Shown here piece by piece: positions 1 through 13,613 of a stretch of DNA of 13,613 bases; positions within the stretch are counted from its first letter, which is position 1, and every line of letters begins with the position of its first letter. The translations under genes were made by a program, and so were the position numbers. The stretch is from a virus (Duplodnaviria; Heunggongvirae; Uroviricota; Caudoviricetes). The notes under the pieces were generated by a model. The model was not told the DNA's origin. It made no database searches and saw nothing but the letters and a program-made list of their open reading frames with translations. Location of the stretch: the IMG/VR virus record IMGVR_UViG_2778261693_000009. One strand, written 5' to 3'.

Positions 1-933
1 ATGGACAACGACAAAATTGATCAACACAGCGACGAAATTGAAGTTGAGAGCGAAGAAAAAGAGCGCGGCAAAAAAATAGAAATAGATGAAGACCGACTCC
101 CCTCCCGGGCGATGGCAATTCATGAGCATATCCGCCAGGATGGTGAAAAAGAGCTGGAACGCGACGCAATGGCGCTACTGTGGTCAGCCATTGCGGCGGG
201 TCTGTCGATGGGCGCTTCGTTACTGGCAAAAGGGATATTTCAAGTCGAACTGGAAGGTGTGCCGGGCAGCTTCTTGCTGGAGAATCTCGGTTATACCTTT
301 GGTTTTATTATCGTCATTATGGCCCGCCAGCAATTATTTACCGAAAATACCGTGACTGCGGTACTACCCGTCATGCAAAAACCGACAATGAGCAACGTCG
401 GCTTACTTATACGGTTATGGGGCGTCGTGCTGCTGGGTAATATTCTCGGGACAGGTATTGCGGCGTGGGCATTTGAATATATGCCTATCTTCAATGAAGA
501 AACTCGCGATGCATTTGTCAAAATCGGCATGGATGTGATGAAGAACACCCCCAGCGAGATGTTTGCCAACGCGATCATTTCCGGCTGGCTGATCGCCACT
601 ATGGTTTGGATGTTTCCTGCAGCGGGTGCGGCAAAGATTGTGGTGATTATATTGATGACCTGGCTTATTGCCCTGGGTGACACCCCCCATATCGTGGTCG
701 GTTCTGTTGAAATCCTCTATCTGGTGTTTAACGGTACGCTGCACTGGAGCGATTTCATCTGGCCCTTCGCACTACCTACTTTAGCGGGGAACATCTGCGG
801 CGGCACCTTTATCTTCGCGTTAATGAGTCATGCACAGATTCGTAACGACATGAGCAATAAGCGTAAAGCAGAAGCACGCCAAAAAGCAGAACGTGCGGAA
901 AACATTAAGAAAAATTATAAAAACCCGGCATAA
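1..933 (+). CDS. yfdC: Host inner-membrane protein of the formate/nitrite transporter (FNT) family, YfdC-like; flanks the integration site
   Basis: 310-aa ORF starting at window position 1, with a charged N-terminus followed by several hydrophobic segments and a K/R-rich tail. The translation matches my recollection of E. coli YfdC, which lies next to argW. GC-normal composition. Confidence 0.75.
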   Translation: MDNDKIDQHSDEIEVESEEKERGKKIEIDEDRLPSRAMAIHEHIRQDGEKELERDAMALLWSAIAAGLSMGASLLAKGIFQVELEGVPGSFLLENLGYTFGFIIVIMARQQLFTENTVTAVLPVMQKPTMSNVGLLIRLWGVVLLGNILGTGIAAWAFEYMPIFNEETRDAFVKIGMDVMKNTPSEMFANAIISGWLIATMVWMFPAAGAAKIVVIILMTWLIALGDTPHIVVGSVEILYLVFNGTLHWSDFIWPFALPTLAGNICGGTFIFALMSHAQIRNDMSNKRKAEARQKAERAENIKKNYKNPA

Positions 934-967
934 ATGGCGAGGGTTTAAGCAATCGAGCGGCAGCGTA

Positions 968-997
968 CTTACCCCGCACTCCATTAGCGGGTATACT
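968..997 (+). promoter_or_regulatory. Candidate sigma70 promoter for the tRNA gene
   Basis: -10-like TATACT at 992..997, about 11 nt upstream of the tRNA 5' end, followed by a GC-rich discriminator (catgccgc). Weak -35-like TTACCC at 968..973 with an 18-nt spacer. By-eye call only. Confidence 0.3.
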
Positions 998-1008
998 CAT
1001 GCCGCATT

Positions 1009-1081
1009 GTCCTCTTAGTTAAATGGATATAACGAGCCCCTCCTAAGGGCTAATTGCAGGTTCGATTCCTGCAGGGGACAC
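1009..1081 (+). tRNA. argW: tRNA-Arg, anticodon CCU (argW-type); 3' CCA not fully encoded
   Basis: Cloverleaf folded by hand: acceptor stem 1009..1015 pairs with 1073..1079 (one G-U pair); D-stem 1018..1021 with 1030..1033; anticodon stem 1035..1039 with 1047..1051; anticodon loop 1040..1046 (CTCCTAA, anticodon CCT at 1042..1044); T-stem 1056..1060 with 1068..1072; T-loop TTCGATT. Discriminator A at 1080 is followed by C-T-T rather than C-C-A. Confidence 0.9.
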
Positions 1082-1107
1082 TTTAAAGACCTTTCTCTAC
1101 ATTTCAC

Positions 1108-1187
1108 TTCATTACATAACCACTTAAAAAACAGTAAGTTATCACCGAATCGGCCTGATTTTCATTTCAGTTAATTTCATGACATTA
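1108..1187 (+). promoter_or_regulatory. int upstream region carrying two sequence boxes that recur upstream of alpA (candidate shared regulator or Int arm-type sites)
   Basis: Box 1 TTCATTACATAAC at 1108..1120 is identical to 3528..3540. Box 2 TAATTTCATGACATTA at 1172..1187 is identical to 3549..3564 (19 of 20 matches when the preceding cag is included). Confidence 0.4.
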
Positions 1188-1266
1188 CAACCTCGTGATG
1201 GTATAAGTGATGGTATTCCCCAGTTCGATATGCAGATACCATCAATTTACCAAAATGAGTACAGAT

Positions 1267-2541
1267 ATGGCCATTAATGTGCTTTCCCCCAAACAGATAG
1301 AAAACGCCAAGCCGAAGACCAATGATTACAAACTTACCGATGGAGGGAGTTTGTATCTACTGGTACGAAAGACTGGTGGAAAATACTGGCGTATGAATTA
1401 TCGTTTTGATGGAAAACAAGTGACATTGGCATTAGGGGTCTACCCAGATGTCTCACTTGCAACAGCGCGGAAACGGCGTGATGAAGCCAGGCAACTACTA
1501 GCCGATGGTCGTGATCCTCGCGAAGCAAAGAAACCCAAAAAGGAAGACCCAATTTCCCCCACGTTCGAGAGTGTTGCCAGAGAGTGGCATAGTGGAACGA
1601 TGGGGCATCCTGAGTGGAAAGAGATCACCCGTAAAAAAATTCTCCGAGAAATGGAAAACCACCTCTTTCCTGCCATCGGTTCAAAGCCTATCGATACGCT
1701 CAAAACCCGTGACTTGATGCCGATGCTGGTTGAGATGACTGAGAAAGGAATTGGTGCCACAACGAGCCGGGTAAAAACCACTATGACGAGCATCTTCCGT
1801 TATGCCGTGCAACGTGGAATTGTCGATTACAACCCTGCCCACGATCTAAAAGGTGCAATTACGACCCCCAAAGTACGACATCGCCCCGCACTACCTCTCG
1901 AACGTTTACCTGAACTGTTAGCGAAAACGAGAAGTTACACGGGAAGACCATTGACTCGCCTAGCAGTTCTATTTTCCCTGCACACTTTTGTGCGATCCAG
2001 CGAACTACGACATGCCAGATGGGAGGAGATCGACATTGAAAATGGGCTATGGACGATACCAGGACAACGTGAAGAGATCGCAGGGGTTAAATTCTCAGAG
2101 CGGGGTGCAAAGATGGGGGCTGCTCATTATGTCCCGCTATCTAGTCAGGCTATCGGGGTACTGGAGGATATAAGGAAAATCAGTGGTGAATATCTGCTGG
2201 TTTTCCCCGGTGACAGCAACCCATATAAACCGATGAGCGAAAACACAGTTAATAAAGCACTGCGAACGATGGGTTACGACACTCAAAGTGATGTTTGCTT
2301 GCATGGGTTCAGGGCGATGGCCTGCTCTGCACTGACCGAATCAGGACTCTGGTCACGCGATGCAGTTGAACGGCAGATGAGTCACCAAGAAAGAAACGAA
2401 GTGCGGGCAGCATATGTGCATCTTGCGCAGCACATGCAGGAACGCCGCAGAATGATGCAATGGTGGTCTAATTATCTGGAACTAAATAAGGACGAATTTC
2501 ATGCTCCTTATGACTTATCAGGTATTAACATTATCAATTAA
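1267..2541 (+). CDS. P4-type site-specific tyrosine integrase (N-terminal Arm-type DNA-binding domain plus C-terminal catalytic domain)
   Basis: Lies immediately downstream of the tRNA. N-terminus MAINVLSPKQIENAKP...DGGSLYLLVRKTGGKYWRMNYRFDGKQVTLALGVYPDVSLATARKRRDEAR is typical of P4-like integrase arm-binding domains. C-terminal region contains HGFRAMA and RAAYVH (candidate catalytic His/Arg/Tyr) and the tail RRRMMQWW seen in argW-targeting IntS-like integrases. Start is ambiguous: in-frame ATGs at 1207, 1255 and 1267, none with a strong SD. Confidence 0.85.
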   Translation: MAINVLSPKQIENAKPKTNDYKLTDGGSLYLLVRKTGGKYWRMNYRFDGKQVTLALGVYPDVSLATARKRRDEARQLLADGRDPREAKKPKKEDPISPTFESVAREWHSGTMGHPEWKEITRKKILREMENHLFPAIGSKPIDTLKTRDLMPMLVEMTEKGIGATTSRVKTTMTSIFRYAVQRGIVDYNPAHDLKGAITTPKVRHRPALPLERLPELLAKTRSYTGRPLTRLAVLFSLHTFVRSSELRHARWEEIDIENGLWTIPGQREEIAGVKFSERGAKMGAAHYVPLSSQAIGVLEDIRKISGEYLLVFPGDSNPYKPMSENTVNKALRTMGYDTQSDVCLHGFRAMACSALTESGLWSRDAVERQMSHQERNEVRAAYVHLAQHMQERRRMMQWWSNYLELNKDEFHAPYDLSGINIIN

Positions 2542-2571
2542 ATTTTCTTATGATTTAAAACAGAGGTCATA

Positions 2572-3453
2572 ATGCAGCATTCAAAAGAGAATGAAACTAT
2601 ATTCTTAGGAAATCTATGGATTGACAAAAAAATACCACCATTAGAATATTGTTCATTTGAACGCGCTTCAAGACTATTAGAATGCGAGATTGATGATTTA
2701 TTACACCTATACGAAATAGGCGCTTTTAATATCGCATTCAAGGCGGATGGACTTGCAGTTAGATTTAATGTTAATTTCCTCTATAAAAATCAGAAAATGG
2801 AAATTGACTTAATTCATCCCGTATTAACTAATCAATCACTAGAGATGGAATTTTCAACAATATGGTATGACCTTAAAGATGACTCCTTTGAACATTTTGA
2901 AAATGGGCTTCAAATTATAGGATTTGCCTGTGGTATTTGGTACGCCGATGATATGATAAGTGACATAAAAAATGGATTAGCTATAGATCCAGATTATGAA
3001 TTCAGGCTTAAACCGGTAAAAATACGAGATAATGTTTTGATGGCAACGGCCTCATATGAAGGAAATAAGGTCATTGATATTCCATTTGAAGATCTTCTTA
3101 TCATGCGAAGAGATTTAGAGTTAATATGGAAATCAGTAAAAACTGGAATTCCTATGCCAAGTTTACTTACGAAAAGAATTTCATCTGAACCTAAAATCCC
3201 CAAGCGATTAAATAACACTGCTGAGCATCATGCAAAAAATAGGGAGGGGTTATTAAATGCAGCCATATATATATTAGCAAAATACCCAAGCGAATGTCGT
3301 GGTGAAAGAAAAGAGATAAGTCCTGAAAAGTGGACTAACGCCATAATTAAACATTTAGGAGAGCTACCTCCAATATTTATCACTAATGAACAAGAAATCT
3401 TAAGAAAATTACGATTAGCGGTTAATCATGCGGGATTAAAACAAAAGGGGTAG
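2572..3453 (+). CDS. Hypothetical protein, 293 aa; AT-rich orphan cargo gene directly downstream of int
   Basis: Clean ORF with SD AGAGG 5 nt upstream of the ATG, 30 bp after the int stop. Markedly AT-rich by eye (roughly low-30s percent GC versus over 50 percent in the flanking core genes). No motif I recognise (no P-loop, no obvious nuclease or HTH signature, no hydrophobic segments). Confidence 0.7.
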   Translation: MQHSKENETIFLGNLWIDKKIPPLEYCSFERASRLLECEIDDLLHLYEIGAFNIAFKADGLAVRFNVNFLYKNQKMEIDLIHPVLTNQSLEMEFSTIWYDLKDDSFEHFENGLQIIGFACGIWYADDMISDIKNGLAIDPDYEFRLKPVKIRDNVLMATASYEGNKVIDIPFEDLLIMRRDLELIWKSVKTGIPMPSLLTKRISSEPKIPKRLNNTAEHHAKNREGLLNAAIYILAKYPSECRGERKEISPEKWTNAIIKHLGELPPIFITNEQEILRKLRLAVNHAGLKQKG

Positions 3454-3519
3454 ACTGAAACAATCTACAGGTAGAGTTGATTACACTACCTTCACAGCAT
3501 TTTGATATCCCCATAGTAT

Positions 3520-3547
3520 CTGCCGTGTTCATTACATAACACGGCAG
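3520..3547 (+). promoter_or_regulatory. Perfect 10-bp inverted repeat (CTGCCGTGTT / AACACGGCAG) with an 8-nt spacer, just upstream of alpA
   Basis: Left arm 3520..3529, right arm 3538..3547. The repeat encloses box 1 (TTCATTACATAAC) and its right arm overlaps the weak SD region of alpA (ATG at 3556). No T-run follows, so it is more likely an operator or translational-control hairpin than a terminator. Confidence 0.4.
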
Positions 3548-3555
3548 GTAATTTC

Positions 3556-3771
3556 ATGACATTAAAAACTTATCCTATCACTGGACATGCCCGCCCACGA
3601 GCTACTGCTGACTTTTTGCAAATAAGTACGGTTACTCTCTGGCGCTGGGAAAAGAACAATCCTGAATTTCCCAAATCTATACGCATTTCAAAACGGGTAT
3701 CTGTTTACGATGCACAAGAAATTAGGCAGTGGGTTAAAGCTCAATCAGCAGGATTGGAGGAAGTAGTGTAA
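3556..3771 (+). CDS. alpA: AlpA-family (prophage CP4-57 regulator-like) small DNA-binding regulator/excisionase-type protein
   Basis: 71-aa protein containing FLQISTVTLWRWEKNNPEFPKSIRISKRVSVYDAQEIRQWV, which fits the AlpA/Xis-type winged-helix pattern. Located between int and the replication module as in P4-like elements. Confidence 0.75.
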   Translation: MTLKTYPITGHARPRATADFLQISTVTLWRWEKNNPEFPKSIRISKRVSVYDAQEIRQWVKAQSAGLEEVV

Positions 3772-3790
3772 TGACAATATTAACAAAGCT

Positions 3791-3810
3791 GGGGAGAAAA
3801 AAGCCTCCCC
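3791..3810. terminator. Candidate bidirectional hairpin between convergent alpA and the RHH gene
   Basis: GGGGAG (3791..3796) / CTCCCC (3805..3810) 6-bp stem with an A-rich loop; on the minus strand the loop reads as a T-run. Weak as a terminator. Confidence 0.25.
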
Positions 3811-3820
3811 AACGTATTAA

Positions 3821-4015
3821 TCAATTCTTTGGTTCTAAACCTCGGCTTTGTAACTCTTTGCGTAGAATGCGCTTGATCCAAGCCGCTAGCGATTCATCGC
3901 CATCCTGCTGTTGTGCTTGTTCCATCAGTTCACGCAGTTCAGGGTCAAGTCGGAACTGGAATGGCGGATTCCCACGTCTTTCATTTTTGTGTGTTGACAC
4001 GTCAATTACACCCAT
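3821..4015 (-). CDS. Ribbon-helix-helix (Arc/MetJ-like) small DNA-binding protein, candidate repressor
   Basis: 64-aa protein; FQFRLDPELRELMEQAQQ...SLAAWIKRILRKEL fits a beta-strand then two helices (RHH fold). Transcribed divergently from the replication operon. Weak or absent SD. Confidence 0.55.
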   Translation of the reverse strand: MGVIDVSTHKNERRGNPPFQFRLDPELRELMEQAQQQDGDESLAAWIKRILRKELQSRGLEPKN

Positions 4016-4021
4016 TGTAAT
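3994..4021 (+). promoter_or_regulatory. Candidate sigma70 promoter for the rightward early/replication operon
   Basis: TTGACA at 3994..3999, 16-nt spacer, TGTAAT at 4016..4021. Overlaps the start of the divergent RHH gene and the TGTAATG/CATTACA repeats. Confidence 0.45.
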
Positions 4022-4049
4022 GTATTTATGTGTAATGACACATTACACA
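4003..4049. promoter_or_regulatory. Operator-like cluster of TGTAATG / CATTACA half-sites
   Basis: TGTAATG at 4016..4022 and 4031..4037, inverted CATTACA at 4041..4047, and related AATTACA at 4004..4010; all overlap the candidate promoter between the RHH gene and the rightward operon. Confidence 0.4.
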
Positions 4050-4131
4050 CAGAAAAACAAAATAGCAACGCCCCGGAGTGTTTGCAGCACCACCGAGGCG
4101 TCTGACCAGCACGTTATATGAGGTAACGAAG

Positions 4132-4308
4132 ATGGCTAAACAGAAGTGTACCTGGTTATTTGCGGCGATCAACCGCAGTCAACGTAATGCCCGTCCGGTG
4201 ATGTTAAGGATCACCGCAGATAACGAGCGATCAGCGCGGCGCAGACTTGCCCCGGACTATGTACTGAGCTTTGCCGGGCGCATTCCCTGCGGAGGTGAAC
4301 ATGCGTAA
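4132..4308 (+). CDS. Small protein resembling the Icd-like (host cell division inhibitor) family of P4-like elements; assignment from memory
   Basis: ATG at 4132 preceded by GAGG at 4121..4124. 58-aa product MAKQKCTWLFAAINRSQRNARPVMLRITADNERSARRRLAPDYVLSFAGRIP. Its 3' end overlaps the next ORF by 8 nt. Confidence 0.45.
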   Translation: MAKQKCTWLFAAINRSQRNARPVMLRITADNERSARRRLAPDYVLSFAGRIPCGGEHA

Positions 4309-4660
4309 TTATCCGCATCCCGGCGAACGCTGGCAGCATGAACGTGGCTGGACGGTCACGATTATCCGATTAATAGAAGCCTCGCCCTCTGTGGCGCTGG
4401 TTAATCCTGAATTCAGCTGTGAAGTGCTGATACGTCATGACAGCGACAACCAGCTTTCTTCCTGCCCTCTGGCATGGTTTGAACAGCGATATACGCGCCT
4501 GTTTGATGTACCGCTCTTTAAGCCTGCACCAGCTCCTGCAGGCGGTAGTGGTTCCGGCCCGCTGACACTGCATCCGTCTGTGCTATTTATCCGCTGGCGG
4601 GAGCGTAGCATATGGCGTTCTGCTGAGCCTGATGACGGTCACTATTCAAAGTTTCTCTGA
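4301..4660 (+). CDS. Hypothetical protein (119 aa), satellite early operon
   Basis: ATG at 4301 with SD GGAGG at 4291..4295; overlaps the upstream gene. GC-normal; no recognised motif. Confidence 0.55.
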   Translation: MRNYPHPGERWQHERGWTVTIIRLIEASPSVALVNPEFSCEVLIRHDSDNQLSSCPLAWFEQRYTRLFDVPLFKPAPAPAGGSGSGPLTLHPSVLFIRWRERSIWRSAEPDDGHYSKFL

Positions 4661-4691
4661 CAAAACACCGCTGAAAACGGAGTAATCCACA

Positions 4692-4976
4692 ATGAATATT
4701 TCAAACGGGCACAACGGTGCTCAGGGCCAGACTTTGCCTGAAAAACACAATACCGGTGCTTTTGCCTATGGGTTGTCAGAGGACGGTTTCGGAAAGCTGA
4801 CCCGCGCAAGAAATGCCTGCGACATGCTCCAGCTTCTCTTTTCTGAATACCCGTCTCAGGCCGGAGCACTGGACGCAGGCTGTGCGCCTGGTGTCGCCGC
4901 GCTGATGGAGTACCTGCGGGCAGATTTGACGGATATTGCACACAGCTGCGCACTGATTGAAGGAGGTGCCAGATGA
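4692..4976 (+). CDS. Hypothetical protein (94 aa), satellite early operon
   Basis: ATG at 4692 with SD-like ACGGAG upstream; its stop overlaps the next start (ATGA). Identity unknown. Confidence 0.5.
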   Translation: MNISNGHNGAQGQTLPEKHNTGAFAYGLSEDGFGKLTRARNACDMLQLLFSEYPSQAGALDAGCAPGVAALMEYLRADLTDIAHSCALIEGGAR

Positions 4977-5356
4977 ACCAGCCGCAGGTTTCCATTTTCC
5001 CGGCAGAAATGACCACCGCGCTTTACCGGCGGGCTATTGCTTCAGCATGGCGGCAGAAAATGCTGAACGAAACTGGCAATGATCAGTATGGTCCGCACAG
5101 CCTGACGGTGGAGCGTATTGAAATGGCCATTGCGCTGCATATCGAGTGCGCACTGATTAACGAGTACGGCGAAGCACAGGGCGCCGCTGCCGCGCTGGCA
5201 CTGCTGACTGACATGCTGGAGCCGTCACTGCTGACCGCGCCGCCGGTACTGACCGCGCGCGGTTGTGAAGTAATGGCGGAGATGTACCGCACGCTTCCGG
5301 CGGCCTTTGATGTCTGCTGCAGTACCGGTGTGACGTTGTATCAGGGGGAAGTATGA
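4973..5356 (+). CDS. Hypothetical protein (127 aa), translationally coupled to the primase gene
   Basis: ATG at 4973 with SD GGAGG; its stop overlaps the primase start (ATGA at 5353..5356). Confidence 0.5.
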   Translation: MNQPQVSIFPAEMTTALYRRAIASAWRQKMLNETGNDQYGPHSLTVERIEMAIALHIECALINEYGEAQGAAAALALLTDMLEPSLLTAPPVLTARGCEVMAEMYRTLPAAFDVCCSTGVTLYQGEV

Positions 5357-8025
5357 CAATACAGACGGTTACGCAGATTTCAGCCGCCGCGCGGGGGAAA
5401 TGGCCCGTTATTCTGCAGATGCTGCGTATTGATGTACCTGAAAACGGCAGGCACGGTCCCTGCCCGAAATGTGGGGGCAAGGATCGTTTTCGCCTTGATG
5501 ACCTTGACGGGCGCGGGACGTGGATCTGCAGCCAGTGTGGCAATGGTGACGGTCTGGATCTGGTTAAGCTCGTAACCGGTTACAGCGTCAGAAAGGCTGC
5601 GCAGGAGGTGGCGCAGGTGCTTAATGTGCCGGATGTGCAGGAACTGCCTGTTAAGCCTGCCAGACAAAAAGCCCCTAAACGCGACATGGGTCTTACCGTG
5701 GCGGCGCTGATGAAAGAGAGCCACACGGGAGAAAGCGCCTATCTGACAGGAAAAGGGTTCGCCGGATACCCGGCCTCTCTGACCGGAAGCGTGCAGCATA
5801 TCAGCGGTAAGGATTTTCCTGCCGGTTCCCTGCTGTTACCACTCACGACCAACACCGGAGCCGTGACCGGTGCACAGCTTATCGCCCCGACGGGTGAAAA
5901 AAGCATACTGCCCGGCAGCACGATGAAAGGCGCGTTTGTGTCGCTCAGCCCGTTACCGTCTGAACCACCGGTACAGGTGGTGATTACCGAAGGTTACGCT
6001 ACGGCGCTGACGGTAAGCCAGCTCACTGCCGGATGCGTAGTGGCTGCCATATCTGCGGGCAACCTGCCCAATGTGGCGCAGTCGCTGCGGGCACGCTGGC
6101 CTGAGGTAAAAATTATCATCGCCGGTGATAACGATTTTCAGGATGGGGGGGAGAATCCCGGCAGAGCCTTTGCTGAACGGGCGGCAAAAGTTGTTGGCGG
6201 CTGGATGACGCTGCCACCAGGAGAGATTAAGGCTGACTGGAATGACTTTCATCGGGAGCACGGTATTACCCGTGCCCGTGAAGCCTTTCGCAACGGTCTG
6301 GTACTGTGCGGGGAAGGCCGCACGCAACTGCCGCACGGGTTCCGTCTTACCCAGGAATATCTCTGGTATGAAAAGCAGGTACAGCGCAACGGTGAGACGG
6401 AGATCCAGAACGTCAAAATATGCAGCCCGCTGCGCGTGACGGCAATCACCTGCGATGCCGATGGCGGTAACTTCGGACGACTGCTGGAATGGGAAGATAC
6501 GTGGGGTGAGCGTCGCCGCTGGGCGATGCCGATGGAAATGCTGAGCGGCAGTGGTGAGGAACTGCGCCGGGTACTGCTGGTTAACGGGCTGTCTTATATC
6601 AGCACTACCGGTGAGGCACGCGCACGCCTGATGGAATATATCTCACTGTGTAAACCGGAACGCCGCGTGACCTGCGTCAGCCGTACTGGCTGGCATGGTC
6701 AGGTTTACGTCCTGCAGGATGAGGTCAGCGGTGAAGGTGCAGAGGGTGTCATTCTCCAGACCACTTCCGTGCAGGGGCGTGATTTCCGCGTGTCGGGCAC
6801 AACAGAGGAATGGCGGGAGAACGTATCCCGCTACTGTACCGGCAACTCTCGCGTGGCATTTGCTGTCAGCCTGGCCTTTGCTGCACCACTGTTACGGCTG
6901 GTTGGTATGGACGGCGGCGGCTACCACCTCAAAGGGGAATCGACAGACGGTAAGACCACCACCATGAAAGCGGCAACCTCCGTCTGCGGCGGGCCTGACT
7001 ACTGGCAGACATGGCGGGCCACCGGCAACGCGCTGGAGGGATGCGCCAGCCGCCGCAACGATGCCGCCATGATGCTTGATGAGATCCGGGAAGTTGACGG
7101 ACGCGAGGCAGGCAATATCGCCTACATGCTGGCAAACGGTCAGGGCAAGGGCCGTGCCGGTACGGACGGTGAGCTGCGTACCCGTAAGCAGTGGCGCCTG
7201 TTGTTCTTTTCAACTGGCGAGTTGTCTCTGACCGAACATGCGGCAAAGGCCGGTGAGCGTACTTTTGCCGGGATGGAAGTCAGGATGATCCAGATCCCCA
7301 GCGATTCCGGGAAATTTGGCGTTTTTGAGGAGCTGCACGGCTTCGACAGCGGCAAGGCTCTGGCAGAGCATCTTGAATGGGCCACGTCCTGCTACTACGG
7401 TTCGCCGTTCCGGGAGTGGCTAAAAGCACTGACCGCTGATCTTAACGGACTAACGGCACAGGCAAAATCGCTGATGAAGGAATATGCTGCCGCCCTGACT
7501 CCGAAAGATGCAGGCAACCAGGTGGGCCGGGCTGTGAATCGCTTTGCACTGGTGGCGATGGCGGGTGAACTGGCAACCCGTCTGGGTATCACCGGCTGGC
7601 CTGAGGGTGAAGCACTGCGGGCAACCCGCGTCTGCCTGAACGCATGGCTGAAAGATCGCGGGCACACCGCCAATCAGGAAGATATTGCCGCACTGGAGCA
7701 GGTTCGCAGTTTCTTTACCGCGAATCAGTACAGCCGCTTTGCAGACTGGTATGACGAGCGCAACCGCCCCGGCAATATGGTGGGCTGGCGCAGGGTGGAG
7801 AAAGGCAGTACCGCGCAGGGCACGGAAGCTGTCACTACGTTCTATGTCATGCCGTCCGGCTGGAAAGAAATCTGCAGGGGATTTGACCCGCGCAAGGTGG
7901 CGCGTCTGTGCGCAGATCGTGGATACCTGCTGCCCTCCACTGATGGCAAACTCCAGACAACCATTCGCCCGCCAGAGATGAATCCCCGCAGGCTCTATGT
8001 CTTCAACAGCGAGGTGCCGGGTTAA
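5353..8025 (+). CDS. P4 alpha-like bifunctional DNA primase-helicase (zinc ribbon, TOPRIM, D5/SF3-type P-loop NTPase)
   Basis: 890-aa ORF with SD GGGGGAAG. Zinc ribbon C37-P-K-C40 ... C59-S-Q-C62. TOPRIM-like ITEGY (nt about 5984..6001) and AGDNDF (nt about 6121..6138). Walker A GESTDGKT (nt about 6934..6960) and Walker B MMLDEI (nt about 7066..7083). Confidence 0.9.
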   Translation: MTIQTVTQISAAARGKWPVILQMLRIDVPENGRHGPCPKCGGKDRFRLDDLDGRGTWICSQCGNGDGLDLVKLVTGYSVRKAAQEVAQVLNVPDVQELPVKPARQKAPKRDMGLTVAALMKESHTGESAYLTGKGFAGYPASLTGSVQHISGKDFPAGSLLLPLTTNTGAVTGAQLIAPTGEKSILPGSTMKGAFVSLSPLPSEPPVQVVITEGYATALTVSQLTAGCVVAAISAGNLPNVAQSLRARWPEVKIIIAGDNDFQDGGENPGRAFAERAAKVVGGWMTLPPGEIKADWNDFHREHGITRAREAFRNGLVLCGEGRTQLPHGFRLTQEYLWYEKQVQRNGETEIQNVKICSPLRVTAITCDADGGNFGRLLEWEDTWGERRRWAMPMEMLSGSGEELRRVLLVNGLSYISTTGEARARLMEYISLCKPERRVTCVSRTGWHGQVYVLQDEVSGEGAEGVILQTTSVQGRDFRVSGTTEEWRENVSRYCTGNSRVAFAVSLAFAAPLLRLVGMDGGGYHLKGESTDGKTTTMKAATSVCGGPDYWQTWRATGNALEGCASRRNDAAMMLDEIREVDGREAGNIAYMLANGQGKGRAGTDGELRTRKQWRLLFFSTGELSLTEHAAKAGERTFAGMEVRMIQIPSDSGKFGVFEELHGFDSGKALAEHLEWATSCYYGSPFREWLKALTADLNGLTAQAKSLMKEYAAALTPKDAGNQVGRAVNRFALVAMAGELATRLGITGWPEGEALRATRVCLNAWLKDRGHTANQEDIAALEQVRSFFTANQYSRFADWYDERNRPGNMVGWRRVEKGSTAQGTEAVTTFYVMPSGWKEICRGFDPRKVARLCADRGYLLPSTDGKLQTTIRPPEMNPRRLYVFNSEVPG

Positions 8026-8052
8026 GGCTTTGCGTGAGTCTTATTTATTAAG

Positions 8053-8247
8053 GGTAACAGGTGAAACAGGTGAAACAACCGTATTTTACAGGGCTGAACC
8101 TGTTCCACCTTCTGAAATAGTGAGGTGGAACAGATGTAACGCCAGCCAATCCGCTGTTCCACCTTGTTACCCGCGATGTTCCACCGGTGCAGTGTATATA
8201 AGTGCTTTATAAAACAAAGCTGTAACACATGTTTCACCTGTTCCACC
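8053..8247. repeat. Iteron cluster; candidate replication origin (P4 ori/crr-like) bound by the alpha protein
   Basis: Nine-mer TGTT(C/T)CACC in both orientations: GGTGAAACA at 8060..8068 and 8069..8077 (tandem, period 9, preceded by degenerate GGTAACA); TGTTCCACC at 8101..8109, 8155..8163, 8177..8185, 8239..8247; inverse GGTGGAACA at 8124..8132; TGTTTCACC at 8230..8238. An AT-rich stretch at 8191..8226 lies between clusters. Non-coding and immediately downstream of the primase-helicase gene. Confidence 0.7.
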
Positions 8248-8335
8248 GCATCAGGGACATAAAGCAGACTGAAACTGAGGGCATTTTTATCTGGCTGGCT
8301 TTCATAGCCACGTCTGAATAACCGCAAGCGCCCGT

Positions 8336-8391
8336 TGTGCCAGCCACCACACACTGAGTACCGATAGTGTGCTTGTGTCAGCCACGACACA
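8336..8391 (+). promoter_or_regulatory. Candidate Ogr/Delta-dependent late promoter (two TGT-N12-ACA dyads) upstream of the sid-like gene
   Basis: TGT(8336..8338)-N12-ACA(8351..8353) and TGT(8374..8376)-N12-ACA(8389..8391), both within 90 bp upstream of the ATG at 8426. The first dyad sits about 55 bp upstream of a plausible transcription start. Confidence 0.35.
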
Positions 8392-8425
8392 ATTGACGTA
8401 ACGAACCAACCCGACAGGAGAAGTC

Positions 8426-9169
8426 ATGAACAACACCGCAGTGAATAACAACCTTTCCACTTTTCCGGCTGTAACGCAGCGGGCACTGGAAACCATGAAC
8501 ACAGCCAGAAACGCATGGCTTGAAGCACGTCGTCAGCAGAAAGCGGCAGCGGATAATATTGCGACAATCCGCCAGCGTCGCGCTGAGATGGAAGCCACGA
8601 CGAACACACTGAATGAGGAGTGGCGCACGCTGTTTCGTGAAAGTCAGGGCGTGGTTTCAAAGGAAATGAAAAAACTGCGCACGGAAATTGCGCTGGGACG
8701 AGAAACGCTTGAGGATTTTGATGAGCTGCTGGCGGCTCAGGAAAGCGAAAATGCACTTTTGCCGCAGAAAGCTGCGGAATTAGCCGGAAAGTATATCCAC
8801 GCGCATAACATTCTTGTGGATATTCGCGCAAAACAAATCTGGGAAGATTTTATGCAATCGCATGGAAAAGCGCTTATTCAGACGCTGAGCCTGCTTAAAT
8901 CCACAATGGGCCGGGAAGCCAGTGCCGTTGTGGGTGTGGTGAATTCAGTTAATGACCCGGACACAGTGCTGAAAGACTTTATTCATAAACATATCACCAG
9001 ACCGGCTCTGGCTAACGATGCGATGCCTGAACAGGACCCGGTGTTTAAACTGGCGGGAATTGCCCCGGATTATGCGGCGCGTCTGGATTTCAGTAATCAA
9101 CTCTCTCCGGCAGCTATGCATAAAATTAAGGTTCGTCAGGAACTTGCTGAGAAGGAGAAAGCAGTATGA
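8426..9169 (+). CDS. Sid-like protein (candidate capsid size-determination scaffold); assignment by size, position and predicted helical character
   Basis: 247 aa (P4 Sid is about 244 aa). SD AGGAG at 8416..8420. Charged, helix-prone sequence rich in A/E/R/K/Q. First gene of a three-gene operon ending in an Ogr/Delta-like gene. Confidence 0.4.
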   Translation: MNNTAVNNNLSTFPAVTQRALETMNTARNAWLEARRQQKAAADNIATIRQRRAEMEATTNTLNEEWRTLFRESQGVVSKEMKKLRTEIALGRETLEDFDELLAAQESENALLPQKAAELAGKYIHAHNILVDIRAKQIWEDFMQSHGKALIQTLSLLKSTMGREASAVVGVVNSVNDPDTVLKDFIHKHITRPALANDAMPEQDPVFKLAGIAPDYAARLDFSNQLSPAAMHKIKVRQELAEKEKAV

Positions 9170-9717
9170 CGGCCCGAGGCACGCCTGACCAGGCACTTAC
9201 CAGTTTTCGGAATGCCCGTATTCTGTGGGCCGGACATAGTGAGAGCCGAAAAGCCGTTGAACAACAGATAGCATCTCTCCTCGCTGCCACAGAAAAACCA
9301 GCAGATTATGCCCGACAGCTCGAATTACTGCGGGAACGTCTGGATGTGCTGAAATGGCAAATTAACTGTGCTGCGCGCGAATGCATTTACTCGCAGCATT
9401 TACTGATGGAAGCCTGCACAGAAGCCGCTCTCAGCAATTTTATGCAGGCGAATGGGGCAGCCCTGACATCTGCACTGGCTCCGTTCCTGAAGGGGCGCGG
9501 GGGGGTTGACGTTGCGTCCCGTATATTACGCAGTGCTCTGGTTCGCCAGCTGACAATAACACCGCCTGAAATTGCCGGGGATTATCGTGAGATCCTGGAT
9601 GAATCCGGTTTGATGCCTGACCCCGGGATGATTCGTGATTGCCAGGGCTCTTACACCCCGGCACAACATCTGCGTTTTCAGCAACGCCTGAATGACATTA
9701 ACGATATACAGGAGTGA
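9166..9717 (+). CDS. Psu-like protein (polarity suppression / capsid decoration family); from size and remembered motifs
   Basis: 183 aa (P4 Psu is about 190 aa). Start overlaps the upstream stop (ATGA). Contains KWQINCAARECIY and FMQANGAALTSALAP, which resemble my recollection of P4 Psu. Shares the local motif FMQxxGxAL with the upstream 247-aa protein. Confidence 0.45.
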   Translation: MTARGTPDQALTSFRNARILWAGHSESRKAVEQQIASLLAATEKPADYARQLELLRERLDVLKWQINCAARECIYSQHLLMEACTEAALSNFMQANGAALTSALAPFLKGRGGVDVASRILRSALVRQLTITPPEIAGDYREILDESGLMPDPGMIRDCQGSYTPAQHLRFQQRLNDINDIQE

Positions 9718-9792
9718 TATTAATGGCACTTAAATGTCCGGAATGCGGTACAGTTGCACACGCCAGAACAGCAGCCTATGAAGCTCCGTCAG

Positions 9793-9796
9793 TTAA
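9793..9796. repeat. IS5 target-site duplication, left copy (TTAA)
   Basis: TTAA immediately precedes the left IS5 inverted repeat. Confidence 0.8.
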
Positions 9797-10991
<1,195 letters not shown>

Positions 10992-10995
10992 TTAA
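10992..10995. repeat. IS5 target-site duplication, right copy (TTAA)
   Basis: TTAA immediately follows the right IS5 inverted repeat. Confidence 0.8.
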
Positions 10996-11214
10996 ACGCT
11001 CGTGGTATCAGTGCCAGAATCTGGAATGTTCCTGCACATTTACGGCACTGGAGAGTGTGGATAAGATAATCATGAAACCCCGACGCAATGAACAGCTATC
11101 AGACAAAGCACAATCCCCGGAAAAACAACAGCAAACACTTAATCGCTATGGCTCCGCGTCAAAACTTTCAAGCCGTCAGCAGATTCCTGTCTGATTAGAA
11201 AGAACGCCCACGTA

Positions 11215-11240
11215 ATCCCGGTCCAGTACCGGGATTTTTT
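11215..11240 (+). terminator. Rho-independent terminator closing the late operon
   Basis: ATCCCGG (11215..11221) / CCGGGAT (11229..11235) 7-bp stem with a 7-nt loop, followed by a T-run (11235..11240). About 20 bp after the Ogr/Delta-like stop. Confidence 0.7.
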
Positions 11241-11402
11241 ATCCCCTTTTCCTGGCTGGCATGAGAGCGAATGAGTGCATGTCTATGGCGCATGAAAACG
11301 CATGAGTCTTATGCACCATTTTTGACGAGAAAACCCTTGTTTGGTGGCTTCTGAGACGATTTATGAGGTGCATGAAAACCAGTCTGTTAAGCGAAGCGGG
11401 CA

Positions 11403-11421
11403 GGCGTGCGGGGCTGCGCAC
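11403..11421. other. Candidate degenerate cos-like sequence (P2/P4-type cohesive end); low confidence
   Basis: GGCGTGCGGGGCTGCGCAC loosely resembles the P2/P4 19-nt cohesive end GGCGAGGCGGGGAAAGCAC as I remember it (about 12 of 19 ungapped). It sits between the late operon and the AT-rich cargo, where cos lies in P4. Confidence 0.2.
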
Positions 11422-11621
11422 GGAGGCGGAATAAATAGTAATGCTATGGATGCTGGGCACACATAGATAAGAGGTTTACAAATAGTATGCTTGTTGTCGT
11501 AACTGATAGGGGTCTATCAAAATCAGAAATCAAAAACAGTATTTCGTGTAATTTATAGAATTTTCACAGAAAACATATACAATCGTTTCTGATACAGGAG
11601 TCTGATTAAGTTGGGATTATT

Positions 11622-13613
11622 ATGGCCATTCAAAAAAAACAAACAAAAAATTCTGAAAGAAGTATTAAAAGCCAGTTAGAAAAACTTACGGCTGAAAAAG
11701 CCATTTCCGAATATATTTGGAATGCTTTTGATGCTGAAGCCACAAATATTAATATTACAGTTATCCCAAATGGTTTAAGTGGGATATCTTCAATAGAAAT
11801 TATTGATGATGGAACTGGCATCGATTTTAATGAAGTCGATGAAACTTTCGGGCAGTTTTTAGATTCCAAGAAGAAAGCAAAACGAACGCCTGTCACAAGA
11901 GGACATAAAGGTAAGGGGCGGTTTTCATTCTGTAAATTCGCTGATAAAGCCGAATGGACTAGCTGGCGTAATGGAGAGAAATTTACGCTAACTATAGTTT
12001 CATCACATCTAAATGAATATGAGCATTCAGATTTATCCATGTGCTCTCATAAAAATTCTGGAACTAAGGTGGTCTTTAATCCTGTAACAATTACTGAAGA
12101 TTATTTTAATTCAATAGTTATACCCTATTTGCAGAACGATATATCTTGGCTGTTGGTGGCCAAACCAAAATTAAAATTAAAAATAAACGGTCAATCTATT
12201 AGCCCAATAGGATATGCTTCAACTTCAAATAATATTGAATTTGGAGAGGTCGATTTTAATTCAAAAACAGTTATATGGTCTAGTAAACCTGTAGTAGAAA
12301 AATCATATATATATTATTTAAATAATCAAGGTGATATTGTTTACAAAGAGTTTTCTGAGATGAACAAAAAAGGATTTGATTGTTCATCCTATGTCACATC
12401 AAGTTGGTTTGATGATTTTTCTGAATCAAACGACTTGTTTAATGAATCGAAAAACAGTGTTGACTCAGATATTTTTAAATACATTAGCCTACATGTTAAA
12501 GGTAATTTAAGGGAAGAGTATAGAAAATATAAAAATAATGCAGCAGATCAACTCATTCAAAACTATTTAAATGAGGGTGTGTTTCCAGAATATAAAGGTG
12601 AGAATAGAATGCTCAATGAATTTAAAAGGAATCAACTCATTGAAACTATAAAGATAATTTATGAGGCCGAACCTCAAATTTTCTCCACACTAAACAAGAA
12701 ACAAAAAAAAATCTTAATTAAACTATTAGATAGAATTGTTGAAACCAATAATTTATCCAGTCTCTTTGACATTTTTGAAGGTATAGTTTCCCTATCCGAA
12801 GATGAGGTTGATAAACTTTCATCTGTAATAAAAAGAAGTTCACTTTCTAATATTACGAGGACTTTGTCATTTATTAATGATAGACTGGATGTTATTGATT
12901 ATTTTAAAAAAATACTATATGAGAAAAAGAAAGAATCATATGAAGTAAAGCACATTCAAAAGAGCATAGAAAATAATTTATGGCTTTTTGGAGAGCAATA
13001 CACTCTAGTTGCATCAGAAGATGATAAGTTTGATAAAGCTCTTAGAAAGTATCTGGAGAAGACTAAAGGTTTTAACGAAGCACATTATAATAAGTATAGT
13101 GTACAGCATCCAGATAAAAATAAAGAAATGGATATATTTGCAGCACAAAAAATAAAGCGTTACACTGAAAATAATGAAGAATATTTTCATTGCATTGTGA
13201 TTGAATTAAAGAAACCAAGTATAAAACTCGGTGATGAAGAACTCGCACAAATAAAGTTATATAAAAATATAATATCTGCGACTGATGAATTTAAAGACGA
13301 TAATACAAAATGGGATTTTATTTTAGTGGGAAATGATATATCTAATAGCAATATCACTGCTGCAAATTTATCATCAGATCTAGAAACGAATAAAATACAT
13401 GGTGAGTTTGGCTTGGTTCAAAAAACAACAAATATGAAAATTTACGTCAAAACGTGGAAGCAAATTTTAAATGAGTATGATCTTAGATATAACGACCTGA
13501 TCGATAAGCTTAAGTTGAAAGAGTTAGAAATTGCAGAAGATATGGGGCCTGATGAACTCACGGCAAAAATTTTAGAAAAAACGGCAAGACTTCCGACTTC
13601 GATACAGGCTTAG
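11622..13613 (+). CDS. GHKL-family (Bergerat-fold) ATPase with a C-terminal PD-(D/E)xK-like putative nuclease region; AT-rich cargo gene and candidate anti-phage factor
   Basis: 663-aa complete ORF whose stop codon is the last three bases of the window. Weak SD GGGA 5 nt upstream. N-terminal motifs: E30-x3-N34-x2-D37-A38 (EYIWNAFDA), D62-D-G64-T-G66 (G1 box), G94-x2-G97-x-G99-R-F (G2-like). C-terminal motifs: D504 (EMDIF) ... E528-L-K530 (IVIELKK) ... Q543. Very AT-rich by eye (about 30 percent GC), unlike the satellite core. Confidence 0.75.
   Translation: MAIQKKQTKNSERSIKSQLEKLTAEKAISEYIWNAFDAEATNINITVIPNGLSGISSIEIIDDGTGIDFNEVDETFGQFLDSKKKAKRTPVTRGHKGKGRFSFCKFADKAEWTSWRNGEKFTLTIVSSHLNEYEHSDLSMCSHKNSGTKVVFNPVTITEDYFNSIVIPYLQNDISWLLVAKPKLKLKINGQSISPIGYASTSNNIEFGEVDFNSKTVIWSSKPVVEKSYIYYLNNQGDIVYKEFSEMNKKGFDCSSYVTSSWFDDFSESNDLFNESKNSVDSDIFKYISLHVKGNLREEYRKYKNNAADQLIQNYLNEGVFPEYKGENRMLNEFKRNQLIETIKIIYEAEPQIFSTLNKKQKKILIKLLDRIVETNNLSSLFDIFEGIVSLSEDEVDKLSSVIKRSSLSNITRTLSFINDRLDVIDYFKKILYEKKKESYEVKHIQKSIENNLWLFGEQYTLVASEDDKFDKALRKYLEKTKGFNEAHYNKYSVQHPDKNKEMDIFAAQKIKRYTENNEEYFHCIVIELKKPSIKLGDEELAQIKLYKNIISATDEFKDDNTKWDFILVGNDISNSNITAANLSSDLETNKIHGEFGLVQKTTNMKIYVKTWKQILNEYDLRYNDLIDKLKLKELEIAEDMGPDELTAKILEKTARLPTSIQA

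Follow-up and report, generated by a model that had tools for sequence, protein, structure and literature searches.

A probable P4-family satellite of a rearranged lineage integrated at argW, with a swappable cargo slot that begins inside cos

P4-family elements are small parasites whose capsids are taken from P2-like phages. Sid acts as an external scaffold that forces the formation of small capsids, and Psu is both a capsid decoration protein and an inhibitor of Rho. The P4-like family has been defined by Moura de Sousa and Rocha (PMC8628076, PMC10085698). In the P4 reference used here, NC_001609 and its annotation, the prophage order is attL, int, cargo and cos, followed by psu, delta and sid pointing leftward, the ori, vis through alpha pointing rightward, and attR.

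The window, i.e., the whole stretch of DNA analysed, is 13,613 nt long, and positions 1009-13613 are very probably an integrated P4-family phage satellite, with P2-like (Peduoviridae) phages as the hosts it parasitises. The P4 family is well known; the argW element is a member of a common rearranged lineage within this family. Of the seven P4-family marker genes, five are intact; delta is a sixth, present yet split by an IS5. All genes are on the + strand, with the exception of the RHH gene and the IS5 transposase, both on the minus strand. Features up to the candidate replication origin are:

1009-1081, + strand: tRNA-Arg(CCU) gene argW (anticodon CCT in DNA; ARAGORN; Rfam tRNA 63.4 bits)
1061-1081, + strand: attL core, 21 bp, TTCGATTCCTGCAGGGGACAC
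1267-2541, + strand: P4-type tyrosine integrase (Pfam Arm-DNA-bind_3, Phage_int_M, Phage_integrase)
2572-3453, + strand: ORF293, low-GC accessory gene in the int-alpA interval (293 aa; GC 0.31-0.35)
3556-3771, + strand: AlpA-family regulator/excisionase (Pfam Phage_AlpA 1.6e-7; PHROG excisionase families)
3821-4015, - strand: Arc-like RHH gene (phrog_228 'Arc-like repressor' 8.9e-6; NCBIfam YlcI/YnfO)
4016-4049, between the divergent genes: operator-like inverted repeats TGTGTAATG-aca-CATTACACA with an extra TGTAATG half-site (repeat search)
4132-4308, + strand: Icd-like small protein, gene 1 of the early operon (NCBIfam phage_ICD_like 1e-23)
4301-4660, + strand: hypothetical protein, phrog_30862 (PHROG 2.7e-77; annotated in relatives)
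4692-4976, + strand: hypothetical 94-aa protein in the P4 epsilon position (phrog_14861)
4973-5356, + strand: DUF5375 protein, homologue of P4 ORF106 (cnr) (Pfam DUF5375; 40% identical; shared PHROG 5991)
5353-8025, + strand: primase-helicase, zinc-ribbon/Toprim primase and DUF927 helicase (Pfam Zn_Ribbon_Prim, Toprim_3, DUF927)
8060-8247, no strand: iteron cluster, 8 x TGTTYCACC in both orientations (confirmed by a second repeat search)

The element shares with P4 an integrase of P4 type that uses a tRNA 3′ end (52% identity with P4 Int), an AlpA/Vis-type regulator, an Icd-like ORF, a cnr-like DUF5375 gene immediately upstream of the primase, an alpha-like zinc-ribbon/Toprim primase, TGTTCACC-like iterons, homologues of Sid, Psu and Delta, a Psid whose two TGT-N12-ACA sites keep the P4 register, a P2-type cos followed at once by a variable cargo slot, and a length of ~11.5-11.9 kb if intact, without virion genes. 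A preliminary description had recognised a P4-like satellite, and the intact markers, the promoter register and the alignment of cos with P4 and P2-like phages bear this out. Every module it listed is present where it was placed. However the module order, which it equated with that of integrated P4, is not the one given by the NC_001609 annotation. The window is collinear: int is followed by the early operon, ori, the late operon, cos and cargo. The last three come after the primase and are co-directional with it, whereas P4 has them between int and the early operon, in divergent orientation. This departs from the high conservation of gene order reported for P4-like elements (PMC8628076).

There are other differences from P4. 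The late operon is sid-psu-delta, versus sid-delta-psu in P4; Sid and Psu are 24% and 29% identical to their P4 counterparts; Delta of this lineage has one zinc-finger domain (90 aa), versus two in P4 (166 aa); and the helicase half is of the DUF927 type, versus the alpha type in P4. C4 RNA, CI RNA and isrK were not found in the element, whereas the same search finds C4/CI RNA and isrK in P4, and in the position where P4 relies on CI RNA the element has a divergent RHH gene of Arc-like type, together with palindromic operators. The lineage also differs in that no epsilon/Ash homologue was detected by BLASTP or PHROG. The preliminary description did not mention the IS5 in delta, the 293-aa low-GC ORF, the cargo ORF ending at the last base of the window, the lack of CI RNA and of a detectable epsilon, or the DUF927/SaPI-Rep-type helicase half.

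The 3′ end of argW has been rebuilt by the element without an encoded CCA (GGGGACAC followed by TTT, versus ACACCA in K-12), and entry into this 3′ end was by tyrosine-integrase recombination over the 21-bp core. Integration at this tRNA gene is as first described, and yfdC is adjacent. The distinction from CPS-53 of K-12 also holds: the IntS found at the same tRNA in K-12 is 30% identical to the window integrase. The tRNA 3′ end is present as a single copy; no second one was found within the window with up to 3 mismatches allowed, also as first reported. The element was said to run past the window, and in the relative NZ_CM136170 (99.2-99.6% identical) the attR repeat lies ~540 bp beyond the window end, a position taken from a 99%-identical relative and not from the window's own genome. 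The expectation of an attR downstream therefore holds in the relative, but that of further cargo does not, as the closest relative has ~0.5 kb of non-coding sequence before attR. Copies of the attL core at attR are seen in the relatives L001, at 27950 (one G missing) and 37442, and L007/L008, at 20602. Relatives have 11,541 and 11,889 bp between att repeats.

ORF293 has no match in Pfam, PHROG, PADLOC or NCBIfam. It has 14 homologues, whose named sources are all Enterobacterales, and some share the C-terminal quarter alone. The Arc-like RHH protein, encoded divergently from the early operon, is a candidate repressor; its gene, also annotated in relatives, is followed by a minus-strand terminator at 3813-3788. 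The motif TGTAATG occurs 7 times versus 1.9 expected, grouped in regulatory regions, and the operator-like region at 4016-4049 displays promoter-like hexamers on both strands. The Icd-like protein has 54% identity to the P4 'cI ORF' region across 46 aa. Between the 94-aa protein and P4 epsilon there is no detectable homology (BLASTP E = 1.1; phrog_14861 compared with phrog_10016, epsilon).

Residues 5-316 of the primase-helicase are 38% identical to P4 alpha. As judged from sequence comparison, the alpha-like part is the N-terminal third only, and the earlier reading of an alpha-like primase-helicase applies to that third but not to the remainder, a helicase assigned to the DUF927/SaPI-Rep type. 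The C-terminal half matches PDB 8tch ('Pathogenicity island protein') and 5dgk ('Active helicase'), as well as the NCBIfam SCCmec Cch helicase model. The TGTTYCACC repeats at 8060-8247 number 8 versus 0.23 expected, with 0 of 200 shuffles reaching eight, and they resemble the P4 type-1 ori repeats, TGTTCAC(C). The cluster is a candidate replication origin.

Features from the late promoter to the window end are:

8336-8391, + strand: late promoter region, two TGT-N12-ACA dyads at a spacing of 38 bp (putative Ogr/Delta activator sites)
8426-9169, + strand: Sid homologue (PDB 7jw1_E Sid 4.4e-10; phrog_6165 8e-93, the family containing P4 Sid)
9166-9717, + strand: Psu homologue (Pfam Psu 1.3e-44; PDB 3rx6 1.3e-13)
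9723-9796, + strand: delta 5′ fragment, Ogr/Delta zinc-finger activator (Pfam Ogr_Delta profile positions 1-23)
9797-10991, - strand: IS5 insertion, 1195 bp (transposase 9943-10959; Pfam DDE_Tnp_1, DUF772)
10996-11194, + strand: delta 3′ fragment (Pfam Ogr_Delta profile positions 19-47)
11195-11621, no strand: cos-like non-coding stretch between the delta 3′ fragment and the cargo ORF
11214-11236, + strand: intrinsic terminator at the late-operon end (9-bp stem, then T run)
11270-11421, + strand: cos region of P2/P4 type, conserved blocks GTGCATGTCTATGGCGCATGAAAACGCATGA and ATGAGGTGCATGAAAACCA
11622-13613, + strand: cargo, 663-aa GHKL (MutL/MORC/Hsp90-like) ATPase with a C-terminal domain (Pfam HATPase_c_3 2.5e-20; weak HSDR_N_2)

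The two dyads end 35 nt before the sid ATG, and both their spacing and this distance are identical to those of P4 Psid, with which the region aligns without gaps. The window cos aligns with that of P4 and of four Peduoviridae (Fels-2, E. coli phage 500465-1, a Klebsiella peduovirus and Yersinia MLG42), and in those helper phages cos lies between gpA/DinI and variable cargo beside the portal gene Q. The cos region is conserved in 26 related satellites. A cleavage region is proposed at 11403-11421, AAGCGGGCA followed by GGCGTGCGGGGCTGCGCAC. The right half of this proposed 19-nt cohesive end, CTGCGCAC, is unlike every helper cos examined, the corresponding half being ATACGAGC in Fels-2-type phages and AAAGCAC in P2/P4.

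Among E. coli copies, the shared homology stops at 11416-11419, inside cos. The variable cargo slot starts there, and cargo has been swapped at this point among copies, in agreement with the published cos-adjacent hotspot (PMC9122126, PMC13586616). Common to both are a low-GC variable gene immediately to the right of cos, homology among otherwise identical satellites that is broken inside cos, and the helper layout of cos, cargo and portal Q. They differ in that the slot of the argW lineage is between cos and attR, versus the int-psu interval, and in that the only match of the window cargo to a PADLOC defence-system model is a weak one, to a type II restriction enzyme, in the ATPase region.

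The cargo ORF terminates at the final base of the window, and its GC content is 0.28-0.34. Its fold matches are to Hsp90, MutL and MORC, and D504, E528-x-K530 and Q543..Y547 are invariant. The C-terminal domain is probably a PD-(D/E)xK nuclease; a fold search with this domain gave nuclease matches, all of them non-significant. Like the GHKL-ATPase-containing Shedu nucleases of type 1D (PMC10441436), the cargo combines in one polypeptide an N-terminal HATPase_c_3, a Hsp90/MORC/MutL-type middle domain and, at the C-terminus, a domain bearing the motif D...ExK...QxxxY, but it differs from them in having no DUF4263 (Shedu) match in Pfam or PADLOC. This gene is also found in Vibrio cassette arrays and at other satellite hotspots. 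Most likely it is a single-gene anti-phage nuclease under the control of its own GHKL ATPase.

Gram-negative PICIs and SaPI replication modules also have a co-directional int-alpA-primase/helicase block and a DUF927 helicase related to PDB 8tch and 5dgk, and a PICI-type island (int, alpA, primase-helicase) that relies on a non-P2 helper and has only picked up Psu-like genes should be considered. According to the SatelliteFinder paper (PMC10085698), the scoring places a typical P4-like element among Type C PICIs, and the Domainator paper (PMC11754643) judged E. coli elements with a Psu ~31% identical to that of P4 to be 'not from P4-like phages'. However P2-like helpers are indicated by the Sid, Psu and Delta homologues and the cnr-like gene, by the alpha-like domain of the primase, by a promoter with the geometry of Psid and by a cos of P2 type. 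Where PICIs have packaging-redirection genes, the window has the P4 hijack module (Sid, Psu, Delta, P2-type cos), and Pfam and PHROG searches of the window did not find the small-terminase, Ppi/Rpp or capsid-morphogenesis genes of PICIs. A PICI-type origin is therefore very improbable. Even more remote is a full-size temperate prophage whose early genes make up this region and whose structural genes lie past the window, although the window stops before any attR: in relatives attR follows the cargo by 0.3-0.55 kb, there are no structural (virion) genes between the att repeats, and directly past attR is dsdC or a second, unrelated integrase island.

Within the P4-family reading, the state of this copy must also be weighed. 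The Ogr-Delta-like late gene of the preliminary description is present but not intact. In relatives delta is an uninterrupted 273-nt gene, and the rejoined window Delta protein is 45% identical to P4 Delta. IS5, with terminal inverted repeats GGAAGGTGCGAATAAG and CTTGTTCGCACCTTCC and a TTAA target duplication (9793-9796 and 10992-10995), splits delta after codon 24 and cuts the zinc finger off from its first Cys pair. It is absent from L001, elsewhere 99.2-99.6% identical to the window, and since none of 5426 complete E. coli genomes searched has IS5 at this site, the insertion looks recent and private. The inferred size with IS5 is ~13.1 kb, versus 11.5-11.9 kb in relatives. Because of the split delta and the added length the copy is probably weakened: it probably needs helper Ogr, and its length may exceed what a small head can take. 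These same observations favour a dead, domesticated remnant, whose mobilisation was ended by IS5 and the extra 1.2 kb and which only carries the cargo (defence) gene and ORF293. This is possible but rather unlikely, as all other genes are intact and 99.2-99.6% identical to the uninterrupted relative, delta closes the operon, which spares sid and psu from polarity, and the late promoter keeps activator sites usable by helper Ogr. In the P4 genetics of Halling and Calendar from 1990, either ogr or delta is said to be sufficient.

We infer satellite activity; a 13.6-kb window cannot show a helper phage, an excision product or packaged DNA. By analogy with P4, the Ogr of an active P2-like helper would switch on sid-psu-delta through the two TGT-N12-ACA sites, an activation to which the satellite's own Delta would normally contribute. 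Sid would cage the helper capsid protein into small heads, which Psu would decorate while also blocking Rho. The excised circle would be replicated from the iterons by the primase-helicase, and the helper terminase would cut at cos and package the satellite.

The alpA-to-psu backbone is found in 321 of the 5426 complete E. coli genomes, the lineage architecture is carried by 26 IMG/VR loci, and the same architecture is present in Pantoea. This rearranged lineage of the P4 family is common and mobile.

The element lies in the argW tRNA gene, where the preliminary description had placed it: the window opens with yfdC, the tRNA gene follows, and the integrase gene comes next. All genes are on the plus strand, with the exception of the RHH gene and the IS5 transposase gene.

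Features of the argW locus and of the element
1-933, start of the window: yfdC, formate/nitrite transporter family gene
1009-1081: tRNA-Arg(CCU), the E. coli argW locus
1267-2541, plus strand: P4-type integrase
2572-3453, plus strand: ORF293, 293 aa, low GC, no family match in Pfam, PHROG, PADLOC or NCBIfam
3556-3771, plus strand: AlpA
3821-4015, minus strand: Arc-like RHH gene with its own terminator
4132-4308, plus strand: Icd-like gene, followed by two small hypothetical genes
Between the small hypothetical genes and the primase gene, plus strand: DUF5375 gene, homologue of P4 ORF106/cnr
After the DUF5375 gene, plus strand: primase-helicase, 890 aa
After the primase-helicase gene, plus strand: Sid, Psu and Delta homologues
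After a non-coding stretch and up to the last base of the window, plus strand: GHKL ATPase cargo gene, 663 aa, low GC

At the same site in E. coli K-12, yfdC and argW are followed by the cryptic prophage CPS-53, whose integrase IntS is only 30% identical to that of the window; thus the two elements are distinct, as had been claimed.

SatelliteFinder (p4finder) defines a P4-like satellite by seven components, at least five of which, when clustered, give Type A, B or C. These components were counted here by homology searches. The integrase displays Pfam integrase domains and is 52% identical to P4 Int, and AlpA passes the gathering score of Pfam Phage_AlpA (1.6e-7). The Psu homologue is recognised by Pfam Psu (1.3e-44) and PDB 3rx6 (1.3e-13). 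The Sid homologue matches the Sid structure PDB 7jw1_E at 4.4e-10, versus 5e-5 for its match to Psu, and falls in a PHROG common to P4 Sid. The primase-helicase is a tentative alpha component: it shares 38% identity with P4 alpha over residues 5-316 (E 3e-48), and its helicase half is of another family. Delta, with its pieces rejoined, is 45% identical to P4 Delta; it is split by IS5 here and intact in relatives. For Epsilon/Ash there is no Pfam Phage_ASH match, a BLASTP comparison with P4 epsilon gave E = 1.1, and the protein in the position of epsilon belongs to a different PHROG. Five of the seven components are therefore intact and a sixth is disrupted, all inside 8.5 kb. None of the PICI genes (terS, Ppi/Rpp, and CpmAB-like packaging-redirection/capsid-morphogenesis genes) was detected in Pfam and PHROG scans of all ORFs. 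With Int, AlpA, the Sid and Psu homologues, the split Delta, a late promoter and cos all found, the identification as a P4-family satellite stands. The modules listed earlier (tRNA, integrase, AlpA, RHH, primase-helicase, iterons, Sid/Psu/Delta, cos and cargo) are also all present. RefSeq names for the Sid homologue vary between genomes: many have “septation initiation protein”, which looks like a mistaken expansion of “Sid”, and others have “phage polarity suppression protein”.

The tRNA 3′ end is present in the window as a single copy, and no second copy was found there. The expectation that attR lies beyond the window is borne out by NZ_CM136170, which is 99.2-99.6% identical over the whole window with the lack of IS5 as its sole difference. 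Here a second att copy lies 535 bp past the ATPase stop, i.e., about 540 bp past the window end. The attR form expected is TTCGATTCCTGCAGGG(G)ACACCA, the G being optional: it is missing from this middle copy of NZ_CM136170 and from the attR copy of NZ_CP069710. Copies in relatives are located at 27950-27975 of L001 (the NZ_CM136170 locus) and 20602-20627 of L007 (another relative's locus). The backbone recurs in NZ_CM169475 and NZ_CP069710, where the cargo is a different pair of genes and a clean attR adjoins dsdC. Unit lengths in relatives are 11,889 and 11,541 bp, close to the 11,624 bp of P4. Because attR is outside the window, we infer that the IS5-bearing copy should measure about 13.1 kb. 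No virion gene is found within any of the units of NZ_CM136170, NZ_CM169475 and NZ_CP069710, and these att-bounded units argue against the alternative that the genes belong to a full-size prophage.

On the attL side, the rebuilt argW ends (at 1078-1084) in GGGGACAC, then TTT, and CCA is not encoded; the displaced attR copies and K-12 argW have ACACCA. Thus the tRNA would need post-transcriptional CCA addition. In NZ_CM136170 the second att copy is followed by an unrelated island with a tyrosine integrase of its own, which a third att copy closes. Besides this integrase, the tandem second argW island (L001 27950-37462) encodes a rolling-circle replication protein, an SIR2-family protein of 826 aa and a serine recombinase; the csc sucrose genes come after it.

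The late operon closely resembles that of P4 in its promoter region. The TGT-N12-ACA dyad is the Ogr/Delta activator site of P2 and P4 late promoters, and two such dyads are found at 8336-8353 and 8374-8391, with P4 counterparts at 9493-9510 and 9531-9548. The spacing between dyads (38 bp) and the distance from the end of the second dyad to the sid ATG (35 nt) are identical in the window and P4, and in an ungapped alignment the dyads, a CACAATT..TAAC block and the ATG are all in register. An Ogr/Delta-responsive late promoter is predicted upstream of sid, as in P4. An intrinsic terminator is present 3′ of delta.

An Ogr/Delta-like gene had been reported, and the gene is present, but that it is broken had been overlooked. 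A complete IS5 of 1195 bp (9797-10991) cuts delta after 74 nt. It has 16-bp terminal inverted repeats, a DDE transposase (DDE_Tnp_1, DUF772) and a 4-bp YTAR target duplication; the inverted repeats and the target duplication, TTAA, are read directly in the sequence. ORF 10922-11194 (90 aa) was considered as an intact delta and rejected, as it consists of an IS5-internal ATG fused by chance, in frame, to the delta 3′ fragment. By coincidence this chimeric ORF has the same length as intact delta.

The gene order departs from that of P4. A match to the integrated P4 layout had been claimed, but here the primase precedes the late operon, cos and cargo, the order being int, ORF293, alpA through primase, sid, psu, delta, cos, cargo. 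By annotation, the P4 prophage has int, cargo, cos, then psu, delta and sid pointing leftward, ori, and vis through alpha pointing rightward. The prototype order of int, hotspot, cos, psu-delta-sid, alpA, epsilon, alpha (annotation, PMC8628076) is not matched here. That order is described as “highly conserved”, with 77% displaying it and another 20% having a psu/delta swap (PMC8628076).

Regulation in this rearranged sub-lineage probably differs from that in P4. The C4/CI RNA and isrK of P4 are missing: an Rfam search of the window at E <= 1 gave only the tRNA, whereas the same search on P4 gave C4 with 74.9 bits and isrK with 60.8 bits. Epsilon is undetectable as well, and Delta, although present, is broken. 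What the window has and P4 does not is the divergent RHH gene with a perfect palindrome, TGTGTAATG-aca-CATTACACA, beside it. The half-site TGTAATG occurs in 7 copies versus 1.9 expected (at 1110, 1183, 3530, 3767, 4016, 4031 and 4041). These cluster upstream of int, upstream of alpA (inside the 3521-3548 hairpin), and in the promoter region from which the RHH and icd genes diverge. A shared operator half-site is one possible role of the motif; alternatively, those copies that are close to attL could serve as arm sites for the integrase. Two ORFs in this area, 3771-4121 (plus strand) and 4271-4660, called from upstream TTG/GTG starts, were dropped; in their place stand shorter starts and the RHH gene on the minus strand, which have RefSeq support.

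Very few proteins are related to ORF293. Some of these, of 316-320 aa, share its C-terminal quarter alone, with 55-67% identity, as would fit a modular protein whose N-terminal domain can be swapped. By eye, the N-terminus of ORF293 resembles a helix-turn-helix.

The primase-helicase had been described as alpha-like, and this holds for residues 5-316 but not for the helicase half, which is DUF927, a different family from that of P4 alpha. The helicase half matches PDB 8tch (“Pathogenicity island protein”), 5dgk (“Active helicase”) and the NCBIfam model of the SCCmec Cch helicase. Thus it is a mosaic protein. Between the primase gene and sid there are 8 iterons of the form TGTTYCACC (0.23 expected by chance), which resemble the P4 type-1 ori repeat TGTTCAC(C). 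ORF 7997-8212 (71 aa) overlies these iterons, has no matches and is unannotated in relatives; it was rejected and the region treated as non-coding.

The exact P2/P4 cohesive end, GGCGAGGCGGGGAAAGCAC, is absent from the window with up to 3 mismatches allowed, and cos was recovered only through alignment with helper cos regions. The sequence at 11270-11421 resembles intergenic DNA of P2-like phages, i.e., Yersinia MLG42, Fels-2, RE2010, SopEPhi, Klebsiella peduoviruses and E. coli phage 500465-1. In each of the annotated helpers, gpA/DinI is on one side of the match and, on the other, a variable gene that comes before the portal gene Q and codes for a TIR protein, an AIPR Abi protein or a hypothetical protein. 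A multiple alignment of the window with four Peduoviridae phages and with P4, the latter joined at its ends, displays three conserved blocks: GCATGA..CGCATGA; ATG(C)AGGTGCATGAAAACCA, which in P4 is CTGCATTAAAACC; and AAGCGGGC(A/G) abutting GGCG(A/T)G, the start of the P4 genome. The alignment thus identifies a cos of the type found in P2-like helpers, and from these blocks the proposed cohesive-end region is placed at 11403-11421, GGCGTGCGGGGCTGCGCAC. The first 11 nt of this 19-mer are identical to E. coli phage 500465-1, and its right half differs from every helper examined.

Homology among E. coli copies ends at 11416-11419, within the proposed cohesive end. This agrees with the published cos-adjacent hotspot (PMC9122126, PMC13586616). 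A scan of IMG/VR for the cos motif found 26 loci; on the left side of cos all of them have the sid/psu/delta of this lineage, and on the right side their sequences are unrelated. Two IMG/VR contigs (L032 4122-11275 and L033 1-12844) have the satellite backbone (primase, sid, delta) joined at cos to a 558-aa cargo gene and to a full-length portal gene of P2 type (341 aa, a Phage_portal match with 56% identity to Fels-2 Q), followed in L033 by an IS3-family element. From their sequence, these contigs look like satellite/helper recombinants at cos.

The cargo protein has an N-terminal GHKL ATPase and a middle domain as in MutL, MORC and Hsp90. Its C-terminal domain has invariant D504, E528-x-K530 and Q543..Y547, and weak HSDR_N_2 matches are found in 38 of 42 family members. 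The cargo belongs to a widespread single-gene family. Members occupy the same slot in a Pantoea satellite, are flanked by Ogr/Delta and int in a Dickeya satellite with P2-type capsid and scaffold genes of its own, adjoin a TIR gene at the Serratia yfdC locus, and occur in Vibrio cassette-like arrays, once next to GmrSD and HEPN genes. From these contexts a candidate defence role can reasonably be inferred.

Membership in Shedu, an idea that comes from PMC10441436, is unsupported. DUF4263/SduA was not matched in the cargo by PADLOC or Pfam, none of the 42 family members scanned with Pfam has DUF4263, and PADLOC gave nothing more than a weak type II restriction-enzyme match over the ATPase region. 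A fold search with the whole protein was dominated by the GHKL domain. When the C-terminal domain was modelled separately (pLDDT 71), the fold matches were non-significant (E >= 0.03), the top ones being nuclease domains of MspJI, Avs3, EcoO109I, Cap4 and HamA.

Several relatives of the cargo or of the element have further features. In the Pantoea satellite (L037 6792-7604) a third Psu-like paralogue, 270 aa with a weak Pfam Psu match, lies between delta and the GHKL cargo. The Vibrio homologues (L038-L040) are in long arrays of small co-directional ORFs resembling chromosomal integron cassettes, one near a 320-aa integrase. The satellite of Dickeya zeae (L041/L042 430-10211) is a different one, adjoining mlaA, with genes for a P2-type major capsid protein, gpO-N scaffold, Ash (called in L042), DUF927 primase, Ogr/Delta, the GHKL cargo family and an integrase. 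With this gene set it is a capsid-encoding relative of P4-like elements.

The alpA-to-psu backbone is found in 321 of 5426 complete E. coli genomes (coverage >=80%), and the same architecture is found in Pantoea. E. coli Psu proteins about 31% identical to that of P4 had already been noticed in the Domainator paper (PMC11754643). Thus, together with the 26 IMG/VR loci, the lineage is already known from databases; no experimental work on it was found in the literature. A megablast search of the deposited phage collection with the satellite backbone gave no nucleotide match, and, at this level, the lineage is unlike any deposited phage or P4 record.

A tentative reading, to which we give somewhat less than an even chance, is that the E. 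coli/Salmonella/Pantoea lineage represents a mechanistically distinct branch of the P4 family. In this branch CI-RNA immunity would give way to a protein switch, in which the divergent Arc-like RHH protein acts on TGTAATG operators in front of int, alpA and the early operon, another derepression factor would stand in for epsilon, and a SaPI-Rep-type helicase would be fused to a P4 primase; the GHKL-ATPase/PD-(D/E)xK cargo would be an uncharacterised single-gene anti-phage system.

The element belongs to a known and abundant kind, the P4-family satellites, and to a rearranged sub-lineage of these. The abundance of P4-like satellites in Enterobacterales and their cos-adjacent defence hotspots were known before, so the element mainly confirms that picture. 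It also provides direct sequence evidence for cargo exchange at the cos boundary, satellite/helper recombinants included, and points to one candidate anti-phage gene, the predicted GHKL-nuclease fusion. About 6% of complete E. coli genomes contain this sub-lineage, of which the element is a well-resolved example: the capsid-hijack module, Psid architecture and cos are all retained, and the RNA immunity, epsilon and helicase of P4 appear to be replaced. Thus it offers a natural comparison for which P4 functions are essential to parasitise P2-like phages.

Follow-up and report, generated by a model that had tools for sequence, protein, structure and literature searches.

The window (the whole stretch of 13,613 nucleotides analysed here) opens in chromosomal DNA with yfdC (1..933, + strand), an open reading frame of the formate/nitrite transporter family that is conserved on the chromosome upstream of argW and annotated as yfdC in all matching genomes. 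The next gene is argW, encoding tRNA-Arg(CCU) (1009..1080, + strand), which was recognised by both Rfam RF00005 and ARAGORN and is complete through the discriminator, A73. The RF00005 match to 1009-1080 covered model positions 1-71 of 71 at 63.4 bits (gathering score 29), and ARAGORN called a tRNA-Arg with anticodon CCT at 1009-1081, one base longer than the Rfam call because C1081 was taken in. The acceptor 3' strand, AGGGGAC (1073-1079), pairs with GTCCTCT (1009-1015); A1080 is position 73 (the discriminator), C1081 is position 74 and 1082-1084 are TTT. The gene ends ...GGGGAC-A-C-TTT instead of ...A-CCA, i.e., its discriminator is followed by C-T-T (A1080-C-T-T) and not by a templated C74-C75-A76. 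A preliminary description of this DNA had placed the acceptor 3' strand and discriminator at 1073..1080, followed by C-T-T, and had written the end as GGGGACAC-TTT, which is exact on direct reading. The TTT at 1082..1084 (+ strand) represents the first element-specific bases, so that positions 75-76 are TT where other alleles have CA. The body of the tRNA is identical to that of K-12 argW and is unchanged in all carriers of the element, and the Arg-CCU tRNA gene is present as a single copy (at one place in the genome of the carrier strain PM4). PGAP annotates argW as 72 nt in element carriers and as 75 nt in the K-12 derivative MC1061 and in the unoccupied allele.

The remainder of the window (1082..13613, + strand) holds a P4-like satellite prophage, from its left end through most of its body, as judged from gene content and from 99.2-99.6% identity, apart from an IS5 insertion, to positions 3002-15415 of L004 (the argW-linked element of strain PRO_A-1407-6W-A). 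The P4-like core set (integrase, alpha primase/helicase, psu/sid and delta) is present by Pfam and by the annotation of relatives. A P4-type tyrosine integrase of 424 aa is encoded at 1267..2541 (+ strand; Pfam Arm-DNA-bind_3, Phage_int_M and Phage_integrase), an alpha-type primase/helicase at 5353..8025 (+ strand; Pfam Zn_Ribbon_Prim, Toprim_3 and DUF927) and two adjacent Psu-family proteins at 8426-9169 and 9166-9717 (+ strand; Pfam Psu, E = 2e-9 and 1.3e-44). The Ogr/Delta-like zinc-finger gene annotated in relatives is split in the window by IS5 (1195 bp, 9797..10991, - strand), which is flanked by a TTAA duplication (9793-9796 and 10992-10995) and whose transposase carries Pfam DDE_Tnp_1 and DUF772 and matches IS5 in E. 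coli genomes. Comparison of the window with L004 and L001 (the PM4 locus) by blastn likewise revealed a 1195-bp insertion with a 4-bp overlap, and an IS5 insertion at this satellite site was found nowhere in the E. coli genome collection. With this activator gene split, the window's satellite may have lost the ability to switch on helper late genes. The window stops at the stop codon of a cargo gene, ~0.54 kb short of the right attachment site (attR) as judged from L004.

This cargo gene (11622..13613, + strand), in the variable region before attR, encodes a GHKL-type ATPase of 663 aa (Pfam HATPase_c_3, E = 2.5e-20) with a weakly HSDR_N-like C-terminal part and a weak PADLOC match to REase_II, and is possibly a candidate for an uncharacterised anti-phage gene. 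In PM4 the equivalent position is taken by another cargo gene, which encodes a YecA-family protein. Directly after the integrase gene, a 293-aa open reading frame (2572-3453) is conserved in relatives as a "hypothetical protein" and gave no Pfam or PADLOC match. Three copies of a 26-nt direct-repeat family (CAGTTAATTTCATGACATTACAACCT and variants) lie at 1100-1125, 1168-1193 and 3545-3570 (coordinates converted from L001). The first two copies separate the tRNA from int, and the third lies beyond the gene that follows int. All three are candidate binding sites, of the arm type for the integrase or for a regulator.

Islander looks for an intact tDNA adjoining a tyrosine integrase gene, for a displaced 3' tDNA piece placed in direct orientation at the other end of the island and for restoration of a complete, functional tDNA. 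Here argW (1009-1080) adjoins the integrase gene (1267-2541) on the same strand, and the sequence of the tRNA gene is rebuilt through position 74 only, with CCA absent. A scan for promoters and terminators between the tRNA and int returned nothing in the occupied allele and likewise nothing in the unoccupied allele, and a search of phage and plasmid records for the element in a packaged form or as a plasmid returned distant integrase similarity only.

The argW 3' end across E. coli genomes

The yfdC-argW region has a match in each of the 5426 complete E. coli genomes, and in all but 74 of them similarity to the window ends at or before 1081. The stop falls at exactly 1081 in nearly all sampled rows of this comparison, and similarity continues beyond only if the element is present. 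The preliminary description had proposed that the terminal bases are element-derived and that the crossover lies at the very 3' end of the tRNA, and this agrees with similarity to other E. coli that stops at 1081 and a P4-like satellite beyond.

To count 3' ends we used a tRNA-only 32-mer with an E-value cut that admitted perfect matches only; the query was confined to the tRNA since a longer one could also match the attR flank in carriers. The 32-mer ending ...GGGGACACCA (i.e., a tRNA end of ...ACACCA) matched perfectly in 5304 of the 5426 genomes, and the same 32 bases matched over their full length with one mismatch in 45. In 62 genomes the tRNA is followed by CTTTAAAGACC... (junction ...ACAC/TTTAAAG, the slash marking the joint), always together with this integrase. 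Among metagenome contigs the same junction was found directly after the tRNA in six, and a seventh copy lies behind the right end of another island. When IntS-type variants are included, argW lacks CCA in at least 64 of the 5426 genomes (~1.2%), and in at most 71 when all partial matches are counted; these CCA-less genes, in ~1.2-1.3% of complete genomes, come from at least two unrelated integrase families.

The unoccupied allele of strain MRE162 consists of yfdC, a 75-nt tRNA that includes CCA and then dsdC, with the CCA followed by TCCTTGTG. About a thousand genomes have the joint ...ACACCA/TCCTTGTG directly behind the 3' half of the tRNA, and most of the listed examples lie on an annotated tRNA. 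The preliminary description had stated that E. coli tRNA genes normally encode CCA, which for argW holds in at least 5304 of 5426 genomes and in MRE162, and had turned to an unoccupied argW for the decision between a native and an acquired end. Because the unoccupied allele and the census have CCA, the non-CCA end is not a native feature. That it is a native argW polymorphism unrelated to integration, or a sequencing or assembly error, has next to no chance of being true and was ruled out by the unoccupied CCA allele and the census. Nothing was found in its favour. The CTT end was never met apart from the satellite, the sequence departs from the unoccupied allele at position 75 and stays different for >12 kb, and the identical junction recurs in the 62 complete genomes and in the six metagenome contigs that have it directly after the tRNA.

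The right end of the satellite and the probable position of the crossover

The block TTCGATTCCTGCAGGG(G)ACAC, which runs from the T loop to position 74 of the tRNA (1062..1081, + strand), is copied at the right end of the satellite, outside the window. Sequence reading located these attR copies at L001 31536, L004 15950 and L006 31408, and also in L011 and L024. In PM4 (L001) the copy reads ...TTCGATTCCTGCAGGGACACCA/TCCTTGTG... and is followed by dsdC; in L004 it reads ...TTCGATTCCTGCAGGGACACCA/TCCCGCCG... and is followed by a second island; and in L006 and L011 it reads ...GGGACACCA/GATACCC.... The displaced end at the right end of the satellite in near-identical relatives is TTCGATTCCTGCAGGG-ACACCA, and ...ACACCA at attR was seen in PM4, PRO_A-1407, CFSAN064035 and one metagenome contig. 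The attR copy with GGG has an exact match in 22 E. coli genomes, never on an annotated tRNA. Within the window, which ends inside the element, searches with a 22-mer (3 mismatches) and a 14-mer (2 mismatches) found no second tRNA 3' fragment. The displaced 3' end that the preliminary description had predicted at attR is thus present in relatives 99% identical to the window, which itself ends before attR.

In Enterobacter soli (L024 20813-20860) a GGG attR copy is followed by ACACTTT (ACACTTTAACTTCC), not ACACCA; either a tandem second element of the CTT type lies there, or the displaced end was already without CCA. In strain EC2 (NZ_CP058571.1, 1487069-1488771) an attL-type junction and a GGG attR copy are only ~1.6 kb apart, which suggests that the locus is a heavily deleted satellite remnant.

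Two markers distinguish the integrated ends. The first is the G run, which is GGGG in every functional tRNA (attL) and GGG in every attR copy of the satellite; GGG was found at attR in four different right-flank contexts (TCCTTGTG, TCCCGCCG, GATACCC and that of Enterobacter soli). The second is the pair of bases after ACAC: host DNA has CA there, element DNA has TT. In E. coli carriers, attL combines GGGG with TTT and attR combines GGG with CCA. As these markers flank GGGACAC, we place the exchange between them, in a putative crossover (overlap) segment at tRNA positions 68-74 (1075..1081, + strand). Parsimony across the integrated forms points to a crossover inside GGGACAC, and the three G at attR against four in the tRNA, in four right flanks, confine the exchange to the interval bounded by the G run and position 75, which fits the 3'-terminal crossover of the preliminary description. 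The att sites of tyrosine recombinases have an overlap of 6-8 bp, identical in attP and attB, between core-type binding sites. The block common to both ends shrinks to 6 bp (GGGACA) in the E. soli lineage, so the length of the overlap is uncertain. Inverted-repeat core sites were not recognised around GGGACAC. A free attP junction (GGG or GGGG, then ACACTTTAAAG) had 0 matches in IMG/VR viral contigs, and the same search of metagenome contigs returned seven attL copies and two three-G matches, with no attP among them; the two three-G matches were rejected as attP and attributed to chance, since the DNA around them is unrelated and in one case clearly codes for protein.

P4-type integrases are usually assumed to exchange strands in the T loop. 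A classical crossover there (at TTCGATT) would make the DNA from the T loop to the tRNA end in the window satellite-derived, and the repeat common to attL and attR does start exactly at the first T-loop base. The Islander paper also classes such sites as T-loop or T/acceptor-junction sites (PMC4383910). Such a crossover would predict an attP with four G, ...CAGGGGACACTTT, and not the three-G form, ...CAGGGACACTTT. It would also make the CCTGCAGGG-ACACCA at attR host DNA, so that one and the same G would have been lost in separate events in at least four flank contexts. Moreover, the junction in CFSAN064035 is preceded by CTGCAGGGGACAC alone, with no T loop, and the bases to the left of TTCGATT vary among the attR copies examined. 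We thus consider a T-loop crossover very unlikely, and rejected it on the repeated one-G deletions that it requires and on the CFSAN064035 junction.

Integrases 77-87% identical to that of the window adjoin this tRNA gene in Buttiauxella, Rahnella, Scandinavium, Pantoea, Enterobacter and Citrobacter, and the left arms of these relatives align ungapped with the window. At positions 74-76, six loci (five of which the alignment shows) have CCA, the window and one metagenome relative have CTT, Citrobacter has ATC, and Pantoea and E. soli have ATA. Because this triplet varies by substitution in ungapped arms, it is part of the element arm and lies outside the exchanged segment. On this alignment, the triplet has changed several times by substitution within the integrase clade. 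Just upstream of integrase relatives, CCA is kept in 67 of 70 tRNAs (a sample that includes a few outer genes of tRNA clusters), and all three exceptions fall in the argW clade. Selection to keep CCA is probably weak at the argW target. The tRNA-Arg(CCU) reads only the rare AGG codon, and tRNA-Arg(UCU) can read AGG too. One of the records (L021, CACSKA010000009.1) is labelled Chryseobacterium sp. 18061 and has an enterobacterial-type argW locus with an integrase 81% identical to that of the window; this assembly is probably contaminated or mislabelled.

The probable integration scar and the predicted maturation of the argW transcript

We consider it highly probable that 1009-1084 of the window is the attL of a P4-like satellite integrated in argW, i.e., an integration scar left by an attP that restores the gene incompletely. 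The integrase would exchange strands within ~6-7 bp, GGGACA(C), that cover the acceptor-stem 3' strand and the discriminator (positions 68-74). The attP would be an imperfect copy of the tRNA end, TTCGATTCCTGCAGGG-ACAC, that has one G fewer, stops at C74 and continues with TTTAAAG instead of CA; the expected site is ...TTCGATTCCTGCAGGGACACTTTAAAGACC..., with three G. Upon integration, the host tRNA body would be kept through position 74, the encoded C75-A76 would be replaced by satellite DNA, and the original ...ACACCA end would move with its native flank to the right end of the satellite (attR), beyond the window. The regenerated argW would lack CCA because the copy of the tRNA end in attP does not reach that far. 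The three bases after the discriminator, lying outside the exchanged segment, would be unconstrained by recombination and would have drifted (CCA, CTT, ATC, ATA).

The argW transcript (...ACAC-UUUAAAG) would be expected to undergo 3' trimming by RNase BN/Z or 3' exoribonucleases and then to receive its CCA from the CCA-adding enzyme. Other strains have a CCA that is part of the transcript itself. The preliminary description had likewise proposed that this tRNA would depend on the CCA-adding enzyme, as established tRNA biology would predict. The tRNAs of phage T4 that have no encoded CCA are matured in E. coli by trimming and CCA addition, through RNase BN and the CCA-adding enzyme. Like these tRNAs, the argW transcript would be a precursor in E. 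coli without an encoded CCA and would need the same two steps; unlike the T4 tRNAs, which are phage-encoded and expressed during infection, it comes from a chromosomal housekeeping tRNA gene that has been converted. In K-12, every tRNA gene has an encoded CCA and is considered to do without RNase BN/Z (PMC2777011). Aberrant 3' ends, for example CU, can be removed by the RNase BN of E. coli (PMC7479834).

The scar could also act as a functional knock-down, with the CCA-less precursor matured poorly, argW effectively disabled and AGG read by tRNA-Arg(UCU). Such an effect would arise from the loss of the 3'-CCA contact with RNase P and from the need for extra trimming and CCA addition. Wegscheid and Hartmann (2006, as cited in PMC5143459) are said to have shown that the 3'-CCA of the precursor is used in vivo by RNase P of E. 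coli, and 5' maturation of argW may therefore slow. A knock-down would gain weight from the one copy of this tRNA gene in the PM4 genome, and a low-cost target would fit the loss of CCA three times in the argW clade and never beside more distant integrase relatives. A further point in favour is that AGG is the rarest codon and can be read by argU. However, the tRNA body has stayed unchanged in all carriers, and E. coli copes with the CCA-less T4 tRNAs; we consider a knock-down rather unlikely. Partially reduced function of argW is a serious alternative.

With an integration scar as the preferred reading, what is found at argW is minor and largely predictable: this is an ordinary tRNA-targeting satellite, with no new kind of element or mechanism. 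The case contributes a chromosomal tRNA gene of E. coli that was rebuilt lacking CCA, the frequency of this form in the population and a map of the crossover based on markers. The gene is a small documented exception to the textbook rule that every E. coli tRNA gene templates CCA, and the crossover of an argW-specific P4-type integrase is mapped, by inference, to tRNA positions 68-74. The map also accounts for the one-base-deleted "damaged" tDNA fragment that island-finding software must tolerate. Naturally occurring carriers, PM4 among them, should have a chromosomal tRNA that needs 3' trimming and the CCA-adding enzyme, and they would be useful as substrates for the in vivo study of RNase BN/Z and cca. 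A broader idea, which we regard as speculative and unlikely to be right, is that CCA-stripping elements are a recurrent natural source of CCA-less precursors of chromosomal tRNAs in E. coli and as such part of the selection for RNase BN/Z and the CCA-adding enzyme, and that the satellite may gain as well. If so, the gain could come from read-through of argW into int or from tuned decoding of AGG in lysogens.

Comparison with other elements at tRNA genes

Tyrosine integrases that target tRNA genes and P4-like satellites are well known (PMC4383910, PMC8628076). The element in the window resembles P4 at leuX in that a P4-type integrase (Arm-DNA-bind_3, central and catalytic domains) is encoded immediately downstream of the target tRNA in the same orientation, alpha primase, the Psu family and delta are present, and the repeat spans the T loop to the tRNA 3' end. 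Satellite phage P4 itself integrates at leuX, with its core at the tRNA-Leu 3' end. Unlike P4, the satellite here targets argW, and its copy of the tRNA end is one G short and stops at C74, with a regenerated gene that lacks CCA.

The same gene and the same 3'-terminal sublocation are used by IntS prophages of the KplE1 (CPS-53)/HK620 type, whose integrase and element type are different. The KplE1 core at argW is the 16-nt CTGCAGGGGACACCAT (PMC2951348), which overlaps the block used by the satellite. Unlike the satellite copy, the IntS core includes CCA plus T, and argW in K-12 therefore keeps its CCA. IntS-type (KplE1-like) variants at argW also rebuild the tRNA without CCA in two strains: in fM51a (L005 3013-3040) the end reads ...ACAC/TTGTTTTGAG, i.e., ACAC/TTG, and in LZYWN_4 (L098 2518-2545) it reads ...GGGGAC-G-C/TTGTTTTGAG, i.e., GAC-G-C/TTG, with the discriminator changed from A to G.

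Deletions and shortened repeats of this kind have been described at other islands. Hudson, Lau and Williams (2015), citing Williams (2003), note that the displaced tDNA fragment has a small deletion, located 3 bp upstream of the discriminator (PMC4383910). The position of that deletion in the "damaged" Islander fragments is that of the G missing (G70) from the satellite attR copies; unlike the Islander reading of damage, the markers here put the deletion in the attP of the element, where it is usable for mapping the crossover. In two Klebsiella islands the direct repeat lacks the CCA end (bioRxiv 10.1101/2020.11.02.365908). These islands likewise integrate in tDNA with a repeat that stops before CCA; they differ from the satellite in host and targets, and that one-sentence report is silent on the regenerated gene and its maturation.

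Tandem arrays occur at argW in both orders (satellite-island and island-satellite), and also as a P22-like IntS prophage followed by the satellite; the array positions are L004 4069, 15957 and 25450, L013 3071, and L006 20001 with L097 20587-20661. These arrays agree with a 3'-terminal crossover. In L013 the satellite lies behind the right end of another island. In CFSAN064035 the junction CTGCAGGGGACAC/TTT lies behind a P22-like IntS prophage: the tRNA beside IntS is annotated as 75 nt (with CCA), and the ACAC/TTT junction is 40 kb away at the right end of the prophage. In principle, the CCA of argW could be "repaired" by an IntS phage that arrives later.

Follow-up and report, generated by a model that had tools for sequence, protein, structure and literature searches.

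The window analysed in this study is a stretch of 13,613 nucleotides that reads, from the left, through yfdC (1-933) and argW into a mobile element. The tRNA-Arg(CCU) gene argW was located at 1009..1081 on the plus strand by ARAGORN and Rfam, and its last 21 bases (1061-1081, plus strand; TTCGATTCCTGCAGGGGACAC) constitute the att core. An intact copy of the element in another strain, locus L001, carries the same 21-mer at its right end (22703-22723), and this repeat defines attL, whose core lies in argW, and attR. In many host-only genomes the match to the window is exact as far as position 1081. The host part of the window was matched by 5,426 of 5,426 complete E. coli genomes, and the element was present in only 63.

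Next to attL lies int (1267..2541, plus strand), which encodes a P4-type tyrosine integrase of 424 aa according to Pfam and to the RefSeq annotation of an identical gene; the protein carries the domains Arm-DNA-bind_3, Phage_int_M and Phage_integrase (PF13356, PF22022, PF00589). A gene for a 293-aa protein of unknown function separates int from alpA (3556..3771, plus strand), which encodes a 71-aa winged-helix protein of the Vis/AlpA family (PF05930). The names int and alpA had been assigned in an earlier sequence-only reading of this DNA, and Pfam domains confirm both. Downstream we found a gene for an Arc-like ribbon-helix-helix (RHH) protein on the strand opposite to alpA (3821-4015), a gene for an Icd-like protein, a primase gene with TOPRIM and DUF927 domains (5353-8025), genes for two Psu-like proteins and an ogr/delta-type gene, which in the window's copy is split by IS5 and is followed by a cargo gene. 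The element is a P4-like phage satellite integrated at argW: a P4-type integrase at a tRNA gene, alpA/vis, a primase-helicase, psu and ogr/delta were all found. Its gene order, int-orf-alpA-RHH-icd-primase-psu-psu-delta, is unlike that of P4, and its TOPRIM+DUF927 primase is not of the P4 alpha type.

Two short sequences upstream of int are repeated upstream of alpA. Box 1, TTCATTACATAAC, is an exact direct repeat (1108-1120 and 3528-3540), and so is box 2, TAATTTCATGACATTA (1172-1187 and 3549-3564). The sequence-only reading had described both as exact copies that stand in the same order before the two genes, with spacings of 64 and 21 bp, and we could confirm each of these coordinates and, measured from start to start, both spacings. 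Alignment of the two regions, which it had proposed as a check, extended the match around box 2 to 23 of 26 identical bases (1168-1193 versus 3545-3570), with no similarity in the flanks beyond this block. Moreover, boxes 1 and 2 are versions of one 12-mer, TTCATKACATWA, of which there are four direct copies, two in attL (at 1108 and 1176) and two in the alpA leader (at 3528 and 3553), and no further exact copy in the whole window. The 12-mers are spaced by 68 bp at int and by 25 bp at alpA, so that the copies themselves are not one helical turn apart.

We then estimated how often such repeats arise by chance, using dinucleotide shuffles of the window. The exact 13-mer repeat is not significant alone: the shuffles contained on average 1.6 repeats of at least 13 bases, and the real window holds four other, unrelated 13-mer repeats. 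Of the shuffles, 1.7% contained a 16-mer repeat, and 1.3% contained two collinear repeats of 12 or more bases each, lying within 100 nt. The longest word common to the two upstream regions is 16 nt long, compared with a null mean of 6.8 and a null maximum of 13. The 23/26 identity exceeds what a protein-binding site needs and may stem from gene conversion, which is possible between the two copies in the window's own lineage.

The int-side boxes are located between the att core and the Int arm-type sites, in the P' arm of attL, at +26 and +94 from the end of the core, with arm repeats from +114. No box lies beside attR, as judged from the attR arm of L001, the intact copy. Each int-side box is part of a cluster of TTCA-type direct repeats on the plus strand. 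Cluster A (1092..1120), with repeats at 1103 and 1108 and a degenerate TTTC at 1092, contains box 1; cluster B (1161..1189), with TTCA repeats at 1161, 1166 and 1176, contains box 2. TTCA occurs five times in the 113 nt of the attL arm, an enrichment with P = 0.0035, and in 29 distinct relatives 100 of 138 TTCA intervals measured 5 or 10 bp, in two clusters, with this register seen in every lineage; the full 12-mers lie 68 bp apart. Direct repeats about one helical turn apart are a hallmark of the sites of recombination directionality factors (RDFs) (PMC7498355). The 14-mer TTCATGACATTACA at 1176-1189 is nearly invariant among the relatives.

The binding sites of the integrase itself can be told apart from these clusters. 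The sequence GTGATGGTAT stands in tandem with a 12-bp period at 1195-1204 and 1207-1216 (plus strand), and an inverted copy, ATACCATCA, adjoins int at 1236-1244; an invariant GTTCGAT (1225-1231) lies between the tandem and the inverted repeats. Two more tandem copies of GTGATGGTAT are found about 60 bp to the left of the attR core in the intact element L001, and in a relative, L015, all three copies of the attL arm are changed together, to TGCGGGTAT / ATACCCGCA. Their presence on both arms and their joint change in L015 identify these repeats as the Int arm-type sites. Box 2 is unchanged in L015 despite the altered arm sites.

A putative int promoter, Pint, could be read from the sequence of the plus strand at 1179..1207, with ATGACA as the -35 element (1179-1184), a 17-bp spacer and TATAAG as the -10 element (1202-1207). 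The predicted -35 element would thus lie inside box 2 and the -10 element at the junction of the tandem arm repeats. The -10 element was absent from the output of a promoter scan because in the window's lineage it is without the usual final T. The spacing of 17 bp between ATGACA and a TAT-type hexamer is kept in all lineages inspected, and much of the invariance of int-side box 2 could be due to promoter function. The sequence-only reading had placed an ATG at 1178 in this box, opening an out-of-frame ORF of 31 codons. The ORF is indeed out of frame with int, but its ATG is at 1179-1181 and it has 32 codons (1179-1277), overlapping the int start codon (1267). It is open in nearly all lineages; we nevertheless judged it non-coding, since it has no Shine-Dalgarno sequence, its frame is variable and it is truncated in L007.

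To follow these features through evolution, we assembled a set of 45 related loci, drawn from E. coli and other Enterobacteriaceae as well as from viral contigs and metagenomes. Every relative that reaches the left end is inserted at tRNA-Arg(CCU), and their integrases are 74-100% identical to that of the window. Alignment of the region from the tRNA gene to int in 15 diverged relatives revealed as invariant blocks the core, several TTCA repeats, TTCATGACA.T.CA (box 2), the arm repeats and GTTCGATA. The position of int-side box 1 is only moderately conserved (consensus TCAyyaCr..AAC); in the L016 group the box reads GTCATTACACAA. In 14 representative loci, the density of matches to TTCATKACATWA with at most two mismatches was about 110-fold higher within the two regulatory regions than outside them, a figure that measures conservation and not independent recurrence, since these loci are related.

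Identity between the two sides is distributed differently. The longest word found on both sides measures 16 nt in loci of the window type, 14 nt in L004 and L038, 12 nt in L040 and 10 nt in L024, and long exact sharing is limited to lineages with the window-type (MTLKT-type) 5' end of alpA. The two sides of relatives with 59-70% identical AlpA share no word longer than expected by chance, and what they have in common is limited to a degenerate core (ATTACA / TTCAT). A search for the boxes in related satellites, another check that had been suggested, returned a nearly invariant int-side box 2 but a long two-sided identity in one lineage only. We also considered apparent co-variation in box 1, which has ACATAA in the window and ACACAA in L040 on both sides; this is weak evidence, since the recombinant L040 has an int side that is ancestral to a different lineage. 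The Pantoea locus L009 was uninformative because it has no integrase nearby. In another satellite at argW, L002, the arm sites are different and the boxes are absent.

On the alpA side, a promoter scan predicted a plus-strand promoter at 3491..3519 (TTCACA, 17-bp spacer, TAGTAT). At least three unrelated promoter modules stand upstream of alpA among the relatives, all of which join exactly at the base of a hairpin, and as read from the alignment, a -10-like hexamer with A at position 2 and T at position 6 abuts the 5' arm of this hairpin in most of the modules, as TAGTAT does in the window. The hairpin (3517..3550, plus strand) has a predicted 13-bp stem, in which 3517-3529 pairs with 3538-3550, and its 8-nt loop, CAUUACAU, corresponds to the centre of the alpA-side box 1. 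That box, TTCATTACATAAC (3528..3540, plus strand), forms the top of the hairpin, while the alpA-side box 2 (3545..3570, plus strand; core TAATTTCATGACATTA at 3549-3564) spreads over the spacer, the ATG and codons 2-5. The start codon at 3556 falls within 3549-3564, in agreement with the earlier statement that box 2 contains the ATG at alpA. The Shine-Dalgarno sequence of alpA, AGG (3546-3548), is inside the 3' arm.

Several observations indicate that the hairpin is conserved as a structure. The 76-nt segment that includes it (3510-3585) has a folding energy of -21.3 kcal/mol with z = -4.8. Among 16 distinct relatives, 91.7% of stem cells were paired, compared with 25-48% when the partners were slid; three pairs showed compensatory changes, and one-sided changes mostly produced G-U pairs (7/8 cells). 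Relatives carry five different stem versions with the same fold, and the different stems of distant lineages still pair with ...GCAGG. Thus, comparison of the sequences supports, by covariation, a conserved hairpin predicted to sequester the alpA Shine-Dalgarno sequence. A search of the window against Rfam at gathering and permissive thresholds returned nothing but the tRNA, no terminator or known RNA family was found, and a further scan of viral contigs for hairpin variants yielded no additional contigs. The loops of the relatives read TTCATTACGTTA in L008, TTCATGACGTTA in L030, TTAATTACATAA in L024 and TTGATTACACAA in L010, L015 and L045, and the alpA side of both L008 and L030 contains ATTTCAT[AT]GACA. 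The N terminus of AlpA varies by lineage (MTLKT, MITQP, MTIKN and others), and the DNA that encodes it stays box-like.

The arrangement resembles that of the IS10 and IS50 transposase genes, in which an inverted repeat hides the ribosome-binding site of any transcript begun upstream (fold-back inhibition), and in which the gene's own start site may fall inside the 5' arm. The sequestration of a Shine-Dalgarno sequence by an inverted repeat is the same here, whereas the gene concerned encodes a satellite regulator and not a transposase. By analogy, we infer that the alpA leader may follow the logic of fold-back inhibition: if alpA transcription starts inside the 5' arm, only transcripts from its own promoter could be translated, and those reading through from int could not.

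We next considered which protein might recognize the boxes. AlpA scores above the PF05930 gathering threshold, as do P4 Vis and the AlpA of CP4-57, and its PHROG label is 'excisionase and transcriptional regulator'. It has a sequence match to the GIsul2 excisionase (8c3t), and its structural model (pLDDT 75) has BldC, 8c3t, RdfS and Pukovnik Xis as nearest folds, with TM scores of 0.6-0.8 normalized to target length. Among the proteins of the element, an excisionase-type fold was seen in AlpA only. The putative recognition helix of AlpA, VTLWRW, shows no variation among the relatives, and in this it resembles box 2. Together, family and model predict AlpA to be an RDF and a regulator.

The Arc-like RHH protein, which had also been put forward as a candidate binder, has a different and palindromic candidate operator of its own, GTGTAATGacaCATTACAC (4029-4047), overlapping predicted divergent promoters. 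The boxes are direct repeats, and they persist where the RHH protein is another one or is missing: L004 has a different RHH protein and a different palindrome, ATGGTAATTACCAT, yet the same alpA-side boxes, and L006 and L010, which lack an RHH gene, retain both box 2 and the loop motif. The string CATTACA was examined as a common core (7 observed versus 2 expected) and was not used as evidence, because it is a mixture of RHH half-sites and boxes.

The explanation that we favor, with somewhat better than even confidence, is that the boxes are binding sites of an AlpA/Vis-type RDF that would serve excision and control of int at attL and autoregulation at alpA. A common regulator of both genes was among the readings offered earlier, and it is the one best supported by the sequences, in that diverged relatives have members of the motif family at both places. 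It also agrees with the position of the int-side copies, which is that of the Vis boxes of P4, and with the presence of a gene for a Vis/AlpA-family protein; AlpA as the binder, the sign of regulation and both promoters are what we infer from such comparisons. Further points in favor of AlpA sites are that a single motif has all four of its copies in two regulatory regions and that the boxes occupy one att arm only.

In this model, AlpA would recognize the motif of about 12 bp, TTCATKACATWA. At attL, the two boxes lie within two TTCA clusters whose repeats fall on the same helical face; AlpA bound to them would bend the arm and assist Int in assembling the excisive complex. Since box 2 overlaps the predicted -35 element of Pint, AlpA bound there would also set int transcription, probably by repression as in the case of Vis in P4 and TorI in KplE1. 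At alpA, the copies are situated just downstream of the predicted promoter, and bound AlpA could feed back on its own synthesis; we lean slightly toward negative autoregulation.

The data could also be explained without any common regulator. Box 2 would then be the -35 and upstream part of Pint, the alpA-side copies would reflect constraints on RNA and start codon, and their likeness would be due to convergence or to chance in AT-rich DNA. This agrees with the retention of ATGACA and a TAT-type hexamer at 17 bp in the lineages inspected, with the coincidence of the alpA-side boxes with the hairpin loop and the translation initiation region, and with the finding that the two sides of distant relatives share no word above chance length. 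However, fourteen invariant bases are more than a -35 element requires, box 1 has no promoter reading, and a promoter does not account for the phased TTCA arrays; in addition, chance seldom produces a 16-mer or a collinear pair, and the 12-mer family is present in the independently diverged loops of L008 (TTCATTACGTTA) and L030 (TTCATGACGTTA). We regard this explanation as unlikely. Less probable still is that the long identity is functionless and is the trace of a gene conversion or a duplication that involved the attL arm and the 5' end of alpA, in line with the earlier suggestion of a scar from a duplicated alpA 5' region. Matches of 13/13 and 23/26 do go beyond the need of a binding site and are lineage-restricted, box 1 on the alpA side of the window, when set against long-loop relatives, appears to have arisen by a 9-bp deletion, and modules around alpA have visibly been swapped among lineages. 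What speaks against such a scar is that int-side box 2 is ancestral and nearly invariant whatever the 5' end of alpA, that relatives of the alpA-side boxes occur in distant lineages (L008, L030), that similarity stops at the edges of the 26-nt block, and that two short blocks with different spacers are a misfit to a single duplication event.

An action of the boxes at the RNA level, together with or instead of their action as DNA, appears improbable. The hairpin would be a translational safety catch on the switch that induces the satellite, and an antisense RNA from attL, if the copies there are transcribed leftward, would kiss the loop and cover the start codon. In the more specific form, to which we give slightly less credence, a leftward attL transcript complementary to the box 1 loop and the box 2 ribosome-binding site would block alpA translation, loosely like the CI RNA immunity of P4. 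The hairpin is real and has box 1 in its loop, the potential pairing over 13 nt and 23/26 nt is typical of antisense control, and a minus-strand promoter-like site lies inside int (1426-1397). Yet that site is a match to the consensus only, the complementarity is not conserved in distant relatives, neither a terminator nor a known RNA family was found, and the native mRNA would not present the loop if alpA transcription starts inside the 5' arm. The least probable proposal makes the boxes sites of the integrase or of the RHH repressor. Int has an arm-binding domain, and CATTACA in the boxes resembles a half-site of the RHH palindrome GTGTAATGacaCATTACAC, but the genuine arm sites are GTGATGGTAT, which lie on both arms and co-vary with Int, and the boxes, absent from the attR arm, do neither; the idea that they are arm-type sites was thus rejected. 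The reading as an RHH operator was rejected as well, since it fits no better with L004, where another RHH protein and palindrome accompany the same alpA-side boxes, or with L006 and L010, which keep box 2 without an RHH gene.

The assignment of the boxes to AlpA can be compared with systems in which the small protein has been studied. P4 Vis (ORF88), which has sites in attP and at the late promoters, binds attP DNA in electrophoretic mobility shift and footprint assays, acts as an excisionase (PMC2603039) and is needed for excision, it represses Pint (PMC7286903), and according to the title of Polo et al. 1996, as cited in PMC6092414, it regulates the promoter of its own operon. Vis belongs to PF05930 like AlpA, and the arm of P4 has the same order as that of the window: core, box, box, tandem arm repeats with a 12-bp period, inverted arm repeat and int ATG. 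Cali et al. are said to have placed Vis, in 2004, on 'two boxes between int and the core'. Measured from the core, the paired boxes are at +26/+94 in the window, +23/+97 in P4 and +35/+99 in CP4-57, and the two-plus-one arm repeats with a 12-bp period occur in all three, so close an agreement that the layouts correspond nearly base for base. The int promoter of P4 has the same layout, with TTGAAA followed by CATAAT between the arm repeats, and phased short repeats are found at the corresponding two places (TCC, four plus four copies, mostly spaced by 10 bp). The motif itself is different, being TCC-based in P4 and TTCA/TTCATKACAT in the window. The extent of the similarity also differs: the window's alpA-side copies are long exact duplicates that include the start codon, whereas the P4 vis leader has in common with the attP boxes only words of about 6-7 nt; exact words shared in P4 measure 6-8 nt.

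Other relatives of AlpA delimit how general this arrangement is. The excisionase of CP4So is AlpA, which triggers excision (PMC5148205), while the AlpA of the PICI EcCICFT073 activates its own promoter and does not control int (PMC6092414). CP4-57 resembles the window in AlpA family, int-orf-alpA order and attL geometry, and no shared boxes were found upstream of its alpA. Taken together with the AlpA of EcCICFT073, this indicates that siting at both places is not a rule of the family. In KplE1 (CPS-53), attL overlaps Pint, and int is controlled by both Int and the RDF (PMC2951348). Its IntS/TorI module uses the same argW site as the window's satellite, but KplE1 is an unrelated prophage with another integrase lineage and another RDF, TorI, and no duplicated sites have been described at its RDF gene. 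Apl of phage 186 and Cox of P2 are each one small protein that acts as excisionase and regulator through direct repeats at att and in a promoter region (PMC7498355), and they are alike in this respect to what we propose for AlpA. The Apl sites are arrays of 5-7 repeats spaced by 10-11 bp at both places and lie between face-to-face promoters, whereas the window has two boxes on the promoter side, at a distance of 25 bp from each other and located downstream of the predicted promoter.

The dual-site arrangement is already known from phage P4, and the phased TTCA arrays and the alpA leader hairpin are the most useful new details. If AlpA binds the boxes, they would provide a sequence motif for the AlpA-type proteins of P4-like satellites, for which we found none in the searchable literature, and the locus would be a compact example of one small protein that couples excision, the supply of integrase and its own level. 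If the attL copies were transcribed leftward and the boxes acted at the RNA level, the state of attL would be coupled to AlpA synthesis. The predicted hairpin that sequesters the Shine-Dalgarno sequence would add a second, post-transcriptional layer of control to a gene that is thought to trigger satellite induction. The picture of the P4-type recombination module is left unchanged by these results and is extended to a widespread lineage of argW satellites of Enterobacteriaceae.

The upstream region of alpA, the Vis/AlpA-family gene, carries at least three unrelated promoter modules across the lineages compared (window, ~3518; relatives L004, L010, L012, L016 and L008). The junction of every one of these modules lies at the base of a leader hairpin (~3518 in the window). 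This hairpin (3517-3550) is conserved and sequesters the Shine-Dalgarno AGG (3546-3548); its stem occurs in five different versions among the relatives, and compensatory changes are present. The 5' arm of the hairpin is abutted by a -10-like hexamer, an arrangement that suggests fold-back inhibition of read-through transcripts. The L010-type module contains two GTAAGCTTAC palindromes, which are absent from the rest of the locus.

A palindrome of another kind, GTGTAATGacaCATTACAC, was located at 4029-4047, between the gene for the Arc-like RHH protein and the icd-like gene, where it overlaps both predicted divergent promoters. Associated positions in the window are 3479-3486 and 3766-3773. The relative L004 encodes a different RHH protein and has the palindrome ATGGTAATTACCAT (associated L004 positions, 5008-5019 and 4433). 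Both in the window lineage and in L004, the region upstream of alpA holds a half-site of that lineage's own palindrome, so that the RHH protein may repress alpA as well.

On the int side, the attL arm (1092-1180) displays in every relative two clusters of TTCA repeats in a 5/10-bp register. In phage P4 (L003, 3966-4077), the same two places are occupied by TCC, four times in each, mostly with a 10-bp spacing. Between the direct and the inverted Int arm repeats, the heptamer GTTCGAT (1225-1231) is invariant in all relatives and identical to GTTCGAT of the tRNA/core region (1060-1066); an unrelated argW satellite (L002) has a similar sequence, AGTTCGAT. The heptamer at 1225-1231 may belong to the int leader or be a core-like site for Int. 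Box 2, the second of the repeats shared by int and alpA, contains an ATG that opens a small ORF (1179-1277); nearly all lineages keep this ORF open, with a length of 18 to 48 codons, and in L012, L013, L014 and L048 it is in frame with int. Since the ORF lacks a Shine-Dalgarno sequence and its frame is not constant among the lineages compared, it is probably not coding.

Elsewhere in the window, iteron-like repeats AACAGGTGAAACAGGTGAAACA and their inverted copies TGTTTCACCTGTT occupy the interval that separates the primase gene from the psu genes (8056-8250); these repeats may represent a late-promoter region or an origin. The end of the second psu gene contains, at 9692-9700, one more copy of ATGACATTA, the third, which is embedded in TGAATGACATTA and lies 31 nt ahead of the start codon of delta (9723); by chance, any given 9-mer would be expected about 0.1 times. 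The ogr/delta-type gene, which is intact in L001, the intact copy of the element, is split in the window by an IS5-like insertion (9793-10995) with 20-bp inverted ends that are 95% complementary and a DDE transposase on the minus strand (9943-10959).

In E. coli EC974 (L005, 1638-2111), the satellite int comes after torI of a KplE1-type prophage and not after the tRNA, suggesting that argW is occupied there in tandem by prophage and satellite. A cargo ORF (11622-13613; >663 amino acids, continuing past the window end) encodes a GHKL-type ATPase domain and has a weak HSDR_N-like match. In L001 this place is taken by other cargo, which is what a defence hotspot of a satellite would be expected to show.

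Follow-up and report, generated by a model that had tools for sequence, protein, structure and literature searches.

Gene X in the int-alpA slot of enterobacterial phage satellites: a possible phage-facing specificity factor for alpA-dependent excision or induction

Gene X, an AT-rich reading frame between the integrase gene int and the regulator gene alpA of a phage satellite in Escherichia coli, belongs to a family with a fixed position whose members are exchanged as cassettes between conserved neighbours. From comparison of loci and by analogy to other satellites we regard it as a serious possibility, if short of a probable one, that gene X encodes a phage-facing specificity factor for alpA-dependent satellite excision or induction. 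We arrive at this reading because the position, variability and domain layout of gene X, together with the result obtained for iolg of the PICMI satellites, are most economically understood in this way. Most likely, gene X is no random cargo but helps to adjust the life cycle of the satellite to particular phages.

The window, which is the whole stretch of 13,613 nt that was analysed, represents the yfdC-argW region of E. coli with an integrated satellite, and E. coli 504211 carries the identical element in the same yfdC-tRNA-int arrangement. The gene for tRNA-Arg(CCT) is followed in this order by int, gene X, alpA, Icd-like and DUF5375 genes and the primase gene; 3' of the latter lie sid-like, psu and delta genes and then an AT-rich cargo region that continues past the end of the window. 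The features on which the argument rests are:

1009-1081, + strand: tRNA-Arg(CCT), argW (ARAGORN, Rfam tRNA), the integration site and left end of the satellite
1267-2541, + strand: int, P4-type tyrosine integrase (Pfam Arm-DNA-bind_3, Phage_int_M, Phage_integrase)
2542-2571, + strand: spacer between int and gene X, 30 nt, holding the Shine-Dalgarno (SD) sequence AGAGG
2572-3453, + strand: gene X, 293 aa, ATG start, member of an unannotated, satellite-restricted family
3556-3771, + strand: alpA, AlpA-family regulator/excisionase (Pfam Phage_AlpA), always next after gene X
5353-8025: TOPRIM/DUF927 primase

The longest open reading frame of int begins with GTG at 1207, and the RefSeq start is the ATG at 1267. 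The tRNA was the sole match in an Rfam scan of the window. From about position 4092 on, the element is 97-98% identical to P4-like satellites integrated at other sites, which differ in their int, slot and alpA genes; judged by these identities, the element is a mosaic. Among 5,426 complete E. coli genomes int is present in 72 and gene X in 66, always on the chromosome.

An earlier, sequence-only reading of this DNA had described a 293-aa reading frame with a good SD sequence that starts 30 bp past the integrase stop, is strikingly AT-rich and has no hydrophobic segments, and each of these points was confirmed. The AGAGG (2562-2566) lies 5 nt 5' of the ATG, the int stop codon occupies 2539-2541, and the Kyte-Doolittle mean over 19 residues reaches a maximum of 0.94. 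The identities given to the surroundings (P4-type integrase upstream, AlpA-family gene downstream, tRNA-Arg(CCT) as argW) agree with our annotation. Gene X has a GC content of 0.336, compared to 0.476 for both int and the entire window, and the deficit is strongest at third codon positions (GC3 0.25 in gene X versus 0.45 in int). The description of both flanks as GC-normal is correct for int, but alpA (0.421) is itself somewhat AT-rich. In DNA of this composition an open frame of 293 codons would occur by chance with a probability of ~2e-10, as calculated from base composition. Gene X is protein-coding, since homologues exist and its dN/dS is 0.09-0.20; omega values of 0.05-0.22 for both parts of the protein indicate purifying selection.

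A word-indexed search recovered 14 clusters of family X, its repetition with a profile 31, and when 1.84 billion representatives were searched exhaustively with an HMMER profile, 560 passed a threshold of E <= 1e-3 and 172 one of <= 1e-10; almost all of the 560 are 260-350 aa long and aligned over their full length. All named members are listed as "hypothetical protein" and come from Enterobacterales, namely Escherichia, Salmonella, Klebsiella, Enterobacter, Citrobacter, Yersinia, Serratia, Pantoea, Pectobacterium, Brenneria, Xenorhabdus, Kosakonia and Intestinirhabdus. A tblastn search of 50,697 phage records gave no match, and as far as these searches reach the family is confined to enterobacterial phage satellites. 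A few matches are located on plasmids, among them circular Klebsiella records of 21-23 kb; the one that was inspected retains the int-X-alpA layout and looks like an excised satellite. Neither X nor 79 of its relatives had a credible match in Pfam, PHROGs, NCBIfam, PADLOC or PDB sequences, relatives with a partial architecture likewise had none in the sequence libraries, and we found no published description of the family.

In all 41 loci at which the neighbours were visible (18 from genomes or assemblies and 23 from IMG/VR, with about two dozen distinct alleles), int, X and alpA follow one another in this order on the same strand, and in none of the 41 was X seen outside this position. These loci use four or more attachment sites, namely argW, downstream of yicC, downstream of der and near prlC among them, and they comprise the P4-like element of the window, PICIs that encode Ash, AntA and D5 or DUF927 primases, and PICIs of the capsid-forming type, in which genes for capsid, protease, HNH and terminase are present. 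At two of them (L015 and L017) X overlaps int by ATGA. With 560 representatives and a constant position, gene X is not the orphan it had been taken for. It is also AT-rich at practically every locus: a breakdown by codon position for 11 of them gave a GC content of 0.32-0.40 and a GC3 of 0.22-0.34 for X, compared to a GC3 of 0.39-0.59 for int, and in IMG/VR loci its GC content reaches up to 0.43. Since AT-richness is common to the family down to 15-30% amino-acid identity, low GC is no mark of a recent, separate acquisition, as the composition had first been interpreted; it is evidently an old, maintained trait of family X.

The content of the slot varies strongly between elements with similar neighbours. 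Five elements at yicC, each from a different genus, have Int 86-90% identical and X anywhere from 29% to 87%, and by this measure X diverges far faster than its neighbours. In another pair (L010 and L012) Int is 62% and X 81% identical, with a dS of 0.6 for X, hence the cassette has moved between elements. A yicC-type int/alpA query matches 384 E. coli genomes, and the allele of X found in one such locus (L003) occurs in only 41. Eight sampled E. coli yicC-site loci with Int 85-99% and AlpA 64-96% identical hold seven different slot proteins: four of family X (316, 321, 281 and 307 aa, the last with the N-terminal part of X and another C-terminus), one DUF6387 protein of 283 aa, one of 293 aa that is of a different type and one of 216 aa from a further family. 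X pairs between these flanks are only 20-36% identical, and Int pairs of 99% identity occur with X of 27% identity. At one locus (L025) the N-terminal part of X is joined to a different C-terminus. A sibling P4-like satellite at leuX, with a backbone 97-98% identical, carries an unrelated 212-aa slot protein (GC 0.31) that is a relative of the 216-aa family. Altogether, besides family X the slot accommodates no fewer than three families that are unrelated in sequence: DUF6387, the type represented by L024, and the family of 212-216 aa.

A comparison of related satellites had been suggested as a check on whether the slot varies, and both the leuX sibling and the near-identical int and alpA genes with different proteins between them demonstrate that it does. 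On these data the int-alpA slot is a cassette-exchange site, so that the idea of an exchangeable cargo gene holds for the exchange, but not for orphan status or a recent separate import. Three unrelated families in one slot are a pattern also expected of a cargo hotspot, which counts against a specificity factor. EcCICFT073 has no gene in its int-alpA slot and is a functional satellite, thus X is no universal requirement.

DUF6387 (PF19924) resembles X in its similar size of 283-287 aa and in its place between int and alpA, as seen at L021 of the E. coli yicC site, where the slot protein matches the Pfam model at 1.8e-29. A DUF6387 gene also adjoins alpA in the Klebsiella ICEKp258.2 island (PMC10763509), and in the literature the family was found in gene tables only. 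The comparison of X with DUF6387 gave E = 1.5 in hmmsearch and a probability of <3% in hhalign, and the Pfam model matched none of X and 79 members. YfjH from the intA-alpA slot of K-12 CP4-57 was rejected as a relative of X (BLASTP E = 1.7, hhalign probability 0.3%, opposite strand), and EcCIMP1_002, which is located in an int-alpA slot and described as ~10% of the size of UvrB, is too small to be a member. A C-terminal domain common to all slot families was suspected from visual patterns and discarded, as hhalign found nothing.

The AlphaFold2 model of X built from 79 sequences has a mean pLDDT of 80.8 and a pTM of 0.66 (an earlier one from 30 sequences reached 68.7) and, together with the alignments, divides the protein into the following parts:

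2629-2781, + strand: residues 20-70, strand-helix-turn-helix plus long beta-hairpin, acidic (pI 4.8), pLDDT 88-98
2782-3081, + strand: residues 71-170, beta-rich, poorly modelled, strongly acidic (pI 4.4)
3214-3432, + strand: residues 215-287, conserved basic helical domain, pI ~9.5, pLDDT >95

Residues 71-170 are the most variable part, with 7-20% identity between subgroups and G121 and W123 conserved, and a further helix is modelled at residues 179-191. The domain at residues 215-287 contains the motifs ERHAxNRE and ECRGERKEISPEKW and is conserved at the protein level, with synonymous sites saturated. Compared between groups with a common integrase, X is 10-19% identical in its N-terminal and middle parts and 68-79% in its C-terminal domain. 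By alignment, X is a domain mosaic of a variable acidic N-terminal part and a conserved basic C-terminal domain, and the whole protein has a pI of 5.96.

No catalytic-looking residue set is conserved across the family and no enzymatic or membrane motif was found in X. This agrees with the first impression of a protein lacking a recognisable signature, except that the predicted structure of residues 20-70 bears a weak fold-level resemblance to MerR/Xis winged-helix domains. X had no match to the Pfam models HTH_17, Phage_AlpA and MerR, and its hhalign alignment with the neighbouring AlpA was not significant; a reading of the N-terminal domain as a paralogue of AlpA was rejected, the helix-turn-helix being in register at a probability of only 5%. 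The coiled-coil dimerisation helix of MerR is absent from X, and a MerR-type winged helix is not recognisable by sequence. While the excisionases Xis, AlpA and TorI are basic proteins of 50-100 aa, X has 293 aa, an overall acidic pI and an acidic N-terminal part.

A consensus scan detected no terminator-like site on the + strand between int and X, and a putative promoter-like match (2525-2554, consensus match only) overlaps the 3' end of int. Between gene X and alpA we noted:

3450-3468 and 3469-3491, + strand: two tandem hairpins directly after the stop of gene X (RNA fold)
3491-3519, + strand: promoter-like site TTCACA-17-TAGTAT, candidate P_alpA (consensus scan only)
3517-3550, + strand: hairpin with a 13-bp stem (fold z = -4.8), ending 5 nt before the alpA ATG

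The tandem hairpins are likely the 3' end or terminator of an int-X unit. The second one is conserved in sequence among loci of the main C-terminal type (alignment of 8 loci), and each unrelated slot cassette has its own hairpin 10-16 nt past its stop. The palindrome GGTACAGT-N6-ACTGTACC past the stop of X was considered as an operator for X or AlpA and rejected in favour of a terminator or 3' hairpin, because every unrelated cassette has such a hairpin at this place, several with T-runs, and because G-U-compatible changes occur and the palindrome is missing from loci whose AlpA is the same. Co-variation of the X-alpA intergenic DNA with the N-terminal type of X was not seen; nothing therefore hints at an operator matched to the variable part, which counts against a specificity factor. 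The hairpin at 3517-3550 covers the only SD-like purine run before alpA, and equivalent leader hairpins exist in three sequence-unrelated types of alpA leader, which were folded locus by locus, as the alignment across leader types is too heterogeneous for a consensus fold. The layout suggested by these elements is int-X, a hairpin, and then alpA with its own control region and the genes that follow, with X as the distal gene of a compact int-X unit. Co-transcription with int, as proposed at the outset, is plausible in view of the short gap, the ATGA overlap in relatives and a terminator-like hairpin only after the reading frame.

A comparable arrangement was described for Vibrio PICMI, in which the gene behind int is either an integrase-overlapping (iolg, 1-13 nt) or an integrase-contiguous gene (icg) (Barcia-Cruz et al. 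2024; PMC10803314). The iolg of PICMI115 is located in the int-alpA slot, overlaps int by ATGA, and its deletion abolishes helper phage-induced excision and transduction (PMC10803314). Complementation was carried out solely with the combination of int and iolg, so that the deletion may also have acted through int (PMC10803314). The authors proposed constitutive expression of int and iolg, phage-induced expression of alpA and an Int-IOLG-AlpA excision complex; iolg and icg genes form 13 unrelated families across 35 subfamilies, and three subfamilies have none (PMC10803314). X shares with them the position and strand in the order int -> gene -> alpA, a satellite with a primase, the presence of many very divergent or unrelated families, and elements without a slot gene. 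X of the window, contiguous with int across the 30-nt gap, is of the icg type, and X of L015 and L017 is of the iolg type. The iolg/icg genes belong to Vibrionaceae and minimalist PICMI, whereas X belongs to Enterobacterales and to P4-like elements, PICIs and cf-PICIs; the likeness is one of slot and architecture, the requirement for excision being known only for iolg of PICMI115. By analogy, X would be a previously undescribed enterobacterial counterpart of the iolg/icg class.

We infer that X is a binding or adaptor protein, the C-terminal domain of which faces a constant partner in satellite or host while the N-terminal part faces a varying one. In the specificity-factor reading, a satellite of P4-like/PICI type would transcribe int and gene X constitutively as one unit, with gene X in second place, and the product of gene X would be a non-enzymatic, two-part adaptor. 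The basic helical C-terminal domain would connect to the excision and induction machinery of the satellite (Int, AlpA, att DNA, alpA control region), and the acidic variable part would recognise an outside partner that varies, most plausibly a helper-phage product. X would in this way set which phage triggers alpA-dependent excision and induction.

In its logic, such a factor may resemble SaPI Stl, if neither in orientation nor in ancestry. Like X, Stl of SaPIs and Rpr of PICIs are encoded beside int, are extremely divergent between otherwise similar islands, and have at the N-terminus a module resembling a helix-turn-helix, behind which lie variable sensor parts (putative in X). The variability of Stl reflects recognition of different helper-phage proteins. 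Stl is a proven DNA-binding repressor encoded divergently to the genes it represses, whereas gene X has the same direction as int and alpA, its helix-turn-helix-like domain is acidic, no operator was found, and there is no sequence relation to Stl or Rpr. Furthermore, loss of iolg in PICMI blocks excision, while loss of a Stl-type repressor would derepress. In E. coli PICIs AlpA is a phage-induced activator and no repressor is known; the phage inducer of alpA was described as unknown and the existence of a repressor as unclear (Fillol-Salom et al. 2018; PMC6092414). A more far-reaching form of our reading, which we consider rather unlikely, holds that in Gram-negative satellites the missing sensors of the helper phage are the slot cassettes, X and its positional analogues alike. 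A specific helper-phage protein would then be bound by the variable N-terminal module, and the C-terminal domain of X would license alpA expression or the Int-AlpA excision complex. Swaps of cassettes would re-target the satellite to new helpers, which would make the slot gene an independently evolved functional analogue of Stl.

The main rival reading, conceivable though on balance we doubt it, is that X is an accessory anti-phage gene (single-gene defence, abortive infection or anti-helper) and the int-alpA interval a second hotspot for cargo that had so far escaped notice. Its variable part would then sense phage components, with the C-terminal domain as effector. Conserved flanks, very divergent alleles and at least three unrelated families are the signature of a hotspot, and the cassettes are AT-rich, self-contained and equipped with a terminator of their own. 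Satellites do carry defence genes (PMC13586616), including UP2 in PICMI (PMC10803314). Nevertheless, the defence function suggested by the sequence-only reading found no counterpart in PADLOC-DB v2, where X of the window had 0 matches to 5,027 models at E <= 1 and 79 members had none that was consistent; a single isolated and weak match connects one member (L022) to the candidate PDC-S31 (E = 0.002). X also lacks an enzymatic or membrane motif and a hydrophobic segment, and a 75-residue helical domain is unlikely as an effector. Defence hotspots of P4-like satellites and P2 phages, reportedly described by Rousset et al. in 2022, are like the X slot in their conserved core flanks and exchanged AT-rich cassettes. 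The systems in known defence hotspots differ widely in size and in their number of genes, whereas the occupants of this slot are uniform: always a single gene of ~210-350 aa in the orientation of int, in some cases with translational coupling to it, and with no match to defence models. Moreover, the P4 hotspot lies between psu/delta and int (PMC13586616), in the window the region after 11416, and the int-alpA interval is not among the P4-like hotspots surveyed (PMC13586616, PMC8628076). The confinement of family X to one position in all 41 loci, and iolg as the sole experimental precedent for a slot gene, which points to excision (PMC10803314), argue further against defence.

The precedent of iolg could also be taken to mean that X is a phage-independent architectural cofactor of recombination, a large directionality or accessory factor whose Xis-like N-terminal fold would let it act on att DNA in concert with Int and AlpA. 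The location of X directly after int, sometimes overlapping it, the resemblance of its N-terminal part to the Xis/AlpA fold, and the need for iolg in excision with the proposed Int-IOLG-AlpA complex (PMC10803314) are in line with this. We consider it improbable, as variation in X follows neither Int nor the att site (Int 99%, X 27% identical) and unrelated slot families pair with the same Int. In addition, the Xis-like part of X is acidic and lacks the basic residues of excisionases, and EcCICFT073 excises without any slot gene (PMC6092414). That X counters host functions, as an anti-defence protein, as a modulator of nucleoid silencing or with its AT-rich block as an H-NS-bound silencer upstream of alpA, is very unlikely: synonymous-site AT-richness persists whatever the GC of the flanking int and alpA, X is acidic overall like many anti-restriction proteins and its allele turnover fits an arms race, but with an overall pI of 5-6 the acidity is mild, searches of Pfam, PHROGs and PDB detected no resemblance to known anti-defence proteins, and strong purifying selection on the protein means that the product matters and not DNA composition alone.

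The ~560 clusters so far labelled "hypothetical protein" gain a genomic context and a domain map. If the cassettes were defence genes after all, the int-alpA interval would be a second, unrecognised satellite hotspot, and it would hold several new single-gene families. As a specificity factor, X would be a concrete candidate for the specificity step by which helper phages switch on Gram-negative PICIs, one that ties to the sole genetic result at hand, the need for PICMI iolg in excision.

The window element is a mosaic of positions 1-4091 versus 4092-9796. The module of int, the AT-rich 293-aa gene (X) and alpA occurs together in 63 E. coli genomes, and the backbone from about 4092 onward shares 97-98% identity with satellites at other tRNA sites, whose integrase is 47% identical and whose alpA is different. 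The slot between int and alpA also holds three further protein families in compared satellite loci, encoded on the same strand as int and alpA:

L021 2856-3707, strand of int/alpA, DUF6387 protein of 283 aa
L024 1675-2556, strand of int/alpA, protein of a 293-aa type
L027 3760-4410 and L032 3824-4462, strand of int/alpA, members of a 212-216-aa family

A relationship to X was not detectable for any of these three, and the 212-216-aa family is found both in a PICI (yicC site) and in a P4-like satellite (leuX site). In EcCICFT073 (L020) the slot is empty. Its int-alpA spacer is 365 bp long, and GAACAAC/GACACAAC motifs are repeated there in two groups (L020 6190-6260 and 6440-6480); these could be binding sites for a regulator.

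Shortly before alpA lies a stable hairpin (window 3517-3550). Leader hairpins of alpA are also present in the satellite loci L011, L003, L007, L014, L015, L018 and L021-L023. In this set the 3' end lies 3-9 nt from the alpA start codon, the stem-loop covers the sole SD-like purine run, and z-scores are as low as -6.6. They comprise three leader types unrelated in sequence (CTGCCGTGTT/AACACGGCAG; CCCGTAAC/GTTACGGG; CTCCAC/GTGGAG), and the structure may act as a gate on alpA translation or as an attenuator. The first hairpin 3' of the X stop (window 3450-3468) is followed by a T-run when read on the minus strand and was scored as terminator-like on that strand; it could be bidirectional, stopping antisense transcription from the alpA side.

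Downstream, the window carries an insertion and, at its right end, a further AT-rich ORF:

9797-10991, 1,195-bp insertion of the IS5 family, flanked by a 4-bp target duplication
9943-10959, minus strand, IS5 transposase ORF
11622-13613, plus strand, very AT-rich ORF of >663 aa (GC about 0.28; region 11417-13613), continuing past the window end

The IS5-family element splits the ogr/Delta-like zinc-finger (delta) gene, which starts at 9723, about 74 nt past its start, and late-gene activation is probably crippled in this satellite copy. The satellite of E. coli 504211 is without the insertion and elsewhere 99.6% identical; homology to it ends at window position 11416, beyond which it carries two other hypothetical genes. 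The right-end ORF lies in a known P4 hotspot, psu/delta-distal, and its N-terminal part weakly matches MutL/GHKL ATPases as well as a PADLOC type II REase model.

Among the entries of the plasmid collection that match X are three small ones from Klebsiella, each 21-23 kb long. The only one of them examined, NZ_CP033626.1 (L056; K. pneumoniae 'plasmid unnamed1'), is circular, 22,859 bp long and typed as non-mobilizable. It carries int-X-alpA-AntA-Icd together with a tape-measure gene and resembles a satellite or phage-like element that had excised and was assembled as an episome.

Disrupted copies of X also exist. In E. coli CE0021a an IS1 is inserted within the gene (NZ_CP119006.1 4504600-4506258), and one IMG/VR contig (L038 2501-3208) holds a copy shortened to 235 aa. 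Both are natural knock-outs, and strains with naturally disrupted X could be used as ready-made mutants.

Follow-up and report, generated by a model that had tools for sequence, protein, structure and literature searches.

A conserved inverted repeat upstream of alpA in P4-like satellites is predicted to fold into an RNA stem over the Shine-Dalgarno sequence

The stretch of DNA analysed here (13,613 nucleotides, the window) is E. coli chromosome carrying yfdC, a tRNA-Arg(CCT) gene at 1009-1081 and then a P4-like satellite with the gene order int, orfX, alpA, Arc-like gene, icd-like gene, DUF5375, Toprim/DUF927 primase, sid-like gene and psu (Table 1). The int, orfX and alpA genes lie on the same strand, 30 nt and 102 nt apart respectively, and a search for + strand intrinsic terminators between int and alpA found none. 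The start of alpA at 3556 is the earliest possible start codon of the ORF and is also the start given in the RefSeq annotation. DNA matches were obtained in 78 of 5426 complete E. coli genomes, chromosomal and single copy in all of them. The close relatives carry little information because most of them are >98% identical.

Table 1 Features of the alpA locus and the neighbouring satellite genes, in window coordinates
Feature	Coordinates	Strand	Description
Integrase (int)	1267..2541	+	Tyrosine integrase with arm-binding domain; co-oriented with alpA
orfX	2572..3453	+	293 aa, between int and alpA; possible source of read-through into alpA
Predicted sigma-70 promoter	3491..3519	+	TTCACA 3491-3496, 17 nt, TAGTAT 3514-3519
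5' arm	3517..3529	+	Core 3520-3529 CTGCCGTGTT, outer pairs 3517-3519; from sequence, fold and covariation
Loop CATTACAT	3530..3537	+	8 nt in the window; 8, 17 or 22-23 nt in relatives
3' arm	3538..3550	+	Core 3538-3547 AACACGGCAG; includes Shine-Dalgarno AGGU 3546-3549
alpA	3556..3771	+	71 aa, AlpA/excisionase-type winged helix-turn-helix; Pfam PF05930, E = 1.6e-7; PHROG 4745 and 66, excisionase/regulator families
G+C-rich hairpin	3788..3813	.	Between convergent alpA (+) and Arc-like ORF (-); -13 kcal/mol, z = -3.0
Arc-like ORF	3821-4015	-	Small; Arc-like/YlcI-YnfO similarity; PHROG 228, E = 8.9e-6
icd-like gene	4132-4308		Database similarity

The orfX gene was syntenic in all relatives, yet its proteins were 23-53% identical, compared with 74-93% for Int, and the distance of 102-124 nt from the end of orfX to alpA was a constant feature of the stem-carrying clades described below. 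Searches of orfX against Pfam, NCBIfam, PHROGs, PADLOC and PDB sequences gave no match. The gene encodes a fast-evolving protein adjoining the switch gene; the idea that it is unrelated, swapped cargo was rejected, the orfX proteins being homologous though very diverged. Immediately past the orfX stop lies a stem-loop, GTAGACTGAAACAATCTAC (3450-3468), which is predicted as a terminator on the minus strand only, with the tail CCCTTTTGTT, and which is specific to the upstream region of the window's lineage. On the other side of alpA, the G+C-rich hairpin was called a terminator on the - strand; its + strand tail has no clean T-run, and it may also terminate the alpA transcript.

Read 5' to 3', the region before alpA consists of TAGTAT, CTGCCGTGTT, CATTACAT, AACACGGCAG, GTAATTTC and ATG. 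Direct reading confirmed the perfect 10-bp inverted repeat noted in the first-pass annotation, as well as its exact spacing, with an 8-nt loop between the arms and GTAATTTC (3548-3555) between the 3' arm and the start codon. Three outer RNA pairs (U3519.G3548, A3518-U3549 and U3517-A3550) lengthen the stem to 13 bp. Folding of the alpA leader (3490-3580), a check that the same annotation had proposed, gave -23.5 kcal/mol with z = -5.75, and 0 of 200 shuffles was equally stable; the 13-bp stem has a stability of about -20 kcal/mol. The Shine-Dalgarno AGGU, located 7 nt before the ATG when counted from AGG, is paired in this stem.

Taken alone, the repeat is not significant. First-order Markov simulations of the window yielded 0.385 perfect inverted repeats (10 bp or longer, loop of 3-25 nt) per window, and at least one such repeat in 26.5% of simulations; the repeat is significant because it is conserved across homologous leaders, not because it is rare. 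The view that it is not a simple terminator held: the 3' arm is followed by no T-run, GTAATTTC having just TTT, and terminator prediction on the + strand made no call here. The intrinsic terminator signature of a G+C-rich stem followed by a U-tract was absent, the tail being GUAAUUUC in the window and GUGAAACC in relatives. A whole-window Rfam scan with E up to 1 matched nothing over the repeat, and the top overlapping hit of a 701-nt scan, RybB, scored 21.5 bits, short of its gathering score of 40.

Protein-similarity searches of E. coli genomes, species-representative genomes, IMG/VR and metagenomes, made blind to the repeat, supplied relatives of alpA, and the comparison set comprised 20 distinct alpA leaders. 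An inverted repeat, the conservation of which in homologous elements had been put forward as a check, was present in all 20, as the core of a 13-bp stem. Its 3' arm ends in CAGGU, or in CAGAU in two leaders (L022 and L038, where AGAU replaces AGGU), 5-8 nt before the ATG. In every leader the Shine-Dalgarno tetranucleotide lies inside the 3' arm and is paired in the minimum-free-energy fold, with dG of -9.3 to -22.8 kcal/mol. A covariance model built from the alignment found one copy per locus, always immediately 5' of alpA.

Pairing was retained across considerable change in the arms. In the alignment, 89.5% of cells were paired, compared with 25-50% in slid registers, and 13 cells at four pairs were changed on both sides; 0 of 500 shuffles matched the observed paired fraction, the number of doubly changed cells or the covariation score. 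Compensatory changes included G-C to A-U in L008 (CTGCCATGTT/AACATGGCAG) and C-G to U-A in L014 (CTGCTGTGTT/AACACAGCAG). The register is shifted in L010 and L043, where CTACCTGTC pairs with GACAGGTAG; the inner arms of L006 are remodelled and contain a one-base bulge (CCTGCA-TCC/GGATTGCAGG); and an L006-type stem recurs without the bulge, as a clean 10 bp, in L059 and L061. Arm variants with pairing retained thus range over CTGCCGTGTT, CTGCTGTGTT, CTACCTGTC and CCTGCAATC, and pairing holds down to 62-70% AlpA identity despite the differing arm sequences. At core pairs, departures on one side only gave 8 G.U and 3 A.C cells; the outer pair stayed U.G in 18 of 20 leaders and is U-A in the other two; and the + strand folds more stably than the - strand in 14 of 20. 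The strand bias, small in the G.U versus A.C comparison and drawn from leaders that are related to each other, is no more than suggestive of action as RNA.

A profile search reached AlpA proteins of 42-47% identity, in Yersinia, Acerihabitans and one metagenome (L055, L057, L060). These elements are inserted beside yicC, not argW, and share the order int, orfX, alpA. Their leaders contain an unrelated 10-bp repeat, TCCGAYTTGA...TCAAGTMGGA, at the position matching that of the first clade, with compensatory changes of A-U to G-C at one pair and of U.G to C-G at another, and with a 3' arm that runs into GGAG. More distant relatives (L058, L063) had nothing comparable in the leader. Folds of the leaders of CP4-57 alpA (z = 0.71), EcCICFT073 alpA (z = -0.65) and P4 vis (z = 0.02) were not significant, and the covariance model had no match in the P4, CP4-57 or CFT073 loci, including the PICI EcCICFT073. 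A stem as a general property of alpA genes was therefore rejected, given the unstructured leaders of CP4-57, EcCICFT073 alpA and P4 vis; the element is confined to one or two clades of int-orfX-alpA satellites.

We propose that the stem occludes the Shine-Dalgarno sequence and blocks alpA translation, a reading that we consider likely. In a full-length leader transcript, 3517-3529 would pair with 3538-3550 and bury AGGU, and 30S subunits would be unable to initiate at the alpA AUG. Since int, orfX and alpA are co-oriented with no + strand intrinsic terminator, transcripts from upstream, if not ended by Rho, would carry the full stem; on those arriving from int-orfX, the message for AlpA, an excision factor or activator, would stay untranslated. 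The stem, its inclusion of the Shine-Dalgarno sequence, the covariation, the single-copy site before alpA and the lack of an upstream intrinsic terminator are computed features, and from them we infer action in RNA and repression of translation. The suggestion in the first-pass annotation that the repeat gives a second control layer on excision is plausible as an inferred role, the part played by AlpA here being drawn from family membership and from other elements (PMC6092414).

Simple Shine-Dalgarno occlusion leaves a conserved loop motif, and its likeness to the alpA start, unaccounted for, and the AGAU of L022 and L038 also counts against it. Within the leader, conservation across lineages is highest in the 5' half of the loop, (C/G/A)AT(T/C)ACA. 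In the window, the loop region TTCATTACAT (3528-3537) nearly repeats the alpA start region TTCATGACAT (3553-3562), and in L010 and L012 the corresponding sequence is GATTACACAA, present twice. The likeness was found in two lineage groups (leaders L004, L008, L010, L012 and L013; p from <0.0005 to 0.015) and was absent from L022, L006, L014, L043 and L045. Since the two lineage groups place it in different registers with respect to the ATG, it is not one inherited duplication. The window contains 7 copies of the motif CATTACA, where 1.7 are expected, some of them near attL/Pint and in two short inverted repeats of the Arc-like/icd-like promoter region.

Further sequence echoes were observed in the attL-int region. 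A 16-nt block, TAATTTCATGACATTA, matches exactly at 1172-1187 (attL-int) and 3549-3564 (alpA start), and a 13-nt block, TTCATTACATAAC, at 1108-1120 (attL-int) and 3528-3540 (alpA leader). The 16-nt block overlaps the -35 of the int promoter (ATGACA 1179-1184, 17 nt, TATAAG 1202-1207). The Pint block is conserved family-wide as a promoter, but in distant relatives it looks less like the alpA start. In the stretch from the int promoter to the int start, TGATGGTAT occurs as a direct repeat (1196-1204 and 1208-1216) and inverted as ATACCATCA (1236-1244); these repeats, conserved family-wide, are probably binding sites for Int or the excision factor.

The inverted repeats in the divergent Arc-like/icd-like promoter region (4005-4047) are ATTACA-N5-TGTAAT and GTGTAAT-N5-ATTACAC (6-7 bp), and relatives have palindromes of their own at the equivalent place: ATGGTAATTACCAT twice in L059, TGGTAGTTACCA and TGGTAACTACCA in L056, and GTGGGCCACACCT twice in the CFT073 PICI. 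As a lineage-specific repressor, the small Arc-like protein could control the replication operon both of these satellites and of EcCICFT073. The loop motif CATTACA as an operator for this protein was not supported: only the window/L002 lineage has it in both the leader and the 4005-4047 repeats, and the palindromes of L059, L056 and CFT073 are missing from their alpA leaders. Just upstream of the icd-like gene, a hairpin at 4069-4108, CGCCCCGG...CCGAGGCG followed by UCUGACCA, is conserved, with compensatory variants (GCCCGAT/ATCGGGC, GCCCGG/CCGGGC and GCCCCGC/GCAGGGC), in L002, L006, L059, L056 and the CFT073 PICI. The location is reminiscent of the P1 c4 and P4 CI immunity RNAs; a comparison with Rfam gave no hit at threshold, the best being traJ_5 at 22.7 bits against 50.

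The same DNA could instead be read as an operator, the other role suggested in the first-pass annotation, in which a dimeric regulator (AlpA, the Arc-like protein, or a host or helper factor) would bind arms spanning the alpA +1 and repress transcription. The repeat begins directly after a good -10 hexamer, which is a classical repressor position, AlpA autoregulates its expression in a related kind of element (PMC6092414), and the enriched loop motif recurs in the Pint/attL and Arc-like/icd-like promoter regions. However, the half-site spacing is not fixed but is 8, 17 or 22-23 nt among homologous leaders, which a loop tolerates and a dimeric operator does not. Half-site sequence is not conserved either: pairing is retained through the register shift and the bulge, and arm sequence varies within one AlpA subclade. 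The 3' arm over the ribosome-binding site is constant in both clades, and all of this favours RNA. Near-matches to the arm (up to 2 mismatches) numbered 19 in the element against 11.4 expected, with no convincing extra copy; the covariance model sees no second copy at any locus; the unrelated repeat of the second clade likewise ends at the Shine-Dalgarno sequence; and the link between the loop motif and the candidate operators of the Arc-like gene is missing in L059, L056 and CFT073. We regard an operator as quite improbable. Of the two possibilities that had been raised, the translation-limiting hairpin was strengthened by the Shine-Dalgarno sequence within the 3' arm in 20 of 20 leaders, the covariation and the second-clade stem, and the operator was weakened by the variable spacing and remodelled arms. 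LexA and CRP boxes, sought by eye, were set aside as their spacings do not fit.

A stem acting in RNA need not act on initiation, and it could be an mRNA-stabilising 5' stem, a site of processing by RNase III or another enzyme, a pause or Rho-dependent attenuation element, or a target whose loop is recognised by a trans-acting RNA or protein. Better conservation of the 5' loop half than of the arms would fit such a role, as would the resemblance of the loop to the alpA start region in two lineage groups, and P4 Vis was reportedly described as RNA-binding by Piazzolla et al. in 2006. Against it, the sole feature common to all clades is the 3' arm over the Shine-Dalgarno sequence, a 13-bp stem is short for RNase III, the stem has no U-tract after it, no credible antisense promoter was found across the leader, and lineages with the GATTACAC loop have no complementary sequence within 4 kb. 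We think this family of roles unlikely. Least probable, to the point that we give it little credence, is an absence of function, whereby a chance palindrome would have been inherited with the alpA cassette and kept perfect at the DNA level. Quasi-palindrome correction by template switching can change both DNA arms in concert without selection at the RNA level, chance alone would yield 0.39 perfect 10-bp repeats per window, and the >98% identity of most close relatives offers little information. Chance inheritance is, however, at odds with pairing that persists to 62-70% AlpA identity with different arms, with the unrelated stem at the same site in the 42-47% clade, and with the coincidence of the 3' arm and the Shine-Dalgarno sequence in every case.

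Two further candidates were rejected. A cis-antisense RNA over the leader, ending at the - strand terminator 3468-3450, would have to start from a best - strand promoter scoring 7.1, compared with 10.6 on the + strand, and is also disfavoured because that terminator is lineage-specific. A leader mini-ORF (xTG TTN ATT ACA ... stop, from arm position 6) is not supported as a coding feature: only 15 of 20 leaders have a start-like codon for it, the first base of that codon changes in step with the opposite arm, and third positions show no excess of substitutions.

Occlusion of the Shine-Dalgarno sequence gains a possible elaboration from the promoter next to the stem. TTCACA-17-TAGTAT is the best promoter-like site near alpA, with a score of 10.6 that ranks within the first 9 sites when both strands of the window are counted. 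Its -10 ends 1 nt before the 5' arm core, and the predicted start (~3525-3528, about 7 nt downstream) lies within the arm. RNA folded from 3526 had no significant structure (z = -0.68), whereas RNA from 3460 kept the stem (z = -3.67). In 4 of 8 independent upstream contexts, the first- or second-ranked sigma-70-like prediction has a -10 that ends exactly 1 nt before the arm, the abutting sites being TTCACA-17-TAGTAT, CTGATA-18-CATCAT/GATTAT with a TGn extension, TTTAAA-17-TAACAT and TTAACT/TTCACT-16-TACCAT; the other four (L006/L007, L012, L014/L045/L050 and L043) have no such prediction.

In the window lineage, the alpA promoter would start transcription inside the 5' arm, giving promoter-proximal transcripts that lack the arm and would be translatable. 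On this model, the stem in the window lineage may serve as a transcript-selective gate like the fold-back inhibition of IS10 and IS50, which we put forward tentatively. Such a gate cannot be general because half of the upstream contexts have no -10 next to the arm, and these contexts would need a different means of opening a very stable stem. A broader version, about which we are rather doubtful, is that the stem and an abutting promoter gate the master switch of one family of P4-like satellites, with the loop as a second recognition site for AlpA or another factor. Constitutive int-orfX read-through RNA would then carry alpA in untranslatable form, transcripts from the alpA-proximal promoter alone would make AlpA, and the region upstream of the promoter, which differs between lineages, may be the helper-sensing part.

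Elsewhere in the element, repeats of CTGTTCCACC(T) in both orientations lie just 3' of the primase gene, at 8100, 8123 (inverted) and 8154, with more near 8178 and 8240; they look like replication-origin iterons, by analogy with P4 ori/crr. Upstream of the sid-like gene (ATG 8426) are two TGT-N12-ACA dyads, TGTGCCAGCCACCACACA (8336-8353) and TGTGTCAGCCACGACACA (8374-8391), whose arrangement would fit a Delta/Ogr-activated late promoter like P4 Psid. A Delta/Ogr-activated promoter of the P_LL type for alpA was rejected, with no TGT-N12-ACA dyad near alpA and the dyads lying upstream of sid.

Proteins of the AlpA family trigger excision, and in Gram-negative PICIs they set off the entire satellite cycle. 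With alpA downstream of a co-oriented int, read-through would risk spontaneous excision, and a stem hiding the Shine-Dalgarno sequence would be a simple means of preventing it. The reading bears on the design of alpA reporters, since transcriptional and translational fusions should differ in behaviour. The kind of cis-regulatory element is familiar, indeed textbook; its place before alpA has not previously been described, and no description of an alpA leader structure was found in the searchable literature. The gain is local knowledge of satellite regulation and no new principle.

Among satellites, the prototype P4 has an AlpA-family gene, vis, that is tightly regulated, with control in the P_LL-vis region and autoregulation by Vis. 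The present element differs in that Vis shows only 23% identity over 30 residues, the vis leader of P4 has no significant fold and no model match, and the gene order here is int, orfX, alpA. The PICI EcCICFT073 resembles it in having co-oriented int and alpA and neighbouring YlcI/YnfO-type and icd-like genes, but the EcCICFT073 alpA leader has a strong unpaired Shine-Dalgarno sequence, z = -0.65 and no model match. In Gram-negative PICIs, alpA serves as master activator and its product stimulates its own expression, while no master repressor is known and the helper signal acting on alpA is unidentified (PMC6092414, PMC11773190). If true, the gate proposed above would be a concrete answer, in one clade, to how alpA is silenced without a known master repressor.

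Beyond satellites, the proposed logic is that of fold-back inhibition. There, the 5' segment of transcripts arriving from outside pairs with the ribosome-binding site, and the element's own promoter starts inside the structure and yields translatable mRNA. Inhibition of read-through transcripts in this manner is said to have been described for IS10 and IS50 by Davis, Simons and Kleckner in 1985 and by Schulz and Reznikoff in 1991. The possible likeness lies in this logic, with a predicted start and a -10 abutting the 5' arm in 4 of 8 upstream contexts. Unlike in IS10 and IS50, the alpA leader would protect a satellite excision factor or activator, read-through would come from the element's own int-orfX, half of the lineages have no abutting -10, and there is no sequence relationship. 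In IS200, a tnpA leader stem was experimentally shown to sequester the Shine-Dalgarno sequence and block 30S binding, keeping expression very low, and IS200 is further guarded by an antisense sRNA and by a terminator placed upstream to counter impinging transcription (PMC4513863). For alpA, no antisense promoter across the leader or upstream + strand terminator was found, and the sequences are unrelated; what the two share is a cis-acting leader stem on the recombination gene of a mobile element, with the Shine-Dalgarno sequence held in its 3' arm.

What the first reader, a model, noticed from the sequence alone, without database searches (positions are those of the whole stretch)
3994..4049. 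Divergent control region with a near-consensus promoter and TGTAATG/CATTACA repeats
Seen directly: TTGACA-16 nt-TGTAAT overlaps three to four copies of a 7-bp motif in direct and inverted orientation, located between the divergent RHH gene and the replication operon. This is the expected layout for an immunity switch where the RHH protein represses the early operon. In P4 the equivalent region also encodes an immunity RNA, so the roughly 100-nt leader (4030..4131) could have an RNA role.
Basis: partly seen in the sequence, partly recalled or inferred. Interest (0 to 1): 0.4.

Follow-up and report, generated by a model that had tools for sequence, protein, structure and literature searches.

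The report
Satellite immunity switch: repressor, operators, antisense RNA
The repeats and promoter are real and form the operator-promoter core of a swappable on/off cassette that many enterobacterial phage satellites place in front of their replication genes, and the leader beside it most likely encodes an undescribed small antisense RNA on the opposite strand rather than a P4-type immunity RNA.

Summary
**Setting.** The window is a P4-like satellite prophage at tRNA-Arg in E. coli.

**Observation: confirmed.** TTGACA (3994-3999), a 16-nt spacer and TGTAAT (4016-4021) are present. Three exact TGTAATG/CATTACA copies sit within 32 bp, with a fourth GTAAT-core site at 4005-4011.

**Interpretation: partly supported.**
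- The divergent 59-aa gene (3821-4000, GTG start) has a ribbon-helix-helix-like model.
- Its control region is nearly invariant in 59 variants, while the neighbouring AlpA proteins are only 19-25% identical.
- Other cassettes have a different small protein and a different repeat set at the same place, around the same TTGAC -35. They include two in front of an identical Icd-like gene.
- I read this as a repressor-operator immunity module. No binding or repression was tested.

**What was not supported.**
- The -10 register is ambiguous. TGTAAT lacks the key A; TAATGT at an 18-nt spacing is equally conserved.
- There is no P4 CI/C4 RNA in the leader.

**New lead.** The conserved leader hairpin (4068-4101) is a minus-strand structure.
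- It is more stable on the minus strand in 70 of 75 variants and about equal in the other five.
- It carries 123 G·U pairs on the minus strand against 7 on the plus strand, plus compensatory changes, and is followed by a U-rich tract.
- Together with a positionally conserved TAnnnT box inside the Icd-like gene, it predicts an ~85-nt cis-antisense RNA covering that gene's ribosome-binding site.

All function is inferred from sequence.

The parts
3821..4000 (-). Small RHH-type regulator gene, 59 aa, GTG start. It is annotated as 64 aa from ATG 4015 in the identical RefSeq locus.
   Evidence: PHROG Arc-like repressor, E 9e-6. NCBIfam YlcI/YnfO, E 3e-4, below the curated cut-off. AF2 model: two helices (20-33, 38-52) after an extended N-terminus, pLDDT 78.7. 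Foldseek top hits are almost all RHH proteins, but their E-values are not significant. 106 homologues, named 'hypothetical' or 'phage protein' where a source names them; three carry a JGI HicB-family label. The strand residues PPFQFRLD are invariant or nearly so. The upstream ATG is not conserved.
3788..3813 (-). Intrinsic terminator just after the RHH stop codon.
   Evidence: Terminator scan: 10-bp stem with 6 GC pairs, followed by TTTGTTAATA.
3994..3999 (+). -35 hexamer TTGACA of the rightward (icd-like/replication operon) promoter. It is also codons 2-3 of the RHH gene on the other strand.
   Evidence: GACA (3996-3999) is invariant and the two T's 97-98% conserved in 59 variants. TTGAC is kept in cassettes with other operators. 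In type C the tool calls TTGACA-17-TATGAT, 11/12, at the equivalent place.
4016..4023 (+). -10 region. Two registers fit: TGTAAT (4016-4021, 16-nt spacer) or TAATGT (4018-4023, 18-nt spacer).
   Evidence: TGTAAT gives 11/12 but lacks the A at position 2, so the tool skips it. Four variants have TATAAT. A4019 and T4023 are invariant. Related cassettes have TAnnnT at 17-18 nt.
4005..4011 (-). Operator half-site 1 (ATTACAC), lying in the promoter spacer.
   Evidence: Exact inverted copy of 4030-4036. 4007-4011 are 98-100% conserved.
4016..4022 (+). Operator half-site 2 (TGTAATG), overlapping the -10.
4029..4049 (.). Palindromic operator TGTGTAATG-aca-CATTACACA (half-sites 3 and 4), positioned at about +1 to +21 of the predicted rightward transcript.
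   Evidence: Perfect 9-bp arms. 4036-4046 are 86-100% conserved, and 4040-4045 invariant. The left-arm positions 4034/4035 vary, so perfect symmetry is not conserved.
4028..4131 (+). Predicted 5' leader of the icd-like mRNA.
   Evidence: Inferred from the promoter position. No TSS data are available. It folds at -32.3 kcal/mol, z -3.8.
4068..4101 (-). GC-rich hairpin, read as the terminator stem-loop of a leftward transcript.
   Evidence: The minus-strand fold is more stable in 40/40 type-A variants. Among 35 other variants it is more stable in 30 and about equal in 5. 13 pairs, 9 of them with compensatory changes. The mosaic joints to other cassettes fall at 4092 and 4105.
4052..4067 (-). U-rich tract after the hairpin (UGCUAUUUUGUUUUUC).
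   Evidence: Read from the sequence. TTT is invariant in alignment A3. The mean is 5.4 T in the 10-nt tail in other cassettes, and it is weak in the YlcI/YnfO types. The terminator scan flags the site in L075 and L016.
4105..4136 (-). Stem-loop I of the predicted antisense RNA. The outer stem is GCCA/UGGU, the inner stem is CGUUA/UAACG, and the loop carries CCUC (anti-Shine-Dalgarno).
   Evidence: RNAalifold consensus. Cells paired: 98.6% and 94.4% in the two helices. The outer G·U pair is an A·C mismatch on the + strand in 33 of 36 sequences. The single-sequence fold agrees.
4145..4172 (-). Candidate antisense promoter: TTGATC (4172-4167), 16 nt, TACACT (4150-4145).
   Evidence: In A3 the T is at least 90% conserved and the A and final T are invariant. 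TAnnnT sits at CDS offset +13 in 9 N-terminal families, and at +7 in 4 families with a longer leader, although the amino acids differ. The -35 is weak and variable. No 9/12 promoter is conserved.
4052..4138 (-). Predicted cis-antisense small RNA of about 85 nt, covering the start codon and ribosome-binding site of the icd-like gene.
   Evidence: Sum of the three parts above. It folds at -27.4 kcal/mol, z -2.5. It is not in Rfam 15. Expression was not tested.
4132..4308 (+). Icd-like gene, a homologue of the ORF at the kil/eta position of P4. It is the first gene of the operon ending in the primase (5353-8025).
   Evidence: NCBIfam phage_ICD_like, E 5.5e-24. 48% identity to the ORF downstream of the P4 CI RNA region.
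4040..4068 (-). Candidate promoter for the RHH gene: TTGCTA (4068-4063), 17 nt, TAATGT (4045-4040). An alternative is GTGTCA (4041-4036), 16 nt, TACAAT (4019-4014).
   Evidence: The first was found by eye. Its TTG (96.6-100%) and TAATGT are conserved, but the -10 matches only 3/6. The second was listed by the tool, but its final T exists only in the window's subgroup. Unresolved.

Best explanation
Window 3994-4049 is the operator-promoter core of an immunity cassette used by enterobacterial phage satellites.

**Promoter.** A rightward sigma-70 promoter drives the icd-like...primase (replication) operon. Its -35 is TTGACA at 3994-3999, its -10 lies within 4016-4023, and its start is near 4028-4031.

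**Operators.** Four GTAAT-core sites cover the promoter from the spacer to about +21: 4005-4011, 4016-4022, 4031-4037 and 4041-4047. I infer they are operators for the divergently encoded 59-aa ribbon-helix-helix protein (3821-4000).

**Protein layer.** Bound protein would exclude RNA polymerase and keep the replication operon silent in the prophage. Because the -35 lies inside the regulator's own first codons, any promoter for the regulator must overlap this one. The two genes therefore compete for the same DNA.

**RNA layer.** A second layer is predicted on the opposite strand. A weak promoter inside the first codons of the icd-like gene would make an ~85-nt antisense RNA. Its first stem-loop shows an anti-Shine-Dalgarno sequence in the loop. 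Its second stem-loop is the 4068-4101 hairpin, followed by a U tract. This RNA would block translation of the icd-like gene or destabilise its message.

**Shown versus inferred.** Shown: the sequence features, their conservation, covariation and strand bias. Inferred: protein binding, repression, both transcription starts, and the existence of the RNA.
For: **(1) The features are real and clustered**.

**(2) Conservation contrast.** Across 59 distinct type-A control regions, most of 3994-4051 is at least 85-100% conserved. That includes 3994-4002, 4004-4011, 4018-4023, 4029-4033 and 4036-4046. The adjacent 4052-4059 is close to random.

**(3) The cassette is portable.**
- The same protein and control region sit in P4-like satellites, PICI-like satellites (some next to capsid genes) and at least 100 plasmids.
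- The AlpA proteins beside them are only 19-25% identical, and the plasmid copy has no alpA annotated beside it.

**(4) Specificity swaps.**
- Satellites with the identical Icd-like protein carry a different small protein and different repeats. One has GGTGCGATTCA x3, another ACATGGTAATTACC x2.
- An IMG/VR scan shows roughly a dozen or more such types. Each has its own repeats around a conserved TTGAC.
- The two proteins with similar strands, PPFQFRL and PPFQMRL, share a GTAAT core. Proteins with dissimilar strands have unrelated repeats.

**(5) RHH fold.** The PHROG Arc-like hit, the AF2 model and the structural neighbours (Arc, CopG, NikR, VapB, ParD) all agree.

**(6) The promoter position is corroborated.** Type C has TTGACA-17-TATGAT, 11/12. 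Four type-A variants have TATAAT.

**(7) Antisense RNA.**
- The minus-strand fold is more stable in 40/40 variants of one set and 30/35 of another, and the plus strand is never more stable.
- On one alignment 95.3% of cells pair on the minus strand against 79.9% on the plus strand, with 123 G·U pairs against 7.
- 11 pairs carry compensatory changes, and 0 of 500 shuffles reach the observed values.
- A U-rich tail follows, and the terminator scan flags it in two homologues.
- A -10-like TAnnnT is fixed relative to the structure in 13 families whose N-terminal amino acids differ.
Against: - There is no experimental datum of any kind: no binding, no reporter, no 5' or 3' ends.
- The 16-nt register gives a -10 without the essential A. 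The 18-nt register matches only 3/6.
- The left arm of the palindrome varies (4034, 4035), so perfect symmetry is not selected.
- Half-site spacings (12, 15 and 10 bp between cores) and orientations are irregular, and I could not fit them to a known RHH binding geometry.
- GTAAT/TAATGT also resembles a -10 element, so some copies may be promoter elements and not operators.
- The RHH fold rests on non-significant Foldseek E-values and one PHROG hit. Pfam and the PDB sequence search are negative.
- No promoter for the RHH gene is convincingly placed.
- The antisense promoter has a weak, variable -35, and no site of 9/12 or better is conserved.
- The U tract is poor in the YlcI/YnfO-type cassettes.
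- The sequences compared are related mobile elements, so some conservation is shared ancestry.
Confidence: 0.6

Rival explanations
1. The leftward transcript is not a free small RNA but the long leader of the RHH mRNA. On this reading the promoter inside the icd-like gene is the regulator's promoter, and the 4068-4101 hairpin is an attenuator whose read-through sets the RHH level.
For: No convincing RHH promoter lies between 4000 and 4068. The U tract is weak or absent in the YlcI/YnfO-type cassettes, which suggests read-through there. The RHH start is a GTG with a poor Shine-Dalgarno sequence.
Against: Most type-A and related cassettes have a reasonable U tract immediately after a stem of -19 to -27 kcal/mol. 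Type B has room for its own back-to-back promoter and has a good Shine-Dalgarno sequence.
Confidence: 0.2
2. The hairpin and the conserved leader act in the sense mRNA. They could stabilise the 5' UTR, bind a protein, or form an SD-presenting stem-loop. No antisense RNA is made.
For: The plus-strand leader also folds well (-32.3 kcal/mol, z -3.8). Watson-Crick pairs are symmetric between strands. There is a weak Rfam resemblance to the traJ 5' UTR (22.7 bits, E 0.33). No strong conserved antisense promoter was found.
Against: Every departure from Watson-Crick pairing favours the minus strand: 123 G·U against 7, with A·C or C·A mismatches on the plus strand. The hairpin is followed by U's only on the minus strand. 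On the plus strand it is followed by CUGACCAG.
Confidence: 0.12
3. The heptamer repeats are not protein operators. They are overlapping -10-like elements of two face-to-face promoters, with TAATGT on both strands and symmetric about 4031.5. Regulation would then work by polymerase competition alone, or through AlpA.
For: TAATGT occurs at 4018-4023 (+) and 4045-4040 (-). Each lies 17-18 nt from a conserved TTG-containing hexamer (by eye). GTAAT resembles part of a -10.
Against: The other cassette types have repeats with no resemblance to promoter elements at the same position, and these change with the small protein. The repeats stay constant while AlpA diverges to 19-25% identity and is absent beside the plasmid copy.
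Confidence: 0.08
4. One reading: the ~100-nt leader encodes a P4-type immunity RNA (CI/C4-like) on the sense strand.
For: The gene order matches the P4 left operon, and the Icd-like gene is a homologue of the ORF at the P4 kil/eta position. A related cassette (L002) does carry isrK and C4 RNAs.
Against: No C4 or isrK hit appears in the window at E up to 1, or in 3750-4400 at E up to 10. The same search finds both in L002 at 61.8 and 75.4 bits. The P4 leader is about 320 nt, against about 100 nt here. The strand bias points to the other strand.
Confidence: 0.03

Closest known systems
Phage P22 immunity I region (mnt, arc, sar, ant)
   Same: Small ribbon-helix-helix repressors act on operators that overlap divergent, overlapping promoters. 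A short antisense RNA covers the ribosome-binding site of a downstream gene. The P22 description comes from PMC2629481. Arc is among the structural neighbours of the model.
   Different: There is one divergent RHH gene here, not mnt plus arc. The regulated genes are an Icd-like gene and a replication operon, not an antirepressor. There is no detectable sequence homology to Arc, Mnt or sar. The antisense RNA here is only predicted.
Satellite phage P4 immunity (PLE, seqA-CI RNA-seqC, kil/eta, alpha operon)
   Same: The gene order and position in the element are the same: Vis/AlpA, then a promoter, a leader, an Icd-like ORF (at the P4 kil/eta position), DUF5375 and the alpha primase. Control of the replication operon has an RNA component acting in the leader.
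   Different: P4 uses a processed sense-strand CI RNA that pairs with seqA and seqC and causes premature termination (PMC4825925). This window has no CI/C4 or isrK/seqA element. Instead it has a divergent protein regulator, which the P4 record does not annotate at that place.
Phage P1/P7 immI (c4 RNA-icd-ant) and Salmonella isrK-STnc1160
   Same: An Icd-family gene comes first in an operon whose translation start is the target of a small RNA. The related cassette L002 carries isrK and C4 between the same conserved leader and the Icd-like gene.
   Different: C4 and IsrK are sense-strand RNAs that act in trans. The RNA predicted here is cis-encoded on the opposite strand. My account of the P1 mechanism is from my own knowledge and was not checked here.
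FinP/traJ and other two-stem-loop antisense RNAs of plasmids
   Same: The predicted RNA is about 80-90 nt with two stem-loops, and its loop is complementary to the target's ribosome-binding site. There is a weak Rfam match of the sense leader to the traJ 5' UTR.
   Different: The match is 22.7 bits against a gathering score of 50, so it is a resemblance and not membership. The genetic context is unrelated.
Master repressors of Gram-positive PICIs (Stl/Rpr) versus the AlpA activator of Gram-negative PICIs
   Same: A regulator gene is transcribed divergently from the excision/replication operon. [quoted passage not shown] This cassette occupies the expected place in PICI-like elements.
   Different: Stl and Rpr are large helix-turn-helix proteins inactivated by helper proteins. 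Here the protein has 59 aa, and how it would be inactivated is unknown.

Membership tests
Ribbon-helix-helix (Arc/MetJ-type) DNA-binding proteins | A strand-helix-helix fold of about 45 residues. | tested here: inconclusive
   AF2 model: extended residues 11-19, then helices 20-33 and 38-52, with pLDDT at or above 90 from residue 20. Foldseek neighbours are NikR, Arc, VapB, CopG, ParD and CopA_SO at rmsd 0.6-1.0 A over 33-39 residues, but every E-value is at or above 1.5.
Ribbon-helix-helix (Arc/MetJ-type) DNA-binding proteins | Sequence-profile membership. | tested here: inconclusive
   PHROG phrog_228 'Arc-like repressor', E 8.9e-6. No Pfam family. No PDB sequence match.
Ribbon-helix-helix (Arc/MetJ-type) DNA-binding proteins | Dimerisation that forms a two-stranded sheet inserted in the major groove of repeated sites. 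| not testable with these tools
   Only a monomer was modelled. The repeated sites exist, but binding was not tested.
YlcI/YnfO family (NF041551) | Score above the curated cut-off of 30 bits. | tested here: not met
   20.7 bits, E 3.2e-4. RefSeq gives this name to the RHH-position proteins of L002b and L088, not to the type-A protein in most records. One RefSeq hit to the window's stretch does carry the name (H4).
Sigma-70 promoter | A -35 and a -10 hexamer 16-18 nt apart, with A at position 2 and T at position 6 of the -10. | tested here: inconclusive
   The -35 is perfect. With the 16-nt spacer the -10 is TGTAAT (5/6, G at position 2), so the tool does not list it. With the 18-nt spacer the -10 is TAATGT (3/6, but A and T are in place and invariant). 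Homologues have TATAAT or TATGAT.
C4 antisense RNA / P4 CI RNA (RF01695) and isrK/seqA (RF01394) | A match to the covariance model. | tested here: not met
   No hit in the window at E up to 1, or in 3750-4400 at E up to 10. As a positive control, L002 scores 75.4 and 61.8 bits.
traJ 5' UTR (RF00243) | A score at or above the gathering score of 50 bits. | tested here: not met
   22.7 bits, E 0.33, at 4028-4119 on the + strand.
Intrinsic (Rho-independent) terminator, minus strand | A GC-rich stem-loop directly followed by a U-rich tract. | tested here: met
   The stem is about -19 to -21 kcal/mol on the minus strand. The tail is UGCUAUUUUGUUUUUC. The window copy has a bulge, so the scan misses it, but the scan flags the site in L075 and L016. 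The tail is weak in some other cassette types.
Intrinsic (Rho-independent) terminator, minus strand | The structure is selected on that strand. | tested here: met
   The minus-strand fold is more stable in 70 of 75 variants and the plus strand in none. G·U pairs: 123 against 7. 9 of the 13 stem pairs show compensatory change.
Cis-encoded antisense small RNA (sar/FinP/CopA kind) | Its own promoter on the strand opposite the target. | tested here: inconclusive
   The -10-like T-A-n-n-n-T has an invariant A and final T. It is positionally fixed in 13 N-terminal families. The -35 is weak (TTGATC, TTGTGT, TGTAAA), and no site of 9/12 or better is conserved.
Cis-encoded antisense small RNA (sar/FinP/CopA kind) | A stable transcript of defined length is detected. 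| not testable with these tools
   No transcript data are available here. No paper describing such an RNA was found.
P4-like satellite | Core genes: int, alpA/vis, alpha primase, sid, psu and delta. | tested here: met
   Present: integrase, AlpA, a Zn-ribbon + TOPRIM + DUF927 primase, DUF5375 and Psu. The Sid-position ORF matches a Psu-like PHROG, as the P4 sid gene does. The ogr/Delta-like ORF is truncated next to an IS.

The most novel reading that the evidence does not exclude
The small RHH protein, its private operators and the conserved antisense RNA together form the missing master immunity switch of Gram-negative phage satellites: P4-like elements without CI RNA, and PICI-like elements. 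The switch would be bistable, built from overlapping opposed promoters plus an RNA brake on a toxic Icd/Kil-type first gene. It would exist in a dozen or more interchangeable specificities that recombine at the conserved terminator hairpin.
Probability: 0.35. Interest if true: 0.72.

Novelty: new variant of a known kind. Interest (0 to 1): 0.58.

Why it matters
**The open question it touches.** How Gram-negative satellites stay silent is not settled. P4 uses an RNA. For PICIs, the main experimental paper says a global repressor is unclear and that AlpA is an activator (PMC6092414).

**What this cassette would explain.** It is widespread, mostly annotated 'hypothetical', and swappable. A repressor-operator cassette in exactly the expected position, shared by P4-like and PICI-like satellites and by plasmids carrying BREX genes, would give:
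- a candidate for that repressor;
- a reason why satellites with the same replication genes can coexist, namely different immunity specificities;
- a small RNA family that is not in Rfam.

**Practical value.** The cassettes would be a set of compact orthogonal repressor/operator pairs.

**How it can be tested.** Gel shifts, reporter fusions and strand-specific RNA mapping would all test the model directly.

Tried and rejected
**RNA family searches**
- Rfam on the whole window and on 3750-4400 gave only the tRNA and sub-threshold noise, including traJ_5 at 22.7 bits.
- I considered an RNase P minihelix with a 3' ACCA, a boxB/boxA-like antitermination site and a rut site for the hairpin plus CUGACCA. 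I dropped all three once the strand bias showed the structure belongs to the minus strand.

**Protein searches**
- Pfam on the RHH and Icd-like proteins found nothing.
- The PDB sequence search with the RHH protein gave only chance hits.

**Similarity searches**
- A blastn search of the phage collection found only 3 short leader matches, and P4 itself was not among them.

**Promoter scans**
- A scan for a conserved antisense promoter of 9/12 or better within 400 nt found none shared by all loci.
- A second plus-strand promoter, ATGACA(4035)-17-CAAAAT, is listed by the tool, but its -10 is not conserved. I rejected it.
- The other TGTAATG copies (1110, 1183, 3530) belong to a different repeat pair shared by the int and alpA upstream regions. 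I did not count them as operators.

**Calls that failed**
I replaced it with a DNA-pattern scan of IMG/VR. About a third of those hits were unrelated sequences and were filtered out.
- My first hairpin scripts failed on a regex or file error.
- In one search the pair-type count was circular, because the structure had been taken from the minus-strand fold. I replaced it with independent folds of each strand.

**Literature**
- No paper on an RHH regulator or antisense RNA in these satellites was found.
Full report
**What the window is**

- The window is a P4-like satellite prophage next to tRNA-Arg(CCU) at 1009-1080.
- The stretch compared, window 3500-4700, is 100% identical to the E. coli 504211 chromosome.
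- The genes, in order, are:
  - integrase, with annotated ORF 1207-2541;
  - an unknown 293-aa ORF;
  - AlpA/Vis-like, 3556-3771;
  - a small divergent gene on the minus strand;
  - an Icd-like gene, 4132-4308;
  - two unknown ORFs;
  - DUF5375;
  - a Zn-ribbon/TOPRIM/DUF927 primase, 5353-8025;
  - a Sid-position ORF;
  - Psu;
  - a truncated ogr/Delta-like ORF.
- The Icd-like protein is 48% identical to the ORF that follows the CI RNA region in P4, the kil/eta position.
- The finding therefore sits where P4 has its PLE promoter and immunity leader.

**Checking the observation**

  - TTGACA at 3994-3999;
  - a 16-nt spacer;
  - TGTAAT at 4016-4021;
  - TGTAATG at 4016 and 4031;
  - its complement at 4041-4047.
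- There is a fourth site, ATTACAC at 4005-4011.
- 4029-4049 is a perfect palindrome with 9-bp arms.
- Three heptamers within 40 bp never arose in 1000 Markov resamples.
- The 11/12 promoter match is unique in the window. A match that good turns up somewhere in about a fifth of resamples, so its weight comes from its position and conservation, not its score.
- Two details need correcting:
  - TGTAAT carries G at the position where the -10 needs A, which is why the scanning tool ignores it.
  - The divergent gene most likely starts at GTG 4000, not ATG 4015. The upstream ATG exists in at most 7 of 59 variants, and most homologues have 59 aa.
- TTGACA is therefore the reverse complement of codons 2-3 of that gene.

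**The small protein**

- It has no Pfam family and no PDB sequence relative.
- It matches a PHROG 'Arc-like repressor' family at E 9e-6.
- It matches the YlcI/YnfO model below its cut-off.
- The database search returned 106 proteins, with source names spanning many genera of Enterobacterales. Nearly all are named 'hypothetical' or 'phage protein'.
- An AlphaFold model gives an extended N-terminal segment followed by two confident helices.
- Its structural neighbours are almost all ribbon-helix-helix proteins: NikR, Arc, VapB, CopG, ParD. Their E-values are not significant for so short a chain.
- The presumed DNA-reading strand, PPFQFRLD, is invariant or nearly so.
- I accept the RHH assignment as likely, not proven.

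**Comparative evidence that the repeats are this protein's operators**

- 80 IMG/VR loci encoding 75-98% identical proteins gave 62 distinct control regions, of which 59 were in register for column counts.
- Most of 3994-4051 is at least 85-100% conserved in them. This includes the -35, the ATTACAC site, TAATGT at 4018-4023 and TGACACATTAC at 4036-4046. Positions 4052-4059 are close to random.
- The same cassette occurs in P4-like satellites and in PICI-like satellites, some next to capsid genes. It also occurs on at least 100 plasmids, where the one locus examined has it upstream of a WYL-BREX locus.
- The AlpA proteins beside these cassettes share only 19-25% identity, and the plasmid copy has no alpA annotated beside it. 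The repeats follow the small protein, not AlpA.
- The reverse case also holds. Two satellites whose Icd-like protein is identical to the window's carry other small proteins with other repeats at the same place:
  - a YlcI/YnfO-family protein with three direct GGTGCGATTCA repeats;
  - a 57-aa protein (strand PPFQMRLT) with two ACATGGTAATTACC palindromes around TTGACA-17-TATGAT.
- A pattern scan of IMG/VR gave about 60 genuine loci with roughly a dozen or more such types. They fall into two protein families, each with private repeats around a conserved TTGAC.
- The two types with similar strands share a GTAAT core. Dissimilar strands go with unrelated repeats.
- In E. coli genomes the joints between cassette and operon fall at window 4092 and 4105.
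- This mosaic pattern is what one expects of interchangeable phage immunity regions.

**The promoter**

- The -35 is perfect and conserved across cassette types.
- The -10 register is open.
  - Four type-A variants have TATAAT in the 16-nt register.
  - A4019 and T4023, the key bases of the 18-nt register TAATGT, are invariant.
  - Related cassettes mostly have TAnnnT at 17-18 nt.
- Either register puts the start near 4028-4031, so the palindrome covers about +1 to +21 and the other two sites cover the spacer and the -10.
- A promoter for the regulator must overlap this one, because the regulator's coding sequence begins at the -35.
- I found two candidate promoters for the regulator, neither convincing.

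**The leader**

- There is no CI/C4 or isrK element in the leader.
- The same search detects both in the related cassette L002. There they lie between the same conserved leader and the Icd-like gene, under a pseudo 'ash family' annotation.
- The leader does hold a conserved hairpin at 4068-4101, followed by CUGACCA, a short stem-loop around the Shine-Dalgarno sequence, and AUGGCU.
- The hairpin's mismatches on the plus strand are all C·A or A·C, which are G·U pairs on the minus strand.
- The strand bias is quantified as follows:
  - Folding each strand independently, the minus strand is more stable in all 40 distinct type-A variants, with means of -22.2 against -16.7 kcal/mol.
  - It is also more stable in 30 of 35 distinct variants from other cassette types, and the plus strand never wins.
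  - On a 36-sequence alignment the consensus structure pairs 95.3% of cells on the minus strand against 79.9% on the plus strand.
  - That alignment has 123 G·U pairs on the minus strand against 7 on the plus strand.
  - 11 pairs show compensatory change, and no shuffle reaches the observed values.
- On the minus strand the hairpin is followed by UGCUAUUUUGUUUUUC. The tract is U-rich in most cassettes but poor in the YlcI/YnfO types.
- The terminator scan calls the site in two homologues whose stems lack the bulge.
- Upstream on that strand, RNAalifold finds a second element:
  - GCCA (the complement of the start codon region) pairs with UGGU (the complement of ACCA);
  - these enclose CGUUA/UAACG;
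  - the loop carries CCUC, the complement of the Shine-Dalgarno sequence.
- This accounts for the otherwise odd conservation of ACCA and of AUGGCU.

**An antisense promoter?**

- No strong promoter is conserved.
- However, a T-A-n-n-n-T box lies at a fixed distance from these structures. Its A and last T are invariant in the alignment.
- It falls on codons 5-7 of the first gene in 9 N-terminal families, and 6 nt closer to the start codon in 4 families with a longer leader.
- The encoded residues differ (KC, QH, KS, EH, NH, NS, YD), but the three key bases persist, including a third-codon T.
- In the window it is TACACT (4150-4145), with TTGATC 16 nt upstream.
- The predicted product is an RNA of about 85 nt (about 4137 to 4052) that folds at -27.4 kcal/mol.
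- I give this RNA a little better than even odds.
- The main alternative is that the same transcript is the leader of the RHH mRNA, with the hairpin acting as an attenuator.

**How I think it works**

- In the prophage, the RHH protein occupies the four GTAAT sites and blocks the rightward promoter.
- Any escaping message is met by the antisense RNA at its ribosome-binding site. This keeps the Icd/Kil-type gene, and with it the replication operon, off.
- When the rightward promoter fires, it transcribes into the antisense promoter about 110 nt downstream and through the regulator's promoter region. That would favour a two-state behaviour.
- What lifts repression is unknown. Read-through from the AlpA gene is one possibility, because the hairpin between alpA and the RHH gene has a U tract only on the minus strand.
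- All of this is inference from sequence.

**Comparison with known systems**

- The closest functional analogue is the P22 immunity I region: two RHH repressors plus the sar antisense RNA controlling ant (PMC2629481).
- The closest positional analogue is P4 immunity, which uses the sense-strand CI RNA with seqA and seqC (PMC4825925). That defining element is tested and absent here.
- For Gram-negative PICIs, the experimental literature states that a global repressor is unclear and that AlpA activates (PMC6092414).
- A later genomic survey mentions C4/isrK immunity RNAs in some PICIs but no small divergent repressor and no antisense RNA (PMC10111431).
- I found no paper describing either.
- I therefore rate this as a new variant of a known kind. 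The parts are conventional, but the cassette, its many specificities and the predicted RNA appear undescribed.

**Limits**

- Nothing here is experimental.
- The compared sequences are related mobile elements, so conservation is partly shared descent. The contrast with adjacent variable columns and the independent cassette types reduce that concern but do not remove it.
- The half-site geometry does not map cleanly onto a known RHH-DNA complex.
- The -10 register, the RHH promoter and the antisense -35 are all unresolved.

Noticed in passing
window 9714-10959: An IS element sits directly after a truncated ogr/Delta-like ORF of 63 aa (9714-9905). The IS is a DDE transposase on the minus strand at 9943-10959 (PF01609, E 5e-35). 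The locus L001, identical over the stretch compared, has an intact 90-aa gene and no IS. The satellite's late-gene activator therefore looks disrupted in this strain.
   Followed up: partly
window 1108-1188 and 3528-3564: Two sequence blocks are shared between the tRNA/int upstream region and the alpA upstream region. They are TTCATTACATAAC (1108-1120 and 3528-3540) and TAATTTCATGACATTA (1173-1188 and 3549-3564). The second block includes the alpA start codon. They may be AlpA/Vis or integrase arm sites. They account for the extra TGTAATG hits outside the control region.
   Followed up: partly
window 11622-13613: A large ORF runs off the window end. It has an HATPase_c_3 domain, a weak HSDR_N-like region and a weak PADLOC 'Type II restriction enzyme' hit. 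It lies in the position of the P4 defence hotspot.
   Followed up: partly
window 2572-3453: A 293-aa ORF between int and alpA has no hit in Pfam, NCBIfam, PHROGs or PADLOC. In a related satellite (L004) the same slot holds a TIR-domain protein, so this may be unrecognised defence cargo.
   Followed up: no
L003 3973-4693 and plasmid hits H29-H58: The type-A RHH gene, its operators, the leader and a first ORF with an Icd-like N-terminus occur on about 100 Klebsiella, Escherichia and Salmonella plasmids. In the one locus examined (L003) the cassette lies immediately upstream of a WYL-domain gene and a BREX system, as if it drives or once drove that defence locus.
   Followed up: partly
L002 5056-5394: An 'ash family protein' pseudogene annotation overlies isrK (5185-5261) and C4 (5283-5370) RNA genes. 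Its first codons duplicate the start of the Icd-like gene, and it is preceded by the same leader hairpin.
   Followed up: partly
window 3994-4000 and related loci: In one RHH family the -35 hexamer and the regulator's start are the same bases. TTGACAT is the reverse complement of ATG-TCA-A, which would explain the conserved Met-Ser-Thr N-terminus of these proteins.
   Followed up: partly
window 4092 and 4105: In about 400 E. coli genomes, similarity to the window begins abruptly at 4092 or 4105. These positions lie inside the 3' arm of the hairpin or at ACCA. The conserved hairpin may therefore serve as the crossover point for swapping immunity cassettes.
   Followed up: partly
L006 340-407: The Klebsiella 'phage' record PQ569648 carries an int-alpA RNA (RF02996, 63.6 bits) and a cassette of another immunity type. 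The record may therefore include a satellite.
   Followed up: no

Follow-up and report, generated by a model that had tools for sequence, protein, structure and literature searches.

The 13,613-nucleotide stretch of DNA analyzed here (the window) carries a tight cluster of short repeats immediately after a gene for a large primase-helicase, which raises the question of whether these repeats are the site at which the element starts its replication and, if so, what kind of origin they form. The original prediction, drawn from the letters of the sequence, took the cluster to be a likely satellite replication origin served by the adjacent gene, and likened the gene, the repeats and their location to alpha, ori and crr of P4.

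Genomic setting of the repeat array

The element is a P4-like satellite integrated at the E. coli tRNA-Arg(CCT) and adjoining yfdC. Its gene content is that of the family (an integrase, an AlpA/Vis-like HTH protein, an alpha-like primase, Sid, Psu and a Delta-like protein on an island of roughly 10 kb at a tRNA), with gene calls that rest on Pfam and PHROG matches, include Delta/Ogr only as a 63 amino acid fragment and do not include Epsilon. The features surrounding the array are:

1009-1081, tRNA-Arg(CCT)
1207-2541, integrase
3556-3771, Vis/AlpA-like HTH protein
4973-5356, DUF5375 gene
5353-8025, plus strand, primase-helicase of 890 amino acids with Zn-ribbon, TOPRIM and DUF927 domains and a predicted C-terminal helical bundle and winged helix; putative iteron-reading initiator
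8336-8397, plus strand, Psid-like late promoter found by pattern search, outside the proposed origin and forming the right-hand limit of its region
8426-9169, plus strand, sid-like gene (247 amino acids; Pfam Psu family, PHROG 6165), the first gene downstream of the array
9166-9717, Psu
9714-9905, Ogr/Delta-like fragment of 63 amino acids, next to the IS element
9943-10959, minus strand, IS element encoding a 338 amino acid DDE_Tnp_1/DUF772 transposase, directly after the truncated Ogr/Delta-like ORF
11622-13613, large ORF running off the end of the window, with HATPase_c_3 (GHKL ATPase) and HSDR_N_2 domains

The last of these ORFs is probably anti-phage defence cargo in the variable hotspot of the satellite; at the same position, E. 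coli FAM21845 carries two different hypothetical genes. Published studies place P4-like satellites, with their defence hotspots, in about one third of Enterobacterales genomes (PMC8628076; PMC9122126).

The Psid-like region has two TGT-N12-ACA boxes (8336-8353 and 8374-8391), 38 bp apart, together with a CACAATTGAC motif; it aligns with the P4 Psid region TGTGTCAGGGCTGGCACA...CGTCACAATT and is conserved between the iteron types A and B described below. We take TGT-N12-ACA to be the Ogr/Delta activator site of P2 and P4. Since the satellite's own Ogr/Delta-like gene is reduced to a 63 amino acid fragment, activation of the late promoter may depend on a helper phage. In E. coli FAM21845 (L002, 15824-16095) the corresponding gene has its intact length and is frameshifted.

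The 400 bp from the primase-helicase stop codon to the start of the sid-like gene are non-coding and contain the array, and RefSeq annotates no gene over it in a 99.3% identical E. coli copy. Two mechanically called ORFs that overlap it, 7997-8212 on the plus strand and 8022-8390 on the minus strand, were rejected as coding because a 1-nt indel among near-identical relatives would frameshift both and because RefSeq has no gene there. This intergenic region is present at 90% identity or more in 337 of 5,426 complete E. coli genomes. An Rfam scan of the whole window returned the tRNA only, and a promoter and terminator scan of 7900-8500 found nothing.

The setting also bears on whether the repeats could be integration, packaging or host-factor sites, that is, integrase arm sites, cos, or sites for DnaA or IHF. 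P4 does have short arm-type repeats near attP, and the 9-mer loosely resembles a DnaA box (two mismatches to TTWTNCACA). Against this, 6-7 kb separate the array from the integrase and the tRNA-Arg attachment site, the window has no P4 cos 19-mer even with up to three mismatches allowed, no DnaA box, IHF consensus or GATC occurs in 8000-8450, and the motif drifts away from the DnaA-like form in relatives. We therefore consider this explanation very unlikely.

The array comprises twelve sites of a 9-bp iteron

An exact search for TGTTYCACC over both strands of the whole window returned eight matches, all of them inside 8060-8247 (8060, 8069 and 8124 on the minus strand; 8101, 8155, 8177, 8230 and 8239 on the plus strand), and no exact copy elsewhere. 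Chance would provide 0.23 matches per window; in 200 dinucleotide-preserving shuffles of the window the highest count was three. Copies with one mismatch outside the array (n = 7) are at chance level, and some 600 kb of DNA from other loci contain the 9-mer only as scattered singles, homologous arrays excepted. The expectation of at least eight copies in both orientations within about 200 bp of non-coding DNA was thus borne out, with an enrichment that is local and a density that is not repeated elsewhere in the window.

In-place alignment with relatives added degenerate sites at 8051, 8133, 8165 and 8221, so that the array comprises twelve sites in 8051-8247. These are given below with the strand on which each reads as GGTG(G/A)AACA, together with the elements associated with them:

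8032-8049, plus strand, conserved box GCGTGAGTCTTATTTATT with core RTCTTAT, directly 5' of the first iteron triplet
8051-8059, plus strand, site 1, a degenerate copy (AGGGTAACA) that keeps the 9-bp register of sites 2 and 3; GGGTAACA is invariant in type A and type B arrays
8060-8068, plus strand, site 2, GGTGAAACA, by pattern match and alignment
8069-8077, plus strand, site 3, GGTGAAACA (GGTGGAACA in close relatives), by pattern match and alignment
8101-8109, minus strand, site 4, TGTTCCACC, inverted, by pattern match and alignment
8124-8132, plus strand, site 5, GGTGGAACA, by pattern match and alignment
8133-8141, plus strand, site 6, degenerate here (GATGTAACG, where relatives have GGTGGAACG), by alignment
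8155-8163, minus strand, site 7, TGTTCCACC, by pattern match and alignment
8165-8172, minus strand, site 8, a degenerate copy (TGTTACCC) shared unchanged by types A and B
8177-8185, minus strand, site 9, TGTTCCACC, by pattern match and alignment
8186-8220, no strand, AT-rich gap (34% GC), candidate DNA-unwinding element; sequence poorly conserved, still AT-rich in type B
8221-8229, minus strand, site 10, a degenerate copy (TGTAACACA) that keeps the 9-bp register of sites 11 and 12; types A and B share TGTAACAC without change
8230-8238, minus strand, site 11, TGTTTCACC, by pattern match and alignment
8239-8247, minus strand, site 12, TGTTCCACC, by pattern match and alignment

The first site begins 26 bp past the primase-helicase stop codon (8025). 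Where a tandem pair with 9-bp period had been noticed, there are two (8060/8069 and 8230/8239), each extended to a triplet by a degenerate third copy (8051-8059 and 8221-8229, respectively), plus an additional pair at 8124/8133. The blocks follow one another as three direct sites, one inverted, two direct, three inverted, the AT-rich gap and three inverted, and the outer blocks form an imperfect inverted repeat (8056-8088 with 8210-8242). The AT-rich stretch reported between clusters is real but modest: its 35 bp have 34% GC, compared with 47.6% for the window.

The RTCTTAT box occupies the same place in nearly all related loci irrespective of their iteron type and is invariant in the alignment of types A and B; within it, GAGTCTTAT (8036-8044) is a type-independent stretch just ahead of the first iteron. 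Being common to nearly all loci whatever their iterons, the box appears to be a constant element of the origin region, perhaps as a site for priming, for loading or for a host factor.

The array accompanies the primase-helicase gene across Enterobacterales

We identified 998 homologues of the primase-helicase at E ≤ 1e-10. Related loci were recovered via the protein alone, with one genome per species, which gave 55 places in Enterobacterales, and arrays were detected de novo by counting k-mers over the first 450 bp past each stop codon. A repeat array was found in nearly all of the recovered loci (about 50), and in nearly all intact cases it begins 25-40 bp past the stop codon. These approximately 50 loci share a scaffold in which three tandem sites at 9-bp period precede a single inverted one, a tandem pair and then inverted blocks, and which includes an AT-rich gap; the offsets are kept at about +28/+37/+46, -77, +101/+110, -128/-137 and -192/-201/-210 (the sign giving the orientation). 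The 9-mer itself varies with the protein subfamily, in at least eight types that include the following:

Type A, GGTGGAACA: the window and proteins at least 95% identical to its own; also a shorter Serratia protein (about 700 amino acids) that aligns only from residue 326
Type B, GGTGTAACA: includes proteins 91% identical to that of the window; one example is Pantoea L006
Type C, GGGGTAACA: loci L010 and L011
Type D, CTGGTAACA or GTGGTAACA: many loci
Type E, GTGGATACA: locus L020
Type F, GTGGTTACA: locus L018
Type G, TGTAGTACA or TGTACTACA: loci L033, L034 and L043

In Klebsiella spallanzanii (L039, 7650-8000) and Scandinavium (L047, 7600-8000), an integrase-like gene is inserted right after the primase-helicase gene, and the array (10-13 copies of GTGGGAACA) has moved about 1.1 kb downstream. 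Other E. coli satellites with DUF927 proteins have the same design with further iteron types, and a member of this primase-helicase family is present in 917 of the 5,426 complete E. coli genomes.

With the primase gene on one side and the Psid-like promoter about 90 bp away on the other, and no intrinsic terminator predicted in between, the array could instead be a set of operators that control the late operon sid-psu, or could block transcription coming from the primase gene; the protein bound there would be the primase-helicase or another regulator of the satellite, and the sites would not serve replication. Three observations make this unlikely in our view: the array follows the primase-helicase gene whatever comes next (sid, ogr/delta, a ComEC-family gene or an integrase-like gene), the TGT-N12-ACA activator boxes are separate from it and unchanged across iteron types, and no sigma-70-like promoter lies inside it. 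Initiator binding at the array may have a regulatory side-effect.

More distantly related is a TOPRIM-DUF927 protein (33% identity) encoded on an E. coli plasmid record, circular and 12,152 bp long (L063, NZ_CP148430.1); after the stop codon of its gene (6515-6650) there are three tandem GTTGGTTCA copies, a 43-bp AT-rich gap and three inverted copies. This element is PICI-like, with an integrase, an Icd-like protein, PerC and the TOPRIM-DUF927 protein. A second cluster of the same repeat lies about 1.8 kb away (approximately 8250-8700), an arrangement that recalls P4 ori plus crr.

That second cluster, and the fact that P4 requires both ori and a crr placed directly after alpha, are what speak for the array being solely an auxiliary cis element (a crr-like enhancer or a "handcuffing" copy-number site), with initiation elsewhere in the element. 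We give this little credence. The 9-mer forms no further cluster in the window, which takes in attL, int, the primase gene, sid, psu and beyond, nor in the 4 kb on either side in type A relatives, and SaPI/PICI replicons with this type of helicase use a single 3' array as their origin.

In E. coli SE15 (L058, NC_013654.1, 2505-12878), the same argW site is filled by another satellite, oriented the other way round; this satellite encodes a P2-family major capsid protein, an Icd-like protein, an 895 amino acid DUF927 protein, ogr/delta and sce7725/7726, and has type D iterons (CTGGTAACA/GAGGTAACA). Three genomes have two members of this family each, in every case with unlike iteron types: Pantoea stewartii NZ_CP046558.1 (L004 and L046, types A and B), Pantoea leporis (L013 and L052, types B and D) and Enterobacter intestinihominis (L042 and L012, types A and D). 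These co-residences fit selection for compatible replicons, in a sample of three that is statistically not significant.

Iterons are conserved and co-vary with the protein

We aligned in place the intergenic regions of eight type A and five type B loci. Invariant columns make up 86 of 105 iteron positions (82%) versus 25 of 99 spacer positions (25%; Fisher p = 1.6e-16), and polymorphism within each type is also depleted in the iterons. Between types A and B the spacers have diverged freely, while seven of the nine full (non-generic) sites are set apart by one diagnostic base; the remaining two, at 8060 and 8230, vary at other bases. This pattern indicates strong purifying selection on the iteron bases, and their conservation coupled with a one-base type switch is, at the level of sequence comparison, the signature of binding sites co-evolving with their reader.

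The degeneracy of several window sites (8051, 8133, 8165 and 8221) might be read as that of a chance or decaying cluster without function. Such a reading is effectively refuted by the shuffles, 0 of 200 of which reach eight copies, by the far greater conservation of iterons than of spacers, and by a scaffold that is kept across genera.

Three "generic" sites, at 8051-8059 (GGGTAACA), 8165-8172 (TGTTACCC) and 8221-8228 (TGTAACAC), are identical between type A and type B arrays. They resemble iterons of other types, and the arrays of other subfamilies also combine two repeat variants. Such sites may be of low affinity, may be relics, or may serve a second reader. With full and generic degenerate sites mixed in this way, the true specificity may be looser than the one-base switch implies.

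On the protein side, changes of iteron type are accompanied by substitutions in residues 846-871: in two close pairs whose iteron types differ, 6 of 16 (L030 and L018) and 4 of 30 (L023 and L025) substitutions fall in this segment, versus 0 of 177 in same-type Xenorhabdus pairs, these statistics being correlative and ignoring phylogeny. In addition, K866 versus R866 splits types A, B and C from types D to G without exception in the sequences examined, short forms included. Type A and type B proteins (91% identity) have most of their differences in the N-terminal 200 residues, not in the winged helix. A single-residue code for A versus B was sought and failed, as positions 861, 870 and 878 differ in the 91% identical type B proteins and not in other type B proteins.

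The primase-helicase has a predicted C-terminal winged helix

The N-terminal primase of the window protein is 38% identical to P4 alpha over residues 1-316, and BLASTP gives no match past residue 316. The helicase is of the DUF927 type, in contrast to the D5_N/DUF5906/Pox_D5 helicase of P4 alpha; its Walker A motif (GKT, residues 533-535) lies in an invariant segment, GESTDGKTTT. The C-terminal region of P4 alpha is its origin-binding part; the C-terminal profile of the window protein has no similarity to it detectable by hhalign (probability 0.1%), and a search of PDB sequences with this profile returned noise only.

We modelled residues 600-890 with AlphaFold2, at moderate overall confidence (mean pLDDT 71, rising to about 90 in the last 90 residues; pTM 0.45). 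The model has a bundle of helices and, after it, a winged helix, with helices at 834-841 and 846-855 and wing strands at 869-871 and 879-884. Foldseek matched this model to SaPIbov1 Rep (8tch, E = 8e-6) and Cch (5dgk, E = 2.5e-4), and the P4 alpha C-terminal domain is not among the fold matches listed. The helicase and the predicted C-terminal winged helix resemble those of SaPIbov1 Rep and Cch, and the model agrees with an initiator that combines a self-loading ring helicase with a C-terminal winged-helix reader of iterons.

A probable single replication origin next to its putative initiator gene

Taking into account that the array travels with the gene in about 50 loci, that the scaffold is kept while the 9-mer co-varies with the protein, and that the iterons are under apparent purifying selection, we infer that the array at 8051-8247 and the box at 8032-8049 are, very probably, the vegetative replication origin of this P4-like satellite, served by the winged helix of the adjacent primase-helicase. 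The comparative evidence of linkage, scaffold, co-variation and selection thereby supports the central claim of the original prediction.

We propose that the 890 amino acid protein would act as a self-loading initiator-helicase with a fused primase. Its C-terminal winged helix would bind the 9-bp iterons GGTG(G/A)AACA, arranged as tandem blocks of two or three sites at 9-bp spacing and in opposing orientations; hexamers assembled on these blocks would then melt the AT-rich gap at 8186-8220, the likely unwinding element. The DUF927 ring helicase would load itself without a separate loader, and the N-terminal Zn-ribbon/TOPRIM domain would prime synthesis for extension by a host polymerase.

The putative origin follows an already known design and had gone without annotation. 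Origins of the DUF927 primase-helicase family are not annotated in the database records examined, a full-text literature search for the iteron strings returned unrelated primer matches only, and a survey of P4-like satellites makes no mention of origins or iterons (PMC8628076).

More tentatively, and with somewhat less than even confidence, the family could be a natural series of mutually orthogonal origin-initiator pairs, in which a fixed 12-site scaffold plus RTCTTAT box is retargeted by one or two bases per iteron with matching changes in the wing and recognition helix (e.g., K866R), driven by incompatibility of co-resident satellites. If true, this would provide a readable recognition code for a DUF927/MCM-like self-loading helicase, and would suggest that the bipartite ori/crr of P4 derives from a single array lying both 3' of alpha and 5' of Psid. 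Closely related initiator/iteron pairs, some with proteins 90% identical and iterons mostly one diagnostic base apart, could be used to dissect origin recognition and replicon incompatibility between co-resident satellites, and to build orthogonal P4-based delivery vectors.

Comparison with known replication systems

The likeness to P4 goes beyond the homologous N-terminal primase. A DUF5375 gene before the primase gene, sid/psu and the Psid-like promoter place the element in the same satellite family, and the iterons are those of P4 with one inserted base. In the P4 record (NC_001609), crr lies directly after alpha, and about 170 bp separate sid from the type 1 repeats of ori (TGTTCACC) upstream of it. 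The array of the window follows P4 ori1 in block order (three tandem, one inverted, two tandem) and in its distance from the late promoter, with the last iteron 88 bp before the first TGT-N12-ACA box compared with about 80 bp in P4, and follows crr in lying immediately 3' of the primase gene. It is therefore upstream of Psid, as ori1 is, and directly after the primase gene, as crr is, both at once. The genes here are co-directional, whereas the P4 arrangement is divergent.

Three features that define the P4 alpha-ori-crr system are missing here: an array built of the octamer, a helicase and origin-binding domain of the alpha type, and cis sites in two parts. The octamer TGTTCACC has one copy in the window, at 4294, outside the array and at chance level. 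The protein has a DUF927 helicase and a C-terminal domain that is not Pox_D5. Where P4 has two clusters about 4.5 kb apart, the window has only one, and so do type A relatives when 4 kb on either side are included. The analogies first drawn with P4 thus stand in part. The description of the gene as alpha-like applies to its N-terminal primase, and not to its helicase or C-terminal domain. The kinship of the repeats with P4 ori and crr comes down to sequences one inserted base apart; since the C-terminal domain of the putative reader has no detectable sequence similarity to that of P4 alpha, the resemblance of the 9-mer to TGTTCACC has no homologous reader behind it. The location does mirror crr, but it mirrors ori1 equally.

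The Rep proteins of SaPIs are self-loading helicases whose C-terminal winged helix binds 6-12 iterons located immediately downstream of rep, in opposite orientations around an AT-rich centre, and in SaPI5 a primase is fused to Rep (PMC9371898). Our comparison covers Pri, Rep and ori of SaPI1, SaPI5 and SaPIbov1 and the SCCmec Cch helicase. The window protein shares with these the DUF927/MCM-like self-loading helicase type, as judged by sequence and by the fold matches to 8tch and 5dgk, and the predicted C-terminal winged helix, together with a primase fused as in SaPI5. The putative origin is immediately 3' of the gene, here and in about 45 related loci, with short iterons in sets of opposite orientation flanking a gap that is only moderately AT-rich. 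Iterons also appear to be specific to the cognate initiator allele, as the at least eight types track protein subfamilies, a correlative observation. The differences are that the host here is Gram-negative and the element carries a P4-like (Sid/Psu) hijacking module, that the primase is of the P4-alpha Zn-ribbon/TOPRIM type, that the iterons are 9 bp long in 9-bp tandem register instead of penta- or hexanucleotides, and that sequence identity is only 9-14% over the aligned C-terminal region.

In Gram-negative PICIs the origin lies 3' of pri-rep and has two sets of iterons, one on either side of an AT-rich region, and that of EcCICFT073 was found to be functional by plasmid maintenance (PMC6092414). 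EcCICFT073 has a similar int, alpA and icd-like backbone, with capsid genes in place of sid/psu. We located it in CFT073: its Pri-Rep has D5_N/DUF5906/Pox_D5 domains, the P4-alpha helicase type, without TOPRIM, and its iterons are GGTAGAC/TCTACC, so that this system is an analogue of that of the window and not a homologue.

The design also recalls the iteron plasmids pPS10, R6K and F (initiators RepA, pi and RepE) in having initiator sites beside an AT-rich unwinding element and an adjacent initiator gene. These plasmids have iterons of 17-22 bp in direct orientation, to which a winged-helix dimer that is not a helicase binds, and their origins depend on DnaA boxes and on host DnaB/DnaC. In contrast, the sites of the window are 9 bp long and in both orientations, 8000-8450 has no DnaA box, and the putative initiator is itself a helicase-primase.

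By analogy, the closest mechanistic match is the pri-rep-ori design of SaPIs and PICIs, rather than P4, and the best reading of the locus is a single-site origin of this kind inside a P4-like satellite. This branch of the P4-like satellites would then replicate by means of a SaPI/PICI-style self-loading helicase and a single 3' origin, and not through the textbook alpha-ori-crr system.

Follow-up and report, generated by a model that had tools for sequence, protein, structure and literature searches.

Features were assigned along a 13,613-nt stretch of DNA (i.e. the window, which here means the whole stretch analysed). The left end holds a chromosomal formate/nitrite-transporter gene (1–933), a tRNA-Arg(CCT) gene (1009–1081) and a tyrosine integrase gene (int; 1207–2541). 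A 293-aa ORF next to int (2572–3453) had no match in Pfam, PHROGs or PADLOC. Further rightwards lie a gene for an AlpA/Vis-like DNA-binding protein (3556–3771), several early genes, among them a small one with a DUF5375 domain (4973–5356), and a gene for an alpha-type primase/helicase with Zn-ribbon, Toprim and DUF927 domains (5353–8025). An iteron field (8056–8247), consisting of at least eight TGTTCCACC/TGTTTCACC iterons in both orientations, separates the primase gene from the late promoter. These iterons resemble the type-1 repeats of P4 ori/crr, and RNA folding of the gap between the alpha and sid genes produced iteron hairpins only. With an integrase gene beside a tRNA gene and with AlpA-like, alpha, sid, psu and delta genes all present, the element in the window is a P4-like phage satellite. 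An Rfam search detected the tRNA only, with no C4/CI-type immunity RNA at threshold. The 19-mer of the P2/P4 cos site was absent at up to three mismatches, i.e. no cos of the P2 type was found at this tolerance. A cos-like sequence, GGCGTGCGGGGCTGCGCAC, was seen at 11403–11421 with AAGCGGGC before it as in P4; it differs, as judged by eye, from the P2/P4 19-mer at 7 of 19 positions and may fit a different P2-like helper. A nucleotide search of phage records with positions 7900–10000 of the window recovered IS5 only, P4 being too diverged at the DNA level.

The early region (2572–8025; AlpA-like gene through alpha) runs in the same direction as sid, whereas it is divergent in P4 and in other E. 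coli satellites with a near-identical sid-psu-delta cassette. As a near-identical late cassette is found with early regions of differing orientation, the cassette seems to have been swapped as a module among different left arms. The downstream cargo (11622–13613) opens with an ORF that is cut off by the end of the window (>663 aa) and carries GHKL-ATPase (HATPase_c_3) and HSDR_N_2 domains. This ORF, for which PADLOC returned a weak REase_II match only, may be a defence gene.

The late operon begins with a sid-like gene (8426–9169, plus strand; 247 aa), preceded by a ribosome-binding site, AGGAG (8416–8420, plus strand). The product shares 24% identity with P4 Sid over 226 aa (E = 7e-13) and matches PHROG 6165 (E = 8e-93). 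The next gene is psu (9166–9717, plus strand; 183 aa; Pfam Psu, E = 1.3e-44; PHROG 6366), followed by delta, which is present on the plus strand as a 5' fragment (9723–9796), comprising codons 1–24 plus 2 nt and encoding only the first cysteine pair of a zinc finger, and a 3' fragment (10996–11194). The truncated delta ORF fell below the Pfam cut-off. Between the fragments lies a 1195-bp IS5 element (9797–10991, minus strand) with terminal inverted repeats and 99–100% identity to annotated IS5 copies; its transposase gene (9943–10959, minus strand) specifies the transposase Pfam domains. A target duplication, TTAA, was read directly at 9793–9796 and 10992–10995. An intrinsic terminator consisting of a 9-bp stem and a T run (11214–11236, plus strand) ends sid-psu-delta. 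Joining of 9723–9796 to 10996–11194 repaired delta to a 90-aa reading frame whose product is 100% identical to that of an intact allele in E. coli 504211, scored 57.9 bits against Pfam Ogr_Delta (cut-off 26.3) and shares 47% identity with P2 Ogr over the 51 aa of the finger domain. The original prediction had described the resident activator gene as disrupted, and this was borne out, with IS5 splitting an Ogr_Delta-family gene within codon 25, a position that separates one cysteine pair of the zinc finger from the other. The delta::IS5 junction was absent from all of 5426 complete E. coli genomes, indicating that the insertion is recent and strain-specific. The recent IS5 insertion has deprived this copy of the satellite of its own activator, and the copy is probably crippled or entirely helper-dependent.

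Two exact matches to TGT-N12-ACA were found upstream of the sid-like gene, as had been predicted. Dyad 1 (TGTGCCAGCCACCACACA; 8336–8353, plus strand) is the predicted upstream site of Ogr/Delta type and dyad 2 (TGTGTCAGCCACGACACA; 8374–8391, plus strand) the predicted second site, which would lie over the spacer and the -10 hexamer. The dyads start 90 and 52 nt, respectively, upstream of the sid-like ATG at 8426, with dyad 2 ending 35 nt before this codon, and form a 19-nt direct repeat with 17/19 identical positions and a spacing of 38 bp. Six exact TGT-N12-ACA matches were observed in the 13.6-kb window as compared to 3.15 expected. The remaining four all lie within coding sequence; the one at 9735–9752 codes for the CPEC zinc knuckle of Delta. 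A second Delta-dependent, PLL-like promoter in the window was considered and rejected, as these four dyads are all intragenic.

The conservation of this arrangement was examined in sid loci gathered by Sid protein similarity from GTDB species genomes and IMG/VR using four different Sid queries. This set of 140 loci, which includes the window, P4 and three E. coli records, is highly redundant (i.e. 42 distinct promoter sequences from ~7 lineages), such that the effective sample is about seven lineages and not 140 independent tests. A pair of TGT-N12-ACA dyads exactly 38 bp apart was present in 140/140 of these loci and started 86–90 nt upstream of the start codon in every case. Invariance across the 42 distinct sequences was confined to the twelve half-site bases (extended to CACA), the T and G of a T.G motif at -35 and CACAATT; all remaining promoter columns contained two to four different bases, including the inner bases of the dyads. 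The same elements were invariant in an alignment of the window, the intact E. coli allele, two diverged E. coli satellites and P4, in which the rest of the promoter had diverged. A reverse scan of IMG/VR with the bare composite pattern (16 specified bases) yielded 121 matches in 120 loci among the matches listed. Approximately 95 of these listed matches were directly upstream of Sid-family genes (in one lineage, only psu was found there), and the other ~26 had no Sid-family gene beside them and fit chance. Delta is a single-domain protein in all lineages except P4, where two Ogr-like domains are present, indicating that the two-site layout is not a consequence of the duplicated activator of P4. 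Four of these comparative points are modestly new, namely the strict 38-bp spacing, the invariance of the half-sites among lineages whose Sid proteins share as little as 24% identity, the independence of the layout from the number of Delta domains and the occurrence of a third, upstream element.

Some loci carry variant late operons behind this promoter. One locus (L175; IMG/VR 3300048919_000469) has the same two-dyad promoter with a psu-like first gene and no sid. Two others, L151 and L265, also have variant late operons behind this promoter; in L151, delta directly follows sid and psu was not detected. The composite pattern also matches the opposite strand of L151. Divergent promoters were considered for this locus on the basis of the both-strand match and rejected, the reverse match probably arising from an AATTG that chances to precede dyad 1.

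A core promoter was assigned between and across the dyads. The predicted -10 hexamer is CACAAT (8388–8393, plus strand), which matches TATAAT at 4/6 positions and is part of the CACAATT that is invariant in all lineages including P4. The -35-like hexamer, TAGTGT (8365–8370, plus strand), is weak, matching TTGACA at 2/6 positions, and is conserved across lineages for T.G only. A consensus scan reported no sigma-70 promoter at the dyad site. A recognisable -10 is therefore combined with a poor -35, i.e. the combination by which an activator-dependent core is known. With CACAAT as the -10, transcription would start 7 nt downstream, near 8400 (8399–8401, plus strand), and dyads 1 and 2 would be centred at -55.5 and -17.5, respectively. 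The same arithmetic gives the same two centres for P4. In the P2 record, the activator site shared by PO and PP has its centre at -55.5 relative to each of the two annotated start sites, equal to the predicted centre of dyad 1 of the window. Ogr binds inverted repeats centred at approximately -55 in P2 late promoters and contacts the alpha subunit of RNA polymerase (PMC3152322), and the consensus is TGT-N12-ACA (PMC3931495). The placing of dyad 1, with a start site deduced from the -10, is consistent with this documented position.

The closest characterised counterpart is Psid of P4 (NC_001609), with dyads at 9493–9510 and 9531–9548 and sid at 9583. In both elements, two TGT-N12-ACA dyads have a spacing of 38 bp, with 35 nt from the end of the second to the sid ATG. 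The two elements also share CACAATT after dyad 2, T.G at -35, an upstream YTGGCTNGCC and an operon with sid, psu and a gene for an Ogr/Delta-family activator. This layout is shared even though the Sid proteins of P4 and the window are only 24% identical. Differences were observed in the inner 12 bp of both dyads, in gene order (sid-psu-delta in the window, sid-delta-psu in P4) and in Delta itself, a single 90-aa domain when repaired in the window but two Ogr-like domains (166 aa) in P4. Additionally, the early/primase operon of the window directly precedes the late promoter and has the same direction, that of P4 is divergent, and delta is interrupted by IS5 in the window, unlike in P4. The Ogr-dependent P2 promoters PP, PO, PV and PF resemble the window promoter in having an inverted repeat of TGT-N12-ACA type, centred at approximately -55 in P2 and at a predicted -55.5 in the window, a poor -35 and an activator, predicted in the case of the window, of the Ogr zinc-finger family (PMC3152322; PMC3931495). 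The PO/PP site, TGTGTCAGTGATAAGCCA, has the same left half, TGTGTCAG, as dyad 2 of the window and dyad 1 of P4. P2 late promoters, however, contain a single site, the right half of which is often imperfect (CCA), in contrast to the two exact dyads of the window, and drive structural and lysis genes of the helper rather than satellite genes. Promoters identical or nearly identical to that of the window were found with the same sid-psu-delta cassette and an uninterrupted delta in, for example, E. coli 504211 (NZ_CP025865), Shigella flexneri SFBU0723 and genomes of Enterobacter, Citrobacter and Pantoea. That the dyads are of the Ogr/Delta type, as originally proposed, was upheld by their match to the recognition motif, by their location at the positions of the P4 Psid dyads and by the conservation of the half-sites alone across sid lineages.

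These results favour, with a probability of roughly 0.87, a reading by homology in which a P4-like satellite at tRNA-Arg(CCT) has its late promoter at 8336–8400, an orthologue of P4 Psid that is activated by Ogr/Delta and drives sid-psu-delta. As an orthologue of P4 Psid, the promoter is a well-understood kind of element, its P4 counterpart having been characterised decades ago. By analogy with P2 and P4, a small zinc-finger activator of the Ogr/Delta family, which could be Delta made by the satellite itself or Ogr made by a P2-like helper, would bind the dyad centred at approximately -55.5. By way of the alpha subunit, it would then bring sigma-70 RNA polymerase to a core promoter whose -10 (CACAAT) is usable and whose -35 is all but absent. 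Dyad 2, located 38 bp downstream at -17.5 over the core promoter, would be a second activator site providing extra activation or dosage control. Transcription would then proceed through sid (encoding the capsid-size scaffold), psu and delta and stop at the terminator at 11214–11236. The splitting of delta by IS5 would remove the activator responsible for positive feedback, so that activation would be expected to require Ogr or Delta provided in trans. P4 Delta and P2 Ogr each promote both P2 and P4 late gene expression (PMC8628076).

The original prediction had further proposed that the operon would be silent unless a helper supplies Ogr. Such silence is plausible, as the satellite's own activator is destroyed and the promoter is, by homology with P4 Psid, of an activator-dependent class. 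The contrary case, in which sid and psu are expressed free of a helper through read-through from the early/primase operon or through Delta/Ogr encoded elsewhere, is on balance doubtful but retains an appreciable chance. A search of the ~400 nt that separate the alpha stop (8025) from sid, the stretch ahead of the dyads included, detected no intrinsic terminator, such that read-through from the primase gene is possible, and the early genes here point towards sid, whereas those of P4 and of the loci L003 and L004 are divergent. Against this, the 400-nt untranslated iteron region, which holds an 11-bp perfect hairpin, could support Rho-dependent termination, and the early operon of an integrated P4 satellite is normally repressed. 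Delta or Ogr could also be supplied by another satellite or a prophage elsewhere in the genome, of which 13.6 kb are in view here. According to the title of Halling and Calendar (1990; cited in PMC8628076), P4 multiplication requires both ogr and delta; on the strength of that title, helper Ogr may induce sid and psu and yet leave the satellite unable to complete a productive cycle.

A single-site arrangement, in which the activator would bind dyad 1 alone and dyad 2 would owe its appearance to an ACA that belongs to the -10 hexamer, is quite unlikely. The ACA of dyad 2 (8389–8391) does fall inside CACAAT (8388–8393), such that part of the invariance of dyad 2 may derive from the -10 rather than from activator binding, and the four P2 late promoters are activator-dependent even though none has a dyad near -18 with up to one mismatch. 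However, the TTGT at -27 to -24 was invariant in 42/42 distinct sequences while adjacent columns varied freely, and no polymerase element constrains that position; the exact spacing in every locus and the near identity of the two dyads in the window also argue against a single site. From the sequence, dyad 2 is therefore regarded as a genuine second activator site. In 1995, Julien and Calendar reportedly obtained a Delta footprint at an additional P4 Psid site close to -18; a search of the open full-text literature found no description of such a second site. In all Sid lineages analysed, the -18 dyad keeps an exact 38-bp distance from dyad 1, whatever the number of zinc-finger domains in Delta, and it is absent from P2 late promoters. 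A tentative and rather unlikely proposal is that this dyad, possibly together with YTGGCTNGCC, is a satellite-specific addition to the late-promoter design of the helper, serving either as a dosage sensor or auto-operator that would shut off Psid at high activator levels or as a high-affinity sink that would capture helper Ogr ahead of the helper promoters.

Use of the dyads by a different regulator (e.g. the AlpA/Vis-like protein of the satellite or helper Cox), or a role in the replication origin, is very improbable. An AlpA/Vis-like gene is present at 3556–3771 and the iteron field is only ~90 bp upstream of the dyads, but the TGTTCCACC iterons differ in sequence and end at 8247, the motif, its predicted position at -55 and its linkage to sid are exactly as for documented Ogr/Delta sites (PMC3152322; PMC3931495), and the left half-site TGTGTCAG is common to P2 PO and P4 Psid. 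The probability of a chance co-occurrence of the dyads is negligible: the motif specifies six bases only and some pair 18–60 bp apart arose in 2.6% of simulated 13.6-kb sequences (first-order Markov), but two or more dyads in one pre-specified 90-bp stretch had a probability of only ~1.4e-4, and chance is excluded by the retention of the pair in every sid locus while the bases between have diverged. The original view that such a pair is unlikely by chance thus holds, and it is the comparative evidence, rather than the statistics, that is decisive for the reality of the pair.

At least 80% of window positions 8030–9790 was present at ≥95% identity in 311 of the 5426 complete E. coli genomes. 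The satellite family was already known to be very common and the Psid layout was already established, and this picture is unchanged by the present results. Their value is mainly for annotation, as they pin down the late promoter, the limits of the operon and the logic of its regulation for a satellite family that is very common in E. coli and other Enterobacterales. The invariance of the half-sites, the exact 38-bp spacing and the third, upstream element, as seen across seven lineages, may additionally help P4 engineering and studies of cross-talk between satellites and helpers.

This upstream element, YTGGCTNGCC, was found 21–45 bp upstream of dyad 1 in 46/47 distinct sid-upstream sequences and is represented in the window by a degenerate copy, ATCTGGCTGGC (8289–8299, plus strand), upstream of dyad 1. 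Roles as a terminator, a -35-like box or a regulator site were each considered and none could be established. The element is often a perfect palindrome, CTGGCTAGCCAG, with CCTTT...AAGG flanks, and forms a hairpin; a TTTTT stretch comes after it in locus L041. Boxes resembling it are also present in the early leaders of P4 and related satellites, and the P4 box overlaps an apparent -35 in an apparent sigma-70 promoter. Further copies were observed in P4 (L001; 9462–9472 and, on the minus strand, 8735–8725), L003 (2951), L004 (2778) and L041 (1382), and a second copy in the window lies at 11243–11262, just past the delta terminator.

Follow-up and report, generated by a model that had tools for sequence, protein, structure and literature searches.

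Organization of the element

The 13,613-nucleotide stretch of DNA analyzed here (the window) carries a late operon for helper exploitation, which belongs to a P4-like phage satellite integrated at the E. coli tRNA-Arg(CCU) gene. The attachment end (1009..2541, + strand) comprises the tRNA gene itself (1009-1081) and the gene for a P4-family tyrosine integrase (1207-2541), and is followed on the same strand by genes for an alpA-type regulator (3556..3771; Pfam Phage_AlpA, E 1.6e-7) and a replication protein (5353..8025), in which a Zn-ribbon and Toprim primase is fused to a DUF927 domain. The N-terminal primase domain of this protein is 38% identical to residues 4-311 of P4 alpha, but DUF927 takes the place of the D5_N/DUF5906/Pox_D5 helicase.

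Membership among P4-like satellites was judged by the scheme of Moura de Sousa & Rocha 2021 (PMC8628076), which has seven core components; of these, integrase, alpA, sid, psu and delta are present and clustered, with delta split by an IS5 element. For epsilon, neither a Derepression nor a Phage_ASH match was found in any ORF from alpA to the primase gene; an element lacking both epsilon and alpha is "Type C#01" in the same scheme. Since there is no epsilon and no P4-type alpha helicase, the life cycle may differ from that of P4. The window has no helper capsid gene. With PADLOC, the cargo gene for a GHKL ATPase matched REase_II only weakly, and orf293 matched nothing.

The late operon and its signals

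An ori-like iteron field (8056..8247, assigned to neither strand) separates the primase gene from the late promoter; in it a repeat search found about nine copies of GGTG[A/G]AACA / TGTT[C/T]CACC in both orientations. The type-1 repeats of P4 ori (GGTGAACA/TGTTCACC) are likewise located just upstream of sid. The Psid-like late promoter region (8336..8391, + strand) consists of two TGT-N12-ACA dyads (8336-8353 and 8374-8391), 38 bp apart, and the proximal dyad begins 52 nt before the ATG of the sid-like gene. The geometry is that of P4 Psid, with dyads at 9493-9510 and 9531-9548 that are also 38 bp apart and 52 nt before the sid ATG, and the same dyad pair occurs 50-53 nt before sid in five relatives (loci L004, L010, L011, L013 and L014). 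No sigma-70-like promoter was found in the region.

Downstream of the promoter, all on the + strand, are the sid-like gene (8426..9169; 247 aa), a homologue of the external scaffold that determines capsid size, the psu-like gene (9166..9717; 183 aa), a homologue of the polarity suppression and capsid decoration protein, and the two parts of delta. The sid-like and psu-like ORFs overlap by ATGA. The operon ends at an intrinsic-terminator-like hairpin with a T run (11214..11236, + strand; 9 pairs, 5 of them G-C, tail TTTTATCCCC). Beyond it is a cos-like site, GGCGTGCGGGGCTGCGCAC (11403..11421, + strand), with a conserved upstream flank, AAGCGGGCA; it matches P4 cos (GGCGAGGCGGGGAAAGCAC) at 12 of 19 positions, is conserved in loci L002-L008, and marks the point at which the sequence common to the relatives stops.

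The gene order reported in the earlier note (sid-like, psu-like, delta-like, unlike that of P4) is confirmed, the P4 genes being located at 9583-10317 (sid), 10314-10814 (delta) and 10888-11460 (psu). The psu-like gene thus follows sid immediately, whereas P4 psu follows delta. This is a known minority arrangement among P4-like elements, in that psu and delta are swapped in 20% of complete (Type A) sets (Moura de Sousa & Rocha 2021, PMC8628076). Among the related loci that have psu, sid and psu are adjacent in 10 of 10.

The Sid-like protein

Sequence and predicted fold identify the 247-aa protein as a homologue of Sid. In a profile search its residues 11-246 match PHROG 6165 (E 8.4e-93), the same PHROG to which P4 Sid belongs (E 6e-116), and the two proteins are of one length class (247 and 244 aa). 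It matches PDB 7jw1_E by phmmer (E 4.4e-10), and P4 Sid by BLASTP at 24% identity (E 7e-13). The AF2 monomer model (pLDDT 87.5) has helices at 15-72, 79-109, 112-169, 178-196, 205-210 and 228-246, and 7jw1_E is its best Foldseek match (TM 0.74/0.78, 235 columns); the predicted monomer shows the elements of the Sid fold, namely the long two-helix coiled-coil stem, the helices that in Sid dimerize through a knot, the linker and the C-terminal helix. As in P4, the gene is the first after the two-dyad late promoter. A tblastn search of 50,697 phage records gave no match at E 1e-5 and did not recover P4, because P4 Sid is too distant for this method; it was recovered with phmmer against the PDB and with the PHROG profiles. 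NCBIfam contains no models for the pair, nor for P4 Sid or P4 Psu.

For the contacts with the capsid protein gpN, we considered the P4 Sid positions in the alpha3-alpha4 loop (161, 163-165) and in alpha6 (219-224). The Sid-like residues S227-P-A-A-M-H232 align with P4 Sid T219-P-A-Q-R-K224, so that the [ST]-P-A opening of the C-terminal helix is retained; within the Sid-like family P228 is invariant, and S227 and A229 are conserved at 90% or more. In the loop, which reads T-x-G-H-Q in P4 Sid and V-x-G-V-V here, G170 corresponds to G163 of P4 Sid and is invariant. The remaining gpN-contact positions differ.

A departure from P4 Sid is that the Sid-like protein retains the Psu-type F-M-x3-G-x2-L motif, which P4 Sid does not have. 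Within the family F142 and L150 are invariant, as is W31 near the N-terminus, and M143 and G147 are conserved at 90% or more. The aligned partner of G147 is Cys140, which in P4 Sid lies on the two-fold axis of the dimer (PMC7552001, section 3.3, where the roles of the Sid contact residues are also given) and forms a disulfide. When 71 sequences of the Sid/Psu superfamily are placed in a neighbour-joining tree with Psu as the root, Sid separates into two sister clades, one retaining and one lacking the motif; the method is weak at such divergence, and the tree is silent on ancestral gene order. The Sid-like protein falls in the motif-retaining clade (approximately 15 clusters at 50% identity), which is sister to the clade of P4 Sid. 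We found no description in the literature of the Psu-type motif in a Sid lineage.

The Psu-like protein

The 183-aa protein is, on comparable sequence and model evidence, a bona fide Psu homologue. It matches Pfam PF07455 (Psu) over positions 2-180 of 182 (E 1.3e-44; 152.3 bits, with a cut-off of 27.4), PHROG 6366 over its full length (E 3.8e-70), PDB 3rx6 (E 1.3e-13), and P4 Psu by BLASTP (E 4e-15, 29% identity). The AF2 model (pLDDT 88.2) superposes on 3rx6 with TM 0.86/0.84 and an rmsd of 2.2 Å over 183 columns (Foldseek). Features shared with P4 Psu include FMQxxGxAL, W20/W21, R52/R56, W60/W64 and the P-A-Q motif that contacts Rho, and F92, M93, G97, L100 and W21 are invariant within the Psu-like family. 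The protein differs from P4 Psu in length (183 vs 190 aa), having a 9-residue deletion past the dimerization region.

The residues of P4 Psu that contact Rho are D49, E56, P171, A172, Q173, M175, R179, K180 and Q183 (PMC11718236), and most are kept. In P4 Psu numbering, P171, A172 and Q173 are identical, four positions are changed conservatively (D49 to E, E56 to D, M175 to L and K180 to R), and two are altered (R179 to Q and Q183 to D). A scan of genome contigs with the Psu-like alignment returned only seven loci, the back-translated patterns being narrow.

Relationship between the two neighbours

The earlier note had drawn attention to two elements common to these neighbours and had suggested that they are paralogues, a suggestion to be checked by pairwise and profile alignment and by structure prediction. 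Both elements are present: the motif occurs as DFMQSHGKAL (residues 141-150) in the 247-aa protein and NFMQANGAAL (residues 91-100) in the 183-aa protein, and the similar N-terminal pattern as TARNAWLEA (26-34) and NARILWAGH (16-24), respectively. Paralogy is upheld at all three levels. By BLASTP the two proteins align over 121 aa with 22% identity (E 2e-4), and their Smith-Waterman score of 55 lies 4.5 standard deviations above the shuffled mean (31.9, sd 5.1), being reached by 1 of 1000 shuffles. In the profile alignment (hhalign; probability 83.5%, E 8.3e-6, 167 columns), residues 21-243 of the Sid-like protein align with 8-177 of the Psu-like protein, a span that includes both the N-terminal pattern and FMxxxGxxL. 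The predicted structures match Sid (7jw1) and Psu (3rx6), respectively, and for both models the two P4 structures are the sole Foldseek matches at E <= 1e-3. Thus the pair appears, from sequence and models together, to consist of ancient paralogues with a single fold, to which Sid adds about 55 stem residues. For the P4 proteins themselves, experimental structures show one fold for Sid and Psu, and their origin by duplication has been proposed (Kizziah 2020, PMC7552001); the P4 pair compared by BLASTP gives E 29.

The two genes have no significant similarity as DNA (the best match is 19 nt at 84%, E 0.17), and the duplication is therefore ancient, rather than a recent tandem event. Recent gene conversion between the neighbours is ruled out by the same result, and is further contradicted by the motif of the Sid-like protein, which is nearer to that of P4 Psu than to that of its own neighbour. 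Both genes are under purifying selection, with dN/dS values relative to EDL933 of 0.22 (sid-like) and 0.39 (psu-like).

Delta and the IS5 insertion

The gene for the Ogr/Delta zinc-finger activator is present in two parts. The 5' part (9723..9796, + strand) corresponds to Pfam Ogr_Delta positions 1-23, and the 3' part (10996..11194, + strand) to positions 19-47 (E 3.2e-8). Between them lies an IS5 element of 1195 bp (9797..10991, - strand) with terminal inverted repeats GGAAGGTGCGAATAAG, a TTAA target duplication (9793-9796 and 10992-10995) and a transposase ORF (9943-10959, - strand) that matches annotated IS5 family transposase. Removal of IS5 joins 9723-9796 to 10996-11194 and yields a 90-aa protein with the C-x2-C-x22-C-x4-C zinc finger of P4 Delta and P2 Ogr (PF04606), equal in length to the intact delta of locus L002 (strain 504211). 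It is 45% identical to P4 Delta residues 2-45 and shares with P4 Delta and P2 Ogr the TGT-N12-ACA target dyads, but is a single 90-aa domain where P4 Delta has two domains in 166 aa. In the window as it stands, the two Cys pairs lie 1.2 kb apart in separate ORFs with IS5 between them, and so do not form a zinc finger within one polypeptide.

None of 5426 complete E. coli genomes has the IS5::delta junction, and the insertion is therefore a recent private event, of which we found no description in the literature. With delta split, the satellite cycle in this copy is probably crippled, and transactivation of the helper by the satellite has probably been lost.

Related elements and distribution

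The sid-psu-delta block occurs in 643 of the 5426 complete E. coli genomes. The element at 306-326 kb of E. coli O157:H7 EDL933 has a late cassette of sid, psu, short delta and cos, the DNA of which is 92% identical to the window from 8513 to 11421, i.e., from inside sid to cos. In EDL933, as in the Pantoea, Mixta and Scandinavium loci, the cassette is found on a P4-type backbone (P4-like alpha, a divergent early operon and an integrase beyond the hotspot), whereas in the window it is found on a co-directional backbone of int, alpA, DUF5375 and DUF927 primase, without epsilon. We found no description of one late cassette on two replication backbones, nor of the co-directional int-alpA-DUF927 primase backbone without epsilon, and a full-text literature search yielded no paper that mentions both DUF927 and P4-like.

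Alternative readings

The 247-aa protein might instead be another member of the Psu type, serving to inhibit Rho or to decorate the capsid, and the locus would then encode two Psu paralogues. It passes the Pfam gathering threshold for Psu (37.7 bits vs 27.4), matches P4 Psu directly (pairwise BLASTP, E 3e-6), keeps the Psu-type motif missing from P4 Sid, and is often named "phage polarity suppression protein" in RefSeq, where it is also labelled "septation initiation protein" or "hypothetical protein". However, its full-length match to the Sid PHROG (6165, E 8e-93) is far stronger than that to the Psu PHROG (6366, E 2e-9), and the long stem of Sid is present in its model, for which TM is 0.74-0.78 to 7JW1, compared with 0.45-0.58 to the Psu structure. 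The gene is also in the sid position, right after a Psid-type promoter and next to a genuine psu, and the alignment retains only three of the seven C-terminal Rho-contact positions (P, A, and K changed to R). We therefore consider a second Psu improbable. Still less credible, to the point that we give it almost no weight, is a chance or compositional likeness of two alpha-helical coiled-coil proteins of separate descent. Both proteins are helical and such proteins are prone to spurious matches, the BLASTP value is modest at 22% identity, and the hhalign probability is below 95%; but the alignment is collinear across nearly the full length of each protein and keeps three motifs, each conserved in its own right, in register, the observed score is rarely reached by shuffling, neither model matches anything besides the two P4 structures at E <= 1e-3, and P4 Sid and Psu have a common fold in their solved structures (PMC7552001).

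A different question is whether the late module here is a decaying relic, with no satellite cycle and with the sid-like and psu-like genes intact merely through the recency of the insertion. This we regard as somewhat short of an even chance. IS5 breaks the Delta zinc finger between its two Cys pairs, its junction is private, and P4-like sets hardly ever lack delta, which is regarded as essential (PMC8628076). On the other side, the sid-like and psu-like proteins are 100% identical to those of locus L002, which has an intact delta, and the Psid dyads, terminator and cos of the IS5 copy are all intact. The Ogr of a P2-like helper could, moreover, switch on the late operon in place of satellite Delta.

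Proposed function

We place the probability of a P4-like late operon, encoding Sid and Psu homologues that are ancient paralogues with a role in helper exploitation, at roughly 85%. Homology, fold, promoter geometry, the cos site, purifying selection and distribution rest on the data described here; capsid size redirection (a P2-like helper capsid going from T=7 to T=4), Rho inhibition and activation by Ogr/Delta are roles that we infer. The suggestion in the earlier note that the satellite redirects helper capsid assembly much as P4 does remains the best inference, given the Sid fold and family, the genuine Psu, the Psid-type promoter and cos.

In the proposed sequence of events, the Ogr of an active P2-like helper, or satellite Delta, would bind both TGT-N12-ACA dyads (8336-8391) and switch on the sid-like gene, the psu-like gene and delta. 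The Sid homologue would dimerize via a knot that starts at the F-M-x3-G-x2-L motif, with its long coiled-coil stem contacting neighbouring dimers and the helix from S227-P228-A229 binding hexamers of the helper capsid protein, and would thereby force the formation of a small capsid that fits the satellite alone. Once the capsid has matured, the Psu homologue would take over from Sid and decorate it; the Psu homologue would also inhibit Rho by means of its C-terminal helix, T164-P165-A166-Q167.

Several features of the locus count against the P4-like reading overall. Identity is low (24% to P4 Sid and 29% to P4 Psu), the gpN contacts of Sid are kept in part, delta is inactivated by IS5, and there is no epsilon or P4-type alpha helicase.

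Significance

That an E. coli satellite has adjacent Sid and Psu genes is correct but ordinary, because the shared ancestry of Sid and Psu (PMC7552001) and the psu/delta order (PMC8628076) have both been published. Stated in that form the finding adds little, as hundreds of E. coli genomes contain the block in annotated form.

The late cassette on two backbones, joined to them within sid at one end and at cos at the other, is an example of modular satellite evolution. As a tentative and rather doubtful extension, window 8513-11421 might act as a self-contained unit for "capsid piracy", carried by recombination from one integrative replicon to another, unrelated one (P4 alpha/epsilon and DUF927), its psu-adjacent, motif-bearing Sid representing the ancestral tandem-duplicate state, and the sid-delta-psu order and motif-less Sid of P4 being derived. 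A DUF927-primase backbone without epsilon would escape, or rank low under, marker sets based on P4 alpha and epsilon. This Sid lineage links Sid and Psu by plain BLAST, which the pair of P4 itself does not, and is therefore useful as an intermediate sequence for annotation.

Adjacent genes for Sid and Psu homologues

The two ORFs occupy 8426-9169 (247 aa) and 9166-9717 (183 aa), both on the + strand and overlapping by ATGA, and both products contain the motifs on which the earlier note had remarked when it called them Sid-like and Psu-like. Both labels are borne out. The longer protein is a homologue of Sid. Like P4 Sid (E 6e-116), it falls in PHROG 6165 (E 8.4e-93), and it matches P4 Sid itself, both as chain E of PDB 7JW1 (E 4.4e-10) and by BLASTP (24% identity, E 7e-13). 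Its AlphaFold model (pLDDT 87.5) agrees, with Sid as the top structural match (TM 0.74/0.78, 235 columns), Psu as the second (TM 0.45/0.58), and nothing significant beyond these two in the structural search. The shorter protein is a Psu homologue, matching Pfam Psu (152 bits), PHROG 6366 (E 3.8e-70) and PDB 3RX6 (E 1.3e-13), on which its model superposes with a TM of 0.86 and an rmsd of 2.2 Å; of nine residues published as Rho contacts, seven are either unchanged or conservatively substituted. NCBIfam holds no model for Sid or Psu, and the RefSeq names of the 247-aa protein (e.g., WP_032198685.1) vary among “septation initiation protein”, “phage polarity suppression protein”, “phage capsid morphogenesis protein” and “hypothetical protein”. 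The first of these is, at a guess, a mistaken expansion of the abbreviation Sid.

Kinship of the two proteins

The proteins are also similar to each other. BLASTP gives an E-value of 2e-4 (22% identity across 121 residues), and the Smith-Waterman score of 55 compares with 31.9 ± 5.1 for shuffled sequences, only 1 of 1000 of which reached it. When the aligned Sid-like family (23 relatives) is compared by hhalign with the aligned Psu-like family (15 relatives), the two match over 167 columns (E 8.3e-6, probability 83.5%), spanning nearly the whole length of both, with about 55 additional residues in the longer protein. The genes have no detectable similarity at the DNA level, and for this reason a recent duplication or gene conversion is rejected; the paralogy proposed in the earlier note holds, and it is ancient.

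P4 Sid and P4 Psu have no detectable BLASTP similarity (E 29). Since the window's Sid-like protein matches both of these (P4 Psu at E 3e-6) as well as its own neighbour, it acts as an intermediate sequence between Sid and Psu. The shared motif is conserved on both sides: F142 and L150 are invariant and M143 and G147 at least 90% conserved among Sid-like proteins, and F92, M93, G97 and L100 are invariant among Psu-like proteins. The tryptophan of the N-terminal pattern (W31 in Sid-like, W21 in Psu-like) is conserved in each family, and a third common motif, [ST]-P-A, lies at the start of the C-terminal helix in both proteins. Mapped onto the published P4 structures, F-M-x3-G-x2-L falls where the coiled-coil stem meets the knot-like region of dimerisation, and G147 of the Sid-like protein aligns with Sid Cys140, which lies on the two-fold axis of the dimer (PMC7552001, section 3.3). 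The C-terminal helix of Sid (T219-K224) touches the helper capsid protein at its sir loop (PMC7552001), and that of Psu (P171, A172, Q173) touches Rho (PMC11718236).

Searched with a profile, 1.84 billion representative proteins yielded only 89 clusters. About 15 full-length clusters, the window lineage among them, keep the Psu-type motif and match a Psu HMM (E 1e-3 to 1e-12); another 40 or so, with P4 Sid among them, have neither the motif nor a match to that HMM. These groups form two sister clades in a rough NJ tree, and so the tree does not settle the ancestral gene order. Two Pantoea MAG loci carry a third Sid/Psu paralogue of 270 aa directly 3′ of delta (L004, 10843-11655; L007, 10828-11646), for which no published description was found. 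It matches the Sid-like family by hhalign (probability 99.6%, E 1e-23), has about 50 additional N-terminal residues and keeps an F-F-M-x2-G-x2-L motif, and is without the C-terminal [ST]-P-A helix, which is the capsid-protein contact in P4 Sid.

Gene order and late operon

Gene order differs from that of P4, as the earlier note had claimed: P4 has sid-delta-psu, whereas the window has sid-psu-delta. Of 5426 complete E. coli genomes, 643 have the latter block and 1072 the P4-type block. Among the related loci examined (E. coli, Shigella, Pantoea, Mixta, Scandinavium, Serratia and metagenomes), sid and psu are adjacent in every one that has psu. In a Kosakonia locus (L010, 8001-9049) with a P4-type backbone and a Phage_ASH gene, a frameshifted delta comes right after the sid-like gene, and there is no psu. 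Relative to the copy in E. coli O157:H7 EDL933, dN/dS is 0.22 for the sid-like and 0.39 for the psu-like gene, values that indicate purifying selection on both.

Upstream of the sid-like gene there is no sigma-70-like promoter. Two TGT-N12-ACA dyads (8336-8353 and 8374-8391) lie there, 38 bp apart, the proximal one beginning 52 nt before the ATG. The same pair is found in P4, with equal spacing and at an equal distance from sid, and it lies 50-53 nt before sid in five relatives. In P4, Psid has two binding sites for Delta. The late promoters of P2 that depend on Ogr have TGT-N12-ACA as their consensus (PMC3931495). Just upstream, at 8056-8247, is a dense field of 9-bp iterons in both orientations (GGTG[A/G]AACA / TGTT[C/T]CACC), probably a replication origin. 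The iterons resemble the P4 ori type-1 repeat GGTGAACA with one additional base, and the P4 repeats likewise precede sid, in the same place relative to its promoter.

The window's delta encodes a single Ogr-type domain and is interrupted, between the two Cys pairs of the zinc finger, by a complete 1195-bp IS5 (9797-10991) flanked by the target duplication TTAA (9793-9796 and 10992-10995). A search of 5426 complete E. coli genomes found this junction in none of them, so the insertion looks like a recent private event. It probably disables the satellite's late activator, leaving this copy crippled. A 99.8% identical copy in strain 504211, at the same tRNA, has an intact 90-aa delta and other cargo. 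Downstream of delta are a terminator with a 9-bp stem (11214-11236) and a cos-like site (11403-11421) that agrees with P4 cos at 12 of 19 positions and has a conserved flank. Its core in E. coli and Shigella copies, GGCG[T/G]GCGGGG, has one G fewer than P4; that of Pantoea and Mixta, GGCGTGGCGGGG, has one G more than the E. coli and Shigella copies.

One late cassette on two backbones

The window is a chromosomal segment of E. coli, and the element's genes are all on the + strand. Beyond a yfdC-like transporter (1-933) and tRNA-Arg(CCU) (1009-1081) lie a P4-family tyrosine integrase (1207-2541), a 293-aa ORF (2572-3453), alpA (3556-3771), small ORFs including DUF5375 (4973-5356) and an 890-aa Zn-ribbon/Toprim/DUF927 primase (5353-8025). 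The GHKL-type ATPase gene just after cos (11622-13613; product >663 aa, running off the window end) has an HSDR_N_2-like region and, as its sole PADLOC match, a weak REase_II; it lies at the position of the known P4 defence hotspot, and the genes after cos differ among close relatives. Like this gene, the 293-aa ORF between integrase and alpA is low in GC (28-35%); it has no family match, and its position is possibly a second cargo site.

The late cassette (sid, psu, delta, terminator and cos) follows a DUF927 primase, as here, in 325 complete genomes. A similar number (O157:H7, O55:H7 and others) carry it on the classical P4 backbone, which has P4-type alpha and a divergent early operon and whose integrase lies beyond the hotspot. 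The two settings are homologous in DNA from 8513 to 11421; one breakpoint falls 88 nt into sid and the other where cos ends. The EDL933 cassette (L014, 9001-10812) is 92% identical in DNA to this segment, and its backbone is of the classical P4 type, not the DUF927-primase type.

Compared with P4, the window backbone is without epsilon and without the P4 helicase domains. Its replication protein shares with P4 alpha only the Zn-ribbon and Toprim primase domain (38% identity, P4 alpha residues 4-311), and DUF927 replaces the D5_N/DUF5906/Pox_D5 helicase; by its domain composition it is a chimera relative to P4 alpha. No paper was found in which DUF927 and P4-like elements are mentioned together. 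With marker sets that rely on P4 alpha and epsilon, such an element would be scored as incomplete.

Relation to published work

Kizziah et al. (2020; PMC7552001) described the common Sid/Psu fold (17% identity, HHpred E 9e-35) and proposed duplication followed by divergence; Moura de Sousa and Rocha (2021; PMC8628076) placed Sid and Psu together in one tree; and Gjorgjevikj et al. (2025; PMC11718236) described Sid as distantly paralogous to Psu and noted short Delta homologues. Among complete P4-like sets 77% have the P4 order, and the commonest exception (20%) is the psu/delta swap (PMC8628076). Sid/Psu paralogy and the sid-psu-delta order are therefore correct and already known, as both points are published. 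The overall interpretation of the earlier note is likewise supported. Judged from homology, fold and context, the two genes would serve Sid-type capsid size redirection and Psu-type decoration and Rho inhibition, and we consider it very likely (probability about 0.85) that this is what they are.

Follow-up and report, generated by a model that had tools for sequence, protein, structure and literature searches.

The DNA analysed here (the window) is a stretch of 13,613 nucleotides from IMG/VR virus record IMGVR_UViG_2778261693_000009. Between a late operon and a low-GC cargo gene it carries a spacer of about 200 bp. The question raised by this spacer is whether it is the packaging site of a phage satellite, whether such a site would still be intact, and where it would be cut. 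An earlier note on this DNA had tentatively proposed that the spacer may hold a degenerate cos site. From conservation and homology, we consider it probable, at roughly 0.8, that positions ~11267-11423 function as the cos site of a P4-like satellite. A P2/P4-family cos in a P4-like satellite, beside a known hotspot, belongs to a kind of feature that has been described before.

The window is a chromosomal segment of the E. coli type. Judged by its genes, the element within it is a P4-like satellite, integrated at tRNA-Arg(CCT) beside yfdC. The element runs in the order int, alpha primase, sid-like, psu, ogr/delta, cos, cargo hotspot. Pfam domains comprise an integrase, a Toprim/DUF927 primase, two Psu-family proteins and a split Ogr/Delta. 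By these matches the element holds the core set of a P4-like satellite (int, alpha, sid, psu and delta) and no structural genes. The genes and their surroundings are as follows.

1-933: yfdC, a formate/nitrite-transporter gene
1009-1081: tRNA-Arg(CCT)
1207-2541: tyrosine integrase
2572-3453: low-GC ORF
between this ORF and the primase: several small genes
5353-8025: primase with Zn-ribbon, Toprim and DUF927
8426-9169: sid-like Psu-family protein of 247 aa
9166-9717: Psu, 183 aa
9714-9796 and 10992-11194: Ogr/Delta gene, 90 aa, split by IS5, with its stop codon at 11194
11214-11236, plus strand: rho-independent terminator of the late operon (sid-psu-delta), with a 9-bp stem, a 5-nt loop and a T-run, after the Ogr/Delta stop
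11622-13613, plus strand: low-GC cargo gene of 663 aa, a GHKL-type ATPase (HATPase_c_3, E = 2.5e-20), outside cos

The terminator is the left boundary of the cos spacer. The candidate site lies after delta and this terminator, about 200 bp beyond the late operon, and directly before the low-GC cargo. The cos of P4 (NC_001609, end junction) is placed in the same way, directly after the late operon and directly before a non-essential/defence hotspot. The two satellites differ in that the late genes are ordered sid-psu-delta in the window and sid-delta-psu in P4, and the window's Psu is only ~30% identical to that of P4. A defence hotspot directly next to cos has been described in both P4-like satellites and P2-like phages (PMC9122126; PMC8628076).

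The same element occurs at yfdC/tRNA-Arg, with 99-99.8% identity and without IS5, in many complete E. coli genomes; another IS5-free copy is that of NCTC9087 (NZ_LR134231.1). In the closest relative, NZ_CM136170.1 (L146), the cargo is the same as in the window and the IS5-free element measures ~11.9 kb, bounded by a 16-bp repeat of the tRNA 3' end (att repeats). P4-like satellites are about 11-12 kb long, a size that fits the small capsid. The window's copy, IS5 included, would measure ~13.1 kb, with attR beyond the window's end. The IS5-family element lies at 9797-10991, with its transposase ORF at 9943-10959 on the minus strand and a TTAA target duplication on either side (9793-9796 and 10992-10995), and it cuts the Ogr/Delta gene into the two parts given above. 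The insertion is recent, since near-identical satellites are free of it elsewhere in E. coli. Besides adding ~1.2 kb, it probably puts late-gene transactivation out of action. Mobilisation of the window's own element may be impaired by the insertion in delta and by the ~13.1-kb length, independently of cos.

Three further observations concern this setting. Compared with L146 (18793-19101), positions 10992-11300 of the window (the 3' part of delta and the terminator) are only 96.8% identical, the 196 bp directly before IS5 are 99.5% identical and the cos region at 11260-11425 is 100% identical. This mosaic of identity around IS5 and cos hints at local recombination. Directly after the satellite's attR repeat, L146 carries a second integrase-bearing element (21949-30414) that encodes a rolling-circle replication protein and a SIR2-family protein, so that mobile elements stand in a tandem array at tRNA-Arg. 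Finally, the 293-aa ORF at 2572-3453, directly after the integrase, has a GC content of 0.32-0.35 and no Pfam or PADLOC match; it may be a second accessory or cargo position of the satellite.

Is the spacer related to the cos sites of phages? A blastn search with 11100-11640 as the query against 50,697 phage records (INPHARED), made without prior selection, returned only P2-like phages over 11274-11413. In the records inspected, these matches fall in the gap between gpA/DinI and the portal gene or, for Burkholderia phages, at the record ends. P2-like phages keep their cos between replication gene A/DinI and the portal gene. When IMG/VR was scanned with a 15-mer box taken from the window, ~105 cos regions were found, of one dominant type (T1). 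Of the T1 loci collected, 90 belong to P2-like phages (portal and/or DinI) and 2 to satellites. A cos profile was then built from 98 distinct P2-like phage sequences, phages only. It has a single match in the window, at 11267-11417, with E = 4.8e-19, which overstates the significance, as the window-derived 15-mer had served to collect the training phages. The flanks were therefore re-scored without those columns. The upstream half matches 11266-11326 (E = 3.8e-9) and the nick-region half matches 11394-11415 (E = 3.4e-3), each being the best match of its profile in the window, and the two are collinear. Alignment to P2-family cos regions, which the earlier note had named as the check, is thus significant, and the idea of a packaging region placed as in P4 is upheld by position, by these E-values and by the architecture.

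An alignment with the P2 and P4 end junctions and four phages shows a shared GCAT cluster, spacer, (A)GGTGCAT(G/T)AAAACC box and GC-rich core. Against satellites that are 99.8% identical, homology runs only as far as 11416-11419, where the cargo begins; near-identical satellites carry different DNA from 11417-11420 onward, and after the right flank each lineage has its own cargo. The parts of the region, including two candidate positions for the cohesive end, are listed here.

11277-11306, plus strand: distal cluster of three direct GCATG repeats (GCAT at 11277, 11290 and 11300; spacing 13 and 10 nt)
11311-11316, no strand assigned: inverted GCAT copy ATGCAC, in conserved columns
11318-11326, no strand assigned: conserved T-run ATTTTTGAC, with a T-run at the equivalent place in P2, P4 and T1 phages
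11367-11380, plus strand: proximal box GGTGCATGAAAACC, invariant in relatives
11381-11423, plus strand: GC-rich nick region (cosN equivalent), 43 nt, as in P2, P4, 186 and T1 phages
11398-11416, plus strand: predicted 19-nt cohesive end, model A, GGGCAGGCGTGCGGGGCTG, in the register of P2/P4/186
11403-11421, plus strand: alternative 19-nt cohesive end, model B, GGCGTGCGGGGCTGCGCAC, by local similarity and at the coordinates of the earlier note
11417-11423, plus strand: right flank CGCACGG, semi-conserved and GC-rich, equivalent to P2 TGCGCGC, with variable hotspot DNA after it

The GCATG repeats are putative terminase recognition sites. The records of P2, P4 and 186 annotate the ends, and measured back from the top-strand nick their GCAT motifs lie at 122-123, 110, 100 and 28 nt. 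Successive motifs in the window follow this layout at intervals of 13, 10 and 70 nt; the 70-nt interval separates the third repeat from the proximal copy at 11370 and corresponds to 72 nt in P2, P4, 186 and RE2010. The distal GCAT triplet with a spacing of 12-13 and 10 nt is our own observation from P2, P4 and 186 rather than an established criterion, and the window has it too. Counterparts of the proximal box are GGTGCATTAAAACC in P2 and CTGCATTAAAACC in P4 and 186, each 28 nt before the mapped nick.

The proximal box is the start of the P2-family cos core. A conserved core of ~55 bp is described in the passages of PMC3931495 and PMC5694545 that cite Ziermann and Calendar 1990. The window has each part of it: a TGCAT(T/G)AAAACC box, a GC-rich nick region, and a flank, CGCACGG, within the variation of its relatives (CGCGCGC, CGCACGC, CCCGCGC, CTCGCGC and similar), in which conservation drops from ~11416-11423. 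After AAAACC the core measures 43 nt in all types compared.

P4 and the window have in common the three distal GCAT repeats, the proximal TGCAT(T/G)AAAACC box, the 43-nt GC-rich core and a GCGCGC-like flank. P2 and 186 (NC_001895 and NC_001317; ends annotated) have the same overall architecture and spacing as the window and leave 19-nt 5' cohesive ends, with distal repeat sequences and a 19-mer that differ from the window's. The 19-mer of P4 with its flanks is identical to that of P2 (GGCGAGGCGGGGAAAGCAC), whereas the window matches it at only 11-12 of 19 positions. In E. coli genomes, similarity between the P2 type and the P4 type is confined to the ~60-bp core. The cos of lambda (cosQ-cosN-cosB) likewise has a nick site with repeated recognition elements for terminase and an AT-rich stretch on its flanks. 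This is an analogy only: there is no sequence relationship between lambda cos and the window, and the lambda overhang is 12 nt.

This architecture also shows which of the features first seen in the spacer carry information. The 10-bp direct repeat is real: GCATGAAAAC stands at 11290-11299 and 11370-11379, exact in both places, and these are its sole exact copies in the window. Alone it is marginal. With up to one mismatch allowed, 48 of 200 window shuffles give as many matches or more, and by our own estimate two exact 10-mers within 200 bp would arise by chance with a probability of ~0.02. The copy at 11290-11299 belongs to the distal cluster, however, and that at 11370-11379 to the proximal box, and the repeat is for that reason a real part of the cos architecture. 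The small GC hairpin, on which the earlier note had also relied, exists as well (CGTGCG at 11405-11410 pairs with CGCACG at 11417-11422, 6 bp). We rejected it as a feature: it has z = 0.12, 109 of 200 shuffles fold equally well, and the pairing columns 11407 and 11420 vary independently in relatives, with no covariation. The 19-mer at 11403-11421 is where it was said to be, but its likeness to the P2 cohesive end (12/19, ungapped) is at chance level, with 15 sites of at least 12/19 in the window against 14.6 +/- 3.8 in shuffles. In the P2 register (11398-11416) the match to the P2 cohesive end is 11/19. The family type of this GC-rich cohesive end is GGCG(A/T)GGCGGGG(A/G)NA(G/C)NNN; the left half of the window's 19-mer (GGCAGGCGTGCGGGG) is common to T1 phages and 500465-1. 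The main evidence once given for a cos site, the 19-mer and the hairpin, is thus at the level of chance. What is informative in the spacer is the GGTGCATGAAAACC box together with the GCAT repeats, to which the 10-bp repeat belongs.

The closest relative of the window's site is the T1 cos of RE2010-, 500465-1- and Fels-2-like P2-like phages (Peduoviridae; Felsduovirus, Wadgaonvirus, Elveevirus and Gegevirus). Its sequence ends in AAGCGGGCA, then GGCGTGGCGGGGATACGAG, then CGCGCGC. The dominant form in IMG/VR is ACTACATAAAGCGGGCA, GGCGTGGCGGGGATACGAG and CGCGCGC, followed at once by unrelated DNA. The nick region of the window, AGTCTGTTAAGCGAAGCGGGCAGGCGTGCGGGGCTGCGCACGG, defines a second type (T2). 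The distal repeats of T1 and T2 are nearly identical (TGCATGTCTATG..GCATGA...CGCATGA), and the two types are identical in the proximal box AGGTGCATGAAAACC and in GCGGGCAGGCGTG. They differ in that T2 has AAGCG duplicated (5 bp, in the left half) and a right half that is 5 nt shorter, with GCGGGGCTG where T1 has GGCGGGGATACGAG. Despite the duplication and the 5-nt loss, the total core length of T2 is kept at 43 nt, the same as in T1. The spacer between repeats and box is 2 nt shorter in T2 than in T1 and lacks the GC hairpin of T1.

T2 is widespread. The 166-bp region is found in 863 of 5426 complete E. coli genomes (16%), nearly all at 87-100% identity, and 880 of 898 copies are contiguous with the 3' end of delta. 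In IMG/VR, 20 loci contain a 23-mer of T2 and 39 contain the duplication hallmark. All of these (20/20 and 39/39), and both matches among GTDB representative genomes (2/2), are satellites, each with delta, psu or sid adjacent; the two GTDB matches, in Scandinavium and Pseudocitrobacter, are too few to speak for distribution. Conversely, the T2 nick region occurs in 0 of 90 and 0 of 72 P2-like phages and is absent from INPHARED, where the best phage identity is 71%. The sample of 72, retrieved via the portal, is a biased sample of P2-like phages, as it contains only close relatives of the RE2010 portal, all of them T1. T2 appears to be confined to satellites and register-shifted relative to the helper cos, and the confinement is to be read as a lead, because sampling was by exact-pattern scans and biased protein retrievals. 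In the literature searched we found no description of this confinement or of the register shift.

Judged by its sequence, the window's cos is intact, not degenerate as had been suggested. Among 27 distinct relatives the columns of the distal cluster, which include the first GCATGAAAAC copy, are 90-100% conserved, and the window matches at every column that is at least 90% conserved, deviating at none. The cos is also more conserved than psu. In one relative, L191, psu is 61% identical to the window's (nucleotide; 45% aa), yet the repeats are 93% and the core 95% identical. Such a difference favours constraint or, at the minimum, the exchange of a module that works. The high conservation of cos need not be due to selection for packaging alone; a recent spread, or the exchange of delta and cos as a module, could account for part of it.

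Several other satellites bear on such exchange. L338, L344, L346 and L330 share only 35-50% identity with the window in the proteins psu, sid and alpha and 89-91% in the C-terminal part of delta, and what is visible of their cos core hardly differs from that of the window. It seems that delta and cos move together, as a single module, between satellites with divergent backbones. L191 comes from the same contig as L339.

Could the region nevertheless be a relic, its nick region inactivated by the register shift and its carriers fixed as non-mobilisable islands? It is true that no phage cos sampled has this nick region, that conservation of the right flank is lower than in types P2 and T1, that the element in the window has IS5 in delta, and that one relative (L342) has a visibly truncated core. 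Set against this, the non-coding core and repeats stay 93-95% identical where psu has fallen to 61%, and without constraint it is hard to see why the duplication should be offset so as to preserve a length of 43 nt. Cargo is swapped exactly at the core edge in many lineages, which points to continuing exchange, and T2 is present in 16% of complete E. coli genomes in several integration contexts. We regard a relic as improbable. Less probable still is that the conserved repeats are mainly regulatory (a promoter or operator) or part of a small ORF or RNA, with only the short GC-rich part related to cos. What speaks for it is that part of the GCAT cluster of P2 lies just upstream of the annotated old-tin transcript starts, that a ~48-aa 'hypothetical protein' is annotated across the region in some phage records, and that the window has a 73-codon minus-strand ORF at 11239-11460. 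The repeat-to-nick distance, however, is fixed in P2, P4, 186, T1 and T2 while neighbouring genes and their orientations differ. No sigma-70-like promoter was found in 11100-11700, which leaves the spacer without a candidate promoter for the cargo. A known RNA family was likewise sought and rejected, the best Rfam match being a snoRNA model below threshold (E = 0.26). The cargo gene starts 200 bp further on, and in relatives the cargo stands in either orientation (PMC9122126). The spacer had been described as non-coding, and this holds except for the minus-strand ORF, which has a GTG start and which we regard as spurious. Short 'hypothetical protein' ORFs are annotated over the cos repeats in L006 (3018-3161) and L007 (3017-3166) as well; as with the ORF in the window, these are probably artefacts of annotation, lying on a non-coding site that is conserved.

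Within the preferred reading, that of a cos site, a more specific proposal can be made for T2. It may be a satellite-specific packaging signal that retains the recognition repeats of the helper and combines them with a register-shifted nick region (the AAGCG duplication compensated by the 5-nt loss), cut by T1-type terminases. The ends would then be non-complementary to those of the helper or, if both nicks follow local sequence, would carry a 14-nt overhang. We put this forward as a tentative possibility and would sooner bet against it than for it. If true, it would mean either that satellite ends are kept separate from helper ends or that P2-family terminases have an unexpected tolerance at the nick site.

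Where, then, would a T2 site be nicked? Model A places the start of the 19-nt cohesive end 28 nt from the proximal GCAT, as in P2, P4, 186 and RE2010. The context of its right nick, G^CGCGC-like, is as in T1, and homology and strong conservation end where its right edge lies (11416-11419). Model B follows local similarity instead. Its left context, GCGGGCA^GGCGTG, is identical to that of T1 phages, and the nhmmer alignment prefers the gapped register; its right nick lies only 2 nt before variable DNA. Nicks that each obeyed their local context would leave an overhang of 14 nt. Since the +5/-5 change is compensated, the distance from box to right flank seems to be constrained, and for this reason we lean slightly to model A. 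The cohesive end, given by the earlier note as 11403-11421, may thus instead lie at 11398-11416 if the register of P2, P4 and 186 is kept.

Which helper could supply the terminase? Among 80 satellites sampled via an alignment of Psu, cos type tracks Psu lineage. A P4-like Psu goes with the P2/P4 19-mer or a 186-like one (39 P2/P4-type, 1 scored as 186-type, and ~6 of 13 'other' that are 186-like). A Psu ~55% identical to the window's goes with T1 cos (6 loci), and where Psu is 44-100% identical the cos is T2 or a close variant (13 loci and ~7 of the 'other'). P2-type and T1-type satellites have helpers with the same core. A nick core shared between T2 satellites and a helper, as P4 shares its core with P2, was not seen in the phages sampled (90 and 72, and INPHARED). 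T2 matches T1 helpers only in its repeats, its box and the left half of its core. The distal repeats and box of T2 are nevertheless much closer to T1 phages than to P2, and T1 cos is common in E. coli (1425 of 5426 complete genomes). One IMG genome, 2751185936, has both, with a T2 satellite (L337, contig _000008) and a 33.4-kb P2-like T1 phage (L066/L295, contig _000001), an anecdotal satellite/helper pair. From the likeness of repeats and box, the frequency of T1 and this one genome, we infer that the natural helpers of T2 satellites are most likely P2-like phages of type T1.

Four T2 satellites (L142, L143, L336 and L345) have a P2-like portal gene 0.6-1.8 kb beyond cos, on the opposite strand; in L142, cos is at ~8429 and the portal at 10253-11215. 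These portals have ~88% aa identity to the RE2010 portal over ~320 of 346 aa. The order cos-cargo-Q at these loci is that of helper phages. They look like products of satellite/helper exchange with the junction at the cos core edge.

By homology with P2, P4 and 186, we infer the following packaging mechanism for a T2 cos. During the lytic cycle of a helper, a P2-like terminase (gpM as the small and gpP as the large subunit) would recognise the GCATG repeats and the GGTGCATGAAAACC box. It would then make staggered nicks in the GC-rich 43-nt region that follows. P2 packages monomeric circles. The satellite genome would be packaged into helper-derived capsids and, after injection, the single-stranded cohesive ends would re-circularise the satellite DNA. 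Cos is the one cis element that lets a P4-like satellite, with its adjacent defence cargo, move between cells. If intact as its sequence suggests, it would mean that the cargo hotspot from ~11424 is bounded by a working packaging signal, not a dead scar. The variant occurs in about 1 in 6 complete E. coli genomes and is without an identical counterpart in any helper phage sampled. Helper identity and cut site bear on the engineering of P4-based transducing particles with altered helper specificity.

The cargo itself has a GC content of 0.27-0.35. Its protein combines the N-terminal GHKL ATPase domain with a weak HSDR_N_2 match, and its sole PADLOC match is to a type II restriction enzyme model, also weak (E = 1.3e-7). 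The gene at 11622-13613 is probably a single-gene defence candidate in the hotspot adjacent to cos.

Follow-up and report, generated by a model that had tools for sequence, protein, structure and literature searches.

A predicted GHKL ATPase-nuclease, remotely homologous to VcSduA, as single-gene cargo of a P4-like satellite

Organization of the satellite

The window analyzed here, a stretch of 13,613 nucleotides from IMG/VR virus record IMGVR_UViG_2778261693_000009, contains a P4-like satellite in tRNA-Arg(CCT), adjoining yfdC (Table 1). The window coordinate of attL was computed from an offset of 3800 in locus L001 (E. coli PRO_A-1407-6W-A). Genes for an integrase, small regulators, a DUF5375 protein, a primase, a Sid-like protein and Psu are followed by a delta gene (Ogr/Delta) that an IS5 element interrupts at codon 25/26, and the apparent 90-aa ORF at 10922-11194 consists of the IS end joined to the C-terminus of delta. 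This insertion is missing from both complete E. coli genomes with the satellite (5426 searched). Transactivation of helper late genes by the satellite in the window is probably no longer possible. Satellites of E. coli AH21 (L002 12761-13794) and Salmonella (L083 6496-7529) lack a separate psu and carry a 253-aa Sid/Psu-fold gene followed by delta.

An intrinsic terminator behind the delta remnant sets the last gene of the window, which encodes a GHKL ATPase-nuclease, apart from the satellite late genes. A simple sigma-70 scan upstream of this gene was negative. The canonical P2/P4 cos 19-mer, GGCGAGGCGGGGAAAGCAC, was not found within three mismatches, and only a related GC-rich stretch stands in its place, pointing to a helper whose cos sequence differs. 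Overlapping the cos-like region is a 73-aa ORF with a GTG start that is conserved in L001 and L002 (13840-14061); its conservation is probably due to the cos region and not to a gene. The first-pass annotation had placed the cargo gene directly after the late operon, a terminator and a putative cos region. The terminator and the cos-like stretch are indeed there, but the late operon is not intact, since delta is split by IS5.

In the circular form, the order is int...alpha-sid-psu-delta, terminator and cos-like stretch, GHKL gene and attR, with the GHKL gene lying between psu/delta and att-int. The P4 defense hotspot is the psu-to-int interval, which holds variable cargo adjacent to cos (Rousset 2022). 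The GHKL gene is variable cargo within this same interval, as the first-pass annotation had proposed, here without a canonical cos.

Directly after int lies another AT-rich (33.6% GC) variable slot; the 293-aa ORF that occupies it in the window matched nothing in Pfam, PHROG or PADLOC. The slot holds a 324-aa protein in E. coli AH21, only 24% identical to that of the window, and a 260-aa ORF without Pfam matches in the Salmonella satellite. It may be a second cargo or defense position of this P4-like satellite lineage.

Table 1. Features of the satellite and of its GHKL cargo gene (window coordinates).
Feature	Position	Strand	Basis or remark
tRNA-Arg(CCT)	1009-1081		
attL core TTCGATTCCTGCAGGG, within 3' end of tRNA-Arg(CCT)	1061-1076	+	16-bp direct repeat in L001 and L002
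Integrase	1207-2541		
293-aa ORF	2572-3453	+	
Small regulators, then DUF5375 gene	between 293-aa ORF and primase		
Primase/DUF927	5353-8025		
Sid-like Psu-fold gene, 247 aa	8426-9169		
psu, 183 aa	9166-9717		
IS5 element, 1195 bp, ends GGAAGGTGCGAATAAG..., inside delta (Ogr/Delta)	9797-10991		target duplication TTAA at 9793-9796 and 10992-10995
IS5 transposase ORF	9943-10959	-	
Intrinsic terminator after delta remnant	11214-11236	+	9-bp stem, 5 GC pairs, then T-run
73-aa ORF	11239-11460	-	
Candidate cos-like GC-rich stretch GGCGTGCGGGGCTGCGCAC	11403-11421	.	read by eye
Complete 663-aa gene (GHKL ATPase, middle domain, helical linker, PD-(D/E)xK nuclease)	11622-13613	+	ORF and translation
GHKL (Bergerat) ATP-binding domain, aa ~23-152	11688-12077	+	Pfam HATPase_c_3, invariant residues, profile matches
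Middle (transducer/S5-like) beta-rich domain, aa ~159-270	12096-12431	+	AF2 model alignments; hhalign to VcSduA middle domain
Long alpha-helical linker region, aa ~283-434	12468-12923	+	DSSP of AF2 model; collinear with equivalent VcSduA region
Predicted PD-(D/E)xK nuclease domain, aa ~440-612; catalytic set E458, D504, E528-L-K530, Q543	12939-13457	+	

The cargo gene and its predicted domains

The stop codon of the GHKL gene is the final codon of the window (ORF and translation), and full-length members of its family have 650 to 690 aa; phrog_6203 matches the protein over its full length (E=1e-78). The GC content of the gene is 30.5%, compared to 54.5% in the satellite core (3500-9796), and its AT richness bears out the separate acquisition proposed in the first-pass annotation. 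Compared with the E. coli AH21 copy (91% identity), dN/dS is 0.08 and all catalytic residues are kept. The gene is under strong purifying selection.

Residue conservation was assessed in an alignment of 41 homologs with identities as low as 31%. The protein has the defining features of the GHKL superfamily, namely motif I (ExxxNxxD; here E30-x3-N34-x2-D37), motif II (DxGxG; D62-x-G64-x-G66), a G2 box (G94..G97-x-G99-R100) and a predicted Bergerat fold. Residues N34, D37, G64, G97, G99 and R100 are invariant, and E30, A38, D62, G66 and G94 are conserved in at least 90%. Residues 23-136 match Pfam HATPase_c_3 (E=2.5e-20), as does each of the 41 family members, and the domain also has profile matches to Mlh1/PMS2/MutL/TopoVI-B. 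At the C-terminus, D504, E528, K530 and Q543 are invariant, as is E458, which completes the classical E-D-ExK set. HSDR_N_2, a PD-(D/E)xK family, matches aa 476-553 below its gathering score (E=3.6e-4) and is matched by 37 of the 41 members. The complete ORF, its GHKL motifs and the four nuclease residues D504, E528, K530 and Q543 had been read from the sequence in the first-pass annotation, and all positions proved exact.

In an AlphaFold2 model built from the family alignment (mean pLDDT, 81.9), a GHKL domain is followed by a beta-rich middle domain, a long helical region and a C-terminal alpha/beta domain. In a Foldseek search against the PDB (E of about 1e-11), the N-terminal ~400 residues resemble the N and M domains of Hsp90/TRAP1, MutL LN40, MORC2 and GyrB43, to which the model aligns over 310 to 440 columns. 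These residues are predicted to form a GHKL-plus-transducer module, in agreement with the Bergerat-fold N-terminus of the first-pass annotation. For the S5-type middle domain, alignment to MutL LN40 covers 282 to 312 columns with a TM score of 0.44 to 0.48 on the target, a comparison at the level of the fold. Helices of the linker span residues 283-318, 329-349, 359-374, 378-388 and 393-434 (DSSP). Because the GHKL half dominated the full-length fold search, the C-terminus was modeled separately. Its predicted fold is PD-(D/E)xK, the type previously proposed for the named residues, with MspJI and AspBHI, both modification-dependent enzymes, and McrC as best Foldseek matches. HMM searches with the C-terminal profile against the PDB gave no relevant match.

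Relationship to VcSduA, Shedu and paraMORC3

The architecture is of the paraMORC3 or Shedu type I-D-like kind. The first-pass annotation had considered the gene a candidate undescribed defense system outside any named family, and neither point can be upheld. The paraMORC3 architecture, comprising GHKL, S5 and a C-terminal restriction endonuclease-fold domain with E-D-ExK, was described by Iyer, Abhiman and Aravind (2008; PMC2292703) as patchy in Proteobacteria and Bacteroidota and often standalone, with a predicted R-M-linked or repair role rather than that of an autonomous defense gene. The protein studied here shares the GHKL domain, the S5-type or transducer-type middle domain, the E-D-ExK C-terminus, a sporadic distribution with Proteobacteria and Bacteroidota at its center, and an often standalone gene without a conserved neighborhood.

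GHKL (HATPase_c_3)-fused proteins have since been placed in type 1D Shedu (Gu et al. 2023; bioRxiv 10.1101/2023.08.10.552793), and one system of this design has been validated experimentally. VcSduA, a 673-aa protein encoded by a single gene of the Vibrio cholerae island VSP-II(WASA), combines an N-terminal GHKL ATPase with a C-terminal PD-(D/E)xK domain, protects against Drexlerviridae and vibriophage X29 at all multiplicities of infection tested, and loses its activity upon E27A or K557A substitution (Adams et al. 2025; PMC12137116). Pairwise BLAST between the GHKL protein and VcSduA aligned only the G1 and G2 boxes. Alignment of family profiles with hhalign, the VcSduA family having been gathered using the first 399 aa of VcSduA (bioRxiv supplement), gave a probability of 96.5% and E=9.8e-10 over 529 collinear columns at 19% identity, spanning residues 40-642 of the GHKL protein and 54-672 of VcSduA. 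The catalytic residues are in register (D504 with D527, E528/K530 with E555/K557, and Q543 with Q575), and the motifs KEMDIF and VVELKRP pair with KEPDLL and VIEIKRP, respectively. By these profile comparisons, the protein is a remote full-length homolog of VcSduA with the same architecture. Both are single genes for about 670 aa with identical domain order, a common (V/I)E(L/I)K(R/K)P motif and carriage on mobile islands.

The two also differ. Motif I reads EYIWNxFDA in the GHKL clade and FEAVxNSIHS in VcSduA, HATPase_c_3 matches VcSduA with E=0.048 compared to 2.5e-20 here, and the carrier is a P4-like satellite rather than VSP-II. The signature EYIWN, near-invariant in the clade, is absent from the hit list of the published MacSyFinder model for VcSduA, 543 entries from RefSeq complete genomes only whose stored sequences are truncated at about 500 characters and which include none from Escherichia. 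On sequence grounds, the clade is separate from the VcSduA family. PADLOC v2 detected neither family as a defense system, and Pfam DUF4263 (PF14082) matched none of the 41 members of the GHKL family, nor the VcSduA family. The nuclease domain resembles NucS, FokI or Avs3 at least as closely as it does Shedu, and canonical SduA (B. cereus, 8TI9; E. coli, 8PS4) has a Whirly/PC4-type N-terminal sensor in contrast to the GHKL ATPase found here.

More distant comparisons are confined to individual domains or to the general design. Like MutL, MORC and Hsp90, the protein has a Bergerat fold, a transducer domain and ATP-lid glycine boxes; unlike MutL, it has no MutL C-terminal endonuclease/dimerization domain and is mobile-element cargo instead of a housekeeping gene. 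The analogy to OLD and Gabija GajA drawn in the first-pass annotation stands as a concept, the fusion of an ATPase and a nuclease in one defense protein, but not for the types involved: OLD and GajA use ABC-type ATPases and TOPRIM nucleases. The protein has no PADLOC, Pfam or NCBIfam match to OLD or GajA, and membership in MzaB was rejected by PADLOC and NCBIfam profile searches.

Overall, the GHKL gene is best described as a divergent, predicted member of a known and recently validated design and not as a new kind of system. It is possible but doubtful that the clade forms a functionally distinct GHKL-nuclease defense family and not just another Shedu, a reading that arises because the nuclease resembles NucS or FokI at least as much as DUF4263, because the GHKL domain is much more canonical than that of VcSduA, and because the gene travels as a minimal cassette through satellites, prophage moron slots and integrons. 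GHKL proteins are usually dimers, and Shedu proteins are tetramers. A distinct family could respond to another trigger, or employ a dimeric ATP-gated clamp unlike the tetramer/octamer activation of canonical Shedu.

A single gene in varied cargo slots

In L001 and L002, 16 bp of the tRNA 3' end are repeated as attR at distances of 535 and 611 bp past the GHKL stop codon, beyond the end of the window. The GHKL gene is therefore the final gene in the element, with no partner downstream of it, which settles the concern of the first-pass annotation that partner genes might lie beyond the window. Between the stop codon and attR there are only TTG- or GTG-start ORFs of up to 79 aa, unannotated and without a conserved family neighbor, and a small partner ORF was rejected on these grounds. 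The core gene dsdC comes next after the satellite in E. coli AH21. In E. coli PRO_A-1407-6W-A (L001 16935-24524), a second integrase-bearing element sits in tandem directly after the satellite attR, carrying an integrase, a rolling-circle Rep and, on the opposite strand, an 826-aa SIR2-family protein.

Neighborhoods across the family point the same way. When all ORFs within four genes of a homolog were clustered, no neighbor family was shared by more than 4 of the roughly 80 loci. Immediate neighbors are mixed, mostly type I R-M subunits, OLD/AbiEii-type AAA ATPases, Schlafen, UvrD and PIN proteins, resolvases, recombinases and type IV secretion system coupling proteins.

Relatives occur in at least 486 species among species-representative genomes, distributed over Proteobacteria, Bacteroidota, Firmicutes, Chloroflexota, Cyanobacteria and one archaeal MAG, and an exhaustive HMMER search yielded about 875 clusters at 50% identity (E<=1e-30). 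A Salmonella homolog (94% identity) occupies the same post-delta slot in a P4-like satellite at another chromosomal site, and a Dickeya homolog (62%) lies between Ogr/Delta and int of a capsid-encoding satellite. In Yersinia enterocolitica (73%; L084 7343-12481), the gene belongs to a lambdoid prophage and lies in the interval from antiterminator Q to the holin genes, where it adjoins a HicAB toxin-antitoxin system; this interval is the slot in which lambdoid phages carry morons. A Vibrio homolog (52%; L087 7001-8959) forms exactly one cassette between attC/VCR repeats of a chromosomal superintegron. Its contig (L087 1-15709) holds an array of about 20 attC/VCR-type repeats of about 130 nt, and GmrSD_N and HEPN cassettes lie nearby in L088, of the same contig family. 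Distant homologs were found on 44 plasmids and in two Pasteurella phages. Movement of the same gene is documented among satellites, prophages, integrons and plasmids, four kinds of slot for single-gene cargo. GHKL, HATPase, MORC and MutL are unmentioned in Rousset 2022, Domainator 2024, the 2026 NAR P2/P4 hotspot paper and two integron-cassette screens, and Shedu is named once, generically, across them; GHKL-nucleases are a cargo type unreported in the P4-hotspot papers examined.

Proposed function and alternative explanations

In the reading that we prefer, with a probability of roughly 0.7, the protein is an anti-phage nuclease of the GHKL-ATPase/PD-(D/E)xK type that acts on its own, and its gene is single-gene cargo in the variable slot between delta and att/int of a P4-like satellite. 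This reading builds on what the analysis of the protein and its loci shows: the predicted domain folds, the invariant catalytic residues, purifying selection, single-gene autonomy, varied mobile carriage and remote full-length homology to VcSduA. In the proposed mechanism, the GHKL domain and transducer at the N-terminus would dimerize when ATP binds, much as they do in MutL, Hsp90 and MORC. The dimer would form a clamp and, acting by way of the helical linker, allow the E-D-ExK nuclease at the C-terminus to cleave the DNA of an infecting phage. Defense would call for ATP turnover as well as nuclease catalysis. By analogy with VcSduA and from general GHKL biology, we infer ATPase and nuclease activity, dimerization, a defense phenotype with its trigger and DNA target, and a non-abortive mode of action.

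An unlikely alternative is that the protein is a modification-dependent (type IV-like) or other restriction-type enzyme, in which a GHKL motor would loop or translocate DNA between recognition and cleavage, possibly with an unlinked methylase. Such looping or translocation by MORC/paraMORC proteins in R-M operons was proposed by Iyer et al. (PMC2292703), whose contextual argument speaks for it, as do the modification-dependent enzymes and McrC among the best structural matches of the nuclease domain, the PADLOC REase_II models that match the N-terminus in 19 of 41 members, and the type I R-M genes among the most frequent neighbors. However, the element has no methylase, the gene has no conserved neighbor, and Pfam found no PUA/SRA-type modified-base reader domain. 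The REase_II matches are confined to the generic GHKL region, and VcSduA targets unmodified T1-like phages (PMC12137116).

Less probable again is a role in the life cycle of the satellite itself or in conflict with its helper, for example by cutting P2-like helper DNA to bias packaging. Satellites are known to interfere with helper phages, and the gene adjoins a cos-like region in both the P4-like and the Dickeya satellites. Against this, close homologs are not restricted to satellites but also occur in a lambdoid prophage, in a superintegron cassette and on plasmids, and P4 genes are absent at 78 of 80 species-representative loci. In the window, moreover, delta has been wrecked by IS5, yet the GHKL gene has stayed intact, with a 1-nt difference to the copy in L001.

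It is highly improbable that the protein serves DNA repair or chromosome maintenance in the manner of MutL, or is a toxic nuclease of the addiction type, without a role in phage defense: the N-terminus is similar to MutL/PMS2 and a repair role has been raised for standalone paraMORC3 (Iyer 2008; PMC2292703), but NCBIfam MutL (TIGR00585) reaches 29.5 bits against a cutoff of 180 and over aa 27-83 only, with no MutL C-terminal domain, the gene, which 2 of 5426 complete E. coli genomes carry, is rare, patchy in its occurrence and always in mobile-element cargo slots, and the homologous VcSduA has a demonstrated defense role (PMC12137116).

From its sequence relationships, then, the GHKL gene is very probably an anti-phage gene, and its clade would represent a widespread branch of a validated single-gene defense design that databases label only as "ATP-binding protein" and that both PADLOC v2 and the published VcSduA model miss. 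The clade bears on whether the GHKL-gated nuclease mechanism extends beyond VcSduA, and if it were shown to be defensive, a detection model covering hundreds of species would be justified.
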